From: Craspedostauros australis
Taxonomy: Eukaryota
Length of the DNA: 64,000 nt
Reading direction: 5' to 3'
Assembly: GCA_030167865.1 (NCBI GenBank)
Contig: JALAGF010003803.1
Coordinates: 1-64,000, forward strand
Shown: one piece after another, positions 1 through 64,000 of the stretch
Layout of the letters: every line of letters begins with the position of its first letter
Position numbering within the stretch: the first letter of the stretch is position 1
The notes under the pieces: model-generated
Told to the model about the DNA's origin: nothing
The model's input: only the letters and a program-made list of their open reading frames with translations
Databases searched by the model: none
Made by a program: the position numbers and the translations under genes

Positions 1-2050
1 CAAAGGTCAGCATGGTTGGGCAACCACCGTGGGCCACCGAAGTCACATTTTGGACGAAGTTGTTCGACACTTCGACGACCGTTGGATTGGGGTTTGCGTC
101 CTGCGAAGCCATGATCATAGCACCGACGAAGGTGCTGTCGATGAAGCATGAATTCTTGATGGTGAGTTTTGTGGCGCTCGACATAAATATCGCTTGCGAG
201 CGGCACCCAAGGCAGGGATTGGCAAGGTCAATGTCTGTGCTTGCACCTTGAAAGATGCAACCGTCAAAGCTGACCTGCAACCCAAACTGCTCCGAGTATG
301 CCTGGGCTTTGGTCCTGGATGTGGCGACGATTGTGTTATCCTGCGATGACCGAGGCAAAGCAAAGGAGAGGATCGAGGAGAGCGAGGAATGACGTGAGGC
401 ATGACGTTTGCACGAGCCATCGGTGCAGCACACAGCGATGAAGATTGTGGTCAGCGTAGGAGTGCATACGCGCTTGGCCTCGGGCTGCGCAAGAATTTTG
501 CAAGTTTCGATCGCTGGTGGGGGGCGAGGCAACGGCCTTCATGTACATGGCAACGTTTGGATCCGATGGTACTTACGAGGAAGGTGCAGTTAACGAAAGA
601 GAGAAAGGCTTCGGTCTCGAGCACGAAATTTCCGTTCTCCCTCCGGGCAGTTGCAAATACAACGGATTCTGTCACCATGTCCTTTAAACAGGCACCGCGG
701 GTAGATGGAGGGATGCGCATGGTAGGCAGATGTTGAGCCAGCAACATGCATCGACATATATAGAGAGACAGGCAGAAAGGAAGATGACATATCGGTATTG
801 GTGAGATGCTTGATTGGACGTCGTCTTTCATACGAGTACGCAGAGCGCATTGCAGTTTGCACTATGGGCGTGGCGTATTCCATGCAGGCGGGCGGGTGAA
901 CAGACACAGAGCAGAATAGAGTAGTGATGATGCTCCCATCAACATGTTGCTGACCAGAGCTACAGGAACGTAGATAGCAAAGTTGGCCACGCAAACAGGA
1001 TGGACACACAAGTGGTTGCCTCATATTTGTTGTTTCAGCAAGCAATTCTGTCCCGACGCGTTTTGTGGTAGTGTAACTTACTCTGAAGATGCAGTCGATG
1101 AACGTGACGCGCCCTGTGAACCTCATGCTCGAGGCAAGTAGACTGCCCCGGAACGTGAAGCCTTGGACCGTGATGGTTTCCATTTCTCCGAAGAAGACCG
1201 ACTGAGCCTCGCCAAGGTCAAAGATGCAGTTGTTTTGGCTTGACCCATCTTCGCCGCAGAGGTAGTGAGCATTCGGGATGCCGAGGATTGGGGGCTGCAG
1301 GGTGAAGATTCCCAGAGAGTAGATGTACGTGTTGAGGGTCTGCACAGTGTTGGGGCAGAATACCCATCGCGAGTCTTCGCTCGCGTTGTGGTGGACCGAT
1401 CTCGACGCGAAAAAGACATCAATCGACCGTTCGAAGCACGGGCTGTCGGGCGTCAAGGGGGTCGAAGAGGGCTCAAAGGAAAACTCCGAAGCGTCGACTT
1501 CTTCGTCAAAAGGAGCGCAGAAGCACGGGTCCCTTGCAAGAAACTGATAGCGCAAACAATCATTGCTGTTGAGGAAGGTTCCAGCATCGCGGTGTCTCTC
1601 GGCGCAGCCGCGTGCGAGGATGCCGTCGTAGTAGACGCCGTCTTTGTTCTTCATCTCCAATCCGGGGCAGCCTTCGCAGAAGGACGTGCATCCGCAAGCG
1701 TCTTCGTAGAACCTCGCGTCGGGGCCGAACTCGTAGGCAGTGCACTCCTCGTCGCTGAACGCCAGGGTCTCGTTGTAGAGAACCTCGCAGGACAAGGTCT
1801 CGTTCTTGTAGGTGAACGTGGCGTTCAGCTTTGTCGGCACCGGAGAAAGCAAGTTGCGGCAGAGGCTGCACGGGGGCGCTTCTTCGAGACTGCGGGTGGC
1901 ACCAATGGCGTTGCTCATCTCTTCGCCCAGGCTTCCGCCCATGAAGGCCGGCGCCGCCAGAGACGGCACGAAGAGGCTGGCTGTCCAGAGCAGCATGAGC
2001 ATTGCCATGGGGCAAGAGCGTCGCATGGGTTGGGCTTTGAATGGCGCCAT
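1..2050 (-). CDS. Secreted Cys-rich diatom cell-surface/extracellular protein, possible beta-helix C-terminal region; 3' end runs off the window. Exons about 2050-1082, 681-577, 340-<1
   Basis: Signal peptide (MLMLLWTASLFVPSLA), two CxxC...CxC modules, then a FCPNT...CGEDGSSQNNC...FIDCIF block. GTAAGT donors at 1081 and 576 and acceptors at 682 and 341 keep the frame and give repeated F-x-x-C-x-F motifs (FVNCTF, FDGCIF, IKNSCF). Confidence 0.7.
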
Positions 2051-2082
2051 CGTTGTCGTCTTGTTTGCGTCTGTGCTTTCGT

Positions 2083-2185
2083 TTGGCTTGGCTTGGTTTG
2101 GTTTGGCTTGATTTGATTGAATTCCACTCAGCTCGGCTCAGCCCAGCTCGACTCGAGTTCAATTGGATTGGATTGGATTGGATTT
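2083..2185. repeat. Imperfect pentanucleotide tandem repeats (TTGGC/TTGGT/TTGAT/GCTCA/TTGGA)
   Basis: Directly visible 5-mer runs upstream of the first gene. Confidence 0.7.
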
Positions 2186-3024
2186 GTGAAATGAGCTCAA
2201 CAGTCGTCAACGATTGTGGCGACGTCGATCTGTCAGCCTCTTCGTGGTTTGGCACTGTTTGTGAAAGTCTGCTCGAAATGGTGCTATTGCTGTGGATGAT
2301 GAAAGCGCAACTGAATGGGTACGACCATGACATCTTGCCCCCTTGATTTTGGATGCCAAGGAAAGAGACAAGATCTTTGCCATCGGCAACTTCCAGACGC
2401 GCATTCGTGTCAGCACTGCTGCGCTTCTGTCACGATCGGCGCCGCACCTTGTCTGTTCTGCAGAGTTTGGATCTGTTCTGTTGCTGTCGTTGTTGGCCAT
2501 CTGTCTCCCCTTGTTGTTGGCGCGACTCATCTTCCTTGGGGAGGCTGGAGGTGTATCCGACACAACAGACCTCCAATCTTGTGCCGAACATGCCACTCCA
2601 CCTGGAGGAAGAAGAGAGGACAGCGCCAAGGCTTCGATCTATTTCAGTTGCGGCAAGATTTGATGGCATCCTTCGCCGCGGCAAGTTTCCCAAATTGGTG
2701 ACCAAGACCTCGTTTTGTGACGTCATGCGAGTGTTCAGTCGTGAACACTTGAGTCGTGGAAGCCTCGCAAGTCGCCACGACGGAGGAGAGAGATCACGAC
2801 GACAACAACAGCCATGACGAAGATCCTCACACATCCCCATCCGCATCCGGACACCGGCAGAAGGTAGTAGAGCACTGTACTGTACTGCAATACTACACGA
2901 TACTCTATACACCTGTGCAAACACTCCTGCAGCGCTCGCAGGCGTTCAGACTCAGACTTGTACGTTATCTACCAATCGCACTCCCGCTGTCGCTCAAACT
3001 GGAGCTTTGCAGATCCACGCGGCG

Positions 3025-3681
3025 ATGATGACATTCGGCAACGAAAGCGACGATGACAACAGCAGCCTGAACCAAAGCGATGGCAACGACCATTCTGTGA
3101 ACGAAGATACCGGCGGCAAAACCTTCGTTGTTCCAGCTGCCAACCAGGCGGACGGTGAAACGGATACGGAGGATGAGGACATGGGAGGTGATCAGGATTA
3201 CGCTGGTGACAACGGTGCCGTTGACGCGTATGGCCACAGCGGCTTCGGTGGGCCCAGCGGCGGCTTTCGCATGAAGTTGGGCATGTACGGGAGCGATTCG
3301 GATGACGACGACGATGACGATAACAATGATGATGGTGGCAACGGCGGTGGTGGAAGTGATGAAAAGAGTGATGGCAATGACAATAACGAGCATGATAGCG
3401 ATGTTGATGGCGGAGATGGTGGCGACGAGGAGCCCATGGAAGCCGACGATCAGGAACTGACCAGGATCAAGCTGGAGTGTTCAGCGATGCTGGCGCTGTT
3501 GAAGAAATTGGAACGAGAAGAGCGCAACCTCGCGACGGAGGTGGAGATCCTTGCGAGGGAAGCAGTTCGCTGCGGTTTCGTCCGTGGCGCCGTCGAAGCG
3601 CCAGCTCCGAAAAGGCGGAAGAGCTCCGCCGGAAAAAAGAAGCCGGAGGCACCCACGAAAGCAAGGCAGAAGAAGGACTGA
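3025..3681 (+). CDS. Hypothetical nuclear protein with an acidic/Gly-rich N-terminus, C-terminal coiled coil and basic NLS-like tail
   Basis: Open frame from ATG 3025, D/G/N-rich tract, helix MLALLKKLEREERNLATEVEILAREA, tail PKRRKSSAGKKK. Confidence 0.7.
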   Translation: MMTFGNESDDDNSSLNQSDGNDHSVNEDTGGKTFVVPAANQADGETDTEDEDMGGDQDYAGDNGAVDAYGHSGFGGPSGGFRMKLGMYGSDSDDDDDDDNNDDGGNGGGGSDEKSDGNDNNEHDSDVDGGDGGDEEPMEADDQELTRIKLECSAMLALLKKLEREERNLATEVEILAREAVRCGFVRGAVEAPAPKRRKSSAGKKKPEAPTKARQKKD

Positions 3682-3970
3682 GATGGCGGAGGGATGGGGC
3701 ACGTATAGTAGACAGGGAGGTAGATAGGCGAGCAGATCGATGATTTGATGGTTGGAGTGGTTGAGTTCGTTATGCTATGACGGCCGCGGATTCATTTCTA
3801 CCGACATGGAAACGGAATTAATAGAGAGAGATAATACGTCGAATGTCAGAGTAGACAGGAGCGTAATCACTCGTACATACTGGCACCAGTACTCGCCGTA
3901 TCTTCAGGTTCCTCTCATGCGCACTTGTATGAATTTGATGCGTCTTCACCTCGCAAGGTCACCATGTCAC

Positions 3971-4729
3971 CTACATTGGGCCCACAAGATTCTCAGCATA
4001 GTTGCTGATGAAGGGGATTTGATTTGGCTTCTTCCCCTGCAGGTTGCTGTACACGCAGTACACTATCGCTGCCATGTAGGTGTACCACATGAAGTTGCTG
4101 CATGGTTCCGCCAAGTAACGCGGAATGTCGCTGGCCTGGAATCCTTCACCGAAAATGGCTGGAAGCAGCAGTGCTATATCCAACGCTGCCGCCTGCTGCG
4201 CACTGAACCGCACGCCGCGGCTCATGTCCATGTTGCCTCGCGTTCCCAAAGTGAGGGCAACGAAGAAGATGAAACTGAGGAACGGGATGCCGTCGAAGAT
4301 GTTCACCAGCGGCTGCAACAAAAGCTCGTGCAGGAAGCCCAGCGGAATGGGGATGCGTTCGTAGATATAATTTCCGAAGACGTCTCCATCGATCAACGGC
4401 AGCAAGTACGGCACGCACGCCTTGATCCGGTCAGGTCCCTCTAGATCGTCGTCGGAGCTCCACATGCCGTTGTAAAGCCGCGATGTCGCAGGCGGCGTTG
4501 GTGTTGACGTGAATGCCGGCATCCTTCCAGAGCCACATGGCAGCTGCTCGGCGATGCGGCATGATCGATGATTGCGGGCGTTCTGGATATCGGTTCCAGG
4601 ATGCATGCGCGCGGATCTCGGTCGCAGCGATGGCTGGAATGCGACGGTGCTCGAGATGAGCAGCACGACGACCAACAGCATGCCCAAGTGGCGCCGTCGC
4701 TGCATCATCACTTGGCTGGCGTTTGACAT
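3971..4729 (-). CDS. TIC20: Tic20/Ycf60-family plastid inner-envelope import protein
   Basis: DRIKACVPYLLPLIDG, FFVALT, VRFSAQQAAALDIALL and GKKPNQIPFIS match the Tic20 family; bipartite presequence LLVVVLLISSTVA-FQP; start codon uncertain. Confidence 0.85.
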   Translation of the reverse strand: MSNASQVMMQRRRHLGMLLVVVLLISSTVAFQPSLRPRSARMHPGTDIQNARNHRSCRIAEQLPCGSGRMPAFTSTPTPPATSRLYNGMWSSDDDLEGPDRIKACVPYLLPLIDGDVFGNYIYERIPIPLGFLHELLLQPLVNIFDGIPFLSFIFFVALTLGTRGNMDMSRGVRFSAQQAAALDIALLLPAIFGEGFQASDIPRYLAEPCSNFMWYTYMAAIVYCVYSNLQGKKPNQIPFISNYAENLVGPM

Positions 4730-5293
4730 GTTATGTTCCTTCAAGGACGACTTCTCTTGATGTATTGGGACCCAAGTCTCTGCATCAAGTCTTCCGGGAG
4801 CAGAGGGTTGCACTTGCGCTCTGCTTTTGCAACTGCTCCAAACCGAAATCGCTTTGGTGTGGTTACACCTCTTTGTTGCCGAAGTGCTTCGAGTGCAATG
4901 GTCGATTGATCATCTAGGTTGCGGACGGCGGTTGACGAAGATCGTGTTACCACCACCAACGAAGAAGGGAGAACACTTCAGATCTTCCTTGAAGTGGAAT
5001 GGAATGAACCGATCTCCATCAAGGGACACTCTAATTGTTGTCTCTTGTTGGCACGTTGAAATAGTTTGCAGACCTCTTAGAATATCCTTCCGGACCTCGT
5101 GGAGTGAACTTTCGAACAAGACAAGCAACAACACGAAAAATGGAACGACCATGATGGTCGCGAATGTTGCTTTCGTCCTCATCACAAAAAACAACACGGC
5201 ATGGCACGAGCACCTGGCCCAGACACCCTCCACAACTGATCACTCGCCTCCATTCAACGCTGTCCAAATCCATCCTGCTCCTGCTGCACCACC

Positions 5294-5934
5294 ATGACAT
5301 CGGCAAGACGCAGCATCCTCAGCGGTGATGGATCCCCCAAATCATTGTCACTGTCGGCAACGCCAGATGAAGGACAGTCGTTGCCATCGGATTTGGTCAA
5401 GGAACTGATCCTGCTGCATCACTGCGGCGATGGCACGCAGGATGGGACAGCAGCTGGCGGCACGACGAAGCGCATTCCTGCGGAGACGGCCAAGGCAGCG
5501 GCAGAACTGCTGCGGTTATTTGTGTTGGAGGCGAGATCGCGGGCGACCACCGAGGTGAGAAGAGACCGTGTGTGGTTGCATGGTTGCATGGCAATGGATA
5601 CGTGTGCAACTTCACTCCTTCCTCTGGTCTACGCCAGAGAGAGAGAGAGAGAGCCCACCTCATGTTTCAACTACCATGCCTTGGTGGTACTCCACAATCG
5701 CTCACTCCGCTCTACACAATCGCCTACTCCATGGTGTTGCCACACTTCTCTTGTAATACTCTGTATCATGTTCGTATAATGCATGCTGGTGTGGAACAGG
5801 CGGAATGTGATCAGGAAGGAAATCTGAGCCAGTACAACAAGGGCCTTGAGGATGGTGCTGGCTCGAGCGAAGTGGCCATACGAGCAGAGCACATCACGAA
5901 GATTGCAGCGGAGTTGTTGATGGACTTTTCGTAG
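5294..5934 (+). CDS. CENPX: CENP-X/MHF2 histone-fold protein; exons 5294-5554, 5800-5934
   Basis: RIPAETAKAAAELLRLFVLEARSRA ... IRAEHITKIAAELLMDF; phase-0 intron 5555-5799 (GTGAGA...ACAG). Confidence 0.85.
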
Positions 5935-6040
5935 TGATCTAGTATGGAGTTTTATGGTGGAGAGCACGAGTGTTCCAAAGTGTATGGTACTTGCGAGCAC
6001 AAGACCGGTGCAAGAGCACACAATTCTCGAGAGTTCTGTA

Positions 6041-7575
6041 CTACCGAACCAGCTGCGCAGAACCTGCGGTGTTCCTGGAATGCAAGAACTGATCAAGCAC
6101 GCCCATGAGCGTCACGACTCCGCCCACGACAGCGCAAACGGAGGTGAAGAAGTGGACCCATCCTCTTTGGTACTCTTCAACGATCTCCACGTGCAACGGC
6201 GATATCTCGTAGAAGAAGAAGACCCCCGGCAGGCCTCGGCCACCACCGGGGTTCACATGACGCAGATGCTCCGTGACGCTGAACTGGTTGGTCTGGATGG
6301 TTGTACCATTGAGGAACACATACTTCGTAGGCACCACCTGTGCACGATATCCATTCCATTCCAATACAGTACAATCCAGTGAGATGTACGCCCATGTAAC
6401 ATCATGAACACCATCGTGAAGAAGAAGAGAAATAATAGAGAAGCACAAGTTAGAGTTTGGCTCTGATTCATCACTCGTAGCTTGTTTATGTATCGCTTGG
6501 CGAGCGCATTAATACTCATACTCGCAAACTCATTCGCTTTCACATTCACATTCACAGCTGTCACCACGAAAGGAAAGGCAGAACAATCACACACACATAT
6601 GCACAAACGAACGCACAAACGAAATGCACGTACCTGGAAGTAGTATTGGTACATCCCGTAGGCATCCACGATCGTTCTCCACTCTCCGTCAAGTTGGCGT
6701 TCATGCCCTGGGAATTCGTCTCCGAACTTGATGGTGTGGATGGAATGGGACACGTTCCACTGCTCGAAGGTCTTCATGAGGACATCGAACACGGACAGCT
6801 GACCTTGCTCATCATGATCGAGAGAATCGAGGGACCGTCCCGGAGCGAGATGGAAGTTGCCGCCTCCCGAACTCAGGGCGATGACGCCATGCACGTTGCA
6901 ACCTTCATCGTCGGCCTCGTTGACCTGGCTCTCCTGCTTGCACTGCTCGATGGAGCTGGGATCGTCCAGGTGCCAACCCTTGCGCTTGTAGGCGCGTTTG
7001 ACATCCTCGCAGGTATCGCAGCATTCGTGCTCGTCGCCGGCACCGTAGCAGCTGCCGCATTCCGTTTCCTTCGGTGGCAGCGTCGCCTCCGCAGACGCAT
7101 TCGCTTTCGCAGACACTGTCGTCGCGTTGATTCCCTTCTTCTCCAGCTCCGCCATGAGATGCTTCTCATCCCGCAACGTGCTGCCGATCTCCAACCTCGA
7201 CCGATCGCCGACCATCTGAATGTCGCCATCCTCCGTCATCTTGACGCGGTGCTTCCAGATGTGATGCTGCTTGTCGAGATGGAAGGACTGCGGTTGGCCC
7301 GTCGGGTCATTGGCATCCACATTGAGCAGGCTGCACGGCACCTTGGGCAGGGAGATGTCGAACTCGACATCCAGCCCCGTGGAGGATGTGGAATTGACAT
7401 GGACGCGTTCTCTGGTGACCGTCTGGAAGTTGTACTGCAGCTCCGTTGCGACGAGGTACACAATCGCGAGCACCGTGACCAGGGACAGCACGCCTCCGCT
7501 CACTGTGTAGACGCGGAACTCGCTCGATACGGAGCTGTGTCCATCGATGTTGCGCAAGCGATCTGCGACGCCCAT
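6041..7575 (-). CDS. ERGIC3: ER-Golgi intermediate compartment protein ERGIC3/Erv46; exons 7575-6634, 6337-6041
   Basis: CGSCYGA..CCDTCEDVKRAY, EGCNVHG, GNFHLAPG, NVSHSIH, LPGVFFFYEISP, CAVVGGV; intron 6633-6338. Confidence 0.93.
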
Positions 7576-8390
7576 CTTCTTGCTGTCTGTTCCTTGTACG
7601 AGTCTTGGTGATCCGCTTGTGGAGTGGAGTAGAGGAGAGGAGAGTGTTTGGCTGTGTTCAGTTGCCAATGTTGCTGTGTCGATTGTGTGGGAACAGGGGT
7701 CATCCAGATCCTTGTGTTTGGCTCCTCTCTTGTGTGTGTGTTTGTTGGCGTTGTTCTGGTTGGCGTTGTTGTTGGCCTTGGCGTTGGAATCCAACAACAG
7801 CGATTCCACAAGTATCCGTTGAGGACGACATGACTGCGACATGACTTGGAGTCGGCAGAGTCTCCCATCAACTCAAATCAACCACCAAAACACACACCCA
7901 AGACAAAAGAAAAATGGCGCCAAATGCGCTGCAAACAAGCACGTGCACATGCCTGCTCCCTGTACTATACGATGAAGGACACCATCGCAATGATAACGAT
8001 AACGATAATAATAATGATACTAATGCTTAACATGTGCGTGCTCGTTGCTCTTGTTCTTGTGGAACGGCGCAGTGGTGGAATGAATGATGAACTCGGTGGG
8101 TTGTCGACTAAGTTGCTTGCCTGTTGGCAAACGACGAATCCTCGAAGCATTCATTCATGTTTTCATTCCTTCATTCTTCTCTCTTTCTCTGTCTGCGTGC
8201 GTCGATTGGATTTCCTGCGTATCGCTTGCTTTGCTGATCCATCACGACATTGATCAGGAGAGGGAAGTCGCAGCCAGTAACTTTTCATGCCGGTCGTTGG
8301 TTTTGTCAGGGCATGTTTGATCTGTGCAGATGGTTACCAACCATGTGATGCAGATGCGGCTACAGCCGCCGCTTGCTTCGTTTGCTTCGT

Positions 8391-9994
8391 TTATGCAATC
8401 TGCGGCAGGTGGTAGGTTCCCGCATTCTTGGAGGGTGGGTCCATGCCATGTGGCACGGAGCTTGCCATGCTGGAGTCATCGGAATCCGCGCGACGGATGA
8501 TGGTACCATCGGGCCCGATCACCGCTTCGCCTGCGCTGACGCCGCTGTCCACGGTGAGCTTCATCAGGTATCCAAACAGTGCGGTGTTCATGATCAGCAT
8601 CAGGCCCCACGTTATGTTCTTCAATTGCAGCAATGCGAAGACGGTGATCACGATGACGATGAGGACGAAGACACCGATGACATGCGCCTGCTGCAGACCA
8701 GCTGCGCTCATGGCGGCCTGTTCCAGAAGGGCATCCTTATTGGACATCTTCTGGCGCTTCCGGAGGATGGCAACCAGCATTCCGGTACCGAAGATGCCGA
8801 GGAAAACAAGCAGGATCTTGTCAGGTGTCGTCCATCCTTCCTTCTCACGTGGTTCCAATCCGGTCTTCTGGCATTTGCGGTTGCACTGCTGTTTGTACGT
8901 CCATGCGGTGGAGCAGAAAGGGGAGTCCATCTGATAGTTCTCGTAGTAGGTGGCATCATCGACCTCGTCGTCGTTCTTGTCCACCCAGCTCACACATTGG
9001 GAGCAGTGCTTGAACGGAAGCTGTGATCGTGGATGGCGCCAGGACGAGGAGAGTAAATGGCAGTTGCATAGAGTATCAACAGAGCAAGTCATTGCGTGAG
9101 CGTTGGCGTACAACTGCGAGTAGAGTACAACAAAGCAATCCTTTTCAACACAATTTCCAATGATACTCGTGGCACTCACCTGAATGGCGGTTGCGTCGAT
9201 GTTAGAGTCGTCGTATCCATCCACGATGGCGCGCGTTGTGCATGTGTTATCCGTGTAAACGTTGACGGCCAGCTGCTGGGTGGAATCGTCCGAACATCCC
9301 AGTTGCAGGTAGTACACCTCATTTTCGATGACCTGTTGCGTGCACGTGGTGTACTGGGAAGCATCTGGTTCCACATAATCGTCGTAGCCCTTCGCGGCTT
9401 GCACCTTGGCGTAGTACTCAAGATATCCATCAACGAAAGTGGGAACGGCGGCAGTGTATGTGCCCATTGGCGTATCGGTGCACTGATTCTTGGTGTCATC
9501 GAACAGCGAAAAGACGATGACATCGACGTTGTTGCTGTTGCGCGAATCAATCGATGGCAATGGTGAGAAGACGGTGGAAGCAAGAATAGAGCAGAGGTGA
9601 CAGGCGTGAGTGGTTTTTCTGAGATATGGTCTGTGGATCATCCAGGTTCAAATTCTCGTTCATCATGCATGATATGTGGTACTGATTGGTCGGCTCCACA
9701 ATAAGTTTGATCTTTCAATCCCAATGATGACAGCACGTGTTGAACTTACTACACAATGCAACGCTTTGGAAGAATGGCGTAGTTGGTCCAGTACACGATT
9801 TGGTCATCATCGTCATCAGCCGCATCATCATTGGCGTATGCATTGCCGTCGTCGTTTTCCGCCTGTGCAGCGTCATCTCCAGCCGCAGCATCGTCGTTGC
9901 CGTTGGCATCGTCATTTTGTTGCTGTTGTTCTGCTTGCACCATGCACGCCAGCAGCAATGCAACCAGCAGGAACAGCCGTCTGAATTTCATCAT
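8391..9994 (-). CDS. Silicanin-like membrane protein (signal peptide, acidic N/Q/D tract, 10-Cys lumenal domain, 3 predicted TM helices); exons 9994-9750, 9534-9180, 9020-8391
   Basis: Spliced frame is continuous (CIV-Y-NNVDV; IQ-LPFK). Motifs GTYTAAVPTFVDGYL and YYLQLGCSDDSTQQLAVNVYTDNTC resemble silicanin-type lumenal domains. Confidence 0.7.
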
Positions 9995-11762
9995 TTGTAT
10001 TGCCTTTTGTCCTTTCTTTCCTGTTCTGGTTTATTCTGCGTTTGATTCTGCGATTTCCAATGTTGTTGTGCATTTGACGAAGCAAAGAATGGCATGGACA
10101 AACAAAAACCAATGATGGCCAACGATGGCCAATGAAGAAGAAACGGCATGATGGGACGTGCCGTCGTGGGTTCGTGAATGAGAACGGCAATCGGAAATGA
10201 AAAGACAGGGAACACGGAGATGTCGAGTGAGAACGAAGTGAATCATCTCGTAGACAGAATGGCATGCATGATCAATCTCATCCATCATCAAGGGTGCATC
10301 GTCCCGAATCCGCAGTGCTTTCTCCGGATGGTTCATATGTTCTTCGTCACGTCATTGTCAGAATCGTTGCGTCTCATCGTCAATGCCCTGCGGCGTATTC
10401 ATCATGCGCTGGAGCAACTCACTCACTCACGCACACACTCCCTCGTAGCTCGGAGTTCCTTCGCCGTTGTTCGCAAAGTGTTGGAAAGCAATCGATGACT
10501 CAATCAATGTGGCAATCAACCGTCTGTCGTTCCTGGTGGATGCTTGCTTCGTTAGATGTTCCAATGCAAGGGATGGTTAATGTCCTCCTGATGCTCTCCT
10601 CAAGTTCTTCGTCCCTTTGCTGGATGGGATCACTGACACTCGTCGTCGTGTAGTATGCTGCTTGTGTAATTGTAGCGTGGGAATGCTATTGCACTGTGCG
10701 AGTACCCAGCGTATTAGTGCGAGTATCGTGTGTGGTGCGACGGTGACGAAGCGTTGTTGGATATCTCGCCGAATGGAAAGGTTGGCAGCTCACGTGATGA
10801 TGTTTTCTACCGTTTCGTGGCTGTCAAAAGGTGAGTGTGTGATGAGGGGTTTGGCTTGGTCTGGCTCGGCTTCGTTTCGTTTCGTTTTAACTTCGATCCT
10901 GTGCTGTCTCCAGTTTCCTGTCTCGTCTTGCTCCCGCTGATGTTGCTGTTGCTGTTGCTGTTGATGGGGATGGTCGTGGCAATGGCAATGCTGGCGAAGC
11001 TGATGTTAACAATGATGTTGTTGATGTTGCTGATTGGTTGGTTGGGTTGGCCATTGATGCAAGGAGAGACGTTCGCTGTTGCCGTTGTCGTCGTCGTTGT
11101 TGTCGTTTCGCTCGATCTGTCTTTGGCTTCTACCGTTTCACCGCCATCAAACACACCCACAACAAAGCGAACAAGTCGCGCAGAAAACAAGGGCAAATGC
11201 ATCGCCATCTCTGCGATGACACGTTTTCCTTATTTTTCCGTTGTTTGGCCCGACGCAGCTGTGACGGCGCATTTGTTGGCTGCATGTACTTAACGCTCCC
11301 TGTTTGAAAGTTATTCATGTCCGTATGTATGATGAGGCAATGGGTTTTCAGCATGGTCCGGCAACGGCTAAGAAAAACAAGGCGGCCGAGCTCAAATGAA
11401 TCGGGTGGGTCGTACAAGTAGTACTTGTATAGTCCGTACTGAAGAGGATACCTTCGTGTGTCGATTCTTCTTCTTCTTCTTTCGTGTTGTTCTTCGCGAA
11501 TTTGCGTACGTCGACACACCAATGAACCACGTGAAGGAATGAAGACAACGTCTGCCTCCGACGTACGACATCATCGCGGACACGCACAGCCCTGGTGGGA
11601 GCACTGGAAGAGTTCTTGCACTCATCCATGTGTTCCGCTCGACCTACCTACCTTCATTCTCCCATAAAAGAAGAGCATCGCCGTCGTCTATCTGCGCTCC
11701 ACCACCGAAGCTGGATTCTCGTTCTGAGCATACGCACCATAGGACGAGCACATACGAGCGCG

Positions 11763-14700
11763 ATGGCAACGACCAACATGAAGTCGGCGCAGGAAAGTCC
11801 GTCGTTTCAGCGTCTGATGCTCTGCTGCGCTCTCATCGTCGCATCTCAGGTCCACCAGGCAACCTGCTTCGCCCCACCAGCACCATCAAGGGCTTCAGCA
11901 GCAACGGTCGCATCCGTGTTGACATGCTCATCGTTCGGCACCAAGTTGAGCGCCGTGAATGACGCCAACCGCAACAATGACAATGAAGATGCGAGTCAAG
12001 GTGACGAACAGGACAGTGAGGAGGAGAAGAATCCAAACCAACCGGTCTGGTTCTACACATCGGCAAAAAATGGCTACAGCATGCCGTCCGACATCAACGG
12101 GTACACTCCTGCCTTCAAGCGAGAGCCCATCGGGTACAGCGCCTTCTTGGAACCAAAACCGAAGCGCCGTCAGCGATCATCGCATTCCACCAACACCTAC
12201 GCATCCGCACCCGGCCCCGACTCGGCAGAAAACGTCGATCCGGAATTGAATGAGGACGGATACGCCGACATGCAGCTCAGGAAGCGATCCATCGTGAAGA
12301 AGATCATCCGAGCGCCCTTGAAGATGGCCCGATCTCTCTTCTTCTCCAAACGCCCCAAAAAGGAACCAGGCACGCTCATTCTCGTGCGTCACGGCGAATC
12401 GGAATGGAATGCCAACAAGACCTTCACGGGATGGGCCGATCCCGACCTCACAGAACAGGGCCTGCGAGAAGTCGAGCACGCGGCACGCTTGCTCATGGAG
12501 GGCGGATACAAGATCGACGTCGTCTTCACGTCGCGCCTCAAACGTGCCATCCGCTCGACGTGGGTCATCCTGCAGGAGCTCAACAAGGTCTACCTGCCCG
12601 TCTTCAAATCCTGGCGGCTCAATGAACGCATGTATGGTGCTCTCACGGGGCTCAGCAAGAAGGGAACCGCCGAGCAGCTGGGACACGACCTCGTGCAAGA
12701 ATGGCGCAGTTCCCTCACATCGCGTCCGCCGCCGTTGACGATCCGCGATGAGCATTGGCCGGGTCGCAATCGCAAGTACGCGGATCTCACGATCGATCAG
12801 ATCCCCGTCACGGAGTCTCTGCTGGATTGCATGGAGCGAACCGGTCCCTTGTGGGAGAACAAGGTCAAGCAGGAATTGCAGCGCGGTCGTGATGTTTTGG
12901 TCGTGGCGCACGCCAACACCCTGCGAGGATTGGTCAAGACGATTGACAACATCGGTGATGAGGAGATTCAAGGTGAGTGTGCGTGTGCGTGTGCGTGTGT
13001 TGGATGTGGAGTGAAATGGGATGGGATGGCATGGGACTTGAGCATGGCCTTCATTGTGTGAAGTAGAATAGTCGAAGTATGTTCGCAGCGTTTTTTCCAT
13101 TGCTATTGCCATTACCATTACAAGTACCTTTGATTTTGCCAGCTCAGATGAATCATTCCTCACATCATCCATATTCGCCCAATTCGCATGGTATGCACCG
13201 ACGCACCATACACACACTCATACGCTGCGACGTTCCAGCCATCGCCATTCCCACTGGCATTCCGATCATTTACAAGTTCGATGCCATGATGCAACCGATT
13301 CCGCCAGCCTCCGAGGAACGCACTGTCAGCCAGATTCACATGAGCGGCATGTTCCTGGAAAAGCCGGGGCTGCTAAAGGAAGCCCTCAAACGAGAGAAGG
13401 AATGGGCCAAGAACGTGCCCGGATACGACAGTACTATGGGGAGGAACAAACGCCCCATGGCACCGTTGGAGCGCAGCCTGTACAAATTGAATGCCGTGCG
13501 TGAACTCGGAGATTGGGCGGAAGAATTCGTCGATCACGACGCCGAAATTGAAGACGATGGTTCTGATGGCAACATGGGCAAGCCCATCCAATTGAACAAG
13601 CAACAGCTCGAATCGAAAGAAGCCAACGGCATGACGACGGCTGCCGATCCCACCACTGCGACTACGATTGTCAATGATGCGGATGCTGCTCAGCAAAACG
13701 TCAGTCCTGAGATGTACAGTTCACCATGCGTCACCTCCATGCCAAGCCCATCTCTCGTGAAGCAACTTGGCCCAACACCGATTCGACGAGATTCTGTCAT
13801 CGTCATCATTCGCCATGGCAAGACGGAGCACAACAAACTTGGTCTCTTTACAGGATGGGTAAGTGCTGCAGAGAGAACCAGGCTGAAGCGCACGGAATGG
13901 TGTTGTGTTGTGTTCTCTTGTGTTGCTTGGAATAATTTGATTGAATCGCATTGTGTTGAGTGCGATGAACAAAAGTATTATCCACTTCTGAATGCTAAAC
14001 ACACTTCTCTCGCCATTGCTTTCCCCTTCGAATCCCCTTGTCTCGAAATCATCCGTACGTACACGCTCACAGGAGGACGCTCCACTCGCCAAGGATGGTA
14101 TCGTGGAGGCCAAGGAAGCTGGAAAGCTCCTCAAACTCCATGGCTTTGAATTCGATGTTGTGTACACATCATGGTTGTCTCGTGCTATCGAAACGGCGTG
14201 GTATGTCATGGACTCCATGGATGCATTGTGGTTGCCCATCATCAAGACATGGCGATTGAATGAAAGGTAAGTTGAGGGGAATTGCTGGAGCTGTTTCTGC
14301 TTCTGCGGCTGTTACTGTGTGAGTGTGGGAAGCTGACCGTGGCAAAACTTGACTGGACATGCTGCACCTACGACTCCTTGGCGAAAGCCTCTCACACATT
14401 GTGTGGTGTTGCTCTACTATGCACCATTACCCCTTCCCATTATCCTCTTGTCCTACATTCCAATCTCTCCACTCTATCATCTTATGAACTGTGATTCATG
14501 TGCGTCCCTCTACTTGTACATCTCGATACTCAAACTGCAGAATGTATGGAAAGCTGACGGGACTATCAAAGAAGATGGTCCGACAACGCCATGGCGATGA
14601 GCAGTTCAAAGCATGGCGCAGGGGATACGACGTCAAGCCGCCGCCTGTGTCGTCCTTCTCGCCCGATTATCCAGGCAACGATCCCAGATATCGTGAATAC

Positions 14701-15491
14701 TTGCGTGACGTGCGGTACTCCTTCCGCGAATCCCTGATCCGCAGCATCGAAAAGGGCGACATGGTGCTGCAGCGCAAGCTCCCGAAAACCGAATCGCTGA
14801 AAGATTGCATGGATCGCACCATCCCGTACTTCGTGGAACGCATCCAAGCCGATACGTTGGATCAGGGCAAGCGAGTTCTGATATCCAGCAGCGAGAACGC
14901 TATCCGTGGATTGCTGATGCATCTGTGCGAGATCCCAGAAGAGCAGATCACTGGCTTGGAAATTCCGAATGGATTGCCGCTGATCTTTGACGTGAAATCG
15001 AAATGCGTCAAGGTGAGTTGTTGTTGCTGTCGCAGTCATTTTTGCCGTGGCTCTGTCCGTGTGCTATAATTACTTCGACGATTGCACGCATCTTCTTACC
15101 CCGTACGAGTATGATTCTTCTTCGTTTGGACGCTCGTGGGTACTGGCACATTCATGCACATTCGTATTCGTATTCGTACTCACGCCAACATCTCGTTCCA
15201 TGCTATTGCGTTTCATTGCTCCATTCAAATCGCCTTTGCTCTTGGCAGCTGTTGGATGATGGCACTGGCAGAGATCCGTTGGAGGTGTACAACTTCGGAG
15301 CAGCAGCATCTTACTTGTTCCGTCCGTGTCAGAACGAAGATGGAAGTCCGGATGAGGAATGTGACATCGTATTTGATACCATGGCCAGAACATCGCTCTC
15401 TGAAGGTGACAAGGCGACGTTGGAAAGCATCGTGAAACCAACAGCAGCGCCCGCCGAGGTGGCGGAAACGTTGGTTGGCAGTTCGAAATGA
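11763..15491 (+). CDS. PGAM: Plastid-targeted 2,3-BPG-dependent phosphoglycerate mutase with two tandem His-phosphatase domains; exons 11763-12972, 13239-13858, 14073-14266, 14541-15012, 15249-15491
   Basis: LVRHGESEWN...FTGW and IIRHGKTEHN...FTGW, two RLNERMYG motifs, presequence ALIVASQVHQATC-FAP; four GT-AG introns keep the frame. Confidence 0.9.
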
Positions 15492-15711
15492 AGAGAGGCA
15501 CGACGTTAATCGCGTGGTTATAAGAAGTGCACAGCAACACGCGCGAAATGATCGACTCTGCGCTGTTGTGACAAGTAGCGAAATCGCTACTCCCTCAACG
15601 TAGAGATTCTATGAGCCACATACGAACGATTTGACATAGCAAAACGCATGCGGTGTATTGCGCAAGGCGCCTTGCGACATACCTCTCTCGAGAAGTACGC
15701 TGCACGCTTCG

Positions 15712-16844
15712 TTACTTCGCCAACCCAAATAGATCCGACACGAACAGGCGTTTCATCTGCCGATTCTGAACAACCGCAACTTCGAACCTTGTCTCATCGC
15801 CAAGCTTCGTGACATCATCTTCGGCAATCATGTTCAACAGCGCCTTCACGCCATCTTCCGCTCGCATGCATCGAAAGTTGGTCTTGGAAAGCTGGACGTT
15901 GATCCATTCCGAACCTTTGCCAAGCGCCAGCGCATTCATAGGGTAGGATCCGGTGGCATCCAAAAACAGCAATTGGGAGGATGATCTGACGGAGTCGGGC
16001 TCAATCATCATTGCGACGGCGCTGAGTGATCGTTGCTGACATCGTATTGTATTGTGGTGCGTTGCACGAAGTCGCAGCAGCAGTGTGTAGATTGACAAAA
16101 CAAGTAGCGAAACATTGTAGAAAGTTCATCAAGAGCGTGAGAAGTCTGCATTGGGGATCTGGTATTGGGTGGTATTGTATTCCATTGCATTGCGAGACTA
16201 TCCTTCCCTCAATCTCACTCCTAGCATGCTGGTACACTTTCGTGGAATACATAGGGAACAAGCAAGCAAGCAGACAAAGCAGAGAATAGGATTCTGCCAT
16301 ACCCATACTGCCATACTCATCATGCCATACAACACCATGCACCATGCACCACACTCACCCGATCCGACGACGCGCACCGCGCCATCCACAAAGAGGCTTG
16401 CTTGCCCACAACCTCGGCCGACGACGCGCCAAAGATCTGCAGTTCACGCTGCGCGATCGATCGACATCGATCCACCAACATATCTCCATCGGCCCTCCAG
16501 CCGCACGTCATGAGGCAGGAGCCCGTCGCATCGATGACATGCATGCGGAATGGACCATGGTAGGTGCGCGGCAGATCGCGGTCGTGCAGAATCGTCGTGG
16601 CATCGCGTTTGGAAAGCAGCAGGCGTTCGTCATTGAAGGCCACATGGCATGCCACCATGGCGACGCCGTCCGAGCAGACGGCCGCCACGATCAACGGGGC
16701 GGCCGCGATGAAGGGATCCCTTTGACCGTTGTTGGCGGTCCCGGCTGTTGCTGCTGCGCCGCTGTTTGCGAGCACAGCAGTCGAAGTGCAGGTCGATGCT
16801 AGCGCCGTCAGCGTCAAAAGCAACGCCGCTCTGTAATGCATCAT
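15712..16844 (-). CDS. Divergent 20S proteasome subunit-like (Ntn-hydrolase fold) protein with N-terminal signal peptide; exons 16844-16359, 16035-15712
   Basis: IVAAVCSDGVAMV, GWRADG..LV..CR..AQ, QLLFLDATGSY, ALALGKGS and FEVAVV echo proteasome alpha/beta motifs; phase-0 intron 16358-16036. Confidence 0.7.
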
Positions 16845-17485
16845 GGTTCGTTTCACTTGCGCATGAGCGTTTGTTGTTGCACGTTTGTCGCCACGAGCAT
16901 CGTCGCCTGTTACGTTTGCATGAAAGATGCAACCACTTCCACAGGAGGAGACTCGGCGAGAGATCCCACGCGAGATGCGGATCCGCAACGATGGATGCAA
17001 GAAGATGCCGTGATCGTGACTGATGCGTGGTCCCGTGACTGAAAGATCCCACCCTTCCCCGTGTCGCCGATGGAGTTCTTGTTGACACCTCGGTGAAGAA
17101 CAAGGCGAGCAAAGCACGCACAGAACAAGTGAGGACGAAATGGGAAGCCATCACCAAGACAGGGAGAGAGAGAACAAGACAGAACGGAATCTGCGAACAC
17201 CGCCTCAAGCCTCCGCACTTCAGCGGTTCAGCGGTTCAACACCCGCGTGAATCAACAACAGAAGATCAACGACCTCAAAGAAGCCTCACATCAAACATTG
17301 CGCATCACACATCACACATCACACAACACTCAAGCGGCAGCGCATACTTGGAATAATAGAAGAACATTCAGTATAGCACCACTCCACGCTGCTCTCTCCC
17401 GCATCCGCGTTCACCAAGGACGACACTACGAAAGCCACCCAAAGCCACCCACGCCAACACCAACACCAAAACGAACAGAAACACA

Positions 17486-18968
17486 ATGAACGCTCCCATC
17501 GAAAGCCGTGACACTTCTTCAACCGGAGATCAGCACAATCGCATTGCGCCACTCGGGCTGCCCTCGATTCTGTCAACTGGTGCATCGCCAAACAGAACCG
17601 CCGCCATCAACGCCGGCCCCGTGCCAACCGCAGCCACGACTGCAGCCACAGGCACAGCGCCATCGTCCCTTCTGCAAGGACCCCCTCGCCGACACTCGGG
17701 AACGTCGCCCTTGCTCGGACACAAGATCGCAGGCATGAGCATGAACGTGGGCATGAGCTTGGGTACTGGCAATGGGGCCTCCCCGATCATGGGCCTCGGT
17801 GGCAGACATCGTCCCAAACGACACACCATCGCCACCACGACGGCGCTCAGCCCGCAGCAGATTCTCACCATCACCACGGCCGGCAGCGGCCACAAGACAC
17901 CCAGCAGGATGACGGGTCCCCACAAGACGGGCCTCCTGGGAATGCACCCGCCCAGCATCGTGCACGGCACCGTGGGATCGCCGTTGCTGGCACCCCAAAC
18001 GCCACCACCCTCGGCGCGCAACCTCAGCGCCGCCCGCAGTCCTCTGGCCCTGTCCCCCGACCGCCGCCACGCCAACAACTACGAACTGCAACGCGCCGCC
18101 GTGGAATCGGCCTACCAATCGGAGCGCGCGCGCAACAAGCAGATGGAGGCCAAGGAGGTCGATGCCACGGCGGATCAGCTGCGCTTCATCCTCAAGCAAG
18201 AGCGCCAGCGCATGGCCAAGCAGGCGGGGGATATTGCCAGGTTGAAGCAGGCCGCAGTGCAATGTCAGGTCGAGGCCGAGATCAACGAGGAAGGCCGCAT
18301 CAACGGTCTCATGCGGCACATGGATACCATCCAGTTAGAAAAGAGCAAGATCGTTGTGGAGTTGGAGCGTGAAGAGGAACTCGTGAGTCGTCTGTATTGC
18401 ACGTATGTGTGAGCAATGGGTTGTAACAAGTGTGGGCTGAGAGTTGTGAATCGTACGAATGATGGAGCGAGCCGAGATGAGGAGTTCCCACGCCGTTCGC
18501 TCTATTGCCCATCCTTTGCTACCTCATCTAATTCTGCTTTCATTTTCTTCGTCTCCTTCACTTGCCCTTTCTCTTTCGTCTCATTCTTCCTCGAATCCAC
18601 GTGTGCTACAAATGCTATTGTTCTACTCTATTCTGATCCATCAACGCACTCCGCAGCTTGGAAGCACGCTGAAGAAGCTTGAGGAGGTGAGGCGCGAGAA
18701 GTCGCAACTGCTGAAGCAAATCGAGCATGAAAAGTCGCACCATTCCAATTTGCAGACGGAGCTGGAGGGCATCCAGTCCACATCCACAGAGGATGACGCA
18801 GCAGCCGCGCCTCCCGTCACAGCCAAAACCAGCACAGCACTGAGCGCAGGCTCATCATCGTTGCTCACCATGGGAACCCTCACGGAGGATCTCGAAGAGG
18901 ATGAAGAGGAGGATGATGGCTGTGGCGAGATGGTCGACCTGCCAGACCTGGCTGGAATCCAATCCTGA
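17486..18968 (+). CDS. CCDC6/H4-like coiled-coil protein; exons 17486-18382, 18657-18968
   Basis: EAEINEEGRINGLMRHM..IQLEK..IVVELEREEELLGSTLKKLEEVRREK is CCDC6-like; P/S/T-rich N-terminus; phase-0 intron. Confidence 0.7.
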
Positions 18969-19169
18969 GCAACTACCAACTCGGTGACGCCATGCTTTAC
19001 TTGAAGAGCATAGCGAGTGCCCCGCCACCATCATGTGCCATGCTTGCAATGTAACAACGAGTTCTCCCCACATGTTGCACGAAAAGCGCATGTTGGGAAT
19101 ACTGTAAATGCAGATGACATGGCACTACGTAAAAGAGGATCCTGAACATCATCCCATTCTTCTGCATGT

Positions 19170-19727
19170 TCACATTGTGAGCTTTAACCTCCAAAGTTCA
19201 TCTTCGCACTGCTTGAATTTTGATAGCTGTGCATCCCAGTCACTCCCCTGCGGAACCTCGCTTCCTGGAGTGGTGGCGTCGACATCATTGCTGCCGTCAC
19301 TCGCACTCGCATTTGTCTCCCGCTTGATCTTCTTCCCGCTGGATACAGCCGCCGCTTCTTCATCAAAGGCCTGCAGCACATCTCGTGCCTTCAACGCCCC
19401 ATCCAGCATGGAGTCCGTGTTCTTCTTTTGCTCTGTTGCCGTTGCCTCATTCATCATCATTGACAATTTCCCTCTCGCAATCATGGAACCCAACGATCGA
19501 CCCAACAGGATCGAAGCGTCGTACGATTCTCGATACCCTGCTTCGAATCCTTCCTGCAAACGTTCTTCTTTGTGCGCGTCGAACGCATCGACGTAACCGA
19601 TCGTCTTGTGCCGTTCCTCCATGGCGCGTCGATCAAAATCGTTCAGATCATCGTTGTCCTCATCGTCGCCGTCACCAAAGAAGTCGTCGTCATCATCGTG
19701 GGAAGTGTCGATGGGATCGGTCGTCAT
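19170..19727 (-). CDS. YAE1: Yae1-family protein
   Basis: ERHKTIGYVDAFDAHKEERLQEGFEAGYRE is the GxxxG-type Yae1_N motif. Confidence 0.7.
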   Translation of the reverse strand: MTTDPIDTSHDDDDDFFGDGDDEDNDDLNDFDRRAMEERHKTIGYVDAFDAHKEERLQEGFEAGYRESYDASILLGRSLGSMIARGKLSMMMNEATATEQKKNTDSMLDGALKARDVLQAFDEEAAAVSSGKKIKRETNASASDGSNDVDATTPGSEVPQGSDWDAQLSKFKQCEDELWRLKLTM

Positions 19728-20258
19728 TGTCGTCGTGAGCACAGTTATGTTATCTGCAACGAACTAGTTCTATTCTGAGCATGCGTGTCGTTGCCTGCTG
19801 CGATTGCTTCAGCTCTTTCGATTGATGGTGTGAATCCGAGACGATGTTCTCTCCCCTCCTCTCTTGTATTTTGGTTTGGTCTTGGCAACATCTTGCGTTC
19901 GTTTTGTTTCTTGATGTCCGTGAATGAATCCTTCCAACAAGACTGAAAGGCAAGAAGAGATCTTTGTGTCATCGGCGCTGATGTCAGAACACATCATCAT
20001 CGTCAACCCATTTTCTCGCCATCGTCATCATCGCAACGCAACGCATGGCATGAGTAAGATCGTAGTCGTATTCCGATGCTCCTTCCTTCCGTCCACACAT
20101 GAACAGAGAAGAAACAATCAGAGAGATTCGTGCAAAGCACACTTCCACGACACAATCCTGGAAACAACGCAAACACAACTGCCCTGTCTTCTGTTCTTCT
20201 TCCCACCGTTCGGTCAGAATCGACTCATCCTCCTCGTTCTCGCAACAACCTCCTCATA

Positions 20259-20705
20259 ATGTCTCGACTCTCCCTCTCATTCCTCGCCATCCTCATCGCC
20301 CCATCTTCCGTCGTCATGGGCTGGTCCATCGTTACACCTCTGCAAAAAGCGGCCGCCGTCGCCACCATCTCCGCCGCCATCGCCGGTGCCCCAATGGTCG
20401 CCGACGCTCATGACTTCACCGGCTCCTACGCTGACGTCAAGCACCCCAACTGCAAGCGGGAAGTCGTCGTCGAAGGCAACGTCGCCACCCTCAAGGGCAC
20501 GGACGGCACACCAGGCTGCCCAGCCGATGGTTCCGGCCGGGCCTGGAATCTACCAGGCAAGATCGATGGCGATTCCATCTTCGTCGACTTTTCTCCCAAG
20601 GGTGGTCCCAAGGACCTCAAGGGACTGTGGGAACCATCTCCTGAGCCAGGCATCCGATGGCCAGACAACAACCTCTGGCGTCTCAAGGATGTCAGCAAGG
20701 AGTAA
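20259..20705 (+). CDS. Conserved algal protein of unknown function, probably thylakoid lumen
   Basis: Signal peptide (cleavage near MG-W), second hydrophobic AAAVATISAAIAGAPMVADA stretch ending A-x-A, mature domain with HPNC, VDFSPKGGP, WPDNNLW. Confidence 0.75.
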   Translation: MSRLSLSFLAILIAPSSVVMGWSIVTPLQKAAAVATISAAIAGAPMVADAHDFTGSYADVKHPNCKREVVVEGNVATLKGTDGTPGCPADGSGRAWNLPGKIDGDSIFVDFSPKGGPKDLKGLWEPSPEPGIRWPDNNLWRLKDVSKE

Positions 20706-21160
20706 GGGCGAGACAGAATTATTGTGGAGTGGAGTGGAGTCGAGTTGACTGGCATACAATGAACCAGGATGCAGCTGCATCAATGCGCTGCATCATTGCG
20801 CTGCATCAAAAGCATTGGATCAGCGCGAAAGGAAGCAATGCCAACGCAATGTGGCGCACCATGATGCGAGTACTCTGCAGAGTACTTCCATTCTGCACGA
20901 AGACACTGCTCTACCATTCACTACTCTGCCATATTCTAAATCGCACCTGCTATGAAGATCCACCTGTTGTACGAGTACAATGCACACTCAGTGAAGATGC
21001 TGTCATCCCATAGCACATGGAAGAGTCTAGTTTCCAGCATCCATACTTGGATTCGCACTGTGACCAACGCAAAGGGCTTCAGAAGTCCTATGCTCCTTAG
21101 CTCGTACGTAGCATGCTTAGTTCTCTGTAATAATAGCTCTCCGAGTACTATCCCAGCATG

Positions 21161-23278
21161 CTACTTCTTCCGTCGGTTGGCCCAAATCTCCGCCAGCTTC
21201 TTCTTGCGACGCTCTGCTTCCTGTTCTGCCTTCAATGTGACAGGGTCTATCGGCATCGGCAAAGTCTTCATTTCAATGCCGCGGATACGATTCAAGGCTT
21301 GGCCTACCTCGTAGATTCGGGGACGGGAAGCGTATCCCACGCTTTCGAACAACATCGCGCTTTGATGCGAATCTCCATGGCTGATGTCTTGCAGGATCGC
21401 CACCATGCCGCGCTCATCGATTGTCTGCTCCAGCAACTGCAGCAGCTCTCGAACTCCCATCTCCTTCGTTTGTTGCGATGCCGCTTGCAGGATCCACAGC
21501 ACACAAATGCCACAGCCGAACAACTGCTTCTTTCCCAGCAGCTGTTGCAACTTTGACACATCGATGGTGCCATCCTCCTCGTCATCGTCATCGGCACCAC
21601 CGCCATTGCCGTCCTTACCATCATCACTACTGACATCCATGCCGTCGTGCACGATATCCAACACGATACCGTGCCCATTCTCCATCAACGCAAACCCAAG
21701 CTTGCCTGCCGAATCCAAATACCGACGCGTCACACACCGCGGCGCCGGCGTGCCTTGCCAGTGCAACCGATGCACAACTCCGCGCCCGCCATACTGCACG
21801 TGACCGTACGAGAATTGGCGGCTGATCGATTGGGCCTTGAGTGTGGCGTCCGATGCGACGTATTTGTTCATCAATATCACGTGATGCGGCACATCCAACC
21901 AATCCCCGACACCGCCGACAACGACGATGGTGGAGATGCCATGCGTGTCATACAAACCGTTGACACGATACAGAAGCGGCGTGATGCTCTCCTCCATCAC
22001 GAGCGCCCGCATGCGTCCGTCGCGCGCCATGAAGTTGGCGGCACTGACATCCTCATCGACCAGCATGGCCGAAACGCCCATCTCGATGGCCTCCGTGACG
22101 TTGGCGGCCTGTGATGTAGATCCCGAGCAATCGGAGCTGGTGAAATGTCGCGTATCCATGGAGTTGGGCAGGTTGGAGATGAAGGCGGAGATGTTGCAAT
22201 TGTGCACCGATCGTCCATCCTCGGCACGAATGCAGGTGGCACTACGCACAGCGACGCAGTATTCGCGACCATCGCCAGGTATTTTGGGAAAGACACTGCT
22301 GGCGATGGCTTGGAGGATCGTGGATTTGCCATGGTATCCACCGCCGACGATCAATGTGACGCCGCGTGGAATGATCATTCCGTGAACTGTGATTGCAGAT
22401 CGCTGTTGTTGTTGTTGTTGCTGCTGCTGTTTGCCATTATCACTCTGCATCGTATACAGAGCTTCAGGCAAGTGGTGTTGGAACAGCTCGCACATTGGAA
22501 CGCTCATGGACGTGGACATGCTGCTATCTGACGGCGCTTCGAAAGGTATCGCTGGCGGACTTAGCATGGGCGCTTGCGATGCACCGGTTTTGCGTGGCAA
22601 GATGCTCCCATCGGCCAAGAATGCAACCGCATCCATGCTCTCCAATTGCGATCGCATCCGTTCTTGAAAGACGACGCATGCAACATGTTGCAATAGCTGC
22701 TTGCAGAAGGAAGCATCGTTGGTAGATGCCAGCTTGTTCAAGATGACACGAACGCCTTCCAACACTTGTGCTGGATTCATCGTCTCGAGTCTGCTTGGAT
22801 GGGCTTCCATCTGCAGCGCGGCTCCCGTCTTGTCCTCATCCATTCCTATAGTCGTTGTTGCGGACGCCGATGCACTCGCCGCCGACAACCACAGACGCAA
22901 CGTGATATGCAACTGATGATCTGCAGAACACCACACATCTGTGCGTTCCAATACGAAGGGGGTCATGGATTGCGATCGCTTGCTCTTCTTGCGTCGCGCA
23001 CGCTGATTCTGCACGGCGACATCGAGCATCTCGACGTGCGGCGATTGGCGTTGCGCATGGGTTGGCAACGAAGTCGCGAGATGTCGTGCCACAAAGTCGG
23101 CAAGCGCGATACGCGCCGTCAATCCCTCCTGCTCGATGCTCGCTTGCGCAATCTCAGCTTGCTCGAGCAATGCCTTCAAGCTGATGCGCGCCTTCACCAG
23201 ATGCGATGACTGATCGTGGTGCGACTTTTGAAGTTGTCCTGCCAACGGGTCAGGTATCAGTTCGACGTCCTGCCACAT
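21161..23278 (-). CDS. ABC-class P-loop ATPase (COG3044/ABC_ATPase family, MRB1590-like)
   Basis: GVTLIVGGGYHGKST, IPGDGRE, IRAEDGR, SGSTSQAAN, DEDVSAANFMARDGRM. Confidence 0.9.
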   Translation of the reverse strand: MWQDVELIPDPLAGQLQKSHHDQSSHLVKARISLKALLEQAEIAQASIEQEGLTARIALADFVARHLATSLPTHAQRQSPHVEMLDVAVQNQRARRKKSKRSQSMTPFVLERTDVWCSADHQLHITLRLWLSAASASASATTTIGMDEDKTGAALQMEAHPSRLETMNPAQVLEGVRVILNKLASTNDASFCKQLLQHVACVVFQERMRSQLESMDAVAFLADGSILPRKTGASQAPMLSPPAIPFEAPSDSSMSTSMSVPMCELFQHHLPEALYTMQSDNGKQQQQQQQQQRSAITVHGMIIPRGVTLIVGGGYHGKSTILQAIASSVFPKIPGDGREYCVAVRSATCIRAEDGRSVHNCNISAFISNLPNSMDTRHFTSSDCSGSTSQAANVTEAIEMGVSAMLVDEDVSAANFMARDGRMRALVMEESITPLLYRVNGLYDTHGISTIVVVGGVGDWLDVPHHVILMNKYVASDATLKAQSISRQFSYGHVQYGGRGVVHRLHWQGTPAPRCVTRRYLDSAGKLGFALMENGHGIVLDIVHDGMDVSSDDGKDGNGGGADDDDEEDGTIDVSKLQQLLGKKQLFGCGICVLWILQAASQQTKEMGVRELLQLLEQTIDERGMVAILQDISHGDSHQSAMLFESVGYASRPRIYEVGQALNRIRGIEMKTLPMPIDPVTLKAEQEAERRKKKLAEIWANRRKK

Positions 23279-23812
23279 GATTCCTTCTGCAAGTACTCCT
23301 GGAGGGGTCTGCTCTTGGATGTTATTTCCTCAACAAGGAAAGAGAGCCTCCTTCCGGTGTGCAATGTTGGCAATCTACTGTACTATCCTCTACTTCCACC
23401 TACAATGGAGTACTCGCAATGGTACGCGCTCGTATGGTGCCTCCACTTGTGTGAGATGAAGATCATCAGCAACTTGTGACGTGATGGGTGTTTGCCCAAT
23501 CAAGGAGATTGCGCTCATTTTTGTTGGTTGGAGACGAGAAATGCGGGACTCTCTGATTGGTCGTGATTGATTCGACACGGTCGACTAAAACATGATTTCT
23601 CATTCGGCGCGCGAGTCGTGGAGAATGGATCGGAACGTGGAAGTCCAACTCGTCGATTGCGACCTCGCGAACTTGTGTCGAGGCTGATCTTTGGCCCCCA
23701 CCAGGAGAGAGCATCGCTGCATGGTGAGGATCGCACACCACTGACGGTAACAACGGCAGCAGAAGTGACCTCTTCGCTTCTCGTTCTAACCGCGCTCCTC
23801 TCTATGATTATG

Positions 23813-23862
23813 TGTATGTATGTATGTATGTATGTATGTATGTATGTATGTATGTATGTATG
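23813..23862. repeat. (TGTA)n microsatellite, about 12 units
   Basis: Perfect tetranucleotide run just beyond the kinase stop codon. Confidence 0.95.
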
Positions 23863-23888
23863 TGTGCGCGGCAATACTAAACTACGAG

Positions 23889-25832
23889 CTATACTATCTT
23901 CGGAGAACCTCCGCGACGAAAGCCGAGCGACCAGCTGCGTCCACCCGACTTGTCCGGTTTCTTGATGGATCCAAAGCCCCCAACCGGCGGCGCGATCTTG
24001 GCCTTGCCGCCGGATTTCGATTGCGGTTGCGGGGTGAGCGGTGCTCTGTGTTGGAATTTGTCGGGGCTCGCAGCGCTGAATTTGGTGCCGACTGTTTGCG
24101 ATCTGTTGCTTCGTTTGGGGGAGACGGGCGACGTGGTCGTTTCGTTGACAATGTCCTCAAGCGATTTCTTGATCGTCTCGAAGCTGGGACGTTGGTCGGG
24201 CGAGTCTGCCCAGCAGCTCTTGATGAGCCACTGGAGATCGATGGGCCAGTTGGCGACGTGAGAATGATCCATCTTGGGCCTTTCTCCGCCAAGGACGACA
24301 TGCTGCATGTGCTTGCGGCCTGAGTATCCTTGGAATGGTTTCTCCAAGGCGCAAAGTTCCCAAAGCAGAATACCGAATGAGTACACGTCGACCTTATTGT
24401 TGTACGTTTCTCCTTTGGCCACTGTGGTTGTGATCAGTTCAATTCAATTTCAATTTCAATACAAGTTGAATTGCGTTTGGTGCAGAGCATAGTTCAGTGA
24501 GTGTATGTAAGATGGTGATAGAGCATTCGTTTCGTTGACAACGTTGTTGTTCGGATGGGTGAGTGAAGGGTTGGGGCATGGATGGGTGAGTGAATGGCCA
24601 AGGAATGTGAATGGCAGACGTTCGGGGCGAAGCGACGATGATACGCAAGAAAAACGGCGTTGTCTTGTCTGTCTGTCTGTCTGCCTGGTTGTGTTTCAAT
24701 TTCGGAGTCGACAAGACATGATAGCAGCAACCAGCACACGGCGTGGCGAAACAAATAAGCGAGGCGATGCCTGAGATTGCGACGTACCTTCTGGCGCCAT
24801 GTAGCGCTTTGATCCTGTGTGGCCCGTCATCTCGTACTTGTCCTCTTCACCTTTGGCCTTCCTGGACTGCTTGAGCTCCGTGCAGAGACCCAGGTCGAAG
24901 AGCTTGAGGATGCCCGCGCTGTCGAAGCCGACGTTGTCGGGCTTGAGGTCGCGGAAGATGAGGTTCATGGAATGAAGGTGGTCCATGGCGTTGGCGATGT
25001 CGATCGCGTAGAGCAACCGCTCCATGAGCTTGAACCTTTGCTTTTCCTTGTAGGAGCTGGACATCCTGCCGAAGATGCCCTTGTGGTCGTTCTCCGCCTC
25101 CTTCCGGAGCTTGTTGATGCGTTCTTCGAGGGTGCCGTTGAGGCGGTCGATAACGATGAAGAAACCGCACTCCTTGGCCTGCGCCACGTTGTTCTCGACG
25201 CTGCCGGCCGTGATGCCCTTGAGACGGATGAAGTTTGGATGATCGATGCTGCCGAGGAAGAATGCCTCGGTGGCGAGGTCCGCTGCTCCATGCTTGAAGG
25301 TCTTGACATCCATCTTGATCTTCCTCTTGAGGTATTTGACTGCGTACTGGTCCTCCGTGCCGTCTCCCTTGATCGTGCAGGTGTGCACCACCGCGAAGCC
25401 TCCTTCGCCCAGCTTGCGGCCGATGGTGACATCGTCCTCGTTGATTGTGTGGAGGTCTGGTTTGCACTGGAAGACGTTGGAGTCCGTGAGAATGGCTTTG
25501 ATCTTGTCATGTGCCGCACGCCCAGCTGCTCGCGCCGTGCAGGGGCAGATGCGACCGTATGCTGCGCATGCCTGCACGCACTTTTCCGCCAGCGCGCAGT
25601 CCTCCGTCTGAGACTTGCTTGACTTCTGCTTCACATCGCATCCGCATTGATTGTCGCAGTCGCAGTTGGCGCTGTTGCAGGTGTGAGCAGGCATGGCTTT
25701 GGAAGTTGGTGTTGGTGCTGGTGTTGACGTCGGCGTTGACGTTGATGTGGAGGTCGATGCCGAGGCTTCTTCGTTGCACGACGCCTGGTCTGGGCAAGTG
25801 TTTGCATAGGTTGCTGTTGTTGTCGCAATCAT
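23889..25832 (-). CDS. TKL-like protein kinase with Cys-rich N-terminus; exons 25832-24788, 24421-23889
   Basis: LGEGGFAVV, YAVK, FRDLKPDN, DLG, YMAPE|V, DVYSFG, RPSF; intron 24787-24422. Confidence 0.9.
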
Positions 25833-27310
25833 GGTCGATTTGTGTGCGGAGTCTTCTGTTGTTGTCTGTTGTTGTCTGTTGTTGTCTGTCGTGATGTGCG
25901 ATGTGTGCTGATGAGTTGCGTCGTGCGTTCGCTTCTGTGGTGTTCTTGTCTTTTGGCGTCTTTAATTTTATGATCTGATGGGGGCGGCGCCGATGATGTC
26001 GGAGAGTGAATGGCACGAGGGCGAATGGCAAGAGAGAGAGAGGTGGGGGAGGTGGGGACAGGGATGGAAGCAGAGAGAGAGACAGAGAGATGAGGGTTGA
26101 TGTTCTTGTGTGCTCGCGCTGCGATGCGCTGAGGTGACATCTTGGTGTTCTTCATCGCATCGCGGCCGCTTTCCCACCAGTTCGTTACCGCCCACAACAC
26201 GGACAAAGCACGAGCACGAGTGTTTGTGGTGTGGCACGACTACCTCCATGGCAAACCTTCGCACAAGCCCCTTGCGTGCGAGTGGTATTGCGATCCACGC
26301 ACGAGCGCAGAGACAGCACACGTTTGATCGCCTCGAGTCGTTGCGTCCCGTTGCGCATTCATCTTCGCGGCTGTGCATGCGCTGCGGTGCTTTGCTCCAA
26401 TCAGCGCACGCGGCGAATCACGCTTCGGGAAACGATTGGGTTGGGGTGTGCCAACAGACTAAATCTGTTCCAAACAGCTTTTGCTCGTTTGCAGGAAAGA
26501 ACATGACAGCGAAACAACACGAAGAACGCCGGAATTAGTCGAGACGGGACAGAATCGTTATCATCGACACTCGCCTCCTCCAATCGAAAAACGCGATCCG
26601 CCTCCATCGTGACCCGAACCATGAAAAAGCGCTCCGGACAATTTCATGTTTGACACATGTGTTCGAAACGAAAACCGGTTGGACCTGTCTGCCTTCTTTG
26701 CCGGAAGCCGGATAAAAGCCTGGAATCGATTGAAGCAAGCACGTTTATGCCCGATTCGCGGACGCGGGGCAATTGAGACTTCAAGGTGATACTCCAAACA
26801 ACTGGTATCGATTCACAAGCACCAATCCCGATTTGTTGGAGGTAGCGGTAGTAATATGATAAATTTTATTATCATACATCCATTTAGTCGTGTTAGTCGA
26901 TGTGGCGATGTGATGACAACCAAGATCGTGACATGTTGCATCCACAACAACACGGCAACACGATGGATGGCGCCAACAACACGCAAGGGGGTCTCGTCAT
27001 TGATGCTGACCTACCTACTCTGGTGCATACATATTATATTACGATACCATACTTGGCTACCATACATACAGATACACACCAAAGCATCGCCACCGCAACT
27101 GAATCGACTTGGCTTGGCTTGGATTGGACTGCAGATGGCGCAACTCATTCGTTGCGTCTGCTGAAGTCAAAGTGAGCTCTGCGTCCTCGTACCTATTGTG
27201 CGAAAAAGAGAATCCTCGGCGCCCCTTCTGTTCGACCCGCCCACACAACCAAAATTGCAAGGATAGGTACCGTACTATCACAGCATTGGCTGTGCTGCAA
27301 GGCCACGGCG

Positions 27311-29160
27311 ATGCATCGGACCAGGATGGCAGCCATCAGATGCATCGCATCATTCGCACTATGCGCATTGCGTCTCGCATGCACGGCCGTTCTCCTCGCT
27401 CTCTCCACCGCACACAATGTCGATGCTTTTTCATTCACGACGAATGGACGACATCATGTGATGCCGCCCCCACTGCCAATCCCAATAACTGGCTACACGT
27501 TGGACCATCGAAGGAGACACCACTCGTTTGTGTTGTTCTCCGAAAAGATCGATTCAATGTCATCCACAGGAATCAATGGTACCGAGACCGCCAACGGACT
27601 TCAAAACCCGCGAGAGACGCAAGATGGTGAGGGAGATGCAGCATTTCTGGAAAGCCTCGATCCCATCATCACAGCGAACAAAACCATGTTGGAAGTCAAG
27701 AGCTTTCTATCCCTCGATGACTACGAAGCCAATCAGATCAACACAGAACGCATCCGCACCCGCATCTGCGAAGGACGCACCTACGCCCGGCCGGATGCCT
27801 TCCGCAAGGAGAACATCCAAGATCCACCCACCCTCGACGATCTGCTGCCCATGCCAGTCAGCAGGTTGCAGAACTTCTACACCACCTCCATCTTTCGGGT
27901 GCTCGTCTTCGTCAGCTCCTTCGTGGCGTTTCCCTACATCGCCCAATTTGCCGATCAGATTGTGGACATATCCCCCAAGCAGCTCAACGACATCGTGTCT
28001 AAATTCGTGCCGGGCGTCACCATCCTGTACGGTACCATGATCTCCTTGACGCTGTCCCTGCTCTACGCGCGCCAGCGCGATATTCAGAACATCGTTGCCA
28101 AGGAAAGCTCCTTGCTGTCCATCGTCTTTCGGAACCTGATATCCTTGTTCAAATACGATCGGGATCTGCTCGTCGAGGCCGGCAAATGTGTCTCGGATCA
28201 GGTTCGCACCATGGTGCGCACCAGCCGCGGCAAGGAACTCATGGCCATCATCTACGCCGATCCGTACGCGCGCATCGTGGATCTCATCGATCAAGAAGAA
28301 GAACGCATCGCGGCGAGGTCGGGCAACTTCATGAGGCGCGGTGTGAGTGCTACTCGACTTGGATGGATTGTGTCGCATGGATACACTGTGCTGTGCTGTA
28401 CTGTTGGTGCTTGAAGTTGATCTATAACGTTGGACTCATTGTATCACATGGATCATGCTCTCCATCTCCCAGCATTCAAATCATTTCTCATCGAATCAAC
28501 TCAAATCCAACACAAAATGGGGTCCACATCATTCTGGCACCCCGTTCCATTGCGCCACCTTCCTTCTCTCCTTCCTTCCTCCCTCTTCACATACCACATG
28601 CACCACATACTCGTACTTACTTTCCCGTTTCTGAACAGCCACTTCTGACGAACTGCAGAGACTTGATCAACCAGCTGACATCCATCCGCGCCGAACGTCT
28701 GAGCCAGGAATCCAATTCCCTATCACCCACCCACTTCCAGCTCCTCAACGTCCTCACGATCCTCATCCTCATCGGTTACATATTATCCGTCCTCCCCACG
28801 CTGGATGAACTCGGCCGGCCCAGCAACGCCTGCTCTATGCTCTTCGGCGTCCTCTGTTGCTTGTATGTCGTCTTTTCGCTCTTCGCTGACGACCTCAACG
28901 AACCATTCTTCGGTGTATATCAACTCCGACGGTCAGCATCCGCCTCGCACTTTCTCACCATCAAATGGATCATCGCCAATCATCCGTGGTTGCGCGACAC
29001 GATCGACTTCGAAGACTGCATGGCAGGTGACACCGGCGATTGGATCAAGGTGGATTCCCCAAGCATTGGAGAAATATTCTTCGAAACCAGCCAGCCCTAT
29101 TCAGACTTTCGCAGTTTCAGCACGGATGAAGACACCATCAACATAAAGCAGGATTCGTAG
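27311..29160 (+). CDS. Plastid-targeted DUF4239/bestrophin-like membrane protein; exons 27311-28342, 28639-29160
   Basis: Presequence ...AHNVDA-FSF; TM segments; ILYGTMISLTLSLLYARQRDIQ and DLNEPFFGVYQL are typical of DUF4239; start may be the Met at 27326. Confidence 0.7.
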
Positions 29161-30026
29161 CAACGGCGATGGCGTCTCTCGTTGTGCGGCGAATATCATT
29201 GAAGGAAAGAGAAGGGGAGGGGCGAAGTCGTCCAACAACATTAGGAACTATTATTGTAGCGTAGACAGCGGAAATGAAGCCAAAGGAGTCAAGTGGAGCC
29301 GCAGCAAGGAATGGCTGTGACCACAAGAACAAGAACAACAAAACAAACACACGGCAGTGGTCGTGAGAACAACAGCAGTAGGAACAAACACAAGTAGGAG
29401 CACTAGGCTCATAATCCCAAAAGTAGCACAGAACACATCATCGATACACACCACGTTCCAATAACTATTATATATTAGATCATCACAATCCTTCGACGTA
29501 CGAGCAAGCAGAACACAAGTTGTTTGCATTTCCCTCTCTCTGTCTCTCTGTAGAGAGAGAGAGAGACAGCCTAGGGTCAATGTGGAACATGGTGGGATAC
29601 GTTGCTTGTAGACGTCATGTCCGAGGCTTCGTTGATGTGCCTCTACGTTCGTCTATGACATAACGCGAAAGGTATCTTCTCGACATCAGGCATCCCGTCT
29701 GTCTTGCTTCCGTGGCCCGCCAAAAACCAACCAAACCAGAACAAACGCCACAAAACTGAAAGGAAGACCAAAAACAGAAACGCAAACCACAAACATCCAA
29801 TCGCCATCACCGCTGTTGTTGTTACTGGCATCATCACTTTCACATCAATCTTTCAGCTCGACCTTGGCTCCAAGTGTTTGTATGAAACTCCACTTACAAT
29901 CTACACTTACAATCGGTTTGGATTCTGCTCCATTGCATCGCAAGCAACATCGTGGCAAGATTCTTAATCCTTGCTGACCAAACAGATTTGCGAACAGAAA
30001 TTGCACAAGCTTCCAGTTAATCGACC

Positions 30027-32154
30027 ATGATCTCCAGCCTCGTTTGGGTCCCCGCCGGCGTCGCCGATCCCAAGCCCAAGAAATATGAGCTCAGTACAAC
30101 CGAACAAGAGCTGGTGCAGATGCTGGAACAGCAGGGGATATCTGATCCTTCCTTGCTGCCAACAGCGACAGCAGACGCCAAGCAAAAGACCAAGGCAAAG
30201 AAGAAGAAGGAACCATCCATCCCCAACACCTTGCCCGCCGATCTGCGCATGGATGAATACTCCAGCGACGAAGACGATGCTGCTGCTGGATCCGCCCTCG
30301 GAAACATGCTGATGGGACCCGCATCCATGGAGGAAGAGGAAATTGGAAGAGAACGAGAAGTTCTGCCCAAGTCCAAGAGACCAGTGAAGGGCGACGACAG
30401 CGATGATGATGACGACGATGATGATTTGGCGGATGTTCTCGATATGCGTGAATACACACCCATCGATGTGGAAGGCCTGCAGGCGATGGGAATGTCGCAT
30501 GTGGGATCCAACACTCCAGTGTACATGGGAGATGACGATGTCGATGATGAGAGCGATATCAATGACGTCAATTTGTCGCCGGATGATGCCCTCATTGTGA
30601 TCGCCAAGACCGAAGAGGTTAGTGAATTGTGAATTGTGTGATGCGTGATGCATGATGCGGAATGGTTTGAGATGATGCGAAATGAAATAAAGTGAAGTGA
30701 ACATGTGCAAACGTGTGGGAACGTGTGCGATGCAGCGTCAAGAATTCAACGGAGCGTGGCCATCGCAACAACGGCAACAACCCGACAGCAACAGTGGCTC
30801 AAGATGGAGACGACGTCATTTCAATGAGTACTACGAGTACGTGGGCTCACATACCATACGAATACCTATCGGCCCTCCCCTTTCCTGGCGTCTACCTCTT
30901 CCAACAACAACTGTAACCACTGTTGATCGAACGTAGGATTTTGCCTCATTGGAAGTCCACGTGTACGAACCCAAATCTGGCAACATGTTCGTGCATCATG
31001 ACATCCCTCTACCTGCCTTCCCTCTGTGCCTCGCACATGGTGATGTCAGTCCTGGCGGCGCGGCGGGTAATTTTTGCGCAGTGGGAACCTTCTCGCCGGG
31101 TATCGAGGTTTGGAATTTGGACGTCTTGAACGCGTTGGAACCATCCTGTATTTTGGGCGGCGAGGACACCTCCATGGCCGATGACCTCATGAAGTACAAT
31201 ATGATGAACGGACCGCAAAAGGGAGTGGATCATGCCTACACCTCCAGCAGCAGTGGCGGATTGCGAGAAGGAAGCCACACGGACGCCATCATGGCGCTGT
31301 CATGGAACACCGTGCACCGGCAAGTGATCGCAAGCGGATCCGCCGATTGCACCGTCAAGCTGTGGGATGTGACGAAGGGAGCCATCGCTGGCACCTTCAA
31401 CCACCACAAGGACAAGGTCCAGTCGGTGGCGTGGCATCCGCAGGAAGGCACCTTGCTTGCCACGGGAGGCTACGATCGGACCGTGGCCTTGATCGATGCG
31501 CGCGCCTCCAGCGATGCCGTCCGCAAGGTCAAGATACCCGGCGATTGCGAATCCATCGCGTGGGATCCGCACAAGTCGCAATATCTGACGGTGGCGAGCG
31601 AAGACGGGACGATAAATTGTTGGGACGTGCGCAAATTCGTCACCAACACACCGGCGTGGTCCTTCGTGGCCAACGAATTCGGTGGCGTCAGCGATATCTC
31701 CTACAACCCCATGGTCCCCGGCATGATGGTCTCCTGCTCGACGAACAAGATGATCAACATTTACGATGCCAATACCGAAGGCGTCGCACCCACGTTGTGC
31801 GGGAGCAAGGATATGAAGGTCGGCAAGCTGTACACGGTGGCCTTTTACCAATCCAGCCCGTGGCTCTTGGCCTGTGGTGGCGGAGGCAACGAACTGGCAT
31901 TGTGGGACATGACGCGCGAAGCCTCCATCCAGAACAAGTTTGGATCCAGGGCGATTGGCGCTGCTGAGTCGATACAAACTGCCTCGGAGTCGACTGCTGA
32001 CTTTGAAGCCATGATGACATCACCATCGGACAAGGCAGGTGAGGAGGCCGCAAAGCCATCCGAAACGCGAGAGCCCAAGAAGAATGGATCCAAGAACAAG
32101 AAGAAAAAGAAGGGTGGTGGCAACAAGAAGAAGAAGGCACATAAAGTAAGATAA
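30027..32154 (+). CDS. PWP1: Periodic tryptophan protein 1 (WD40); exons 30027-30617, 30937-32154
   Basis: MISSLVWVPAGVA, LEVHVYE, HHDIPLPAFPLCL, IEVWNLDV, WD40 repeats, Lys-rich tail. Confidence 0.93.
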
Positions 32155-32499
32155 TAGAGACACAGTAAGAGCAGTTAGATGATGTGGAAAGTGGCCAATG
32201 ATTGCACCTGTGTGCTGGTCGGGAGCACCCCAGGATGGACCCGTTGGAATTTGGCGCGAAGAAGCGTTGCCGGTGCTCTCGACGCAGTGACGTCAGTGTG
32301 TGTCAGTTTGCGTCAGAGGCACAGAACAAAACGAAACGAGACGCGATCTGGGAGATCTTGAAACATTGGCGCATGACCACTTCACTCGCAACTGCATTCG
32401 TAGTCGTAGATACATACTCATCCTTGTCACAATCGTTGCACTCACAACGTTGCAATCGAGTCAAGTCAAGTCCAGCCAAGGTCCAGCCTGATCAACACC

Positions 32500-33417
32500 A
32501 TGTTGATGAGGGCGATCCGGTCGTCTCTCTTCACCGCCCATGTGCTGGCGGCCAGATCTTTGTCGACCACGGCATTCACGCCTGCCGTAGTTGCCTCCAA
32601 TCGCGTACTTGTCCATCCGCACGGCACGAGTACGGACAGTGGCAGCGACAGCGACAGCTACAGCAACGGCAGTCGAGTCAGCAACGCCTTCATCTCGCAA
32701 CCTTCCCATCGTCACTATTCATCCACTTCCTTGAGCGCTCAATCCCAGGCATCCAGCAGCAGCAGCGATGGGGAAGCCGAACAATCCCGCCACCGACAGG
32801 AGCAACGGGAGCTGATCCAAACCATCCGCAGCACGCCTCTGCTCAATGCCAACGGCGAGCTCTCAACCCTTCAATCTCGTTGGAACAAGGACAAGCCCAC
32901 CGTCGTGGTGTTCTTGCGCCATCTCGGATGAGCCTACTGCTGGTCGTACGCCAACGCATGGTGTGCCGATCAGCAGCAGCAACAGGAGCAAGCCGCGGAT
33001 CAAATCAACGGGCCTTTCTTCATCTCCATTGGCAACGCCGCCAAATTGAATGGTTTCTTGGAGGCCAACCCCAACGTGCCGCGTGATCAGATTTGGGTCG
33101 ACGACTTTGATTTCGAATTGTACAAATCCATGGGATACCGCTCCTTCCTGGAGCGTCCAGACGATGGTCTGAAGCTGAAAGTGCGAGTGCCATTCACCAC
33201 GTTGGGAGAATACGTGAAGTACTTCCGAATCTTCCTCAAGCTGGCGCCCTTCACGGATGATCTGGGCTTTGGCGAGTTGCCACCCGGCGGATTGGTCAAC
33301 GGAGGAACCATCGTGATTCGGGATGATCAGATTGTGTACGAATGGAAGGATGCGCTGCCAGGCGATTATCCGAATGTGCAGGATGTGATGGATGCGGCGC
33401 TGGAGCGTGAGCAGTAG
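32500..33417 (+). CDS. Peroxiredoxin-like (PRXL2/AhpC-TSA_2, SelU-type) selenoprotein; in-frame TGA 32929-32931 read as Sec (UxxC)
   Basis: ORFs 32500-32931 and 33046-33417 share a frame and are separated by one TGA, giving VVVFLRHLG-U-AYCWSYA...FFISIG...LYKSMG...GGTIVI...PGDYP. Confidence 0.88.
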
Positions 33418-33474
33418 CTGCGTTTGCGTGATGCGCTCAGCAGCACTCACCAATTTCAAATTGGATTTGTTCGC

Positions 33475-33582
33475 CCAAGGGCATTTTGGAATGACAGCAT
33501 TTACAGACGACAATCAGCAAACATGCAGCAGTAGTAGGATTGATTGATTGTTCAAGGATGTGCTTGATCGCAAAAGACTTGG
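33475..33582 (+). promoter_or_regulatory. Candidate non-canonical SECIS element for the PRXL2-like gene
   Basis: AUGAC (33491) opposite UGAU (33565), lower stems UUUUG/CAAAA and CCAAG/CUUGG, upper stems AGCA/UGCU and GACAAUCAG/UUGAUUGUU; folded by eye; no canonical AA spacing. Confidence 0.4.
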
Positions 33583-33776
33583 CACACAAGGCTATGAAAT
33601 TGGCGAAACGCAACATCAACCAAAGCTGCAGAGGCACTTCATGCGCCAATGCGATTGCATCTCTAACTATTGCTTACACACTTGTAGTAAAGTCGATTAG
33701 AGTAGAGCACTATAATTCGCCAGCTACCTAACTGCCCACACCCGTAGCATTCTACACACTCTCCAGTCCTTTGCGC

Positions 33777-35369
33777 TTACGATTGCTTGACCGCGTCGTC
33801 GCTCGTCGGTGATGATGTATTGGCACCACCCTCCTTCGTCTCCCCGAATTCCGTCTCCGACACACGATAGTACCAATTTGGCATATGCGAAGTCTGCAGC
33901 CGATAATCGTAGAATACTTCCTCGTTGCACAGATCCCGCGACGCCACCAAGCACATGCCGTGCATGTCGATGGCCTCCTTCTCCCACAGGCTCCCAATCA
34001 TGGTGAGGGTGGGCGGGCGGGCGTAGGTGTTGGGGATGTACTGTTCGGTGTCTTTCAAATTCATTTCCTTGGTGAAGTTGAGCATGGCGGATTTGGCATT
34101 GGGCGGGTTGGTGGGGCTGGGATGGTTGATGACATGCCCCAAGGCGAAGGCGTTGGAGTTGTCCTGGACGAGGACGGTGTAGGGCGAGTTGCGCGAATCG
34201 ATGAGATGATCGTCGCCACGCAGGGACATTTGGTAGTTGTCATTCTTTTCCAATGTCTTCTCGACTTCGAGGGGTATGTTGACGAGGTGTTCCTTGACCC
34301 AAACCTCGCCGGGTTGGAAGGCGAGGATGCTGCCAGCCTCGGCAAAGCCATCGACGTATACGCCGCGTCCAGCAGTAGGGATGGAGGATTGCAGGGCGAC
34401 GACACAGTACCCCAGTTCCTGCTTCAAGCGCGCAGCACGACACATATTGACCGTCTGGTAGTGCCGGATGATGTCATCCATCTCGGCATCGTTGCGGGAA
34501 TGGTATCCAAAGCTGTCCGCCTCAGGCATTGGCAATAAATCGGTTGCATTAGGATTGGCATTGGCATTGGCATTGGCATCAGCAGTATTGGCAGCTTCGT
34601 TGCCATTTCCCGATGGTACTGTTGCAGCATCGTTGTCGTCGGATCGATTTGCTCGTTTGGCACGATGGTTCAAGAGCAGTTGGATAGCATCATGCTTGCG
34701 CCGCAAAAACTCCATCGGCGAGGCACCCTTGGGAGCGCCCATGGGATCATCCAGCTCGGCCCTCGTGAGCACCATCTCCTGTTCCAGCATGTGCTGAAAC
34801 GAGGCATGATCCTGATCCAGATCGGACGGCAGCTCGGCATCCACCGTGCGGAAGGTGTGAAAGATTTCTTCAACCTGCGGTTGCAGCAGCTTCTGCATCT
34901 CGCGACGTAACTGGAACGTGGTCAGCTCGTCAATGTTCCTGTCCTCCAGCCGCTGCATGGCCACGTCGACAAGCTGGTCCCTCGTCGCGTCTTCGTGCTC
35001 CTCTTCGCCGGTGAGAGAACGGTACTCCAATGCCAGGATGGTGATGATGAGGTCCTTGCGCTCCTGAATGCGGCGGGGGCTGTTTTCGGCATCGCGCTTG
35101 GAGGTGTTGCGCGAGCTGCCCTGGAAGGCTCGGAATGGATTCCAGGACAGCGACAGAGCGGATGATGCGGAGTAGCAGCGACGTGGATGCTGATGGATAT
35201 CACAGCGCTCATGCTCATAGCCGTGGTTGTCGAAGGCTGGCGGTTGCTGAGGGAGGTGCCTCGGAAGTCGCCTGGTTGATTGACGCAGCGACCGTGGTGC
35301 AGAGGGGGCTGCTGCTCTCCTGACCAGCCCGCCCACACCGGCACTCCTCCGGATGCTCGTATTCATCAT
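33777..35369 (-). CDS. SET-domain protein, SETD9-like, with mitochondrial-type presequence
   Basis: SSIPTAGRGVYVDG, NAFALGHVINHP, LVASRDLCNEEVFYDYR; Arg/Ser-rich N-terminus. Confidence 0.75.
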   Translation of the reverse strand: MMNTSIRRSAGVGGLVRRAAAPSAPRSLRQSTRRLPRHLPQQPPAFDNHGYEHERCDIHQHPRRCYSASSALSLSWNPFRAFQGSSRNTSKRDAENSPRRIQERKDLIITILALEYRSLTGEEEHEDATRDQLVDVAMQRLEDRNIDELTTFQLRREMQKLLQPQVEEIFHTFRTVDAELPSDLDQDHASFQHMLEQEMVLTRAELDDPMGAPKGASPMEFLRRKHDAIQLLLNHRAKRANRSDDNDAATVPSGNGNEAANTADANANANANPNATDLLPMPEADSFGYHSRNDAEMDDIIRHYQTVNMCRAARLKQELGYCVVALQSSIPTAGRGVYVDGFAEAGSILAFQPGEVWVKEHLVNIPLEVEKTLEKNDNYQMSLRGDDHLIDSRNSPYTVLVQDNSNAFALGHVINHPSPTNPPNAKSAMLNFTKEMNLKDTEQYIPNTYARPPTLTMIGSLWEKEAIDMHGMCLVASRDLCNEEVFYDYRLQTSHMPNWYYRVSETEFGETKEGGANTSSPTSDDAVKQS

Positions 35370-36137
35370 GCTCCTCGCCTCTTCGCTGTCGCTGTTGTCG
35401 TTCTGGTTCGACCGGCGGTCCCCCTATGGTGCTACCAGTATGTTGGCGAATGATGTGCTCTTGCTCTTCAGTTTGAACTCTACTATTCTATAATATAATA
35501 TTATAATAGAATAGTATTCTATGATACGTACTCGTGTGGCCCTCCGATTGGGATTGCGGCACCAACAAGAATAGCAACAACAGCGATGACCATGATGATG
35601 TGTGGCTGTTGGTGGGTATCGCAGAGAGCTTCAAAGGATCTGGAGATCCGCTTTGCTTGTGTTGGTGGTTGATGAAGTAAAAGCACACACGCCAAATCGT
35701 GAAGATACCAACACTTTTTCATCCTTCGCCGACCATCCGACACCTCACAATGATGACCGTCGAAATGCTCCGAACATGGTGGCGCACACAAAGAGGCGAA
35801 AAATGCATTACAACACATGCGCGGATACGAGTGGCAAGCAACTCCAGACTGCATCCGCAGACCAGAGAGTGGAGCAGGCAGTGCATCCATGCCTTGGGCA
35901 TTCTGCACTGGGAAGGAATACTTGTGGAGTAGAGAAGGAGACGCCGGGAAGCAAAGCAGCCAAGAGCAAGTCGGATCAGCGTGGAGAAACACGGCGAGAA
36001 CGAACGCTGACAGCACGATCGTGCATCCAACCTCAGAGTCATCGATCAGAGCAGAGTAAAGCAGCGTAGAGTAGAGCACTCTGAAGTACGAGTACCACGC
36101 TCCCACGCAAGCAGCGACCTTCGCTGCACAAGATCAC

Positions 36138-37202
36138 ATGCCGTATCTATCAATACTCTCCGCCTGCACGCACAGCCATGCGACGTTCGGATTCGTTGTG
36201 GGGTACAACCTCACCCTCTCGATTCTGTTCGTCCTTGGCTTGTACATCTTCGTGCCAGGCCACGTGCGCAAGCTGCATCGAGACGATGTGCTGCAAATCA
36301 AATGGAGAAGCTTCGCCTCTTTGATTGTGACCGCCGCGGCCACCATCACCTACAGCGCCATCTTCTGCGAGTCTCCATCTTTGCTGCAAGATCAGCAGCA
36401 GCAGCAATCAAGTACGGAAGGACGATGGTCCACGATCGGTCTGTACGCCATCGATCTGCGCGCCATGGCCATGGTGCTATTCCATTGCAACCTGCTCTAT
36501 CTGGGATCGACGATAACAGCTATCGTCAGGGTCCTGGCGTATCGATTCCAACGCCTCAAGCATTATCCCAACCAAACGAAGCAGCGTTCGGCGTTGCAAG
36601 ACATCCTGCAGACATTCGTCACATTGCCATTGCAGCACATCCGATACAATGAGGAGGAACGATGGAAGGCCATTCGCAACTTCGTCATGGCACCCATCAC
36701 GGAAGAGATCGTATTCCGCGGATGCATGGTGCCGCCATTGCTGCAGTGTCTCAACGACATGCGCGCTGACAACAACGACGATATCGACAGCATCCGCACC
36801 GACAACCACGCCATCGTTTGTTGGATCGCGCCATTGTTCTTCGGCGTCGCACATATCCACCATGGATTGATCCAGGCACGACACGGCATCCCCATGTCCC
36901 GCGTCGTCCTCATGACGATATTCCAATTCACGTACACCACCCTGTTCGGTTGCTACACCGTCTACGCATTGCTGCGCACCAGCAACCTGCCCTGCGTCAT
37001 TGCAAGTCACGTCTACTGCAATTGGAGGGGATTGCCAGATTTCGCATTTTGGGATCCGCATACTGCAATCTACAAGTACCGAATATACCTCATGGTCATT
37101 CACATCGTTGGATTGGTTGGTTTCATTGCGGGATTTTATTTCTTGGGCTTTGACTCCGGCAACGAGGACGGCTCCACGCTGTTGGCATCTAAATTGCGAT
37201 AA
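36138..37202 (+). CDS. RCE1: CAAX prenyl protease 2 (Rce1)
   Basis: APITEEIVFR, FFGVAHIHH, FTYTTLFG, SHVYCN and multiple TM helices. Confidence 0.9.
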   Translation: MPYLSILSACTHSHATFGFVVGYNLTLSILFVLGLYIFVPGHVRKLHRDDVLQIKWRSFASLIVTAAATITYSAIFCESPSLLQDQQQQQSSTEGRWSTIGLYAIDLRAMAMVLFHCNLLYLGSTITAIVRVLAYRFQRLKHYPNQTKQRSALQDILQTFVTLPLQHIRYNEEERWKAIRNFVMAPITEEIVFRGCMVPPLLQCLNDMRADNNDDIDSIRTDNHAIVCWIAPLFFGVAHIHHGLIQARHGIPMSRVVLMTIFQFTYTTLFGCYTVYALLRTSNLPCVIASHVYCNWRGLPDFAFWDPHTAIYKYRIYLMVIHIVGLVGFIAGFYFLGFDSGNEDGSTLLASKLR

Positions 37203-37476
37203 GCTCGGCTAGTCTCTCTTTAGAGAAACACAGAGAGAGAGAGAGAAAATGAGTAGGTAGCCTACCGAACGTCCAACCAAGCATTGTGAACCGTGTTTCG
37301 CTGCCGTTAGCACCGTTATTGCGCTTGACGAAATTTGCGCCGCCCAGTCGCGTCGAGCACTTTTTTCTTCTTTCTTCCCCTTGGGCGCCCAAGGACGTTC
37401 CCGCCAACATCAGCAACAACAACGATGGTGCTGATGACGACACCAACAGCAAAGATCGCGATGGAGATCAAAGAAT

Positions 37477-37477
<1 letters not shown>

Positions 37478-37511
<34 letters not shown>

Positions 37512-37515
37512 ATCA
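37478..37515. repeat. (CATCGT)n hexanucleotide microsatellite
   Basis: Directly visible. Confidence 0.8.
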
Positions 37516-37900
37516 TTGTTCGCCGTTGGAATCAGCTATTGCTCTGAGTTGCACGTGGAGTTACATACGATAGATCGTACACTATTATTATACATGCTCA
37601 ACGCAACAAAGCTCAAATCCGATTCATAAAAATACGAGGATTGCGGTTGGGAGAAAGGCAGAGCGGCTCATGTATAGGAGCACCATCCGAGGACGAGTCC
37701 GAGTACGCGTACAATACTTCAACAAGCTTACGGGCCGTTGAGACTGCAGCAGCATCTTGTGCGCAAGTAATACCTCAAGTCGAAGACATCCCTGCATTTG
37801 CGCATCACTTCCTCTCTCTCTCTCTTACACACACAGAGACACAGACACAGACACGCACATACAAATCCATCCAAGAACACACATCTCCCGCATCGACGCC

Positions 37901-39944
37901 ATGTCGTCATCACCGTTGAGCGCGTGCAGCTCCGGTCCCATAGCAATGAATGAGGATGCGGGTGGCCTGTGTCACACCAGTAATGAGAATGGGAGCGGCG
38001 ACGACGATGATATGCTCATTGGTGGCAGCAAGGATGACATGCCCAACACGAAGCCGCGTCCATTCAGCCTGCTCAAATCGTTCATCGGAGAATGCATCTG
38101 CGAAGTCATGCCATCAACGGATGGCAAAGGGCTCAGTGCCACATCGCAGTTCGTTGAGTTGCATGGATTACAGTATATCAGTCTGGGTGCCGTCACGGAT
38201 GAATTGACGCCGAAGCAACGCATCAAGGATACGTTGGAACATCTGGGCACGCAGGTGGAACGACTCGTATCGATCGGTTACTTGGTGGATGATGACGATG
38301 ATACTTCTGCCAGTGGTACCGCTGGTGGTGGCCGTGCAAAGAAAAGGGCGGAATCGATTCCGCTGGAAGTTTGGTCGAGAGCCTATCCCAACGATCGGAA
38401 TATGTCGAAATCGGTCTTGCGGAAGGTGGAGAAATTGAAGGTATGCAACGAATAGTGTCGCAGCAACAAAATGAGGTGCTGGTGGCAACACAAATGGCAA
38501 TAACGATTGTCATTGCAAAGTATGCGGGCGCTGATTTGAGTGACAACGTTGCAGTCATCATGAGGAATCGTGTGGAAGGGGCGGGAGCAACAAGTGCGGT
38601 GCGCATATCGACTGCTCAATGTTCATTAAGTTCTGCCATCTTCATCCGGTCCGATCTTTCGCGGTATGCTGCGATGGCATCCACATCTCACCCACATCTT
38701 CTCCCGCATTCGCCGTACTTTATTCAACACTTGGTTTGCGGTCATTTCCATTCCCTCACATCTACGTACCGCATGTTCCACCCAACTCTCACATCCCAGG
38801 CAAAACAATTCGGATCCGTCCTCAATGATTTTCGCAAGGATCTGGAAGCCCAGCAGAGTCGCCCACTACGAGATAGCAATTTCTTTCGCATTGGCATTTC
38901 AGCACACAACGTGGGCGTTGTGGCCATGCTGGCGCAGCGGGATGAGCTTGTGGTTCCATTCTTTCAGGATGCCGTGCGATTCAAGAAGGAGGCATACGGA
39001 GCGGACCATCCGGAAGTTGCGGTATGTTCTGCCCAGTCCTGCTCTCGTCTGCTCTGTTACGGGTTTGCTTTGTTTCCTGTCATCGTTTTCTGTGCATGTG
39101 TGTCTCTGTGCGTATGCGTGAATTCGATTGCTGTGCAGGGTATGGCAGGAAAGCATCGCAATCTCCAGTGCTGAAACTTCATGCACAGGACATGTTCTCA
39201 CCACACAAAAACAACGACCATACCATCCTCCATCCGCTTTTCTTCCTTTTGCGGGTGTCTGCACCTCATAGATCTCATTGGATGAGCTCGGCATTCAACT
39301 CTTCGCGCGCGAGAAATTCGAGCAAGCCTTGGCCCATTTCACCGACGCCCGAACTATCCGATTGAGCGCATTTGGACAATTCCATCCGAAGGTGGTCATG
39401 AGCCTCAACAACATTGGGTGCTGCAACTACCAGATGGGAAATCGCGAAGCCGCCGTCATGAGTTTGCAAGAAGCCAACGACGCCGTGCAAACCAACTTGG
39501 ATTCTTCTGGTGGTGCGGCCAAAGCCAGCATCGAGTTGCTGCACAAGGCTATTCTTCTCAACAATCTCGGGTACCTCAAATTGAGCTTGAAGCAGTATGA
39601 GGGCGCGCGTACCTTGTTCGACGAAGCATTGTTGGTACGTGAAAGCGATGCGCACGTCTTTCGTTTGCTTTGCTTCGATTTGGATTACATTGCAGTATCT
39701 CGTCGTCGTCGTCGTCGTCGCCACCATCAAAACTGCTTTACTCCTGTTCTCTCGTCATTTGGTCATCCAAATTTCTTCAACCGTGCTCTGCGAGCACCGC
39801 TACCTTCGCATCTCACCTCTTCCATTCTCCTTCACCCTACTTTACTTTCAGATACAACAATCCGTCCTGGGTGACGCCCACACGCACAGAGCCATCCGAG
39901 ATACCAGGAGCAACCTCGAATTCACCAATGCCTTCCACTCGTAG
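37901..39944 (+). CDS. Tetratricopeptide-repeat protein (kinesin light chain-like TPRs); exons 37901-38440, 38800-39021, 39272-39634, 39852-39944
   Basis: YGADHPEVA-ISLDELG, FGQFHPKVVMSLNNIG, LLNNLG; three phase-0 GT-AG introns reconcile the overlapping ORFs. Confidence 0.85.
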
Positions 39945-42266
39945 CGACGGACAACAAACCCAAAGTTATTCTTGGAGCCAGCGAAAGAGAGAGAGAGACA
40001 GGGAGAGGGCGTGAGAGTTAAGGGACATGGTCTCACCAAATGTATGTAATTTGTACATAGCACCGCATCAATCGATGACACTAGAGTAGTCATACTTCAT
40101 CCACTGTTTCATGTGACAAAGGCAACGATGGAACTGCATCGAGTAGTACTACGGCATTACGACAACGTCTGTTGATGCGATTTGCCACGCCATGAAGGCC
40201 CCGTCGCGCCACCACCGTCACGATCACCATCATTGCTGTTGTCACTGTCACTGTCACAGACCCATCTCCATCTGTCCTCGCTGTCCGCGACAGTGACCGT
40301 TTGCTCCAATTTGTGGACGCCGCTGTTGGTTGTCAGCCGTTTGACACGATTTTGTGAGACCAAGCGCGCCATACGAATGCAATTTTGCAAAGGGGACAAT
40401 GAGAACCAACACAAACGCTAAGTGTCAGTCCGTGCGTCGACCGCAAGTTGTCGCGATTGGACAATCCAATCGTTGACCCACTCCTGAATGATCGGAAATT
40501 GAGATAGAATCACACCCAGAGACTATTGTGAATACCGACGAGTAAAGTAGTTATGACCACTGGCGCTGATGGCATAGAACGTGCCAGTTCGAGAAAATTT
40601 GGTGCAGCAAATAAGTCATCAGACGAGCACTCTCTGCCAAAAAAGAAGAGAGCATGGTGACAACACCACAACACAGAACCTCTTTCGGTTTGTCGCTGAG
40701 CCGAAGCGCTTTCAACACACACAACAGAACACAAGAGAGAGCAAACACACAAACACTGTACGACCTCCTCATCACAAAGCGCAGACGTGACCAAGGACAG
40801 CGTCCATCGAACAATTCGCCAACTAACAAGGCATCACCGAATCAATCAAGAAGTCATCCAACTGCATCATCGAACCATGGCGGTGAGTCCGCAACAAACA
40901 CATGCTGATGCAACGCTGCGTGCGCATGTGAATGGTCGCGCTGTGCGACGCGACGCTGCGATTTACGATTGCTTCTTGGTCGAAACTGTTTGGCTCTGTA
41001 TTGGTTCGTGGTTCCACGCTATTTCTCTCTTGACAAACGTGGCGATGGAGATTCTTGTCGTGGAAGAAATTCACGGCAAATGGCACACCACGCATCGTAC
41101 TCCAGGACGGCAGCGGAGACCCACACCTCGTCTTCGCGGATGATGGTGGGTTCACAAAGATCATTGGCGACGGCAGCGACAATGATGACGATGGTGGTGC
41201 TGATAGCGGTCGTCGTTTCATCTTGCTCTCTGCCTCTTGCTTTCTGGCTCATGATCAGAACGAGAGGAGGGAAAGAATGAACGAGTCGTGATACAATTGC
41301 GGACAACGAACGATGGTGTCAAGGCACAGCTGTTCTGCAACGTGTTCTTGCGTCGTCAGTCATGTCACGAATTCGCGGAAGTTGACCTTCTCGGAATCAC
41401 AAAATGATGTGGCTTGCGGAAAATATCGCAAACAAACTCCCACACAAAATCGACGCAAGCCAAGAAACACATTCACACACACGATAGCGCCATCGCCATC
41501 GCCATCACCAATCCCTTCGGCACAAAATCGCCACCTGGAACTTGGCGCATTTGGTCATCCCGCATCGCATCGTCCACTTCCAAGCAAAGACGGCTATCAT
41601 TGTCGTCACCATCACAGTCTCCAGATCCGTACACATGCCGGTTCTGCCATTCACCATCTGCACTGCCCATCACACCATCAACAACAGCAAATCTACATAG
41701 CGCAATGCAATCGGAGCACCATGGCCATCATTCGGAAGCTGTAGAGCCGTTGGTCATGTTTTTCAAAGTGTGGAGTGGCATCATGCCATGGCAGCAAACA
41801 GCTGGTGCTGTTGAGAATGCAGGCGCAATGTGCACGATCTTGACGGCATCTTGGCCATACTCCATTGCATGAGTACATGCTCTTCTTCCATGTTGATCGC
41901 TTTTGACGGTGGTCAACAATGAAGTCTAACCTTGTCCGCATCACTTGCTGCTTTGCTTGCTTGCATCCATCACAATATTCCGATGTTCCAACATTAACGG
42001 CTCCGCTTATACTTCCGTCGCGGTCACCACCGTCATCGCATCGAACTCGCTCTTTCAACGATCGCACATTCCATTGCTTTTCCATCACTATTCCATCACA
42101 CCCCACCCCATTCAATTCAACTCTATTGCATTCTATTGTACAATACTGTCTTGCACTGGACTGTGCCATATTGTATCGTGCTGTACCGTGCTGTACAATA
42201 CATTTGCTCTACTCGGACATACTCGCACATGCACATACACGTTGGTGTTCCACTTTGCATTGAACT

Positions 42267-43817
42267 ATGAAGACGGGCGCGCTTGGTGAGCTCCCCACGC
42301 AGCCGCACCACCACCCTCATCCATCGACACCGCCCGGTTCAAATACCAACCTTCTCGACCCAGCGCAGGCTCATGATCACCCCCTTGTCGACTTGGGACA
42401 CGATGTTTCCGTGGCCGAAGCGGCCATCAGCCCCAGCTACTTGGGGATAGACACAGGACCAGGCGAGCAGCCATTCGACGCAGTTGGGCCAGCCGTCACG
42501 GACCCCACGGACAACGCGTCACCAACTTCGAACAGCCCTCCCAAACAGAAAGGCGGCAAGAAACGTGACAGGACGTCTCTACGGAAAGCACCGCAGGCCC
42601 CGAAGCGCTTCAAGAGCAGCTACATCTGTTTCTTCATCGCCAAGCAACCTGAAATCAAGAAGACGCTGGGTGAAAAAGCCAGCGTGACGGAAGTATCCAA
42701 GAAGTCCGCAGAACTCTGGAAATCTCTTTCCAAAGAAGACCGCGCGCACTGGGACCAGATCGCAGCGAAGGACAAGCAGCGGTACATGGACGAGAAAGCA
42801 GCATACACCGGCCCGTGGCAGGTGCCGTGGAAGCGCGCGAAGAAGGACCCGTCGGCGCCCAAGCGACCAATGTCCGCCTTCCTTTACTTCAGCCAAGGGA
42901 AGAGACAGGCCATCAAGGATAAAAATCCCGGCATGAAGAACACGGAGATCTCTCGCATCTTGGGCGAGATGTGGCGGAACGCACCGGAGGAGGAACGAAA
43001 GCCACACGTCGAGATGGAGAAGGCCGAGCGTGCGAAGTACAAGGTCGCCACGGCGAAGTGGAAGGAAGACTTCAAGGCAAAGGCGAAGGCGGAGAAAGCA
43101 CTGCAGGCCGAACAGGCAGCCATGTGGAGACATCAGCATCAGTACTACGCGCCTCATCAACAGCAACGCCCCCACCCTCACCACCACCACCAACAGCAGC
43201 AGCAACAACAACAACAACAAGGGCCTCACCAGTACACACAGCAGCCATACTCACCGCCTCAAGCGCCCCACTCACCCCAATTCCACCCTCCGTCACCACA
43301 CCAGCATCAGCACCAATATCAAAATCAGCACCAGCATCAGCAGTATGTGCCAGAGGGCAATCCTCACAGCATGCATGCGACGGCACACGATCCGGACGCA
43401 GACATCCACAGTCCTCACTATGATCCCAACATGGCCTACCCTCCTCCAGCGACAAGCCCAGGCACGGGACCAATCACGCAGCCGCACCAACAGCAGCAGC
43501 ACCAACAACAAGGCTATGCATCGTACCCGCCCCAGCAGCAATCAGCGCAGCCATATTACACCCCATATCCGCAGGCTCCATACTCGTATCCATACCCGGA
43601 TCCGACGAAAAGTAACCGTCCGGTGATCCTGGGGCCCAGTGGCCTGCCGCATTACACACACCAGATGCCACCTCCTCCATCGACGTATTCGAACTATCCA
43701 ACGCAGCAAGAACAGAACACGTTCGATGATTCGAATGAGATGCCGATACCGCTGCAGCAGGACTCGCCAAACCCCAACGACATCCCGCAGATACATTACA
43801 CCGACTACGTCGACTGA
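42267..43817 (+). CDS. Two-HMG-box protein with Q/H/P/Y-rich C-terminus
   Basis: APKRFKSSYICF...W...DKQRY and DPSAPKRPMSAFLYF...LGEMW. Confidence 0.92.
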   Translation: MKTGALGELPTQPHHHPHPSTPPGSNTNLLDPAQAHDHPLVDLGHDVSVAEAAISPSYLGIDTGPGEQPFDAVGPAVTDPTDNASPTSNSPPKQKGGKKRDRTSLRKAPQAPKRFKSSYICFFIAKQPEIKKTLGEKASVTEVSKKSAELWKSLSKEDRAHWDQIAAKDKQRYMDEKAAYTGPWQVPWKRAKKDPSAPKRPMSAFLYFSQGKRQAIKDKNPGMKNTEISRILGEMWRNAPEEERKPHVEMEKAERAKYKVATAKWKEDFKAKAKAEKALQAEQAAMWRHQHQYYAPHQQQRPHPHHHHQQQQQQQQQQGPHQYTQQPYSPPQAPHSPQFHPPSPHQHQHQYQNQHQHQQYVPEGNPHSMHATAHDPDADIHSPHYDPNMAYPPPATSPGTGPITQPHQQQQHQQQGYASYPPQQQSAQPYYTPYPQAPYSYPYPDPTKSNRPVILGPSGLPHYTHQMPPPPSTYSNYPTQQEQNTFDDSNEMPIPLQQDSPNPNDIPQIHYTDYVD

Positions 43818-44610
43818 CCAATCGAATGATCGTATCGCTCAACAAGCGCAAAACTGTCGACGTCGCCAATCACCGACATGCGCAGCAAGTCGTCTGTTGT
43901 GGCCATGGCAGCACCATTTTTGTTCAATGCTCCATCCAACGTCCCACCCCATTTGTACACCCAGTCATCACATACCAATCTATCTTCCCTGCCACCAGTA
44001 TTCCACTAACTCTGATCTTCGATCACAAGCCATCGGGGGCCTGATTGAGATCATCCATCAAGGGCATCATCGTCGTCGTCTCCACCGAGGCGTCTCGTCA
44101 AGGCGCCATCCGGGGTTGCCGCATCAGCGCAAAGGCATTCCATTTTGTGCGCTGTGCGCCATGAACTTGGAGTACTCGCACATATCCAGCAGCTGCCAAC
44201 GATGCCGTGCTTCGACCAACGAAAGCGACTGACAACAGCCAGCGCAGTGCGTCAACTGTCGCTCCTCTATGTCTCCAAATGTACAAGTGATGCAGTCAGT
44301 GTTGTAAGCATCCAATGTGACCACTCTCTTATCCAAATGCATGAGCCTGTTCCTTCCACATCTAAGATCATAAATGTGCATCAACATAGCATTCCATTTA
44401 CCTGTCAGAGCCAACTTCCGGTCCATGACGCAATCTACGAGTATACAATGTTTTGGTGACTGGGTTTCTTTCTTCCATGGCGTTTGCGCTACATTTCTAC
44501 GCAAGTGATATGAAAGCGACCGAGCTAACTTTGGCGATGCGCTGAGACGGCCTTGGTTGTTGGGCCGACCACTCAATGAGCTGAACGCTCATGTTGCCAT
44601 CTCGGTCGCA

Positions 44611-46212
44611 TCACTTCTGCCTCTTGTCACAAAAGTTCTCATGCTGCAACTGCCCGCGCCGTTCCCGAAAGCTCTTGTGGCAAAAGGTGCACGAATACAC
44701 CGTACCAACCGTGCTGGGAATAAAACATCGCAAATGCCGCTGCACATCTTCGCATGCGACGTGACAGATGGGACATGCTGTCTTGGTGGGAATCGCAGCC
44801 GAGCTACCCACAAACCAGTCCGGTTTGATGTTGGAATGATTGCCCCAATGCTTTGCCTTGCAATGATCTTCCAATGCTTGCTGCGATTGAAATTCACGTT
44901 CTGGACAGTGGGGGCACAGAATCTTGGGATCGTCAGGACGATCGCGTTTGCGACTGTGACGATCCCGCACATGGCACTTGAGACTGCGTTTTTCTTTGAA
45001 TTGCTTGTCACAATGGGGGCATTGAAGGACGTGGGCGGCAGCGTCGTTGCTTTTGGAAGTTTTCGTTGTGTTGGATTGCTTGGAATTTGTATTCGCACTT
45101 GGGTATGTCTCAGTTTTGGACGACCATGGCAGGAATGGTGCTTGTTGATTGACGCCACGATCATCACCGGCTGCTGCCGCTGTTGCTACTTGATGCTGTC
45201 GATGTTGCTGCAATTTGATTGCCTGGGATTTGCGACAGAATGTGAAGGTTTCGCTGCCCGTGCTCCTCGACTCAAAGCTCTTGCCGGTCTGATGTCGACG
45301 GTGCTGGTAGTAATTGATGGCGCTGCCGCCATTCTTTGCTTTGGCATCGGTACCGCCAGCACGAATGTGGGGCGGCCGGAAGACGCACCTGTGCACCAGT
45401 TGCAGGCCCTGCTTGTGCGCTGCATCCAAGCACTTCCATCGATCGAACTGGCCATCGACGAGGGTTAGATGATAAAAGGAAGGCGTGGACTTCTTCATGA
45501 AGTGCTTGTCGGCGGCGTAGAATAAATGAGACAGGAAGGACATATGCAGTGCAGCATCTTCCGTGCCCAAATGCGGATGGTTGAAGATGACATGATCGGC
45601 TGGTGGGAGGTTGGGTGTGGGATCCATCGCTTGCCTATCATGTGCAGGATCTTCATGTGATGGTCCAGCTGACTGTGCCTGTGCCTGCGCATCAGCTCCA
45701 GCTTGAGAGTACGCCGCATTGATGTTGTGCACGACGTTGATTTGCAATCGTCTCTGCGTGGTAGCGCCAATCCCTTCACCATCGGCACTGTTCGGGGAAG
45801 TGATGTCGCTGCCCGTTGTTGCCGCGGATCGCAGGAGGCCAAGGAGATGCAGCGAATCTTTGTACTTGGCCAGGACCTCCTCCTTCGAATCAATGCCTGT
45901 CGCTGTCAGGCAAATGCTTGCAGCGTCAGCCAATCCCAAGCTGGTAGCATCGGCAAGATGCCTTGCCAGATCCGCCGAGAATGAGAAATCGCCATCTCCC
46001 AATGTCAGGATGTCCACGTGACCGTCTTGAGGTGTCGCCGTCGTCGCCGTCGTCGTCGCCGTTGTGTTTATTGTGGTGGTCTCCATGGTATCCGCACGCA
46101 ACTCGTTCCCTCGGTCCATCGCAGAGTTCAGCTGCATGCGATTGCTCGAACCATGCTCAACGGGTCCTCCTCGCAGGTATCCGCCCCAAAGTGCGACGAC
46201 TCGTGGGGACAT
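44611..46212 (-). CDS. DUF2431/BMT5-like rRNA uridine-N3 methyltransferase domain plus C-terminal zinc fingers
   Basis: ILTLGDGDFSFS, ATGIDSKEE..KY, VIFNHPHLG; four C2H2/C2HC-type fingers; start uncertain. Confidence 0.8.
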   Translation of the reverse strand: MSPRVVALWGGYLRGGPVEHGSSNRMQLNSAMDRGNELRADTMETTTINTTATTTATTATPQDGHVDILTLGDGDFSFSADLARHLADATSLGLADAASICLTATGIDSKEEVLAKYKDSLHLLGLLRSAATTGSDITSPNSADGEGIGATTQRRLQINVVHNINAAYSQAGADAQAQAQSAGPSHEDPAHDRQAMDPTPNLPPADHVIFNHPHLGTEDAALHMSFLSHLFYAADKHFMKKSTPSFYHLTLVDGQFDRWKCLDAAHKQGLQLVHRCVFRPPHIRAGGTDAKAKNGGSAINYYQHRRHQTGKSFESRSTGSETFTFCRKSQAIKLQQHRQHQVATAAAAGDDRGVNQQAPFLPWSSKTETYPSANTNSKQSNTTKTSKSNDAAAHVLQCPHCDKQFKEKRSLKCHVRDRHSRKRDRPDDPKILCPHCPEREFQSQQALEDHCKAKHWGNHSNIKPDWFVGSSAAIPTKTACPICHVACEDVQRHLRCFIPSTVGTVYSCTFCHKSFRERRGQLQHENFCDKRQK

Positions 46213-46742
46213 CGACTGGAGTTGAACCCTCCTCTTGCTCTTGCACGTTGTGGCGCTTGTTGCATGTTGTTGTGGAATTCGTGGCGGCGCAAAAAATGAG
46301 CACGATTGACTCTCTCGACCACATGTCACTTGGAACGAAAACGGGACTGGCACAAGAAGTCGACATGGAGCAATCTTGTTTCCACGTGATTGAATGAAGC
46401 GGATCGACTCACTTGACCACAACGCCACGCAAAGTTCGTGTCATCGCGAAAACTCGTTTTTTGCCCTCTTCTTTCTTGCTTCTTCTTGTTTTGGTTCGGT
46501 TGCTTGCTTGTCACAAAAAGTGCGCGGAAAGTTACGTGGACTGCACACAAAACAGGGCTCCGACAAATGCAACAACAACGGAGCTCATTCCGCCACAGAG
46601 TTGCAATACCCAAGAGAACGGCGCCAATCAGCTGGAGGGAGCATGGAAACAAGTAAGAAAGCGTCCATTGCATGTGCATGAAGTCAAGCGCCCATTGAAG
46701 CGGATCGCAGAACAAGAGACGAAGACAGGAAGAGGAAGACAG

Positions 46743-49148
46743 ATGAAGAGACCATCAGCATCCACCACGGCTCTGATTTGGAGAAGGATCCTGGGCCAAC
46801 GCGCGCTTCAAACAAATGCGCCATCTGGTGGTCAGGTGTGTTCGCTTTGGCCATCCTCATGGCCTGCATACATGCACCACGATGGTGCTGACGCAACCGC
46901 CCATCCAAACCATTCGCGGACATGCTCCCGACCTCGGACATGCGTGCGATCGTCGTCGAGGAGTTTGCATCACGCCTTCCAACCACATGCGAGGTCGTTG
47001 GTTGAGCCGAAGCGACGCGCCTCATCTCTTGCAGCTTCGCCTGCCGACGGCGATACCTCAGAAGCTGCGTTACCGCATCTGTTGGATAGCCGCAACAGAA
47101 TTGGCAATGGCAACAAAAGCGGCGTTGGTGACGACCAGCAAACCCACAGCCACGCTGTTCCGCAACACCTGTTGCAGAGCACGCTGCACCACAAAGAACT
47201 TTGGTTGAAAGATGCCTTGGACAGCAATCCAGAGATTGTGACGGTCTCTGCGTTGCATCATGTTCTAGAAGCATTGAGAGACGCAGCGAATACGACCCCA
47301 GACACAGCTGTGCCATATCGAGCAGAAACATGGTTGTCCAGATCAATAGCGGTGGGGATGCTGCCCACATCACACTGCTACCAACTTGTCATCGAAGCAT
47401 GGTGCTGCTGCAGTAACGCATCTGCAGCGACAGTCATCGATCGGGCGGAGCATTGGTTGACAGAGTGCACACGCAATGCAGTTGCAGCATCGGAGCGTCG
47501 TCATGATGTCAATGATGCTAGCTGTATTACAGAACGCAACAGCAATAGCAACAACATCAATGGCGACTGCAACAATATCAACGGCAGCAGCGACAGCAGC
47601 AACAACAGTTTCGACTCCACAATCAACCCCACCATCGCTTTGTACAATGCGTATCTGGATGCCTGCACGAGAAGACGGAACGCCGGAGGTGGTCAGGACC
47701 GTCAGAAACGTATGCTACAGTACGCACAAAAGGCAGATGCCGTGCTGATGCAGCTCATCACAGCGCATCGCGAAGGCAACGATGTCAACGCGGCCGTCCC
47801 AACGACCCAGACCTTCAATTTCGTTATTCGAGGCTGGGCGCGTTGCAAGCGTGACCGTAGCAGTGCGGAACGCGTACAGAAGCTCGTTGCCCTCATGGAG
47901 GCGTTGCACAATCAAGATCGGGCCAATTCGCCTGCTGGTCCCAACACCAAGACGTACGCCATGGCAATGGATGCCCTCGTCAACGTTGCCAAGCAGAAGG
48001 CCCAGCAGTCGCACGAAGCCAACAGTGGCTTCATCAACGATTCTTCCATCAACGGGATCGATGAGATGCGCCAGGCGCGTGCCATTCTCGACCGATTGCA
48101 CGAATCGCAACAGGATGGCAACACGGAGGCGGCGCCCAATACTGTCACCTACAACATCCTGCTGACCGGTTGGTCGGCCCTGTCATTTTCGCAGCACAAA
48201 GATGCACCCCTGGAAGCAGAGAAGCTCTTGCAAACCATGGTTGACATGAAGAGAGCGGTTGACACATGCAATATCGCACCGAACCGGATATCCTACGAGA
48301 AGGTCATTTCAGCCTGGATCAATGCCGCGTCCGAAGACTCCGGCGAACGCGCCACATATTGGCTCAAGGAGCTATGGGAATTATCCGAACTGGAATCAGA
48401 TCGCACCTACCTGCCATCCAATCGCACGTACAACACGATACTCAAAACACTCCTGCTGCTGGATGGTCCGGAAGCCGCGGAAGATCTCCTGTTCCTCATA
48501 TACGAACGCTTCTACCACGAGAAGGACCCATCCCTCTGCCCCAACTCCGAATCCTTCTCCCTCGTCATCCAGGCTTGGGTCGATCGTGCCGAACGCCACA
48601 GCGACCTGGAGGTCCGTCTCGCAGCCCTCGAACGGGCGTCAGAATGGCTCAAGTCGGTGCAACAGATCGAAGGAGAACGCAATGTCTCGACGACATCCAG
48701 ATCGTACCTCAGCATCCTGCAAGCCGCGAGCCGAGCAACGACGCGCAGTGAGAATGATCTGCGGGCCAACGTCATCGCGCTGGAGACGTTGCAGGACTTC
48801 AAACGCACCCGGTTCGACTTGGACCCCCAGGCCTACGTACTGGCGCTGAAGGTGACGATGCAGGCCTTGGGCAGGGCCCCTCGCGGTCAGAAGGATGTGT
48901 GGTTGGCGTCGCTGATGGATCTGTTGCACGATTGCTGCAACGAAGGGTTGATGTGTGCTGCCGCGGTGCGAACGTTCGCCAATGTGCACTGGAGCAAGGA
49001 CGGTGCCTGGACACGCGCCGAACGTGACCAGGTGGTCAAGCGCTTCTTTTCCGAGTGGCCCTTGCCATCCTCGTGGACGCGCAAGTTAAAATTCACGCAG
49101 TTTCTTCCTCGCAAGGAAGATCTGCAGCGGAACTGGGGAAAGAAATAA
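46743..49148 (+). CDS. Pentatricopeptide-repeat protein, probably mitochondrial
   Basis: Repeated PTTQTFNFVIRGW, PNTKTYAMAMDAL, PNTVTYNILLTGW, PNRISYEKVISAW, PNSESFSLVIQAW; start uncertain (ORF opens at 46413). Confidence 0.88.
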   Translation: MKRPSASTTALIWRRILGQRALQTNAPSGGQVCSLWPSSWPAYMHHDGADATAHPNHSRTCSRPRTCVRSSSRSLHHAFQPHARSLVEPKRRASSLAASPADGDTSEAALPHLLDSRNRIGNGNKSGVGDDQQTHSHAVPQHLLQSTLHHKELWLKDALDSNPEIVTVSALHHVLEALRDAANTTPDTAVPYRAETWLSRSIAVGMLPTSHCYQLVIEAWCCCSNASAATVIDRAEHWLTECTRNAVAASERRHDVNDASCITERNSNSNNINGDCNNINGSSDSSNNSFDSTINPTIALYNAYLDACTRRRNAGGGQDRQKRMLQYAQKADAVLMQLITAHREGNDVNAAVPTTQTFNFVIRGWARCKRDRSSAERVQKLVALMEALHNQDRANSPAGPNTKTYAMAMDALVNVAKQKAQQSHEANSGFINDSSINGIDEMRQARAILDRLHESQQDGNTEAAPNTVTYNILLTGWSALSFSQHKDAPLEAEKLLQTMVDMKRAVDTCNIAPNRISYEKVISAWINAASEDSGERATYWLKELWELSELESDRTYLPSNRTYNTILKTLLLLDGPEAAEDLLFLIYERFYHEKDPSLCPNSESFSLVIQAWVDRAERHSDLEVRLAALERASEWLKSVQQIEGERNVSTTSRSYLSILQAASRATTRSENDLRANVIALETLQDFKRTRFDLDPQAYVLALKVTMQALGRAPRGQKDVWLASLMDLLHDCCNEGLMCAAAVRTFANVHWSKDGAWTRAERDQVVKRFFSEWPLPSSWTRKLKFTQFLPRKEDLQRNWGKK

Positions 49149-49391
49149 GCTGCAACGTGGCGCATGCATTTGCTCTGAAGTTGAGTTGGACATACTTAGT
49201 CAAAAATACGCTTCAATTCACCACTACGTACGTAGAGAGGCGCAGTCGCTTGAGTATCGTAAGCTTTCAATGTTTACCAAGACTACCGATACACTGTTCT
49301 CCTACAGTAAATTGCTCTCTATTCTACAAGTACCTATCCCAGAGAGCAGAGTAGGTAGTATTGGTTGAATGATCCACAAAGGTATTTGCAC

Positions 49392-49451
49392 ATTGTGCTT
49401 GTCGGATGGACCTTGACAGTAGGCCAAGAATGTCTATCGTCATTCGACAAT
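49392..49451 (-). promoter_or_regulatory. Candidate non-canonical SECIS element for the MSP-like gene
   Basis: Minus strand AUUGU-CGA-AUGAC-GAUAGAC-AUU-CUUGGC-CUACU-GUCAAG-GUCCAUC-CGAC-AAGC-ACAAU: helix I, GA/GA core and helix II; folded by eye; no apical AA. Confidence 0.4.
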
Positions 49452-49591
49452 CGAGCAAAATGAAACGTGGATCTGATTCTCGAATCTCACGTTGCTTTCC
49501 TTTGGTGACCTTCAGATTTGTGCTCCATGCGCACATGCGTGCATACATGGTGCGGTGTTGTGTCGAAGGAACAGCGCTTCACCGCTCTATT

Positions 49592-50657
49592 CTACTTCGA
49601 TCGTTGATCGTATGCGTACAGAGCTGGAGTGATGAAGGGGGACGGAAACAGCGACCGAGAGATATCGGCGTGCGAAGTATGGGTTGAGCGGTGGAAGAAA
49701 CGGGGCAGACAGACATCATGTTAGGTAGCCGAATGAATGGAATCTGAATGAATGGAATGAACGAACCGATCATCGTACAACTGTGGTACAATCGCGCCGC
49801 CACATTCATTTGTTTGCTCAATACCAACACTCACCATACAGCACCGCCCCAACGTATGCCATCGACGACGCCGTCGCATGCGGCAACGCTGCAAACGCGG
49901 CCGACGCCACGCCGCTGCGCAACGCAGAACCAGCATTCATGACGTTGACCCTGTCCAAAATCGCGCGGGCGACATCTGGATCCTCGATGCGGGTCATACC
50001 CGTACCATCGACGTCCCAAACGCCAGCCTGCGCGATATTTCACAGACCCGTGCGCGACGAATCCCTGTATCCGGCCGCAAAGAAGAGCGGCAGCACGACG
50101 AGGAATCGCGTGGCGAAGTCCGTATCTGTGATGGCCGTTACGAAGGCGTAGGCAGCTGCGACGTAGGTCGCTTTTGTGCCGGCCTCGGAGCGTCGCTGGC
50201 GTTCTTCCGGGCCGATATTCTGCAAGTTCCGTGCGGCTTCTTGACGCAGGCGGGCAGTTTCTTCGGGCGATACTGCCTTGGATGGATCGCCGTCCTCCAT
50301 GAGGAAGCCGTATTTGACGGTCTTGCCTTCTTGGAGACCCATCATATCCAAGTACGGAAGCAACCAAGACATGAGTCCAGTATTCTTGAATGGCTCCTTT
50401 GGTTGTTCTGACCCAGACGATACAGCTTTCGTCAGTAATGGCGTTGACGTCGGCGTTGACGCCGTTTGTGTCTCTTCATCAGCTGTTGGAGTGGATCCGA
50501 GGCGGAACGACGCCGATGTCGACGTCAATATCGATGAAGCCTGGGAAGAACCCGTCGATACCATCCGTTGTGGTACCATCGGTGTGAATGCACCTGCTTG
50601 TTGAGATGCACACACGATGGCGACCATCGCCCCGACGGCAGCTGATCGGACCTTCAT
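49592..50657 (-). CDS. Plastid-targeted membrane selenoprotein (MSP-like); in-frame TGA at 50042-50040; exons 50657-49835, 49623-49592
   Basis: Frame continues past the TGA: SRTGL-U-NIAQAGVWDVDGTGMTRIEDPDVARAILDRV... then a GTGAGT...CAG intron and ALYAYDQRSK*; upstream NIGPEERQRR plus two TM helices; presequence QQAGA-FTP. Confidence 0.82.
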
Positions 50658-51373
50658 GGTGATGCTGAGGTGTGGAGGCGGTGACACAATCTGGCAACTC
50701 GAAATAGCGCACTGGTCAATTTCAGTTTCTTCTCAAATAATGTGAGCTGGCCTCTTGCACAGCGTCGGTGTCCGTTTCGGCTCCTTGAGAAGCATTACTC
50801 TTCATCGCGATCTCGGTGAACGATGACGACGACGACGATGATGACGCTTTCACCGACAACACTTGTCTGGAACTGTCCACATCATCGAAGGAAAGAACGG
50901 TTGTGACCATTGCGTGGTTGGTGTTGCGTTGTTGTTCTGTTGTGTGGTGGTTGATCTCGATGCGTCAGAACATGAGACATTTCTGAAACGACCAATCGTG
51001 TGTGACTCAATCGACTTCATAGTCGTACAAGAAACGAATCCAGAACTGCAACTGAACCAAATTGCCGAACCAACAAACGAGGTTGTCGTCAACACCAAAC
51101 AACGAACACCAACATCAACGTCAACATCAACATCGATCGGGATTCGCAACTGCACAACCCGAACATCCAGGAGAGATCCAGAGAAGAAAGAAAGAGAAAG
51201 GAAGAGTCCTTGCGGATTGCCTTTGTTCCAATCCAACCCAATTCAAGTCAATTCAAGTCAATTCAATTCACTTCACTTCGGTTGATCCCATAGTTCCTCT
51301 ATTCCCCAAGCACAGCAAAGTCCCATCAAGCGCAAGAACAAACGCACTTCCAGTGCATCCAACAATCACCACA

Positions 51374-52252
51374 ATGAAGATCGCAACCCTTTCCTTGGCA
51401 CTGCTGTTCGCAAGCAACAGCATCGGCAAATCATCGGCATTCGCATCGTCGCGTCCAACATCCGTGGCATTTTCTAACGCCAGAACCCAGCTGCACTCGT
51501 ACCAGGATGATGCACCCTCCGATTACGATCAATCTGATCTGGTCTCCTCAACGCAGGATCTGGTCGTCGACGACGACGAGAACGACGTCATCATCCGCGA
51601 GGATCTCAAACGCGAACTGCTGCTGCTCGCGAGCATCACGAACCGCGGCGAGTACGCGTCGCGCGAGGAACGCGACATCGTCGTGGATCTGGTCACGCAG
51701 CTCGAGGCCCTCAATCCAACCGCCGAACCAGCCTCGAACGCCAACGGCGAATGGGATCTGTGCATCAGCTCGACGCAATTCTTCCGCAGCAGTCCCTTCT
51801 TCCAGGCCATCCGCGTGGCGGCCGGCGACAACAACAAGGCCTACGCCGAGAACTTCTTCGATCTGCACGACCGCGCCACGGCAGCGGGACGCGTGGGGCG
51901 CGTGCGTCAGATCATCACGCAGGACACCATGATCAGCGAGGTGGATCTCGAGGTCGGCGTGCTGCCGGGATTGCCGATCCGCTTCGACGGCACGGTCGTG
52001 ACGGATGCGGAGCTGTCCATCCGGTCGGCCGATTTGTGGGAGCTCAAGGTGCGCAACACGCAGGTCAAAGGTTCCAACATTCCCATCCTCAACCAGCTGA
52101 TGGACGATCTCAAGGTGGATCTGCCTGTCGGTGACTTTTACGATCAGATCGGCTCGTCGCCGGTGATTCCGATGAAGACATTCTATGTTGACGACAGTCT
52201 GCGTATCACGAGGGATATCGACGACAACTTCTACGTCTTCAGCAGAGCGTGA
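51374..52252 (+). CDS. Plastid lipid-associated protein/fibrillin
   Basis: Presequence SSA-FAS; LKRELLLL..TNRG..A..EER..V..LE.LNPT..P...GEWDL; TFYVDDSLRITRD...FYVFSR. Confidence 0.9.
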   Translation: MKIATLSLALLFASNSIGKSSAFASSRPTSVAFSNARTQLHSYQDDAPSDYDQSDLVSSTQDLVVDDDENDVIIREDLKRELLLLASITNRGEYASREERDIVVDLVTQLEALNPTAEPASNANGEWDLCISSTQFFRSSPFFQAIRVAAGDNNKAYAENFFDLHDRATAAGRVGRVRQIITQDTMISEVDLEVGVLPGLPIRFDGTVVTDAELSIRSADLWELKVRNTQVKGSNIPILNQLMDDLKVDLPVGDFYDQIGSSPVIPMKTFYVDDSLRITRDIDDNFYVFSRA

Positions 52253-52992
52253 GGTGGCACAGGCACACTGCTAATCAACTCGTATCAAGCCAAGTACTCG
52301 AAAGCCAAGTGAATCGTATTGACTTGGACTGCGCTGTGTTGTGTGGACCTGCATGATAGAAAATCTGAACCCAATACTATCGTGGTGGAGTGAATCAGTG
52401 AAGTGTCATAGAGTGAGGCAATATCCGTCGAATGATGCTCTGTATCGAGTTGGCGTCCAGAGAGCAGCTCCACTTGCTGCGAGCTACGTGTGCCAATGCT
52501 GTTGACCACGAGAGTAGAGCTGGGGAGGAAGTTGTCGACAGTCACGAGCCAGAATGAATGGCAGGATAGAAGTCTGACCGTCATGCCGAAATCAGACCAA
52601 AAAGCAGTTTCCGACCACTTCGATCACGAACAAGAATAACGACCGTGACGTGGCGAACATGAGTTCTTCCACCTTCTTCTGTCTTCCTTCGCATCCAAAA
52701 GCGAGATCGCCATGATGGCACGCGACAGAAACCAAAAAGAACACGACAACTTTCCGATCTTGTGTGCCAAGAACAAATCAGCGACAAAGAAGCGGGAGGA
52801 GGGCGCACACGATCCAAACAGAGGTATCTTGGGCAAAGACATCAAACACAAATTCGATGTCAACGACCCTCTTCGTGTTGCCCAAATTCAATCGTAGAGA
52901 AACAGAGCGTTCCATCAACAACACTTGAGAGAGTTCGCCATACTTGTAGTCGTACCATACAGAGTCGACATCACTCAGCATCACTCGACGGG

Positions 52993-54654
52993 ATGAGCGC
53001 CAATGCAGATGCAGATTCAACGCTTGCTCCATCGGCAGACGTGGAGCAGCCAAACACCTCCAACGGAGAAGCTGAGCCAGCAGCAACAACAACAACGGTG
53101 ACAGGAGCAGGAACATCTCCCGATGACGCCGTGAGTGATGATGATGAGGCGCGCAAGGGAACCATCTGGTCGGCACGGTTCAACATCCTTTCCACCATGG
53201 TGGGGGGAGGTTGCCTCTCCCTCCCTCTCGCCTTCCAGCAATCGGGAAATGCGTTGTTGGGACCCATCCTTCTCATCGTCATCACGCTCATCACCGATTT
53301 CTGCTTCCGCCTGCTCGTCGAGAGTTCGAAGGCTCACAGCGGCGTCGATCACAATCGTCGCGGAACGGATTCCTTCGAGTCACTCACCAGCGCGGCCTTC
53401 GGACCATCTGCCTTCCTTTTCTCGATGGCGCTCGTCACGTCCATGTGCTTCTTTGGTACCGTCGGATACTGCGTCTTGCTGCGCGACATGCTCAAGCCCA
53501 TCACGGATTCCGTGCATGTCTTCGAAGGCTGGGATTGGCTGCACAAGAACCTCTGCATGTTCGTGGTCGTCCTCGGCGTCACGCCGCTCTGCACTCTCAA
53601 GACATTCACTGCATTGCAGAGTTGCAACGCCACCAGCATGCTCTCCATCCTGATCCTGGGATCTTCCATCGTCTTTCGGTCCATCCAGTGCAACATCGCC
53701 TCCGCCACGGGTTCCTCGGATTCCGATCTGTTCGAACAGTTCGCCACCGCCACTGCCAATTCCGGCCCCTGGTACTCGCATTTGCGGCCGTTCCCAGATT
53801 CGGCGAAGGAGGTTCTGGATGCGCTGCCGCTCTTCATCTCCTGCTACGTCTGCCATTACAACATCCCCTCGGTGCACAACGAATTGCGCGAACCCTCACC
53901 GATCCGAGTTTCCTGGTGGCTGAGAAGCACGGCATGGACAGCCTTTGCACTCTACATGGTCTTGGGAGTTGCAGGATCCATGTACGGCAATTGCACGGAG
54001 ACGGGCAAAGTGCAAGGCAACGTGCTGTTGGACTTTGACGAAGACGACCCGCTTCTGCTGGTCGGGCGCATGTGCCTGGCGTTGACAATCACGCTGGCAT
54101 TCCCCATGCTCATCATTCCTGCGAGAGATATCGTCATACGATTCATGATGGACAGCAGCGACGATGCTGACGCCGATGGCAACGATCGCACACCGAATGT
54201 CACCAGTGGACCAGCCACGTCCGCATCACCTTCATTGTTGGAAGGCCAAGAGGCGTTGGAGGAGCCGCTGCTGCAGGCATTGGATCCACCATCTCATTCC
54301 CCTGCCGATTCTTCAAATGATGTCGCAATTTCAACGGACGATGATGCTCCAGTGGCAGCATCCGCTCCCATCACAACGCGCCTCGCCGTCGCAGTTGCGA
54401 TATTCTGGACCGCCGCCGCGTTCGCCAGCAGCGTGCAGAGCATCGACACGGTGTGGGATCTCCTTGGGAGCAGCCTTTCCATCCTGCTGTCGTACCTCCT
54501 TCCATGCGGAATCTACCTCCAGCTCACCAAGGATCAGGAGGGCGGGGATCATGCCAACTCCAGAATCCTGGCCTGGGTCATCATCGTCGTCTTCACCCCG
54601 CTCATGTTCATCTCGACTGGCAATGCTGTTTACAACACCGCCACGGGGCAGTGA
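52993..54654 (+). CDS. Amino acid transporter (Aa_trans/AAAP, SLC38-like)
   Basis: FNILSTMVGGGCLSLPLAF, YVCHYNIPSV, about 11 TM segments, EEPLL dileucine motif. Confidence 0.9.
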   Translation: MSANADADSTLAPSADVEQPNTSNGEAEPAATTTTVTGAGTSPDDAVSDDDEARKGTIWSARFNILSTMVGGGCLSLPLAFQQSGNALLGPILLIVITLITDFCFRLLVESSKAHSGVDHNRRGTDSFESLTSAAFGPSAFLFSMALVTSMCFFGTVGYCVLLRDMLKPITDSVHVFEGWDWLHKNLCMFVVVLGVTPLCTLKTFTALQSCNATSMLSILILGSSIVFRSIQCNIASATGSSDSDLFEQFATATANSGPWYSHLRPFPDSAKEVLDALPLFISCYVCHYNIPSVHNELREPSPIRVSWWLRSTAWTAFALYMVLGVAGSMYGNCTETGKVQGNVLLDFDEDDPLLLVGRMCLALTITLAFPMLIIPARDIVIRFMMDSSDDADADGNDRTPNVTSGPATSASPSLLEGQEALEEPLLQALDPPSHSPADSSNDVAISTDDDAPVAASAPITTRLAVAVAIFWTAAAFASSVQSIDTVWDLLGSSLSILLSYLLPCGIYLQLTKDQEGGDHANSRILAWVIIVVFTPLMFISTGNAVYNTATGQ

Positions 54655-55237
54655 GGAGATGATGTGGCAGAATCCGCAAAAGTAGAGCTGAACGGCTCCA
54701 GCTAATTGCAGCGCTATGTGACTCCGCATAGCCAACGAATGGTAGTGTCCTACTCAACTTAACCCCATTCCTCGATACTCAAACACAGGCGCCTCCTTGG
54801 ATTATTCGGTGTTGCCATCCCAGTGTATACCCATGATCATGCGAGCCAGAGCTCTTCTGTGCATGGTATTGACGGGGGCATGATGGCCTCTCTGTTCACT
54901 CCTCAAGTATACTGTACTCCATCATTCCGTACTCCTTCGTATCACCTGGCGCCTGACGATTCCACTTGTTGTGGGTGGCAAAATGTTCGCCGTCTGTCGT
55001 GTCACCCAGTCATGCGTGTTGAGGCGAAGCAGAACATCTGTTCTTCTGTTCTTTGGGCGCGTTCCTTTCTCCAACCAACCATCTGCGGAGAGAGACACTG
55101 CAACCGAAAACGCAAACGTCGATGATGGCCATTCGCATTCCTCCACCCACCCTCTCTTCTTCTTGGCCATCACAAACAGAAACAAAGCACAAAGCAGCAC
55201 AATAGCGACGCAACGCAAAGCAGGCTACCCACCCATC

Positions 55238-56883
55238 ATGATCCTCCGTTGCACGACCCTTGGTTTGGCAAGCCTCGCCTTTGGCGCCATCCACTCGGAG
55301 GCCTTCCTGCATCACCATCCACCAGCATCCGCTTGGGCGCCAACGAGAGCGGAGGTCGGTTCGGCACAATCCGCCAATTTTCGCCGGGATTTGGCGCCAT
55401 TGTCGCGCAACGCCCTAACAACAACGCAGCTGCGCTCCTCCACCTTCCCCTCGTCCTCCGGCACCGTCAAGCTCCCCAACGCCACGAAGAAGAAGAAGCT
55501 CAAGGCCTTCGTGCGGTACCTCGAGATCGAGTGCTGGAAACGCGCCGAACTGCGAGAACTGGAGCCCGTCCTGCAGGCCGTGGCCGATGCCTGCAAGCAA
55601 ATCAGCCGCATCGTTCAGCGCGCGCAGACAGATGATCTGTACGGTGTGGCAGTCGACAAGACGACGGGTCAGCCGCTGGAGGACAACGTTCAGGGCGAAG
55701 TGCAGCAGCAGCTCGATGTGCTGTGCAACACCATCATGCTGCGGGCCTTTTGCGGCAGCAGCAAGTCCATCCATGCGGTGGCGTCGGAAGAGGAGGATAC
55801 GTGCCGGTGTTGTTCGACGATCATGGTCAGTGGTGCGCTGAGTCGTACTGCATGGAACAGTGTAGATTGCTGTGTTGTGAGCGTTGGCTGTTTGAGGCTG
55901 ATGGCAGGTGACATGGGACCTGCCGTGCCATCGGCGTGAGCAACGAAACTACTGTGATGATTCATTCTTGCCACCCTACTTTGCAATACGTACGCAGACG
56001 CTTACCACATATGCAACACATTGTGCTTGGCTCCACTCCACTCTGCTCTATGGAAATCGCTTTGCTTTTGTCCACCTTCATCGCAACTCATTGAACACAG
56101 GGAGATACGGCATTCGCAGTGGGAGACTACATCGCTGCGTTTGATCCCATTGACGGATCCAAGAACATCGACGCTTCGCTACCCGTAGGTTGCATCTTTG
56201 GAATTTACAAGAAGCCACCCGGCGAGATTGACGAATCCACCTTCCTGCAGGACGGCAGCCGCCTCGTGGCTGCTGGCTATTGTTTATTTTCTGCCACCAC
56301 GGTGCTGGTCTTGTCCTTGGGCTCAGGCGTAGATGGGTTCACGCTGGATCCCGATCAGGGCAAGTTCCTTCACACGCTAAGAGACATGCGCATTCCCTCA
56401 TCCGGAGCCATCTACAGCGTCAACGAGGCAAACTACCGAGAGTTCGACAAACCCGTCCAGGCCTACCTCAACTCGGTCAAGGAGCACAAGTCAGCATCCC
56501 ACCTGAAACCGCAAGCGCGGTACGTCGGTGCCTTGGTGGCGGACGTCCACAACGTGCTGATCAACGGAGGAATCTACGCCTACCCCGCTACGCTATCAAA
56601 TCCAACCGGCAAGCTCCGGCTCCTGTACGAGTGCGCTCCGATGGCATTCATCGTTGAACAAGCCGGAGGAGCGGCATCCACAGGTTCGGGACGTATCATG
56701 GATGTAATGCCCACTGAGATCCATCATCGTGTGCCCTTGTTCCTCGGCAGCACGGACAACGTATTTGGGTTGGATCAGTTCTACAAGTATCACGGTGATG
56801 ATGATGACGATGATGATGACGATGACATTGATGAGGATGAAGCACAGAGGCAACAGTTGCCTTCGGATAATTTGCATCCTTGA
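55238..56883 (+). CDS. FBP: Plastid-targeted fructose-1,6-bisphosphatase class I; exons 55238-55825, 56101-56883
   Basis: NVQGEVQQQLDV, ASEEE, FDPIDGSKNID, RYVGALVAD, GKLRLLYE; presequence HSEA-FL. Confidence 0.93.
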
Positions 56884-58146
56884 TTCAACAGGAACTAGCA
56901 ACACAAGAGTATCGAACCACGGCATCGCTCCTCTCCTCCCACCTCAATGCCATCGTCTCACTCGATCCATGGATCACACACGAGCACTCTCTCGAGTGCG
57001 TCCTAACCCTATTCGAAGCAAGAACAGAAGTAGCGAGAATAATTCTCATGCTCAACCAACGAATGAGAGTGATGTCCTGACAATGTTTCAGACTGGTGCG
57101 AAATGCAGCATTCAACGGCCGACATGCGAAACATGGAGACGGGCGGGTAATTGATTGATTAAGGGAGGACAATTGTTACTCTGCACCATTCATAGGCATT
57201 GCACCAGATGACCCCATCTTCAAATGATGCAACGCTCGCTGATGCGCCAAACGACCGTCGACCGGATGAAACCGACGTTGGCGATTGCGACTGTGGCTGT
57301 TACCATCGTTCCTTTGTTACCATACGTTTGGTGACACAGTTGGTGGGTCTTCATCGGCGGTTGGCATTCGTTTGTTGGTGCGCCTGGTGGCGCATGCGTC
57401 GTTGTTGCTTTTGACGACACAACGATGTCTGTTCGTTGGCTTTTCGGTTTTGTTGTTTGTCTGTTGCGGTGGTTCCTCCGAAGCGTTTGCGGTGATTGCG
57501 TTTCAAACGGATGATAAACGGTTATAACGTCTCAAACCATGAATGCGTTAAGTGCACAATGTGCTTTGTCGGTAAAGCGACGAAACCGTTTTGTGTGCCG
57601 TTTGCATCCCACTCACATTTTCTTTGATCCTGGTTGATCGTTGGCAAGAGACGACAACAAGAGGAACAACAAAAGCGCACACCCATCGCCATCGCCATCA
57701 CCATCACCGCTGGCATCACCATCCGTCTCAACAACCGATTCTCGCGTCGGCGATTGACCCATGATTCAACCGAAAACCGAGAATTGCCATCATCATCGCT
57801 ATCGCCATCAACAAAGAGAGGAGGGTACGCGGACGAGCAGACAGGCACAATCGGCCTCCTGGCCTCGGCTCCACCAGCTTCCCGTCTGCCTCGATTCTGT
57901 CGGAAGAACAACTTCATGCCTCCCTCAATCGCTCACATCGACGACATCGGGGCTCATCCTCGGGGCACCAAGTCGAACTTGTGAGTGATCATACAGATGC
58001 CAAACAGATACACTTGGCTTTCTCACAAAGGGGGAACAAACCATATCACGACAAGCAACCAATACACCACATCACGTCACATCATATCACATTCCAATAC
58101 ACACTACTGTTGACATGCAACAGAGTCTCACACACAAGGAACAACC

Positions 58147-59818
58147 ATGCAGGCCCAACACCCATCAACCCTCCTCTGTGTCTCCGATCACCTATCACAA
58201 CATTGTGAAGCCACGGGGGAGAGCATGATGGCACAACAGCAAGCATCAGCGTCCGCATCGTCGTCAACATCTTTGCCAAGCCTTGTTTCCGTACCCGACC
58301 TTGCGGTCGAAGGTATCAACGATAATGCCTTCAACCACACACAAGGTGCTCTCACTCGACGAGTCAGCAACTACAGCAGCGACAGCAGCAACAGCATCGA
58401 TATATATGAGGACACATGGTCCAACTTTCCCATCAGCTCAGCGGTGGACCGAAAAAGTCATGGGGCACGCAAGGTCGTGCAATGTCGCGAACGCATCGGG
58501 ACAACAGCACCAGCGGGGACCGCCACAGGGGAAACGCGATGGCACGATGACGACTTTCAAGTTCTGCGTCATTTGGGACAGGGGAATTACGGGGTTATCG
58601 TAAAAGCAAGCTACAAAAGGGGACGAGGACGGCTTGCCATCAAACAAATTGCTAAGGACCGCATCCTGCGGGATGAATACCGTGGACGCCGCGGATTCCA
58701 ATTATTGAGTCGGGAGATCGAGATTCACAGTCGGTACGTTTTGATGGTGCTCGTCATGCGCAGAGTTTGAAACATTGTGCCGGTCTCCATTTCGAACCGC
58801 CTTGCGTTGACGGATTGGCTGGGGCGGACAGTCATGGCTGTTCCTGAACCATGCTCGCGCATGGAAGAAACGCGTTTCCTCACATTTGCAGTCACATTCA
58901 TACTCGTACTCACACTATCGCTTGCTCTCGCCCACATCCGTGCTGCAATACATTGTAACACAACGTCATGACCACAGACTCAGACACAACAACATCGTCC
59001 GCTTCTTCGGGTACTTTCATTGCCGTGAGAATGTTCGCCTGGTTCTGGATTACGCACGTTTCGGCAACTTGCACACTTACATTCATCAGCATGAGAGAGG
59101 TGTGTTGGAACTTGGCCGCGCACGATCCTACTTGCGACAAGTCGCATCGGCGTTGAGCTACTTGGATGAGATGCAAATTTCGCATCGTGATATCAAGCAG
59201 GAGAACATCCTGATGACTTCCAAAGACACCCTGCAGCTGTGCGACTTTGGTTCCGCCGTGCGCTGGCGCAACACAGCAACACGCACAACCTTGTGCGGAA
59301 CTCCATTGTATGTGCCACCAGAGCTGCTCCAGGATGCGCCGCAGTACAACACCCGATACGTCGATTGGTGGGCCTTTGGGATTTTGGCCCACGAATTGAT
59401 CTTGACGGAAAGTCCATTTGAATGCGATGGTGCTGCTGCATTGCAGAGCAACAATCGTCATGAGATCTTTGCAAAGATCCGCAATCATCACGATTTGACG
59501 TTGCCTGCTTGTTGCGAAACAAACGCGCAGTCGTTCATCCAGCGATTGTTGCAGCGCACTCCTGAGGATCGCATGTCGCCGAAGGAAGCGCAGGCTCATC
59601 CATTCTTGGCTGAGCAACCGCAGCCAACGGCAACAGCATCAACAATGATGCAGGCGGAACCGTTCATCTACAGCACGCCCTGCAAGGCGACTTCCGTTGC
59701 GACTGCGAATCGCCCGTACGCATCATGGCAAAAGCGATCTCAAAGCCGTCGACGATTCTTGGGGGAAGGGGACAAGACCTGGTACGCCCCAATCAAGCGT
59801 CGTCGGTTGAGAGTGTAA
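58147..59818 (+). CDS. Aurora-like Ser/Thr kinase; exons 58147-58733, 58978-59818
   Basis: DDFQVLRHLGQGNYG, QLLSREIEIHSRLRHNNIVRFFGYF, HRDIKQEN, DFG, RTTLCGTPLYVPPE; start may be 58225. Confidence 0.85.
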
Positions 59819-60118
59819 TTGCACGAAGGCGTTGTCCAGCACATTCTTGCTAAGCTACAGACTACAATAATAAATAAGCAAGGTCTGTCGACACCTGAAC
59901 AAATCGGGATAGAATGTAATCGTACGAGTGGAGTGTTGAATAGTCTCATCTTGTGTTGGAAAGCAACAAGTTAATCGGCGCTCCACGTCTGCATACGAGT
60001 ATGATGGCAACAGCGCTCCACTGAAATCCCTGTATTGCAGCCACGAACATCAGCTAGAGATAAAGACGCACAAGATGTTCACGAACTGAACTAAATTGGA
60101 TCCTACTCGTGCAGTACT

Positions 60119-61540
60119 TCAGCATGCGGCTTCATGATCGGCGCCACGCAACGGTGTGCGGACGAAATGAATGTTGCACCATCCCTGATTGCCACGATGC
60201 GACCAGATTCGCGTTTCCCGAACATCTAGATCATCACGATCGTAGCTGACCGTGGCCTTGGTGCCCATGATGAATTCGATCTGGGCGTTGCGAATGTTGG
60301 TGGCATTGCCTGGTTGCTCCTGCTTTTGGAAGACGTCTTTCTCAGTGAAGAATTCACCGGCGCACAGACGTTGGTACTGGGTTTCGTCGTTGGTTTCGAC
60401 GGCTTGCAACAGCTTGGCGTTGGCGTGGAGGATGTCATCCTGCAGGAATGCATTCATCGCGGATTGGGTGTCGTCCCAAACCTCGTCCAGGGGTTGATCA
60501 GCTTCGATGTCCACGACGTTGAGGGAGGCAGTAGATTTTTCGATGATGCGCAGGGTGTCGATGACGGGCATCGTGTCGCCTTCGAATGTCGCGAAGCGCT
60601 TGCGCAAGCTCTCGAGGTTGTCGTCGGACCGTCCGGATTTCTTGGCGCGGCTGAGGATGCGTTGTTCGAGGACGTCGAGGGGGCACTGGTAGACGAGGAC
60701 GCCGAGGATGTTGGAGACGGATTGCATGCACTTGGTCCATCCCTCCAGGTTGTCAAAGTTGCGCGGAAAGCCGTCGACCAGGAAGATGAGGGACTTGCCG
60801 TCGGCCTCCTTCATGGCGTTCTGCAGCAAGGCCAGGGAGATCTCGACCGGCACGATCTTGCCACCCACGAGGCATTCCGATATGAGCTTGGCGTGCGGCG
60901 AGTCCTCCTTGCTGGCTTCGCTGCGCAGCAGCTCTCCGGCAGACAGATGCACGCATGGGTAATTTTGCAGGAGCAAATCGCTCTGGGTTCCCTTGCCGGC
61001 GCCAGGGCCGCCCAACACGAAGAGGACGCGATACTGACCATCGTCGTTGCTACCATCAGCGTCGCTATTGTTCTCACCGTCAGATGAAACTGCCCCGACA
61101 TTGATCCTGTACTTGAGCCCGCCGAAGTCCAGCAGATCCGAAGCATTGGCAATACCGAGCGATTCGCCCGCCACCTTCTCCATGAAGTCCGTGAGAGATT
61201 GCTGCGGTTCCGGCTCGATGGATTTGGTCGCCACGGATCGCAGAGTTTGGAATCGACGATTCCAGGACAGCGACAGCGATGATGCTGTTGATGAAGACGC
61301 TGTCGTGATGGACGCAGCGTTATGATCATACATTCCACCACGAATCTTGAGGAGTTGCGTTGCTGCTGCCGTGGAAGAGTACGCCGAAGCCGATGCTGCG
61401 GCGGCAACGGGGGAAGTCCTCGCGAAGGACGCAAAGGCGCGCGATCCCATGGCCTTGCTCGCGAGCACGAAGGAACTCGTCATGGCTGGTCGCTGCATCA
61501 GGATGGTGGAAACGAGCGCGATGGCCAACGTGTACTTCAT
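60119..61540 (-). CDS. Organelle-targeted UMP-CMP kinase (adenylate kinase family) fused to a C-terminal NTF2/CaMKII-association-like domain
   Basis: VLGGPGAGKGTQ, HLSAGELLR, FLVDGFPRN, GRSDDN (short LID); tail ANAKLLQAV..D...YQRLC...RETRIW...WCNIHF. Confidence 0.85.
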   Translation of the reverse strand: MKYTLAIALVSTILMQRPAMTSSFVLASKAMGSRAFASFARTSPVAAAASASAYSSTAAATQLLKIRGGMYDHNAASITTASSSTASSLSLSWNRRFQTLRSVATKSIEPEPQQSLTDFMEKVAGESLGIANASDLLDFGGLKYRINVGAVSSDGENNSDADGSNDDGQYRVLFVLGGPGAGKGTQSDLLLQNYPCVHLSAGELLRSEASKEDSPHAKLISECLVGGKIVPVEISLALLQNAMKEADGKSLIFLVDGFPRNFDNLEGWTKCMQSVSNILGVLVYQCPLDVLEQRILSRAKKSGRSDDNLESLRKRFATFEGDTMPVIDTLRIIEKSTASLNVVDIEADQPLDEVWDDTQSAMNAFLQDDILHANAKLLQAVETNDETQYQRLCAGEFFTEKDVFQKQEQPGNATNIRNAQIEFIMGTKATVSYDRDDLDVRETRIWSHRGNQGWCNIHFVRTPLRGADHEAAC

Positions 61541-62459
61541 CTTCGTTTTGGGTGTGATGCTCCGCTTCTTTCGCGAATTTGGGCTTGCTTTTCGCTTGGT
61601 CTTTCCACCGTTGGCTTCTGTCTTTGTTCCAACAATAGTATGGATTAAAATATAATATTGTACTGTATGCGTTGTTGCTTTGTCGGTGTTCGATGTAGTT
61701 GTCGGATTGATGGCGAGACTGATCGCGGCTACTCAATGAAGTGCCTGCAAGGAAGAATACATGATGATGATGATGATGGTGGTGGTGGGAACAACAACAA
61801 AGGATTCGACACGACACAACACCACACATCACGAGGCATCGGTGTGGTTGTTGGCAGTGCGTGTTGTTGAATGCACAAAGGATACCATCGTCACAGAGCC
61901 AACCAAAACGTGTTTGTTCGTGAATTGGCCAATCGGGCGACGAACAGACACCGTGTTTCTTCGCGCTTGCGACCGTCGACTGATTCGAATACACCAATGC
62001 GACAAAACAGGACGACCATGGCGCTCTTGATTTCTTGCGCCGTTCATCACTTCTCGATCAATTCTTGATCACGAAGTCGAACCACACCACCCCATCAGTC
62101 CGATACGACTACAATCACTGCATACTAGTGGACGTACACCGAAGGAGCTGCATCTTTGTCGTCACCTTTTCTCCAGCCACAACAAGAGACCAACTCAACT
62201 CGATCTTCGATACGGAACGACGTGTTGCTCCAGCATCCGCCAACGGCAAAAGCACCGAGTCTTTCAATTCATCAATTCGTCGATCGTGGTCGAGTAGAAT
62301 AGAATAGAGTGCTGCACTCTAACCAGATCGCTCCCGTCCATCAAGTTGCATTATTGACGCAGAAGCCCATCGTGATTGCAGCAGCATACAAATCACCGGC
62401 AGACACACACACGCGCACAGTCAAGCGACCAACTCCAAATAGAAGCACGCGCAGACACG

Positions 62460-62882
62460 ATGGCAACACCGGCCAGCAATCCAGGCGGCGCCATGGCAGC
62501 AGAAATCGACAAGGAGGTCGCCAAGTTCCGCGAAATCGAGCAGCAGATGCAGAAGGTCCAGAAGGATCTGCAGCTGGTCATTGGACAGCAGACGGAAAAT
62601 GAGATGGTCCAGATCGAGCTCAATCATCTCAATGCTGGCGACAACGTCTACAAGATGGTGGGGCCGGTCCTGCTCAAGAATTCGTTGGAGGATGCCAAGG
62701 AGACGGTGCAGAAGCGATTGGAGTTCATCCAGGCCGAACGAACGCGGCTGGAGACGAAGGGCAAGGATCTGGAAAGCAAGGGCAATGCCATCTCGGAAAA
62801 GGTGCAGCAGATGCAAACCAACCTGCAGCAGGCGACGGCAGCGGCTGTCAACGAAGTGGCACGGCAGGCTGGGAAGGTGTAG
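62460..62882 (+). CDS. PFDN6: Prefoldin subunit 6 (beta type)
   Basis: QQTENEMVQIEL, VYKMVGPVLLK, AKETVQKRLEFI. Confidence 0.92.
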   Translation: MATPASNPGGAMAAEIDKEVAKFREIEQQMQKVQKDLQLVIGQQTENEMVQIELNHLNAGDNVYKMVGPVLLKNSLEDAKETVQKRLEFIQAERTRLETKGKDLESKGNAISEKVQQMQTNLQQATAAAVNEVARQAGKV

Positions 62883-63253
62883 ATCGAATGGGCATGATGA
62901 ATCTACGACGGTAACGATCGAATGGCAGGAAGCTTGCGGCAACAAGACAAGCATACCAGCAACATCAGCGCTTGCTTATGGCAACAGAGTGTCACGATCA
63001 ATCATCACTAGAGTACATACCTTCCAATTCAACATGCAACAACCCATTGGACGCTCCCGCCAACCGAAGGATGCGACTGTAAAAGAAGATCGGCTTGCTA
63101 CTCTCTCTTTCTCTCGAAGAGGCCATAGTCTTGACTCTTTATGCTCTCTGTAGAACAAGACCAGTCGTATTTCTATATCACCCACATGGTAGCTGGTTGT
63201 CTTGTGTCATGAAACTACTGCTATGGTTAGGTACGACCACGATGCCTGCGTCT

Positions 63254-64000
63254 CTACTCTTCATCCGACCAATCAATGCCCATCTGCACTTGATCTTCTT
63301 CCGCCAACGCTTCCGGATTCTCGACGCCCGTTGGCTGCTGCTTGCGTTGCTTCTTGGCCTTCTTGCGTTGCTTCTGCTTCTTGGGCTGCTGTTCCGCGCT
63401 GCGTTTCTGCGCAGGTCGTGTCGCGACCTCCAAACGCTTCTCCTTCAACACGGCCGCGTTCCAGCGAGCTCCCATGCTCGGTGTTTGGATGGGCTTCAGG
63501 ATCTCCAACCGCTTCACATCCTTGGGTGCAATTTCGGTCAGCTTCGAGCGACCCAGCACGGCGGCCTTGCTGAAACGTTCCGCCATGTCGATGCAGCCCT
63601 TGGCGTAGGCTCTCCAGCGGGCGTTACGGGTGTCTTTGGCGAACTGTTGTGGATGTTTGTTAATTGTTGTGTTGTGTTGTGTTGTGTTGTCATGGATGGA
63701 TGATGGAAGAGAGGAGCCATGGAGGAGAAAGTGAGGGATGCTGGTTGGTCTCAGCAGTGAATGGCATTTGTTGCGTTGCAATTCCTTTGACAGGGGACTA
63801 CATTTCCACGTCTAGGCGCACGTTAATCCATGCCAACACCAAGGTCGGCAACAACGTCATGAAAACTCCAACCAACTGCAACCGCAAACATGACAGCAAG
63901 TCCAACAAATGCACTTGCAGCATGCACATCAACGTACCTTCCGCAACCGTTGCACCACCCGCACCGAGAACTCTGGGAAACCCGCCGAGTATCGGTACAG
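63254..64000 (-). CDS. NOC2: Nucleolar complex protein 2 (Noc2), 3' part; exons >64000-63938, 63643-63254
   Basis: YSAGFPEFSVRVVQRLRK|FAKDTRN...RSKLTEIAPKD matches the Noc2 C-terminus; intron 63937-63644. Confidence 0.72.

Follow-up and report, generated by a model that had tools for sequence, protein, structure and literature searches.

Selenoproteins with a UXXC active site, named 'AhpC', are described across protists by Mariotti et al. (2013; PMC3753652), together with vertebrate C9orf21-like homologues that carry Cys. The searchable supplement of that paper includes a candidate from Emiliania huxleyi with the motif FLRHLGU, whose ESTs are classed as 'SecEST' and whose SECIS is of grade A, with no apical-A mark in the supplement. 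Both RHLG matches in the searchable supplement file are to this E. huxleyi protein, and no diatom RHLG sequence is found there. Diatoms have 20 to 44 selenoprotein genes, and SELENOU is among the commonest and most widespread selenoproteins of algae, according to PMC7539508; T. pseudonana has two SelU proteins (PMC2375036). SELENOU1, SELENOU2 and SELENOU3 are PRXL2A, PRXL2C and PRXL2B, respectively, and Sec forms of SelU2 and SelU3 occur in invertebrates (PMC13134290, PMC3473315). In PRXL2B, the CXXC reduces the endoperoxide of PGH2, next to a positive patch shaped by Arg40 and Pro167 (PMC12938796).

The gene described here is found in Craspedostauros australis, within a window of 64,000 nucleotides (the whole stretch of DNA that was analysed; contig JALAGF010003803.1, positions 1 to 64,000). 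Very probably, it is a functional nuclear selenoprotein gene in which UGA codon 144 is read as selenocysteine (Sec) by way of a hairpin at 33475-33582, and its product is an oxidoreductase of the RHLG branch of the PRXL2 family, likely of the plastid. Judged by its motif, the E. huxleyi candidate is a member of the same subfamily, and its prediction in 2013 makes the present gene less surprising, as the family is already known. By-eye comparison finds FLRHLG-U-xx-C-W-x-YA, a GP-x-FIS-x-G strand and a GGT segment in both proteins. The C. australis gene differs in its organism, in having a presequence and in the 69-nucleotide spacing of its SECIS-like core halves. Its reading as one gene corrects a split annotation, and a family for which algal selenoproteins had been predicted before gains a Sec member together with its Sec paralogue. 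Its features are as follows.

32500 to 33417, forward strand: single-exon coding sequence of 305 codons with one in-frame TGA and a TAG end (frame reading, codon bias).
32500 to 32574, forward strand: putative signal peptide, amino acids 1-25, with a T-T-A end before F26 (motif inspection).
32575 to 32790, forward strand: Ser-rich, transit-peptide-like linker, end approximate (composition).
32800 to 33414, forward strand: PRXL2-type thioredoxin-fold domain (structure model, Foldseek match to PRXL2B, profile match).
32917 to 32922, forward strand: Arg140-His141, invariant in all 25 rows of an alignment; the PRXL2B counterpart of Arg140 is Arg40, next to the CXXC.
32929 to 32931, forward strand: TGA codon 144, putative selenocysteine at the first position of UxxC (paralogue and Cys relatives).
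32938 to 32940, forward strand: Cys147 (TGC), putative resolving Cys, located where the active-site helix begins (translation, structure model).
33358 to 33369, forward strand: P-G-D-Y loop (Pro287), aligned to the PRXL2B Pro167 loop.
33475 to 33582, forward strand: SECIS-like hairpin in the 3' UTR (core motif scan, folding).

The frame opens with the ATG at 32500 and closes with the TAG at 33415-33417; with TGA translated as U, it gives 305 amino acids and no further stops. Its sole in-frame TGA is located within FLRHLG-U-AYC (residues 138-147), and ORF calling with table 11 cuts the frame into ORFs of 143 and 95 amino acids. Log-odds of codon use, with four neighbouring ORFs as the training set, are positive before (0.139) and after (0.228) the TGA in the gene's frame only; the other forward-strand frames and the 3' UTR are negative. 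The initial annotation had described two same-frame ORFs, split by one TGA, with coding sequence continuing to the TAG, and both the frame and the two-sided codon bias bear this out. Frame reading and column alignment likewise agree with its placement of the TGA at the first Cys position of the thioredoxin-fold motif FLRHLG-[TGA]-AYC. No GT donor adjoins the TGA, as it also noted, because the preceding codon is GGA. Against the splicing-out of the TGA, which it had named as a refuting outcome, stand 127 candidate introns (in-frame GT/GC..AG, 30-400 nucleotides, each removing the TGA), none of which keeps FLRHLG and YCW, or even FLRHLG.

A search of the genome's own sequence (65.9 Mb, 6734 contigs) gives two matches to the domain: the gene itself and a paralogue on contig C5545 (locus L002, 1441-2325, reverse strand). 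The paralogue is 44% identical, contains one TGA and reads LLRHLG-U-PYC, and the TGAs of the two genes fall in the same alignment column. Because the only other genomic match to the domain has a TGA in this column, the position is not a matter of chance. The paralogue is followed, 100 nucleotides past its stop, by a CC-type SECIS-like hairpin (AUGAC..UGAC), and its sequence predicts that it is a second hidden selenoprotein of the RHLG subfamily.

A phmmer scan yields 164 proteins at E<=0.001, of which the best 150 were surveyed at the TGA column. Among these 150, 36 span the column, 104 begin only past it, nine have an unaligned N-terminus and one ends at the column. Homologues were expected to have Cys or TGA here, and Cys is found in 28 of the 36 spanning relatives (27 CxxC and one CxxS), beside the TGA of the paralogue; the remainder have Trp (three, WxxC), other residues (three) or a gap (two). 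True Cys forms exist, since loci L003 and L004 carry TGT. The many fragments that start past the column, surveyed as proteins only, are the expected result of a stop-like codon there, and introns or broken contigs may account for some of the 104. The three proteins with Trp at the column (P0010, P0060 and P0103, at the protein level) may reflect TGA read under another table by the gene caller, or a real change to TGG.

In the protein collection, the gene is represented by two records that match residues 1-143 and 211-305 exactly; as had been anticipated, gene callers break it up. The source of both records is 'mmetsp', which we take to be transcriptome assemblies. The first record ends exactly at the TGA, which fits an unspliced, correctly assembled stop. 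If the source is indeed a transcriptome, the TGA is present unspliced in RNA, as judged from proteins only, perhaps of the same strain.

The genome encodes a tRNA-Sec (76.6 bits, with the cut-off at 47; ARAGORN assigns the anticodon UCA) and SepSecS (E=8.5e-70); the search for Sec machinery covered these two components. TGA also terminates ordinary genes, for example the paralogue, L104, L107 and L109, so TGA has not been reassigned throughout the genome. It is extremely improbable that the TGA arose by misassembly, that splicing removes it, or that a code change across the genome makes it encode Cys or Trp. The Trp found in three of the 36 spanning relatives is what such an explanation could draw upon, whereas the intron survey, the end of the mmetsp record at the same place, the TGA-terminated genes and the tRNA-Sec all argue against it.

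Nine further distinct TGA genes belong to known Sec families (L088, L091, L099, L100, L101, L108, L113, L114 and L120), comprising two SelU, two GPx, a SelT-like, an MsrA, two SelM/F-like and a thioredoxin reductase (TrxR) gene. The TGA is at the known Sec position in both kinds of RRPG-U SelU gene (L088 and L089-L091). A Sec-type TGA is present in two of three GPx genes and in one MsrA locus (12 matches, ten of them read as loci), and the thioredoxin reductase (L120) ends in GCUG. The translated region of L089, L090 and L091 is identical on three contigs (C1201, C3411 and C3810), which reflects duplication or redundant assembly.

Pfam AhpC-TSA_2 (PF13911) matches the protein weakly (18.6-20 bits, below the cut-off of 27) and matches 14 of the 25 members of alignment A1 at E<=0.01, with a best E of 2e-24. 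The only match of the A1 profile in the PDB is human prostamide/prostaglandin F synthase, which is PRXL2B (E=3.3e-16). Residues 101-305, modelled by AlphaFold2 with Cys in place of Sec, give a pLDDT of 91.9. The model predicts a thioredoxin fold with R-x-x-x-C/U-x-x-C and a PGD loop, in which UxxC opens the helix following a strand, and its closest structure is of PRXL2 type. Foldseek ranks PRXL2B structures first and second (9usa and 9us9), and Tpx, AhpE and BCP peroxiredoxins follow. PRXL2B, as the best match by profile and by structure, shares with the modelled protein an Arg at four residues ahead of the first Cys, the CxxC and the P-G-D-Y loop. However, it has Cys where the C. australis protein has its putative Sec, the identity is 17-19%, and the substrate may be a different one.

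In a 40-row tree, which includes no vertebrate and no E. huxleyi sequence, the protein is found inside a 25-row RHL[GA] clade (100/99). Close Cys relatives of the E. huxleyi protein (P0048, L003 and L004; TGT) are in the same clade. Its own branch is long (1.14), and its identity to any row of the tree is at most 43%. Next to this clade are plant-like RHFG proteins: the land-plant AAED1-like sequences (RHFG-C-P-[FC]-C-W), among them the mango protein P0134, form the sister group (90/91, not starred). In contrast to the C. australis protein, they have only Cys, and they are 18-21% identical to it; the terms 'AAED1' and 'chloroplast' co-occur in the literature. The motif F-x-RH-xx-[CU]-xx-C is common to the protein and to E. 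huxleyi and vertebrate AAED1/C9orf21-like members in the supplement of PMC3753652. These comparisons support an RHLG (AAED1/'AhpC'-like) branch for the protein.

Classical SELENOU1 (PRXL2A) proteins share with the gene's product the PRXL2 superfamily (PF13911) and the UxxC site, but their motif is RRPG-U-xx-C instead of RHLG, and the genome's own four RRPG proteins (L088 and L089-L091) group apart (100/100). Identity with SELENOU1 was rejected on these grounds. The initial annotation had proposed a PRXL2/SelU-type Sec protein; the superfamily stands, and the classical SelU1 branch does not.

Peroxiredoxins proper have the peroxidatic motif PxxxT/SxxC. True peroxiredoxins (BCP/PrxQ, Tpx and AhpE) are of the same fold class, appearing from Foldseek rank 3 onward, but the C. 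australis protein has RHLG-U-AY-C without this motif, and it shows little likeness to the PrxQ-like protein of its own genome in a profile comparison (probability 4.6%). The candidate identity of a peroxiredoxin proper was rejected as well, and 'peroxiredoxin-like', as the protein was originally called, is apt for the fold and not for the motif.

The long terminal branch and the subthreshold Pfam score might suggest a decaying duplicate of the paralogue whose true stop is at codon 144, and a change from TGC or TGT to TGA takes only one base. Such a nonsense mutation is very improbable, because the TGA is shared with a paralogue that is no more than 44% identical, the 161 codons past the TGA are open, with coding-like bias and conserved residues kept, the model folds with high pLDDT, and the core motif is present in the 3' UTR. 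Sec at the UxxC is instead supported by the TGA of the paralogue, the Cys relatives, the fold, the Sec machinery (tRNA-Sec and SepSecS) and the SECIS-like element, and the reading of the locus as a 305-amino-acid selenoenzyme stands with it.

For this selenoenzyme we infer a mechanism that comprises Sec insertion, SECIS function, location, chemistry and substrate. The hairpin at 33475-33582, with an AUGA/UGA core expected to adopt a tandem G-A kink-turn, would direct tRNA-Sec to decode UGA codon 144 as Sec. The translated protein, an RHLG-branch oxidoreductase of the PRXL2 family with a thioredoxin fold, would lose its presequence, most likely in the plastid. Its Sec144 would then attack a substrate (a peroxide, an endoperoxide or a disulfide) positioned near Arg140. 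Cys147 would resolve the intermediate by forming a selenenylsulfide, and the Sec144/Cys147 pair would be reset by a reductant of the thioredoxin or glutathione type. By analogy with PRXL2B, we would guess that the substrate is a plastid lipid hydroperoxide or an endoperoxide.

Diatom plastid presequences are bipartite, with a signal peptide, F at position +1, and then a transit peptide. In the C. australis protein, residues 23-28 (TTAFTP), which we take to resemble the diatom ASAFAP motif, occur after a borderline hydrophobic stretch, whose best 9-residue Kyte-Doolittle mean is 1.79, versus 2.0-3.6 in motif-bearing relatives. The linker (residues 26-95) contains 21 Ser, but also six acidic residues. 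The paralogue has a clear bipartite presequence, with a distinct hydrophobic core followed by VSAFQP. Among 23 rows with a long N-terminus, which include the protein and its paralogue, 12 have a hydrophobic core and an [ASGC]F motif, and the protein narrowly misses. By motif inspection, the location is probably the plastid.

It is unlikely that the Sec enzyme is instead mitochondrial or dually located. The Arg-rich start (MLMRAIRSS), the weak hydrophobic core, the acidic residues of the linker and an R-H-Y-S-S stretch, which presumably resembles a mitochondrial cleavage motif, would fit such a location, but T-T-A-F-T-P, the core and V-S-A-F-Q-P of the paralogue, and the core and motif in 12 of the 23 rows point to the plastid. 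Location in the ER or periplastid space is distinctly unlikely. The initial description of the protein as organelle-targeted is likely to be right, as judged by motif inspection. No plastid-targeted Sec protein of diatoms was found in the literature searched, most subscription journals being outside its scope. If the protein is plastidial, it provides a link from seawater selenium to photosynthetic redox control. The N-terminus of the Sec-type MsrA (L108) also resembles a bipartite presequence (SAAAFSP), so perhaps more than one Sec enzyme is sent to the plastid.

The SECIS-like hairpin is located 73 nucleotides past the stop and 560 nucleotides past the TGA. It comprises helix I, a 5' core AUGAC (33491-33495) inside GAAUGAC (33489-33495), a 5-bp helix (33496-33500 with 33560-33564) and a 3' core UGAU (33565-33568), with 69 nucleotides separating the core halves. 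AUGAC..UGAU with its flanking helices corresponds to the UGAN/KGAW core between helices I and II, as this core is defined in PMC3753652. The folding energy is ordinary and not above that of shuffled sequences (z -0.92; 33 of 200 shuffles fold as well), and most of the 5-bp helix is absent from the centroid structure. Rfam (RF00031) gives no SECIS matches in the region or in the whole genome. A weaker second candidate, AUGAA..CGAU, is found about 100 nucleotides further downstream.

A published pattern (NTGA, 10-13 nucleotides, AA/CC, 15-39 nucleotides, GA; PMC2375036) fits three of 11 elements; the gene's own hairpin, which lacks AA/CC at the published apical spacing, and seven of the ten others miss it. 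The core halves are separated by 22 to 114 nucleotides over the 11 elements. Long apical stems have been reported before from Ostreococcus, Chlamydomonas and Dictyostelium (PMC2375036), so the length of the apex alone is not new.

An exploratory scan reveals AUGAC, a closing helix and UGAH behind six of eight Sec-type genes, this gene included. A first, narrower pattern, with limits fixed from those eight, matches one of three new Sec genes (TrxR L120, which it flagged while that gene was listed as a control), and the other two fit only with widened length limits. This pattern matches none of 24 true controls with sequence, and three places in the window on both strands. The sequence GAATGAC occurs within 500 nucleotides of the stop in all 11 Sec-type genes and in two of the 24 controls. 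Leaving out this gene, the count is ten of ten (Fisher p=5e-7, post hoc, for a motif derived from the same genes in which it was counted). GAATGAC with a stem of at least five ungapped pairs is found in nine of the 11 Sec-type genes and in none of the 24 controls, and an AUGA core inside the motif, with a helix closing onto NGAN, is present in all 11. The window contains six GAATGAC sequences on both strands, and the stem is found only with the copy at 33489, in the gene's 3' UTR. The Cys-type locus L004 has GAATGAC within 234 nucleotides past its stop, possibly as a relic element or by chance.

A held-out test, set in advance, used 51 new loci, 49 without a Sec-type TGA and two of Sec type. 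None of the 49 has the motif and stem, and the bare motif occurs within 500 nucleotides past the first stop in four. The two Sec-type loci, which are copies of one PDI-like gene, lack the motif; each is frameshifted and lies on a contig with about 225 nucleotides of sequence past the stop. The distance from stop to core is 225 nucleotides or more in six of the 11 genes, and so extends past such contig ends. The test supports the specificity of the motif, not its sensitivity.

It is quite improbable that the gene encodes a selenoprotein and yet the 33475-33582 hairpin is not its working SECIS, with a different element in that role, or that GAAUGAC has another role in 3' UTRs. Such an explanation would accommodate the ordinary folding energy, the absence of AA/CC at the published spacing, the post hoc choice of motif and the weaker downstream candidate, but not readily the core and NGAN helix in 11 of 11 genes, the absence of motif plus stem from both control sets (0 of 24 and 0 of 49), or the fact that the hairpin is the window's sole element of this kind.

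With the hairpin taken as a SECIS, a broader and more tentative reading, which we place somewhat short of even, is that the genome as a whole uses a stripped-down SECIS. This would consist of a GAAUGAC 5' core, a short helix onto NGAN and an apex of free length, with no fixed apical AA/CC in eight of 11 genes, and the gene, recoded by it, would encode a Sec enzyme for import into a complex plastid. The odd SECIS shape common to the genome's selenoprotein genes is the most interesting part of the analysis. If the reading is correct, standard SECIS finders miss most selenoproteins of this alga, and apical adenosines are dispensable in a natural system. If core-only hairpins are working SECIS elements, counts of algal selenoproteomes that rely on SECIS searches are too low, and natural elements offer a test of whether apical adenosines are needed.

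The PDI-like TGA gene (CRQG-U-GYC; copies L177 and L178 on contigs C3823 and C3929) changes frame after its first domain in both copies, and one has an extra TAG. A repeated AhpC-TSA-like family (L161-L168 and L173) has the motif RGIHCPIC and, in several members, internal stops; bare GAATGAC is found downstream of four, without a stem.

The selenoprotein gene is located between a WD40 gene that ends at 32154 and a convergent ORF that ends at 33777. The convergent ORF (33777-35369, reverse strand) encodes 530 amino acids with no Pfam match at E<=0.1, and its stop is 360 nucleotides from that of the selenoprotein gene. X1 contigs from either side end at 33681 and 33688. Ordinary neighbours on the forward strand are the WD40 gene (30027-32154), a bestrophin-like gene (27311-29160) and an Rce1-like protease gene (36138-37202).

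Follow-up and report, generated by a model that had tools for sequence, protein, structure and literature searches.

This locus raises the question whether the TGA at which its public protein ends is a stop or a codon for selenocysteine (Sec) and, in the latter case, what kind of membrane protein the gene encodes. The gene lies on the minus strand of a 64,000-nt stretch of Craspedostauros australis DNA (contig JALAGF010003803.1, positions 1 to 64,000), referred to here as the window. An earlier note, made from the letters of the window, had read it as a plastid-targeted membrane selenoprotein similar to the algal MSP family. From the evidence presented below, the annotated stop TGA is most likely read as selenocysteine, the product being a membrane protein of 284 residues that starts with an import signal of plastid type.

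Gene model and transcript

The open reading frame listed at this position (50040..50687, minus strand) opens with a GTG; as the earlier note had described, it comprises 215 amino acids and ends with SRTGL followed by TGA. Counted from the first ATG (50657), the frame contains 205 amino acids before the TGA, which is the single in-frame TGA of the gene and constitutes codon 206 (Table 1). The public protein for the locus (P0001) is this 205-residue form, ending at the Sec codon. When the TGA is read through, the frame goes on as NIAQAGVWDVDGTGMTRIEDPDVARAILDRVNVMN..., followed by hydrophobic segments in the translation, and the 78 codons after the TGA are open. Enumeration of GT..AG pairs gave an intron of 211 nt between a GTGAGT donor and an acceptor ending in CTCCAG. 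After splicing, the coding sequence of 855 nt encodes 284 amino acids with one Sec at position 206, and the C-terminus reads ...AVLY-ALYAYDQRSK before a TAG. This C-terminus is similar to that of the homologues (e.g., ...VVYAALYFFKDD... in P0002).

The splice was seen exactly in a 960-nt contig of the public run X1, in which 49835 is joined to 49623 and 211 nt are skipped (CT..AC on the plus strand). This run is labelled 'RNA? (a guess)' and no run is recorded as RNA; the contig is nevertheless spliced. Over the TGA it agrees with the window letter for letter, and the spliced transcript keeps this codon. Exon 1 is covered by the X1 contig over 50470..49835 and by a second contig over 50472..50750, and the X1 contig extends to 49300, leaving a 3' UTR of at least 292 nt. 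The open frame past the TGA with its hydrophobic segment, the clean GT-AG intron and the final TAG, all read by the earlier note, are present in the window, and the intron is present as an exact joint in the transcript contig. Compared with the public protein, the corrected product is 79 residues longer, and both its most strongly conserved region and the selenocysteine fall within this addition.

Within the same window, a second candidate Sec gene was noticed at 32500..33411 (motif RHLGUAYCW), which gives indirect support for a Sec machinery in this genome, and no tRNA genes were found.

Table 1. Coordinates of the gene features, in positions of the window
Feature	Position	Strand	Evidence
Exon 1 coding, 823 nt, codons 1-274 and first base of codon 275	49835..50657	-	Translation, contigs
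N-terminus resembling a signal peptide (residues 1-23, last letters QQAGA; Phe24 at +1)	50589..50657	-	Sequence, hydropathy
Transit-peptide-like, low-confidence linker, residues 24-90	50388..50588	-	Composition, pLDDT
Pre-Sec helical hairpin: helix 150-176 after NIGPEERQRR, helices 181-185 and 188-203	50049..50210	-	AlphaFold2, hydropathy
In-frame TGA (codon 206), most likely decoded as selenocysteine	50040..50042	-	Homologues, transcript contig
Post-Sec conserved module N207-D226, N-I-A-Q-A-G-V-W-D-V-D-G-T-G-M-T-R-I-E-D	49980..50039	-	Alignment A3, AlphaFold2
Second helical hairpin, residues 241-256 and 260-273, running into exon 2	49839..49937	-	AlphaFold2, hydropathy
Intron, 211 nt, GTGAGT...CAG	49624..49834	-	GT..AG enumeration, run X1 contig
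Exon 2 coding: completes A275, encodes LYAYDQRSK, stop TAG at 49594..49592	49592..49623	-	Splicing, homologous C-termini
3' UTR, at least 292 nt	49300..49591	-	Run X1 contig
Best SECIS-like candidate, weak	49386..49458	-	Own SECIS scan

Conservation of the in-frame TGA and search for SECIS elements

Related loci were retrieved from metagenomes by means of a peptide pattern, Q[AS]G[LVM]WDVD, whose position downstream of the TGA makes the retrieval independent of that codon. A TGA stood at the aligned codon in 73 of the 74 loci, the 74th (L074) being a short match that was not placed by the motif search. For the 151 database proteins compared at the Sec site, 96 ended just before it, 2 began just after it, 22 had a Cys and 11 a residue written as 'W'. 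One of the latter is in fact a TGA, as P0012 is identical to locus L004, whose codon is TGA. The Cys form, G-L-C-N-I-A-Q at the site aligned to codon 206, occurs in P0002 and 21 other proteins, and full-length Cys homologues have identical or near-identical residues after the Cys position. Since the family is overwhelmingly TGA-encoded in marine metagenomes, gene callers usually cut its members.

The earlier note had proposed to check the conservation of the peptide after the TGA, and this peptide proved to be conserved across the family, where it is among the best conserved parts. In alignment A3, G204 was invariant and L205, N207, Q210, G212, W214, D215 and G220 were conserved at 90% or more; I148, E152, R155 and R156, located before or in the first pre-Sec helix, were also invariant. 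The invariant family motif is S-x3-G-L-U-N-[IV]-A-Q-x-G-x-W-D-V-D-G-x-G, represented in the window protein by G-L-U-N-I-A-Q-x-G-x-W-D-V-D-G, and one conserved Sec was found in 25 family loci translated by read-through. In most stramenopile-type homologues, the first and second helices are separated by a DDGGxxGH insert, which the window protein lacks. As read from the sequences, the conserved in-frame TGA is far more than chance would give.

The search for a SECIS element in the 3' UTR of the window gene itself gave no convincing structure, its sole AUGA...GA stem-loop being weak and atypical. The strict first version of our own scan returned no candidate and was judged too strict, and a relaxed version (any base before UGA, AA or CC motifs) found nothing better than this stem-loop (Table 1). 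It has AUGA at 49443..49440 and GA at 49403..49402, a helix I formed by AUUGU/ACAAU and UUGC/GCAA, a helix II of 7 positions with one A.C mismatch, an AUU bulge where the AA motif is expected (AA being absent), a 6-bp upper stem and a 5-nt loop. The candidate was not significant, as 42 of 300 shuffled UTRs gave an equally good one; its fold z-score was only -1.56, and it ranked 199 of the 258 sites on its strand. The same form, with a short helix II and no AA, was seen at 33491-33567, near the second candidate Sec gene. The candidates of an energy-only scan were rejected as long-range artefacts. The Rfam SECIS models had no match in 48900-50800, nor any at E ≤ 10 when 49290-49600 (311 nt) was searched. 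Elsewhere in the window, a SECIS-like match was observed at 38472 on the plus strand, after an ORF (37670..38455) whose only TGA is upstream of the likely start.

Homologues gave clearer elements. Textbook type-II SECIS structures were present 40-280 nt past the stop in L018, L039 and other homologues, green-alga-like ones among them, and a strict scan of the family detected a SECIS in 23 of the 69 loci with enough 3' sequence. In a small search, Rfam SECIS_1 matched L018 at 26.2 bits (E 0.0019), below the gathering score of 35; no match was obtained when 20 homologue loci were searched together. Rfam also found nothing in L004, L005 and L032, which are stramenopile-type homologue transcripts with the same TGA, so that its silence is uninformative for stramenopile-type members. 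The SECIS elements of the family could not be aligned with MAFFT.

A true stop at the TGA would leave a 205-residue protein with two helices and make the downstream frame a relic. The public protein of the locus has exactly this length, and the lack of a significant SECIS in the 3' UTR of the window gene would be in line with it. However, a relic agrees poorly with 78 open codons past the TGA leading to a confirmed splice and a homologous C-terminus, with a post-TGA motif that ranks among the best conserved of the family, with the same arrangement in 73 of 74 related loci, and with the long 3' UTR kept in the mRNA. We therefore regard termination at this codon as highly improbable. The reading of the gene as a selenoprotein, put forward in the earlier note, is strongly supported by the conserved TGA, the Cys homologues, the conservation after the TGA, the SECIS elements of homologues and the spliced mRNA. 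It is quite probable that this diatom-type alga has at the locus a real selenoprotein gene of the nucleus, with a public model that stops at the Sec codon and a product destined for a plastid membrane.

Presequence, membrane topology and predicted structure

Residues 1-24 are MKVRSAAVGAMVAIVCASQQAGA|F, with the putative cleavage site Q-Q-A-G-A|F-T-P. The putative signal peptide has a hydrophobic core at residues 5-17 and a hydropathy peak of 1.93 over residues 1-22. It is followed by an S/T-rich and acid-poor stretch (residues 24-63), in which 16 Ser/Thr stand against 2 basic and 3 acidic residues, the latter at its end. A Phe at position +1 of the cleavage site, followed by a stretch rich in Ser and Thr and poor in acidic residues, is the hallmark of diatom plastid presequences. 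Presequences were judged by eye and with a crude regular expression; by a strict pattern, at least 71 of 117 homologue N-termini showed a signal peptide with an xF site, and inspection by eye added further ones. The green-alga-like homologues have long N-terminal extensions rich in Arg, Ala and Ser. Thus, the AGA-F motif reported in the earlier note is present (AGA|F, residues 21-24), and the signal peptide, this motif, the S/T-rich stretch and their recurrence in homologues support plastid targeting in silico. As the presequence suggests, the signal peptide would be cleaved before Phe24 upon entry into the ER, and the transit-like stretch would then mediate passage into the complex plastid.

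The earlier note had also called the plastid a compartment not usually linked with selenoproteins, which fits the report on Ostreococcus tauri: in the part of it cited here, none of the 24 selenoproteins had a chloroplast transit peptide predicted by TargetP (PMC8834552). The same prediction could be taken to favor another location for the window protein, in the ER or secretory system or in the periplastidial space, all the more as plastid import is deduced from sequence motifs. We consider such a location decidedly unlikely in view of the Phe at +1 and the S/T-rich, acid-poor stretch, a pattern that recurs among the homologues (at least 71 of 117), and of the extensions of the green-alga-like homologues. 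If the presequence works as read, selenium-dependent redox chemistry would take place in a plastid membrane, unlike the predictions for O. tauri in the cited part of that report (PMC8834552). Such chemistry, should the presequence be functional, would bear on why marine phytoplankton need selenium, and U206 offers a defined target for knocking out, or for replacing U by C, in a diatom that can be transformed.

The membrane nature of the protein, also claimed by the earlier note, finds support in AlphaFold2 and hydropathy, which together predict four hydrophobic or helical stretches. The AlphaFold2 model had a mean pLDDT of 82.3, with a core above 90 and residues 1-80 at 48-63. The helices of the pre-Sec hairpin were modelled with pLDDT above 90 and agree with the hydropathy segments 162-177 and 179-199. 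In the post-Sec module, the model shows a short helix (207-211), a strand (213-215) and the D-x-D-G-x-G loop, and Sec206 stands directly before the short helix, as its N-cap. From this model, the mature protein would be an integral membrane protein with two helical hairpins and a small N-terminal soluble domain packed against the loop that connects them; Sec would lie at the membrane surface, right after the second helix. Foldseek found no matching fold in the PDB (best E 0.81), and a wide VIA-align search gave helical bundles (best Z 6.1), within noise for helical models. A sequence-profile search of the PDB gave only a dockerin repeat (4uyq_B), which was not significant (E 1.7).

Identity of the family and comparison with known systems

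At E ≤ 1e-3 the family comprises 283 representative proteins, of which 129 remain at E ≤ 1e-10. A Pfam search with the window protein gave no family at E ≤ 1, and 30 family members searched at E ≤ 0.1 gave stray single matches, none of them to PF11127 or to glutathione peroxidase (GPx). Prokaryotic relatives were not found with the pattern G[LV]CN[IV]AQ[AS]G, and a prokaryotic search with [IVM][AG]Q[AS]G[LV]WDV returned one locus (L076), on a contig labelled as a proteobacterial MAG. L076 contains the TGA as well as what appears to be an intron-like interruption, so that the contig looks like eukaryotic DNA placed in this bin. Word-index protein searches gave 2 and 6 matches, none informatively named, and the ESM Atlas, queried with P0002, returned unnamed eukaryotic clusters (Bacillariophyta, Chlorophyta) at 0.85-0.87, under the lead level of 0.9. 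The window gene is a new member of an algal family that is probably already catalogued; this family is widespread, and we can only infer its function.

The earlier note had placed the gene near MSP, a predicted membrane selenoprotein of unknown function described in Ostreococcus, Chlamydomonas, Volvox and Dictyostelium (Lobanov et al. 2007, PMC2375036, as far as cited here). If the gene is the diatom orthologue of this algal and amoebal protein, the novelty is limited to the corrected gene model, and we give this an even chance. The window family and MSP, compared here by description only, share a predicted membrane protein without assigned function, a mostly Sec form and an occurrence in marine green algae (PMC2375036, same part). 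Also, the 24 selenoproteins of O. tauri include one 'Membrane selenoprotein' and one 'Unknown' (PMC8834552, Table 1), and the Sec forms of green-alga-like type have SECIS elements in the Ostreococcus style, with a G before the quartet and a long mini-stem (PMC2375036, same part). However, MSP is stated to have 'had two Sec residues', whereas the window CDS has one TGA and the 25 read-through loci one Sec; this sentence of the cited part may concern the Dictyostelium protein alone (PMC2375036). The same part gives no MSP for Thalassiosira pseudonana, whereas the window family is abundant in stramenopile-type sequences, many of them with plastid-type presequences. Finally, MSP occurs almost exclusively as Sec forms (PMC7539508), whereas 22 of 151 proteins of the window family have Cys.

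As to the chemistry, Sec would serve as a nucleophile in redox reactions, its activation coming from the helix dipole and from the neighboring invariant Asn, Gln and Trp. At the face of a plastid membrane, it could serve to reduce peroxides or take part in thiol or disulfide exchange, and because no resolving Cys is conserved, it would be recycled by a soluble thiol; the Cys variants of some species would perform the same chemistry less efficiently. This mechanism, modelled on residue types and secondary structure, is a tentative one that we consider possible, though short of likely. The glutathione peroxidase tetrad consists of Sec/Cys, Gln, Trp and Asn. By residue types alone, the window family resembles it in having Sec/Cys at the N-terminus of a helix and invariant Asn, Gln and Trp nearby. 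In contrast to the thioredoxin fold of GPx, in which the tetrad is spread over separate loops, we find a helical membrane protein with the four residues within 9 positions, and a GPx domain of thioredoxin fold was not recognized by Pfam, in the helical model or by the PDB fold search. It is quite unlikely, in our estimate, that the family is distinct from MSP altogether, that is, a group of plastid membrane selenoproteins without Pfam family and confined to eukaryotes, in which Sec-Asn-Gln-Trp has converged on the GPx tetrad beside a Ca-type loop and serves as a peroxidase or redox sensor. If this were true, marine algal plastids would contain, embedded in a membrane, a peroxidase or redox sensor for peroxides derived from lipids or quinones, and the protein would be the first selenoenzyme assigned to the photosynthetic organelle.

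Another function would be that of a real selenoprotein with a Sec not of the peroxidase type, which binds or relays a ligand: a metal, Ca2+ with switching via D-x-D-G-x-G, or sulfur or selenium in transfer. Sulfur or selenium transfer has been proposed for the Cys that ends the two-helix membrane domain of the YgaP type. This domain (PF11127/DUF2892) and the window family share a basic stretch, two membrane helices and a G-x-C at the membrane surface, and hhalign set the C-terminal 'G-F-C-G-M-A' of YgaP, within the region corresponding to PF11127, on 'G-L-C-N-I-A' after two helices, the YgaP Cys falling on Sec. The loop D-V-D-G-x-G-L-x-x-I-E-D was likewise aligned with the Ca-binding repeat of dockerin, and the absence of a conserved resolving Cys in the family would suit a ligand. 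Both likenesses are nevertheless statistically empty (dockerin E 1.7; hhalign probability 1.7% and 2.1%, with a YgaP profile of enterobacterial sequences only), and PF11127 matched 0 of 30 members at E ≤ 0.1, so that the YgaP link serves at most as a lead. Unlike the YgaP-like domain, the window family is without Pfam match or detected prokaryotic relative and has additional N- and C-terminal parts. Ligand binding or relay by this Sec is, in our opinion, unlikely.

A further comparison is offered by SelK and SelS, ER proteins with one transmembrane helix and, in a disordered tail, a Sec near the C-terminus. They share with the window protein the anchoring of a eukaryotic selenoprotein in a membrane, a single Sec and the lack of a resolving Cys motif. 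Unlike in SelK and SelS, the Sec of the window protein is in the middle of the protein, between two helical hairpins, in a highly ordered and conserved module, and is preceded by a plastid-type presequence.

Reading frame, transcript and conservation around the in-frame TGA

The 215-aa ORF described in the earlier note, ending at SRTGL-TGA with an open frame beyond, was found on the minus strand. It is the same frame as an ORF of 205 codons from an ATG (...GYRDSSRTGL), with its start taken at an upstream GTG. Past the TGA, this frame stays open through NIAQAGVWDVDGTGMTRIEDPDVARAILDRVNVMN and two more hydrophobic stretches, and splicing out 211 nt between a GTGAGT donor and a CAG acceptor leads to the C-terminus ...AVLY-ALYAYDQRSK and a TAG. 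Such a C-terminus is like that of homologues, e.g. ...VVYAALYFFKDD... in the database protein P0002. The spliced CDS has 855 nt and would encode 284 residues, with a single Sec at position 206.

The clean GT-AG intron also announced in that note was matched in a public run, X1, labelled "RNA?" by guess, in which 74% of the words sampled from 49150-50750 were present. From 50470 to 49835 a 960-nt contig of this run follows the window; it then resumes exactly at 49623 and goes on to 49300; the joint 49835|49623 appears as "skips 211, CT..AC" on the plus strand, which is GT..AG on the strand of the gene. No differing letters or indels between this contig and the window were reported anywhere, TGA included, and a second contig spans 50472-50750. 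The contigs are silent on expression level and transcript ends, but they show directly the intron, an mRNA that carries the TGA and a 3'UTR 292 nt long or longer. A third contig, on the opposite strand, comes from the convergent neighbour gene, whose ORF ends about 150 nt from the observed 3'UTR end; as this contig ends at 49216, the 3' ends of the two genes lie within about 85 nt.

With the read-through product as query, exhaustive HMMER searching retrieved 283 representative proteins at E<=1e-3; the number falls to 129 at E<=1e-10 and to 11 at E<=1e-30. Site sorting was performed on 151 proteins: P0001 (the annotated product of the locus), P0002 and 149 others. Among them, 96, including P0001, terminate right at the G-L (or G-V, etc.) before the TGA position, 22 read through with Cys at the aligned place, 11 with Trp and 1 with Ser, 2 begin just after the TGA position, and 19 were not placeable. 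The Trp entries (P0007, P0012-P0014, P0022, P0032, P0036, P0041, P0071, P0093, P0139) are probably gene calls under a TGA=Trp code and not real Trp variants, since P0012 is the letter-for-letter product of the metagenome locus L004, whose codon is TGA.

Metagenome contigs were scanned with the pattern Q[AS]G[LVM]WDVD, whose position downstream of the TGA rules out any selection for that codon. This gave 74 related loci, many of them near-identical copies from different samples, with TGA at the aligned codon in 73; the 74th is a short match, unplaced by motif search. No Cys codon was present at the aligned site among the 73 placed loci. Counting only distinct sequences, loci and proteins together give 63 windows of 50 residues around the site. 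Within a 45-member alignment (A3), I148, E152, R155, R156 and G204 are invariant, and L205, N207, Q210, G212, W214, D215, G220 and A230 are conserved at 90% or more. The post-TGA stretch, whose conservation in other diatoms the earlier note had proposed to examine, therefore ranks with the most constrained regions of the protein. Moreover, the family-wide Sec/Cys alternation falls at the invariant motif and, as judged from the alignments, this alternation and the conserved post-TGA stretch form the classical Sec/Cys signature. At this comparative level, the selenoprotein reading of the gene is strongly supported.

SECIS elements in the family and SECIS-like candidates in the window

To count in the in-house SECIS scan, a site needs [AG]UGA...GA and helix I, an unpaired AA and a helix II that is enforced; under strict settings, the scan detected a SECIS in 23 of the 69 loci with enough downstream sequence. 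In green-alga-like loci, it found a textbook type-II SECIS shortly after the stop. For example, the element of locus L018 comprises GUGAC, a 10-bp helix, GAAA, a mini-stem and CGAU, and reached 26.2 bits with Rfam SECIS_1 (E 0.0019, 151-nt search), under the gathering score of 35. With a G before the quartet and a long mini-stem, the elements of these homologues match exactly the Ostreococcus SECIS described in excerpts of Lobanov et al., 2007 (PMC2375036). Stramenopile-type transcripts (L004, L005, L032) have AUGAC...[U]GA[UA] stem-loops 30-90 nt past their stops, on which Rfam gave no match.

The gene itself offers a SECIS-like candidate (Table). Its helix I (AUUGU/ACAAU and UUGC/GCAA) is followed by an internal loop and the quartet, then by helix II, in which one of 7 positions is an A.C mismatch; an AUU bulge leads on to a 6-bp upper stem and a 5-nt loop. 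The candidate differs from the SECIS of homologues by the lack of the AA motif and by a helix II about 3 bp shorter. When the 3'UTR was dinucleotide-shuffled 300 times, the candidate was matched or beaten in 42 cases; its fold z-score is -1.56 (13 of 200 shuffles fold as well), and a crude energy score ranks it 199th of 258 sites on the same strand of the window. Without constraints, the 3' GA is base-paired in the minimum-energy fold, and Rfam returned nothing at E<=10 on the 3'UTR (311-nt search). The element is a SECIS candidate only, statistically indistinguishable from shuffled sequence, and the case for Sec at codon 206 is carried by the comparative evidence, not by the gene's own SECIS.

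A second candidate selenoprotein gene in the window shows an N-terminus (...ARSLSTTAFTP) that looks like the same plastid-type presequence, and a weak AhpC-TSA_2 match (PF13911, E 0.0024, 18.6 bits, cutoff of 27 not reached). The stem-loop past its stop has a UUUUG/CAAAA helix I and a helix II of only 5 bp, then a large internal loop, and departs from the canonical form in the same manner as the first gene's candidate. For the best canonical-looking match on the plus strand (AUGAG, 9-bp helix, AA at distance 13, mini-stem, UGAU), no selenoprotein gene was identified; the ORF ending 17 nt before it has its sole TGA upstream of the likely start.

Table. Coordinates of the features discussed in the text.
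Feature	Position	Strand	Description
Gene with in-frame TGA	50657-49592	minus	ATG at 50657; TAG at 49594-49592
In-frame TGA	50042-50040	minus	codon 206
Intron	49834-49624	minus	GTGAGT donor, CAG acceptor, 211 nt removed
SECIS-like candidate	49458-49386	minus	sole AUGA of own 3'UTR at 49443-49440; GA at 49403-49402
Convergent neighbour ORF	46413-49148	+	911 aa from TTG (table 11)
Second candidate selenoprotein gene	32500-33414	+	one in-frame TGA, VVFLRHLG-U-AYCW (UxxC motif)
AUGAC...UGAU stem-loop	33491-33567	+	77 nt past the stop of the second candidate gene
Best canonical-looking SECIS-type match	38472	+	in-house scan
ORF before the 38472 element	37670-38455	+	

Architecture, putative plastid presequence and proposed working

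No Pfam family matched the window protein at E<=1, and a search of 30 members at E<=0.1 gave no family shared by any two of them. A confident AlphaFold2 model from the 45-sequence alignment (mean pLDDT 82.3, pTM 0.67, blocks from residue 90 onward at 87-98) shows a signal-peptide helix (3-18), disorder to about residue 90, a small domain (helix 97-105, strands 112-115 and 119-122), an amphipathic helix 131-144, and helices 150-176, 181-185 and 188-203. In it, Sec206 directly precedes helix 207-211, which is short and is followed by strand 213-215 and a loop; helices 227-256 and 260-273 come last. By hydropathy, four moderately hydrophobic segments (162-177, 179-199, 244-258, 262-279) stand out, and they are stronger in homologues. 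With good support, the protein is inferred to be integral to the membrane and built of two helical hairpins. Most stramenopile-type homologues have a D-D-G-G-x-x-G-H insert, with a conserved His, between the first two membrane helices, and the window protein is without it (residues 176-183).

Foldseek against the PDB gave nothing (best E 0.81), and exhaustive structural alignment went no higher than Z 6.1, a score given by unrelated helical proteins. The only match of a PDB sequence profile search was a dockerin repeat on D-V-D-G-x-G-L-x-x-I-E-D...V-N (E 1.7), so that the D-V-D-G-x-G loop would be Ca-binding-type by pattern and not by statistics. The YgaP-type two-helix membrane domain (PF11127 in Pfam, at the C-terminus of E. 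coli YgaP) ends in G-x-C; hhalign of this domain against the family aligned the YgaP Cys on Sec at a probability of 1.7-2.1%. Two different patterns retrieved no prokaryotic relatives in 185,579 species genomes; the single match, L076 (410-532), is a family member with the TGA and an apparent intron-like break upstream, on a contig that is filed under a proteobacterial metagenome-assembled genome and is probably eukaryotic and mis-binned. At the edge of another family-bearing metagenome contig, L006 (1-86), there is a 5S rRNA gene (53.3 bits, 5' end cut).

Diatom bipartite plastid presequences are of ASAFAP type, with Phe at +1. The AGA-F motif claimed in the earlier note is present: residues 1-23 are signal-peptide-like and end in Q-Q-A-G-A, followed by Phe24, and the 40 residues after the predicted cleavage site contain 16 Ser/Thr, 2 basic and 3 acidic residues, the latter at the far end. 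By the ASAFAP-type definition, this combination indicates a plastid import signal. Among 117 homologues with a Met start and at least 70 residues before N-I-G-x-x-E-R, a strict pattern (hydrophobic run, small residue, Phe, within the first 50 residues) occurs in 71; many of the other 46 have an A-F visible by eye or are evidently 5'-truncated models. Green-alga-like members have long Arg/Ala/Ser-rich N-terminal extensions, organelle-type and not specific. The plastid presequence is thus supported in silico, and the import proposed in the earlier note stands as a prediction. Excerpts of an O. tauri proteomic study give a predicted chloroplast transit peptide for none of 24 selenoproteins (PMC8834552).

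With good support, Sec would be inserted co-translationally at the UGA. The N-terminal domain and the Sec loop would lie on the same side of the membrane, because both flank a helical hairpin, and this ERQRR-bearing side would probably be stromal according to the positive-inside rule. The glutathione-peroxidase tetrad consists of the same residue set (Sec/Cys, Asn, Gln, Trp) and, tentatively, the modelled Sec, which caps the N-terminus of a helix, might serve as a redox nucleophile aided by the invariant Asn, Gln and Trp. It is conceivable, if rather doubtful, that its substrates at the membrane surface are peroxides or thiols. Recycling would involve a soluble reductant, as no second Cys is conserved.

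Comparison with known selenoprotein families

We consider the chances evenly balanced that the gene belongs to the "membrane selenoprotein" (MSP) family proposed in the earlier note, a comparison made with published descriptions of MSP only. Like MSP, the family consists of membrane proteins whose function is unknown, and its Sec form occurs with an Ostreococcus-style SECIS in green-alga-like contigs; the 24 selenoproteins of O. tauri, as excerpted, leave only one "Membrane selenoprotein" and one "Unknown" slot (PMC8834552). However, excerpts of the 2007 paper (PMC2375036) attribute two Sec residues to MSP, detect it only in Dictyostelium, Chlamydomonas, Volvox and Ostreococcus, and do not include it among the 16 selenoproteins of T. 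pseudonana. Also, MSP is almost exclusively Sec in the corresponding part of the 2020 survey (PMC7539508), whereas Cys is found here in 22 of 151 proteins.

A full-text search found no paper describing a plastid-targeted membrane selenoprotein in diatoms, whose genomes have 20-44 selenoprotein genes each in the portion of the 2020 survey cited here (PMC7539508). Whether MSP or not, the family has very probably been catalogued before, because canonical SECIS elements accompany it in Mamiellales-type genomes. The gene is a mis-annotated, newly recognised member of a probably known kind, and its interest lies in its family, an uncharacterised and Sec-dominant membrane family that has no Pfam entry and offers an active-site hypothesis open to test.
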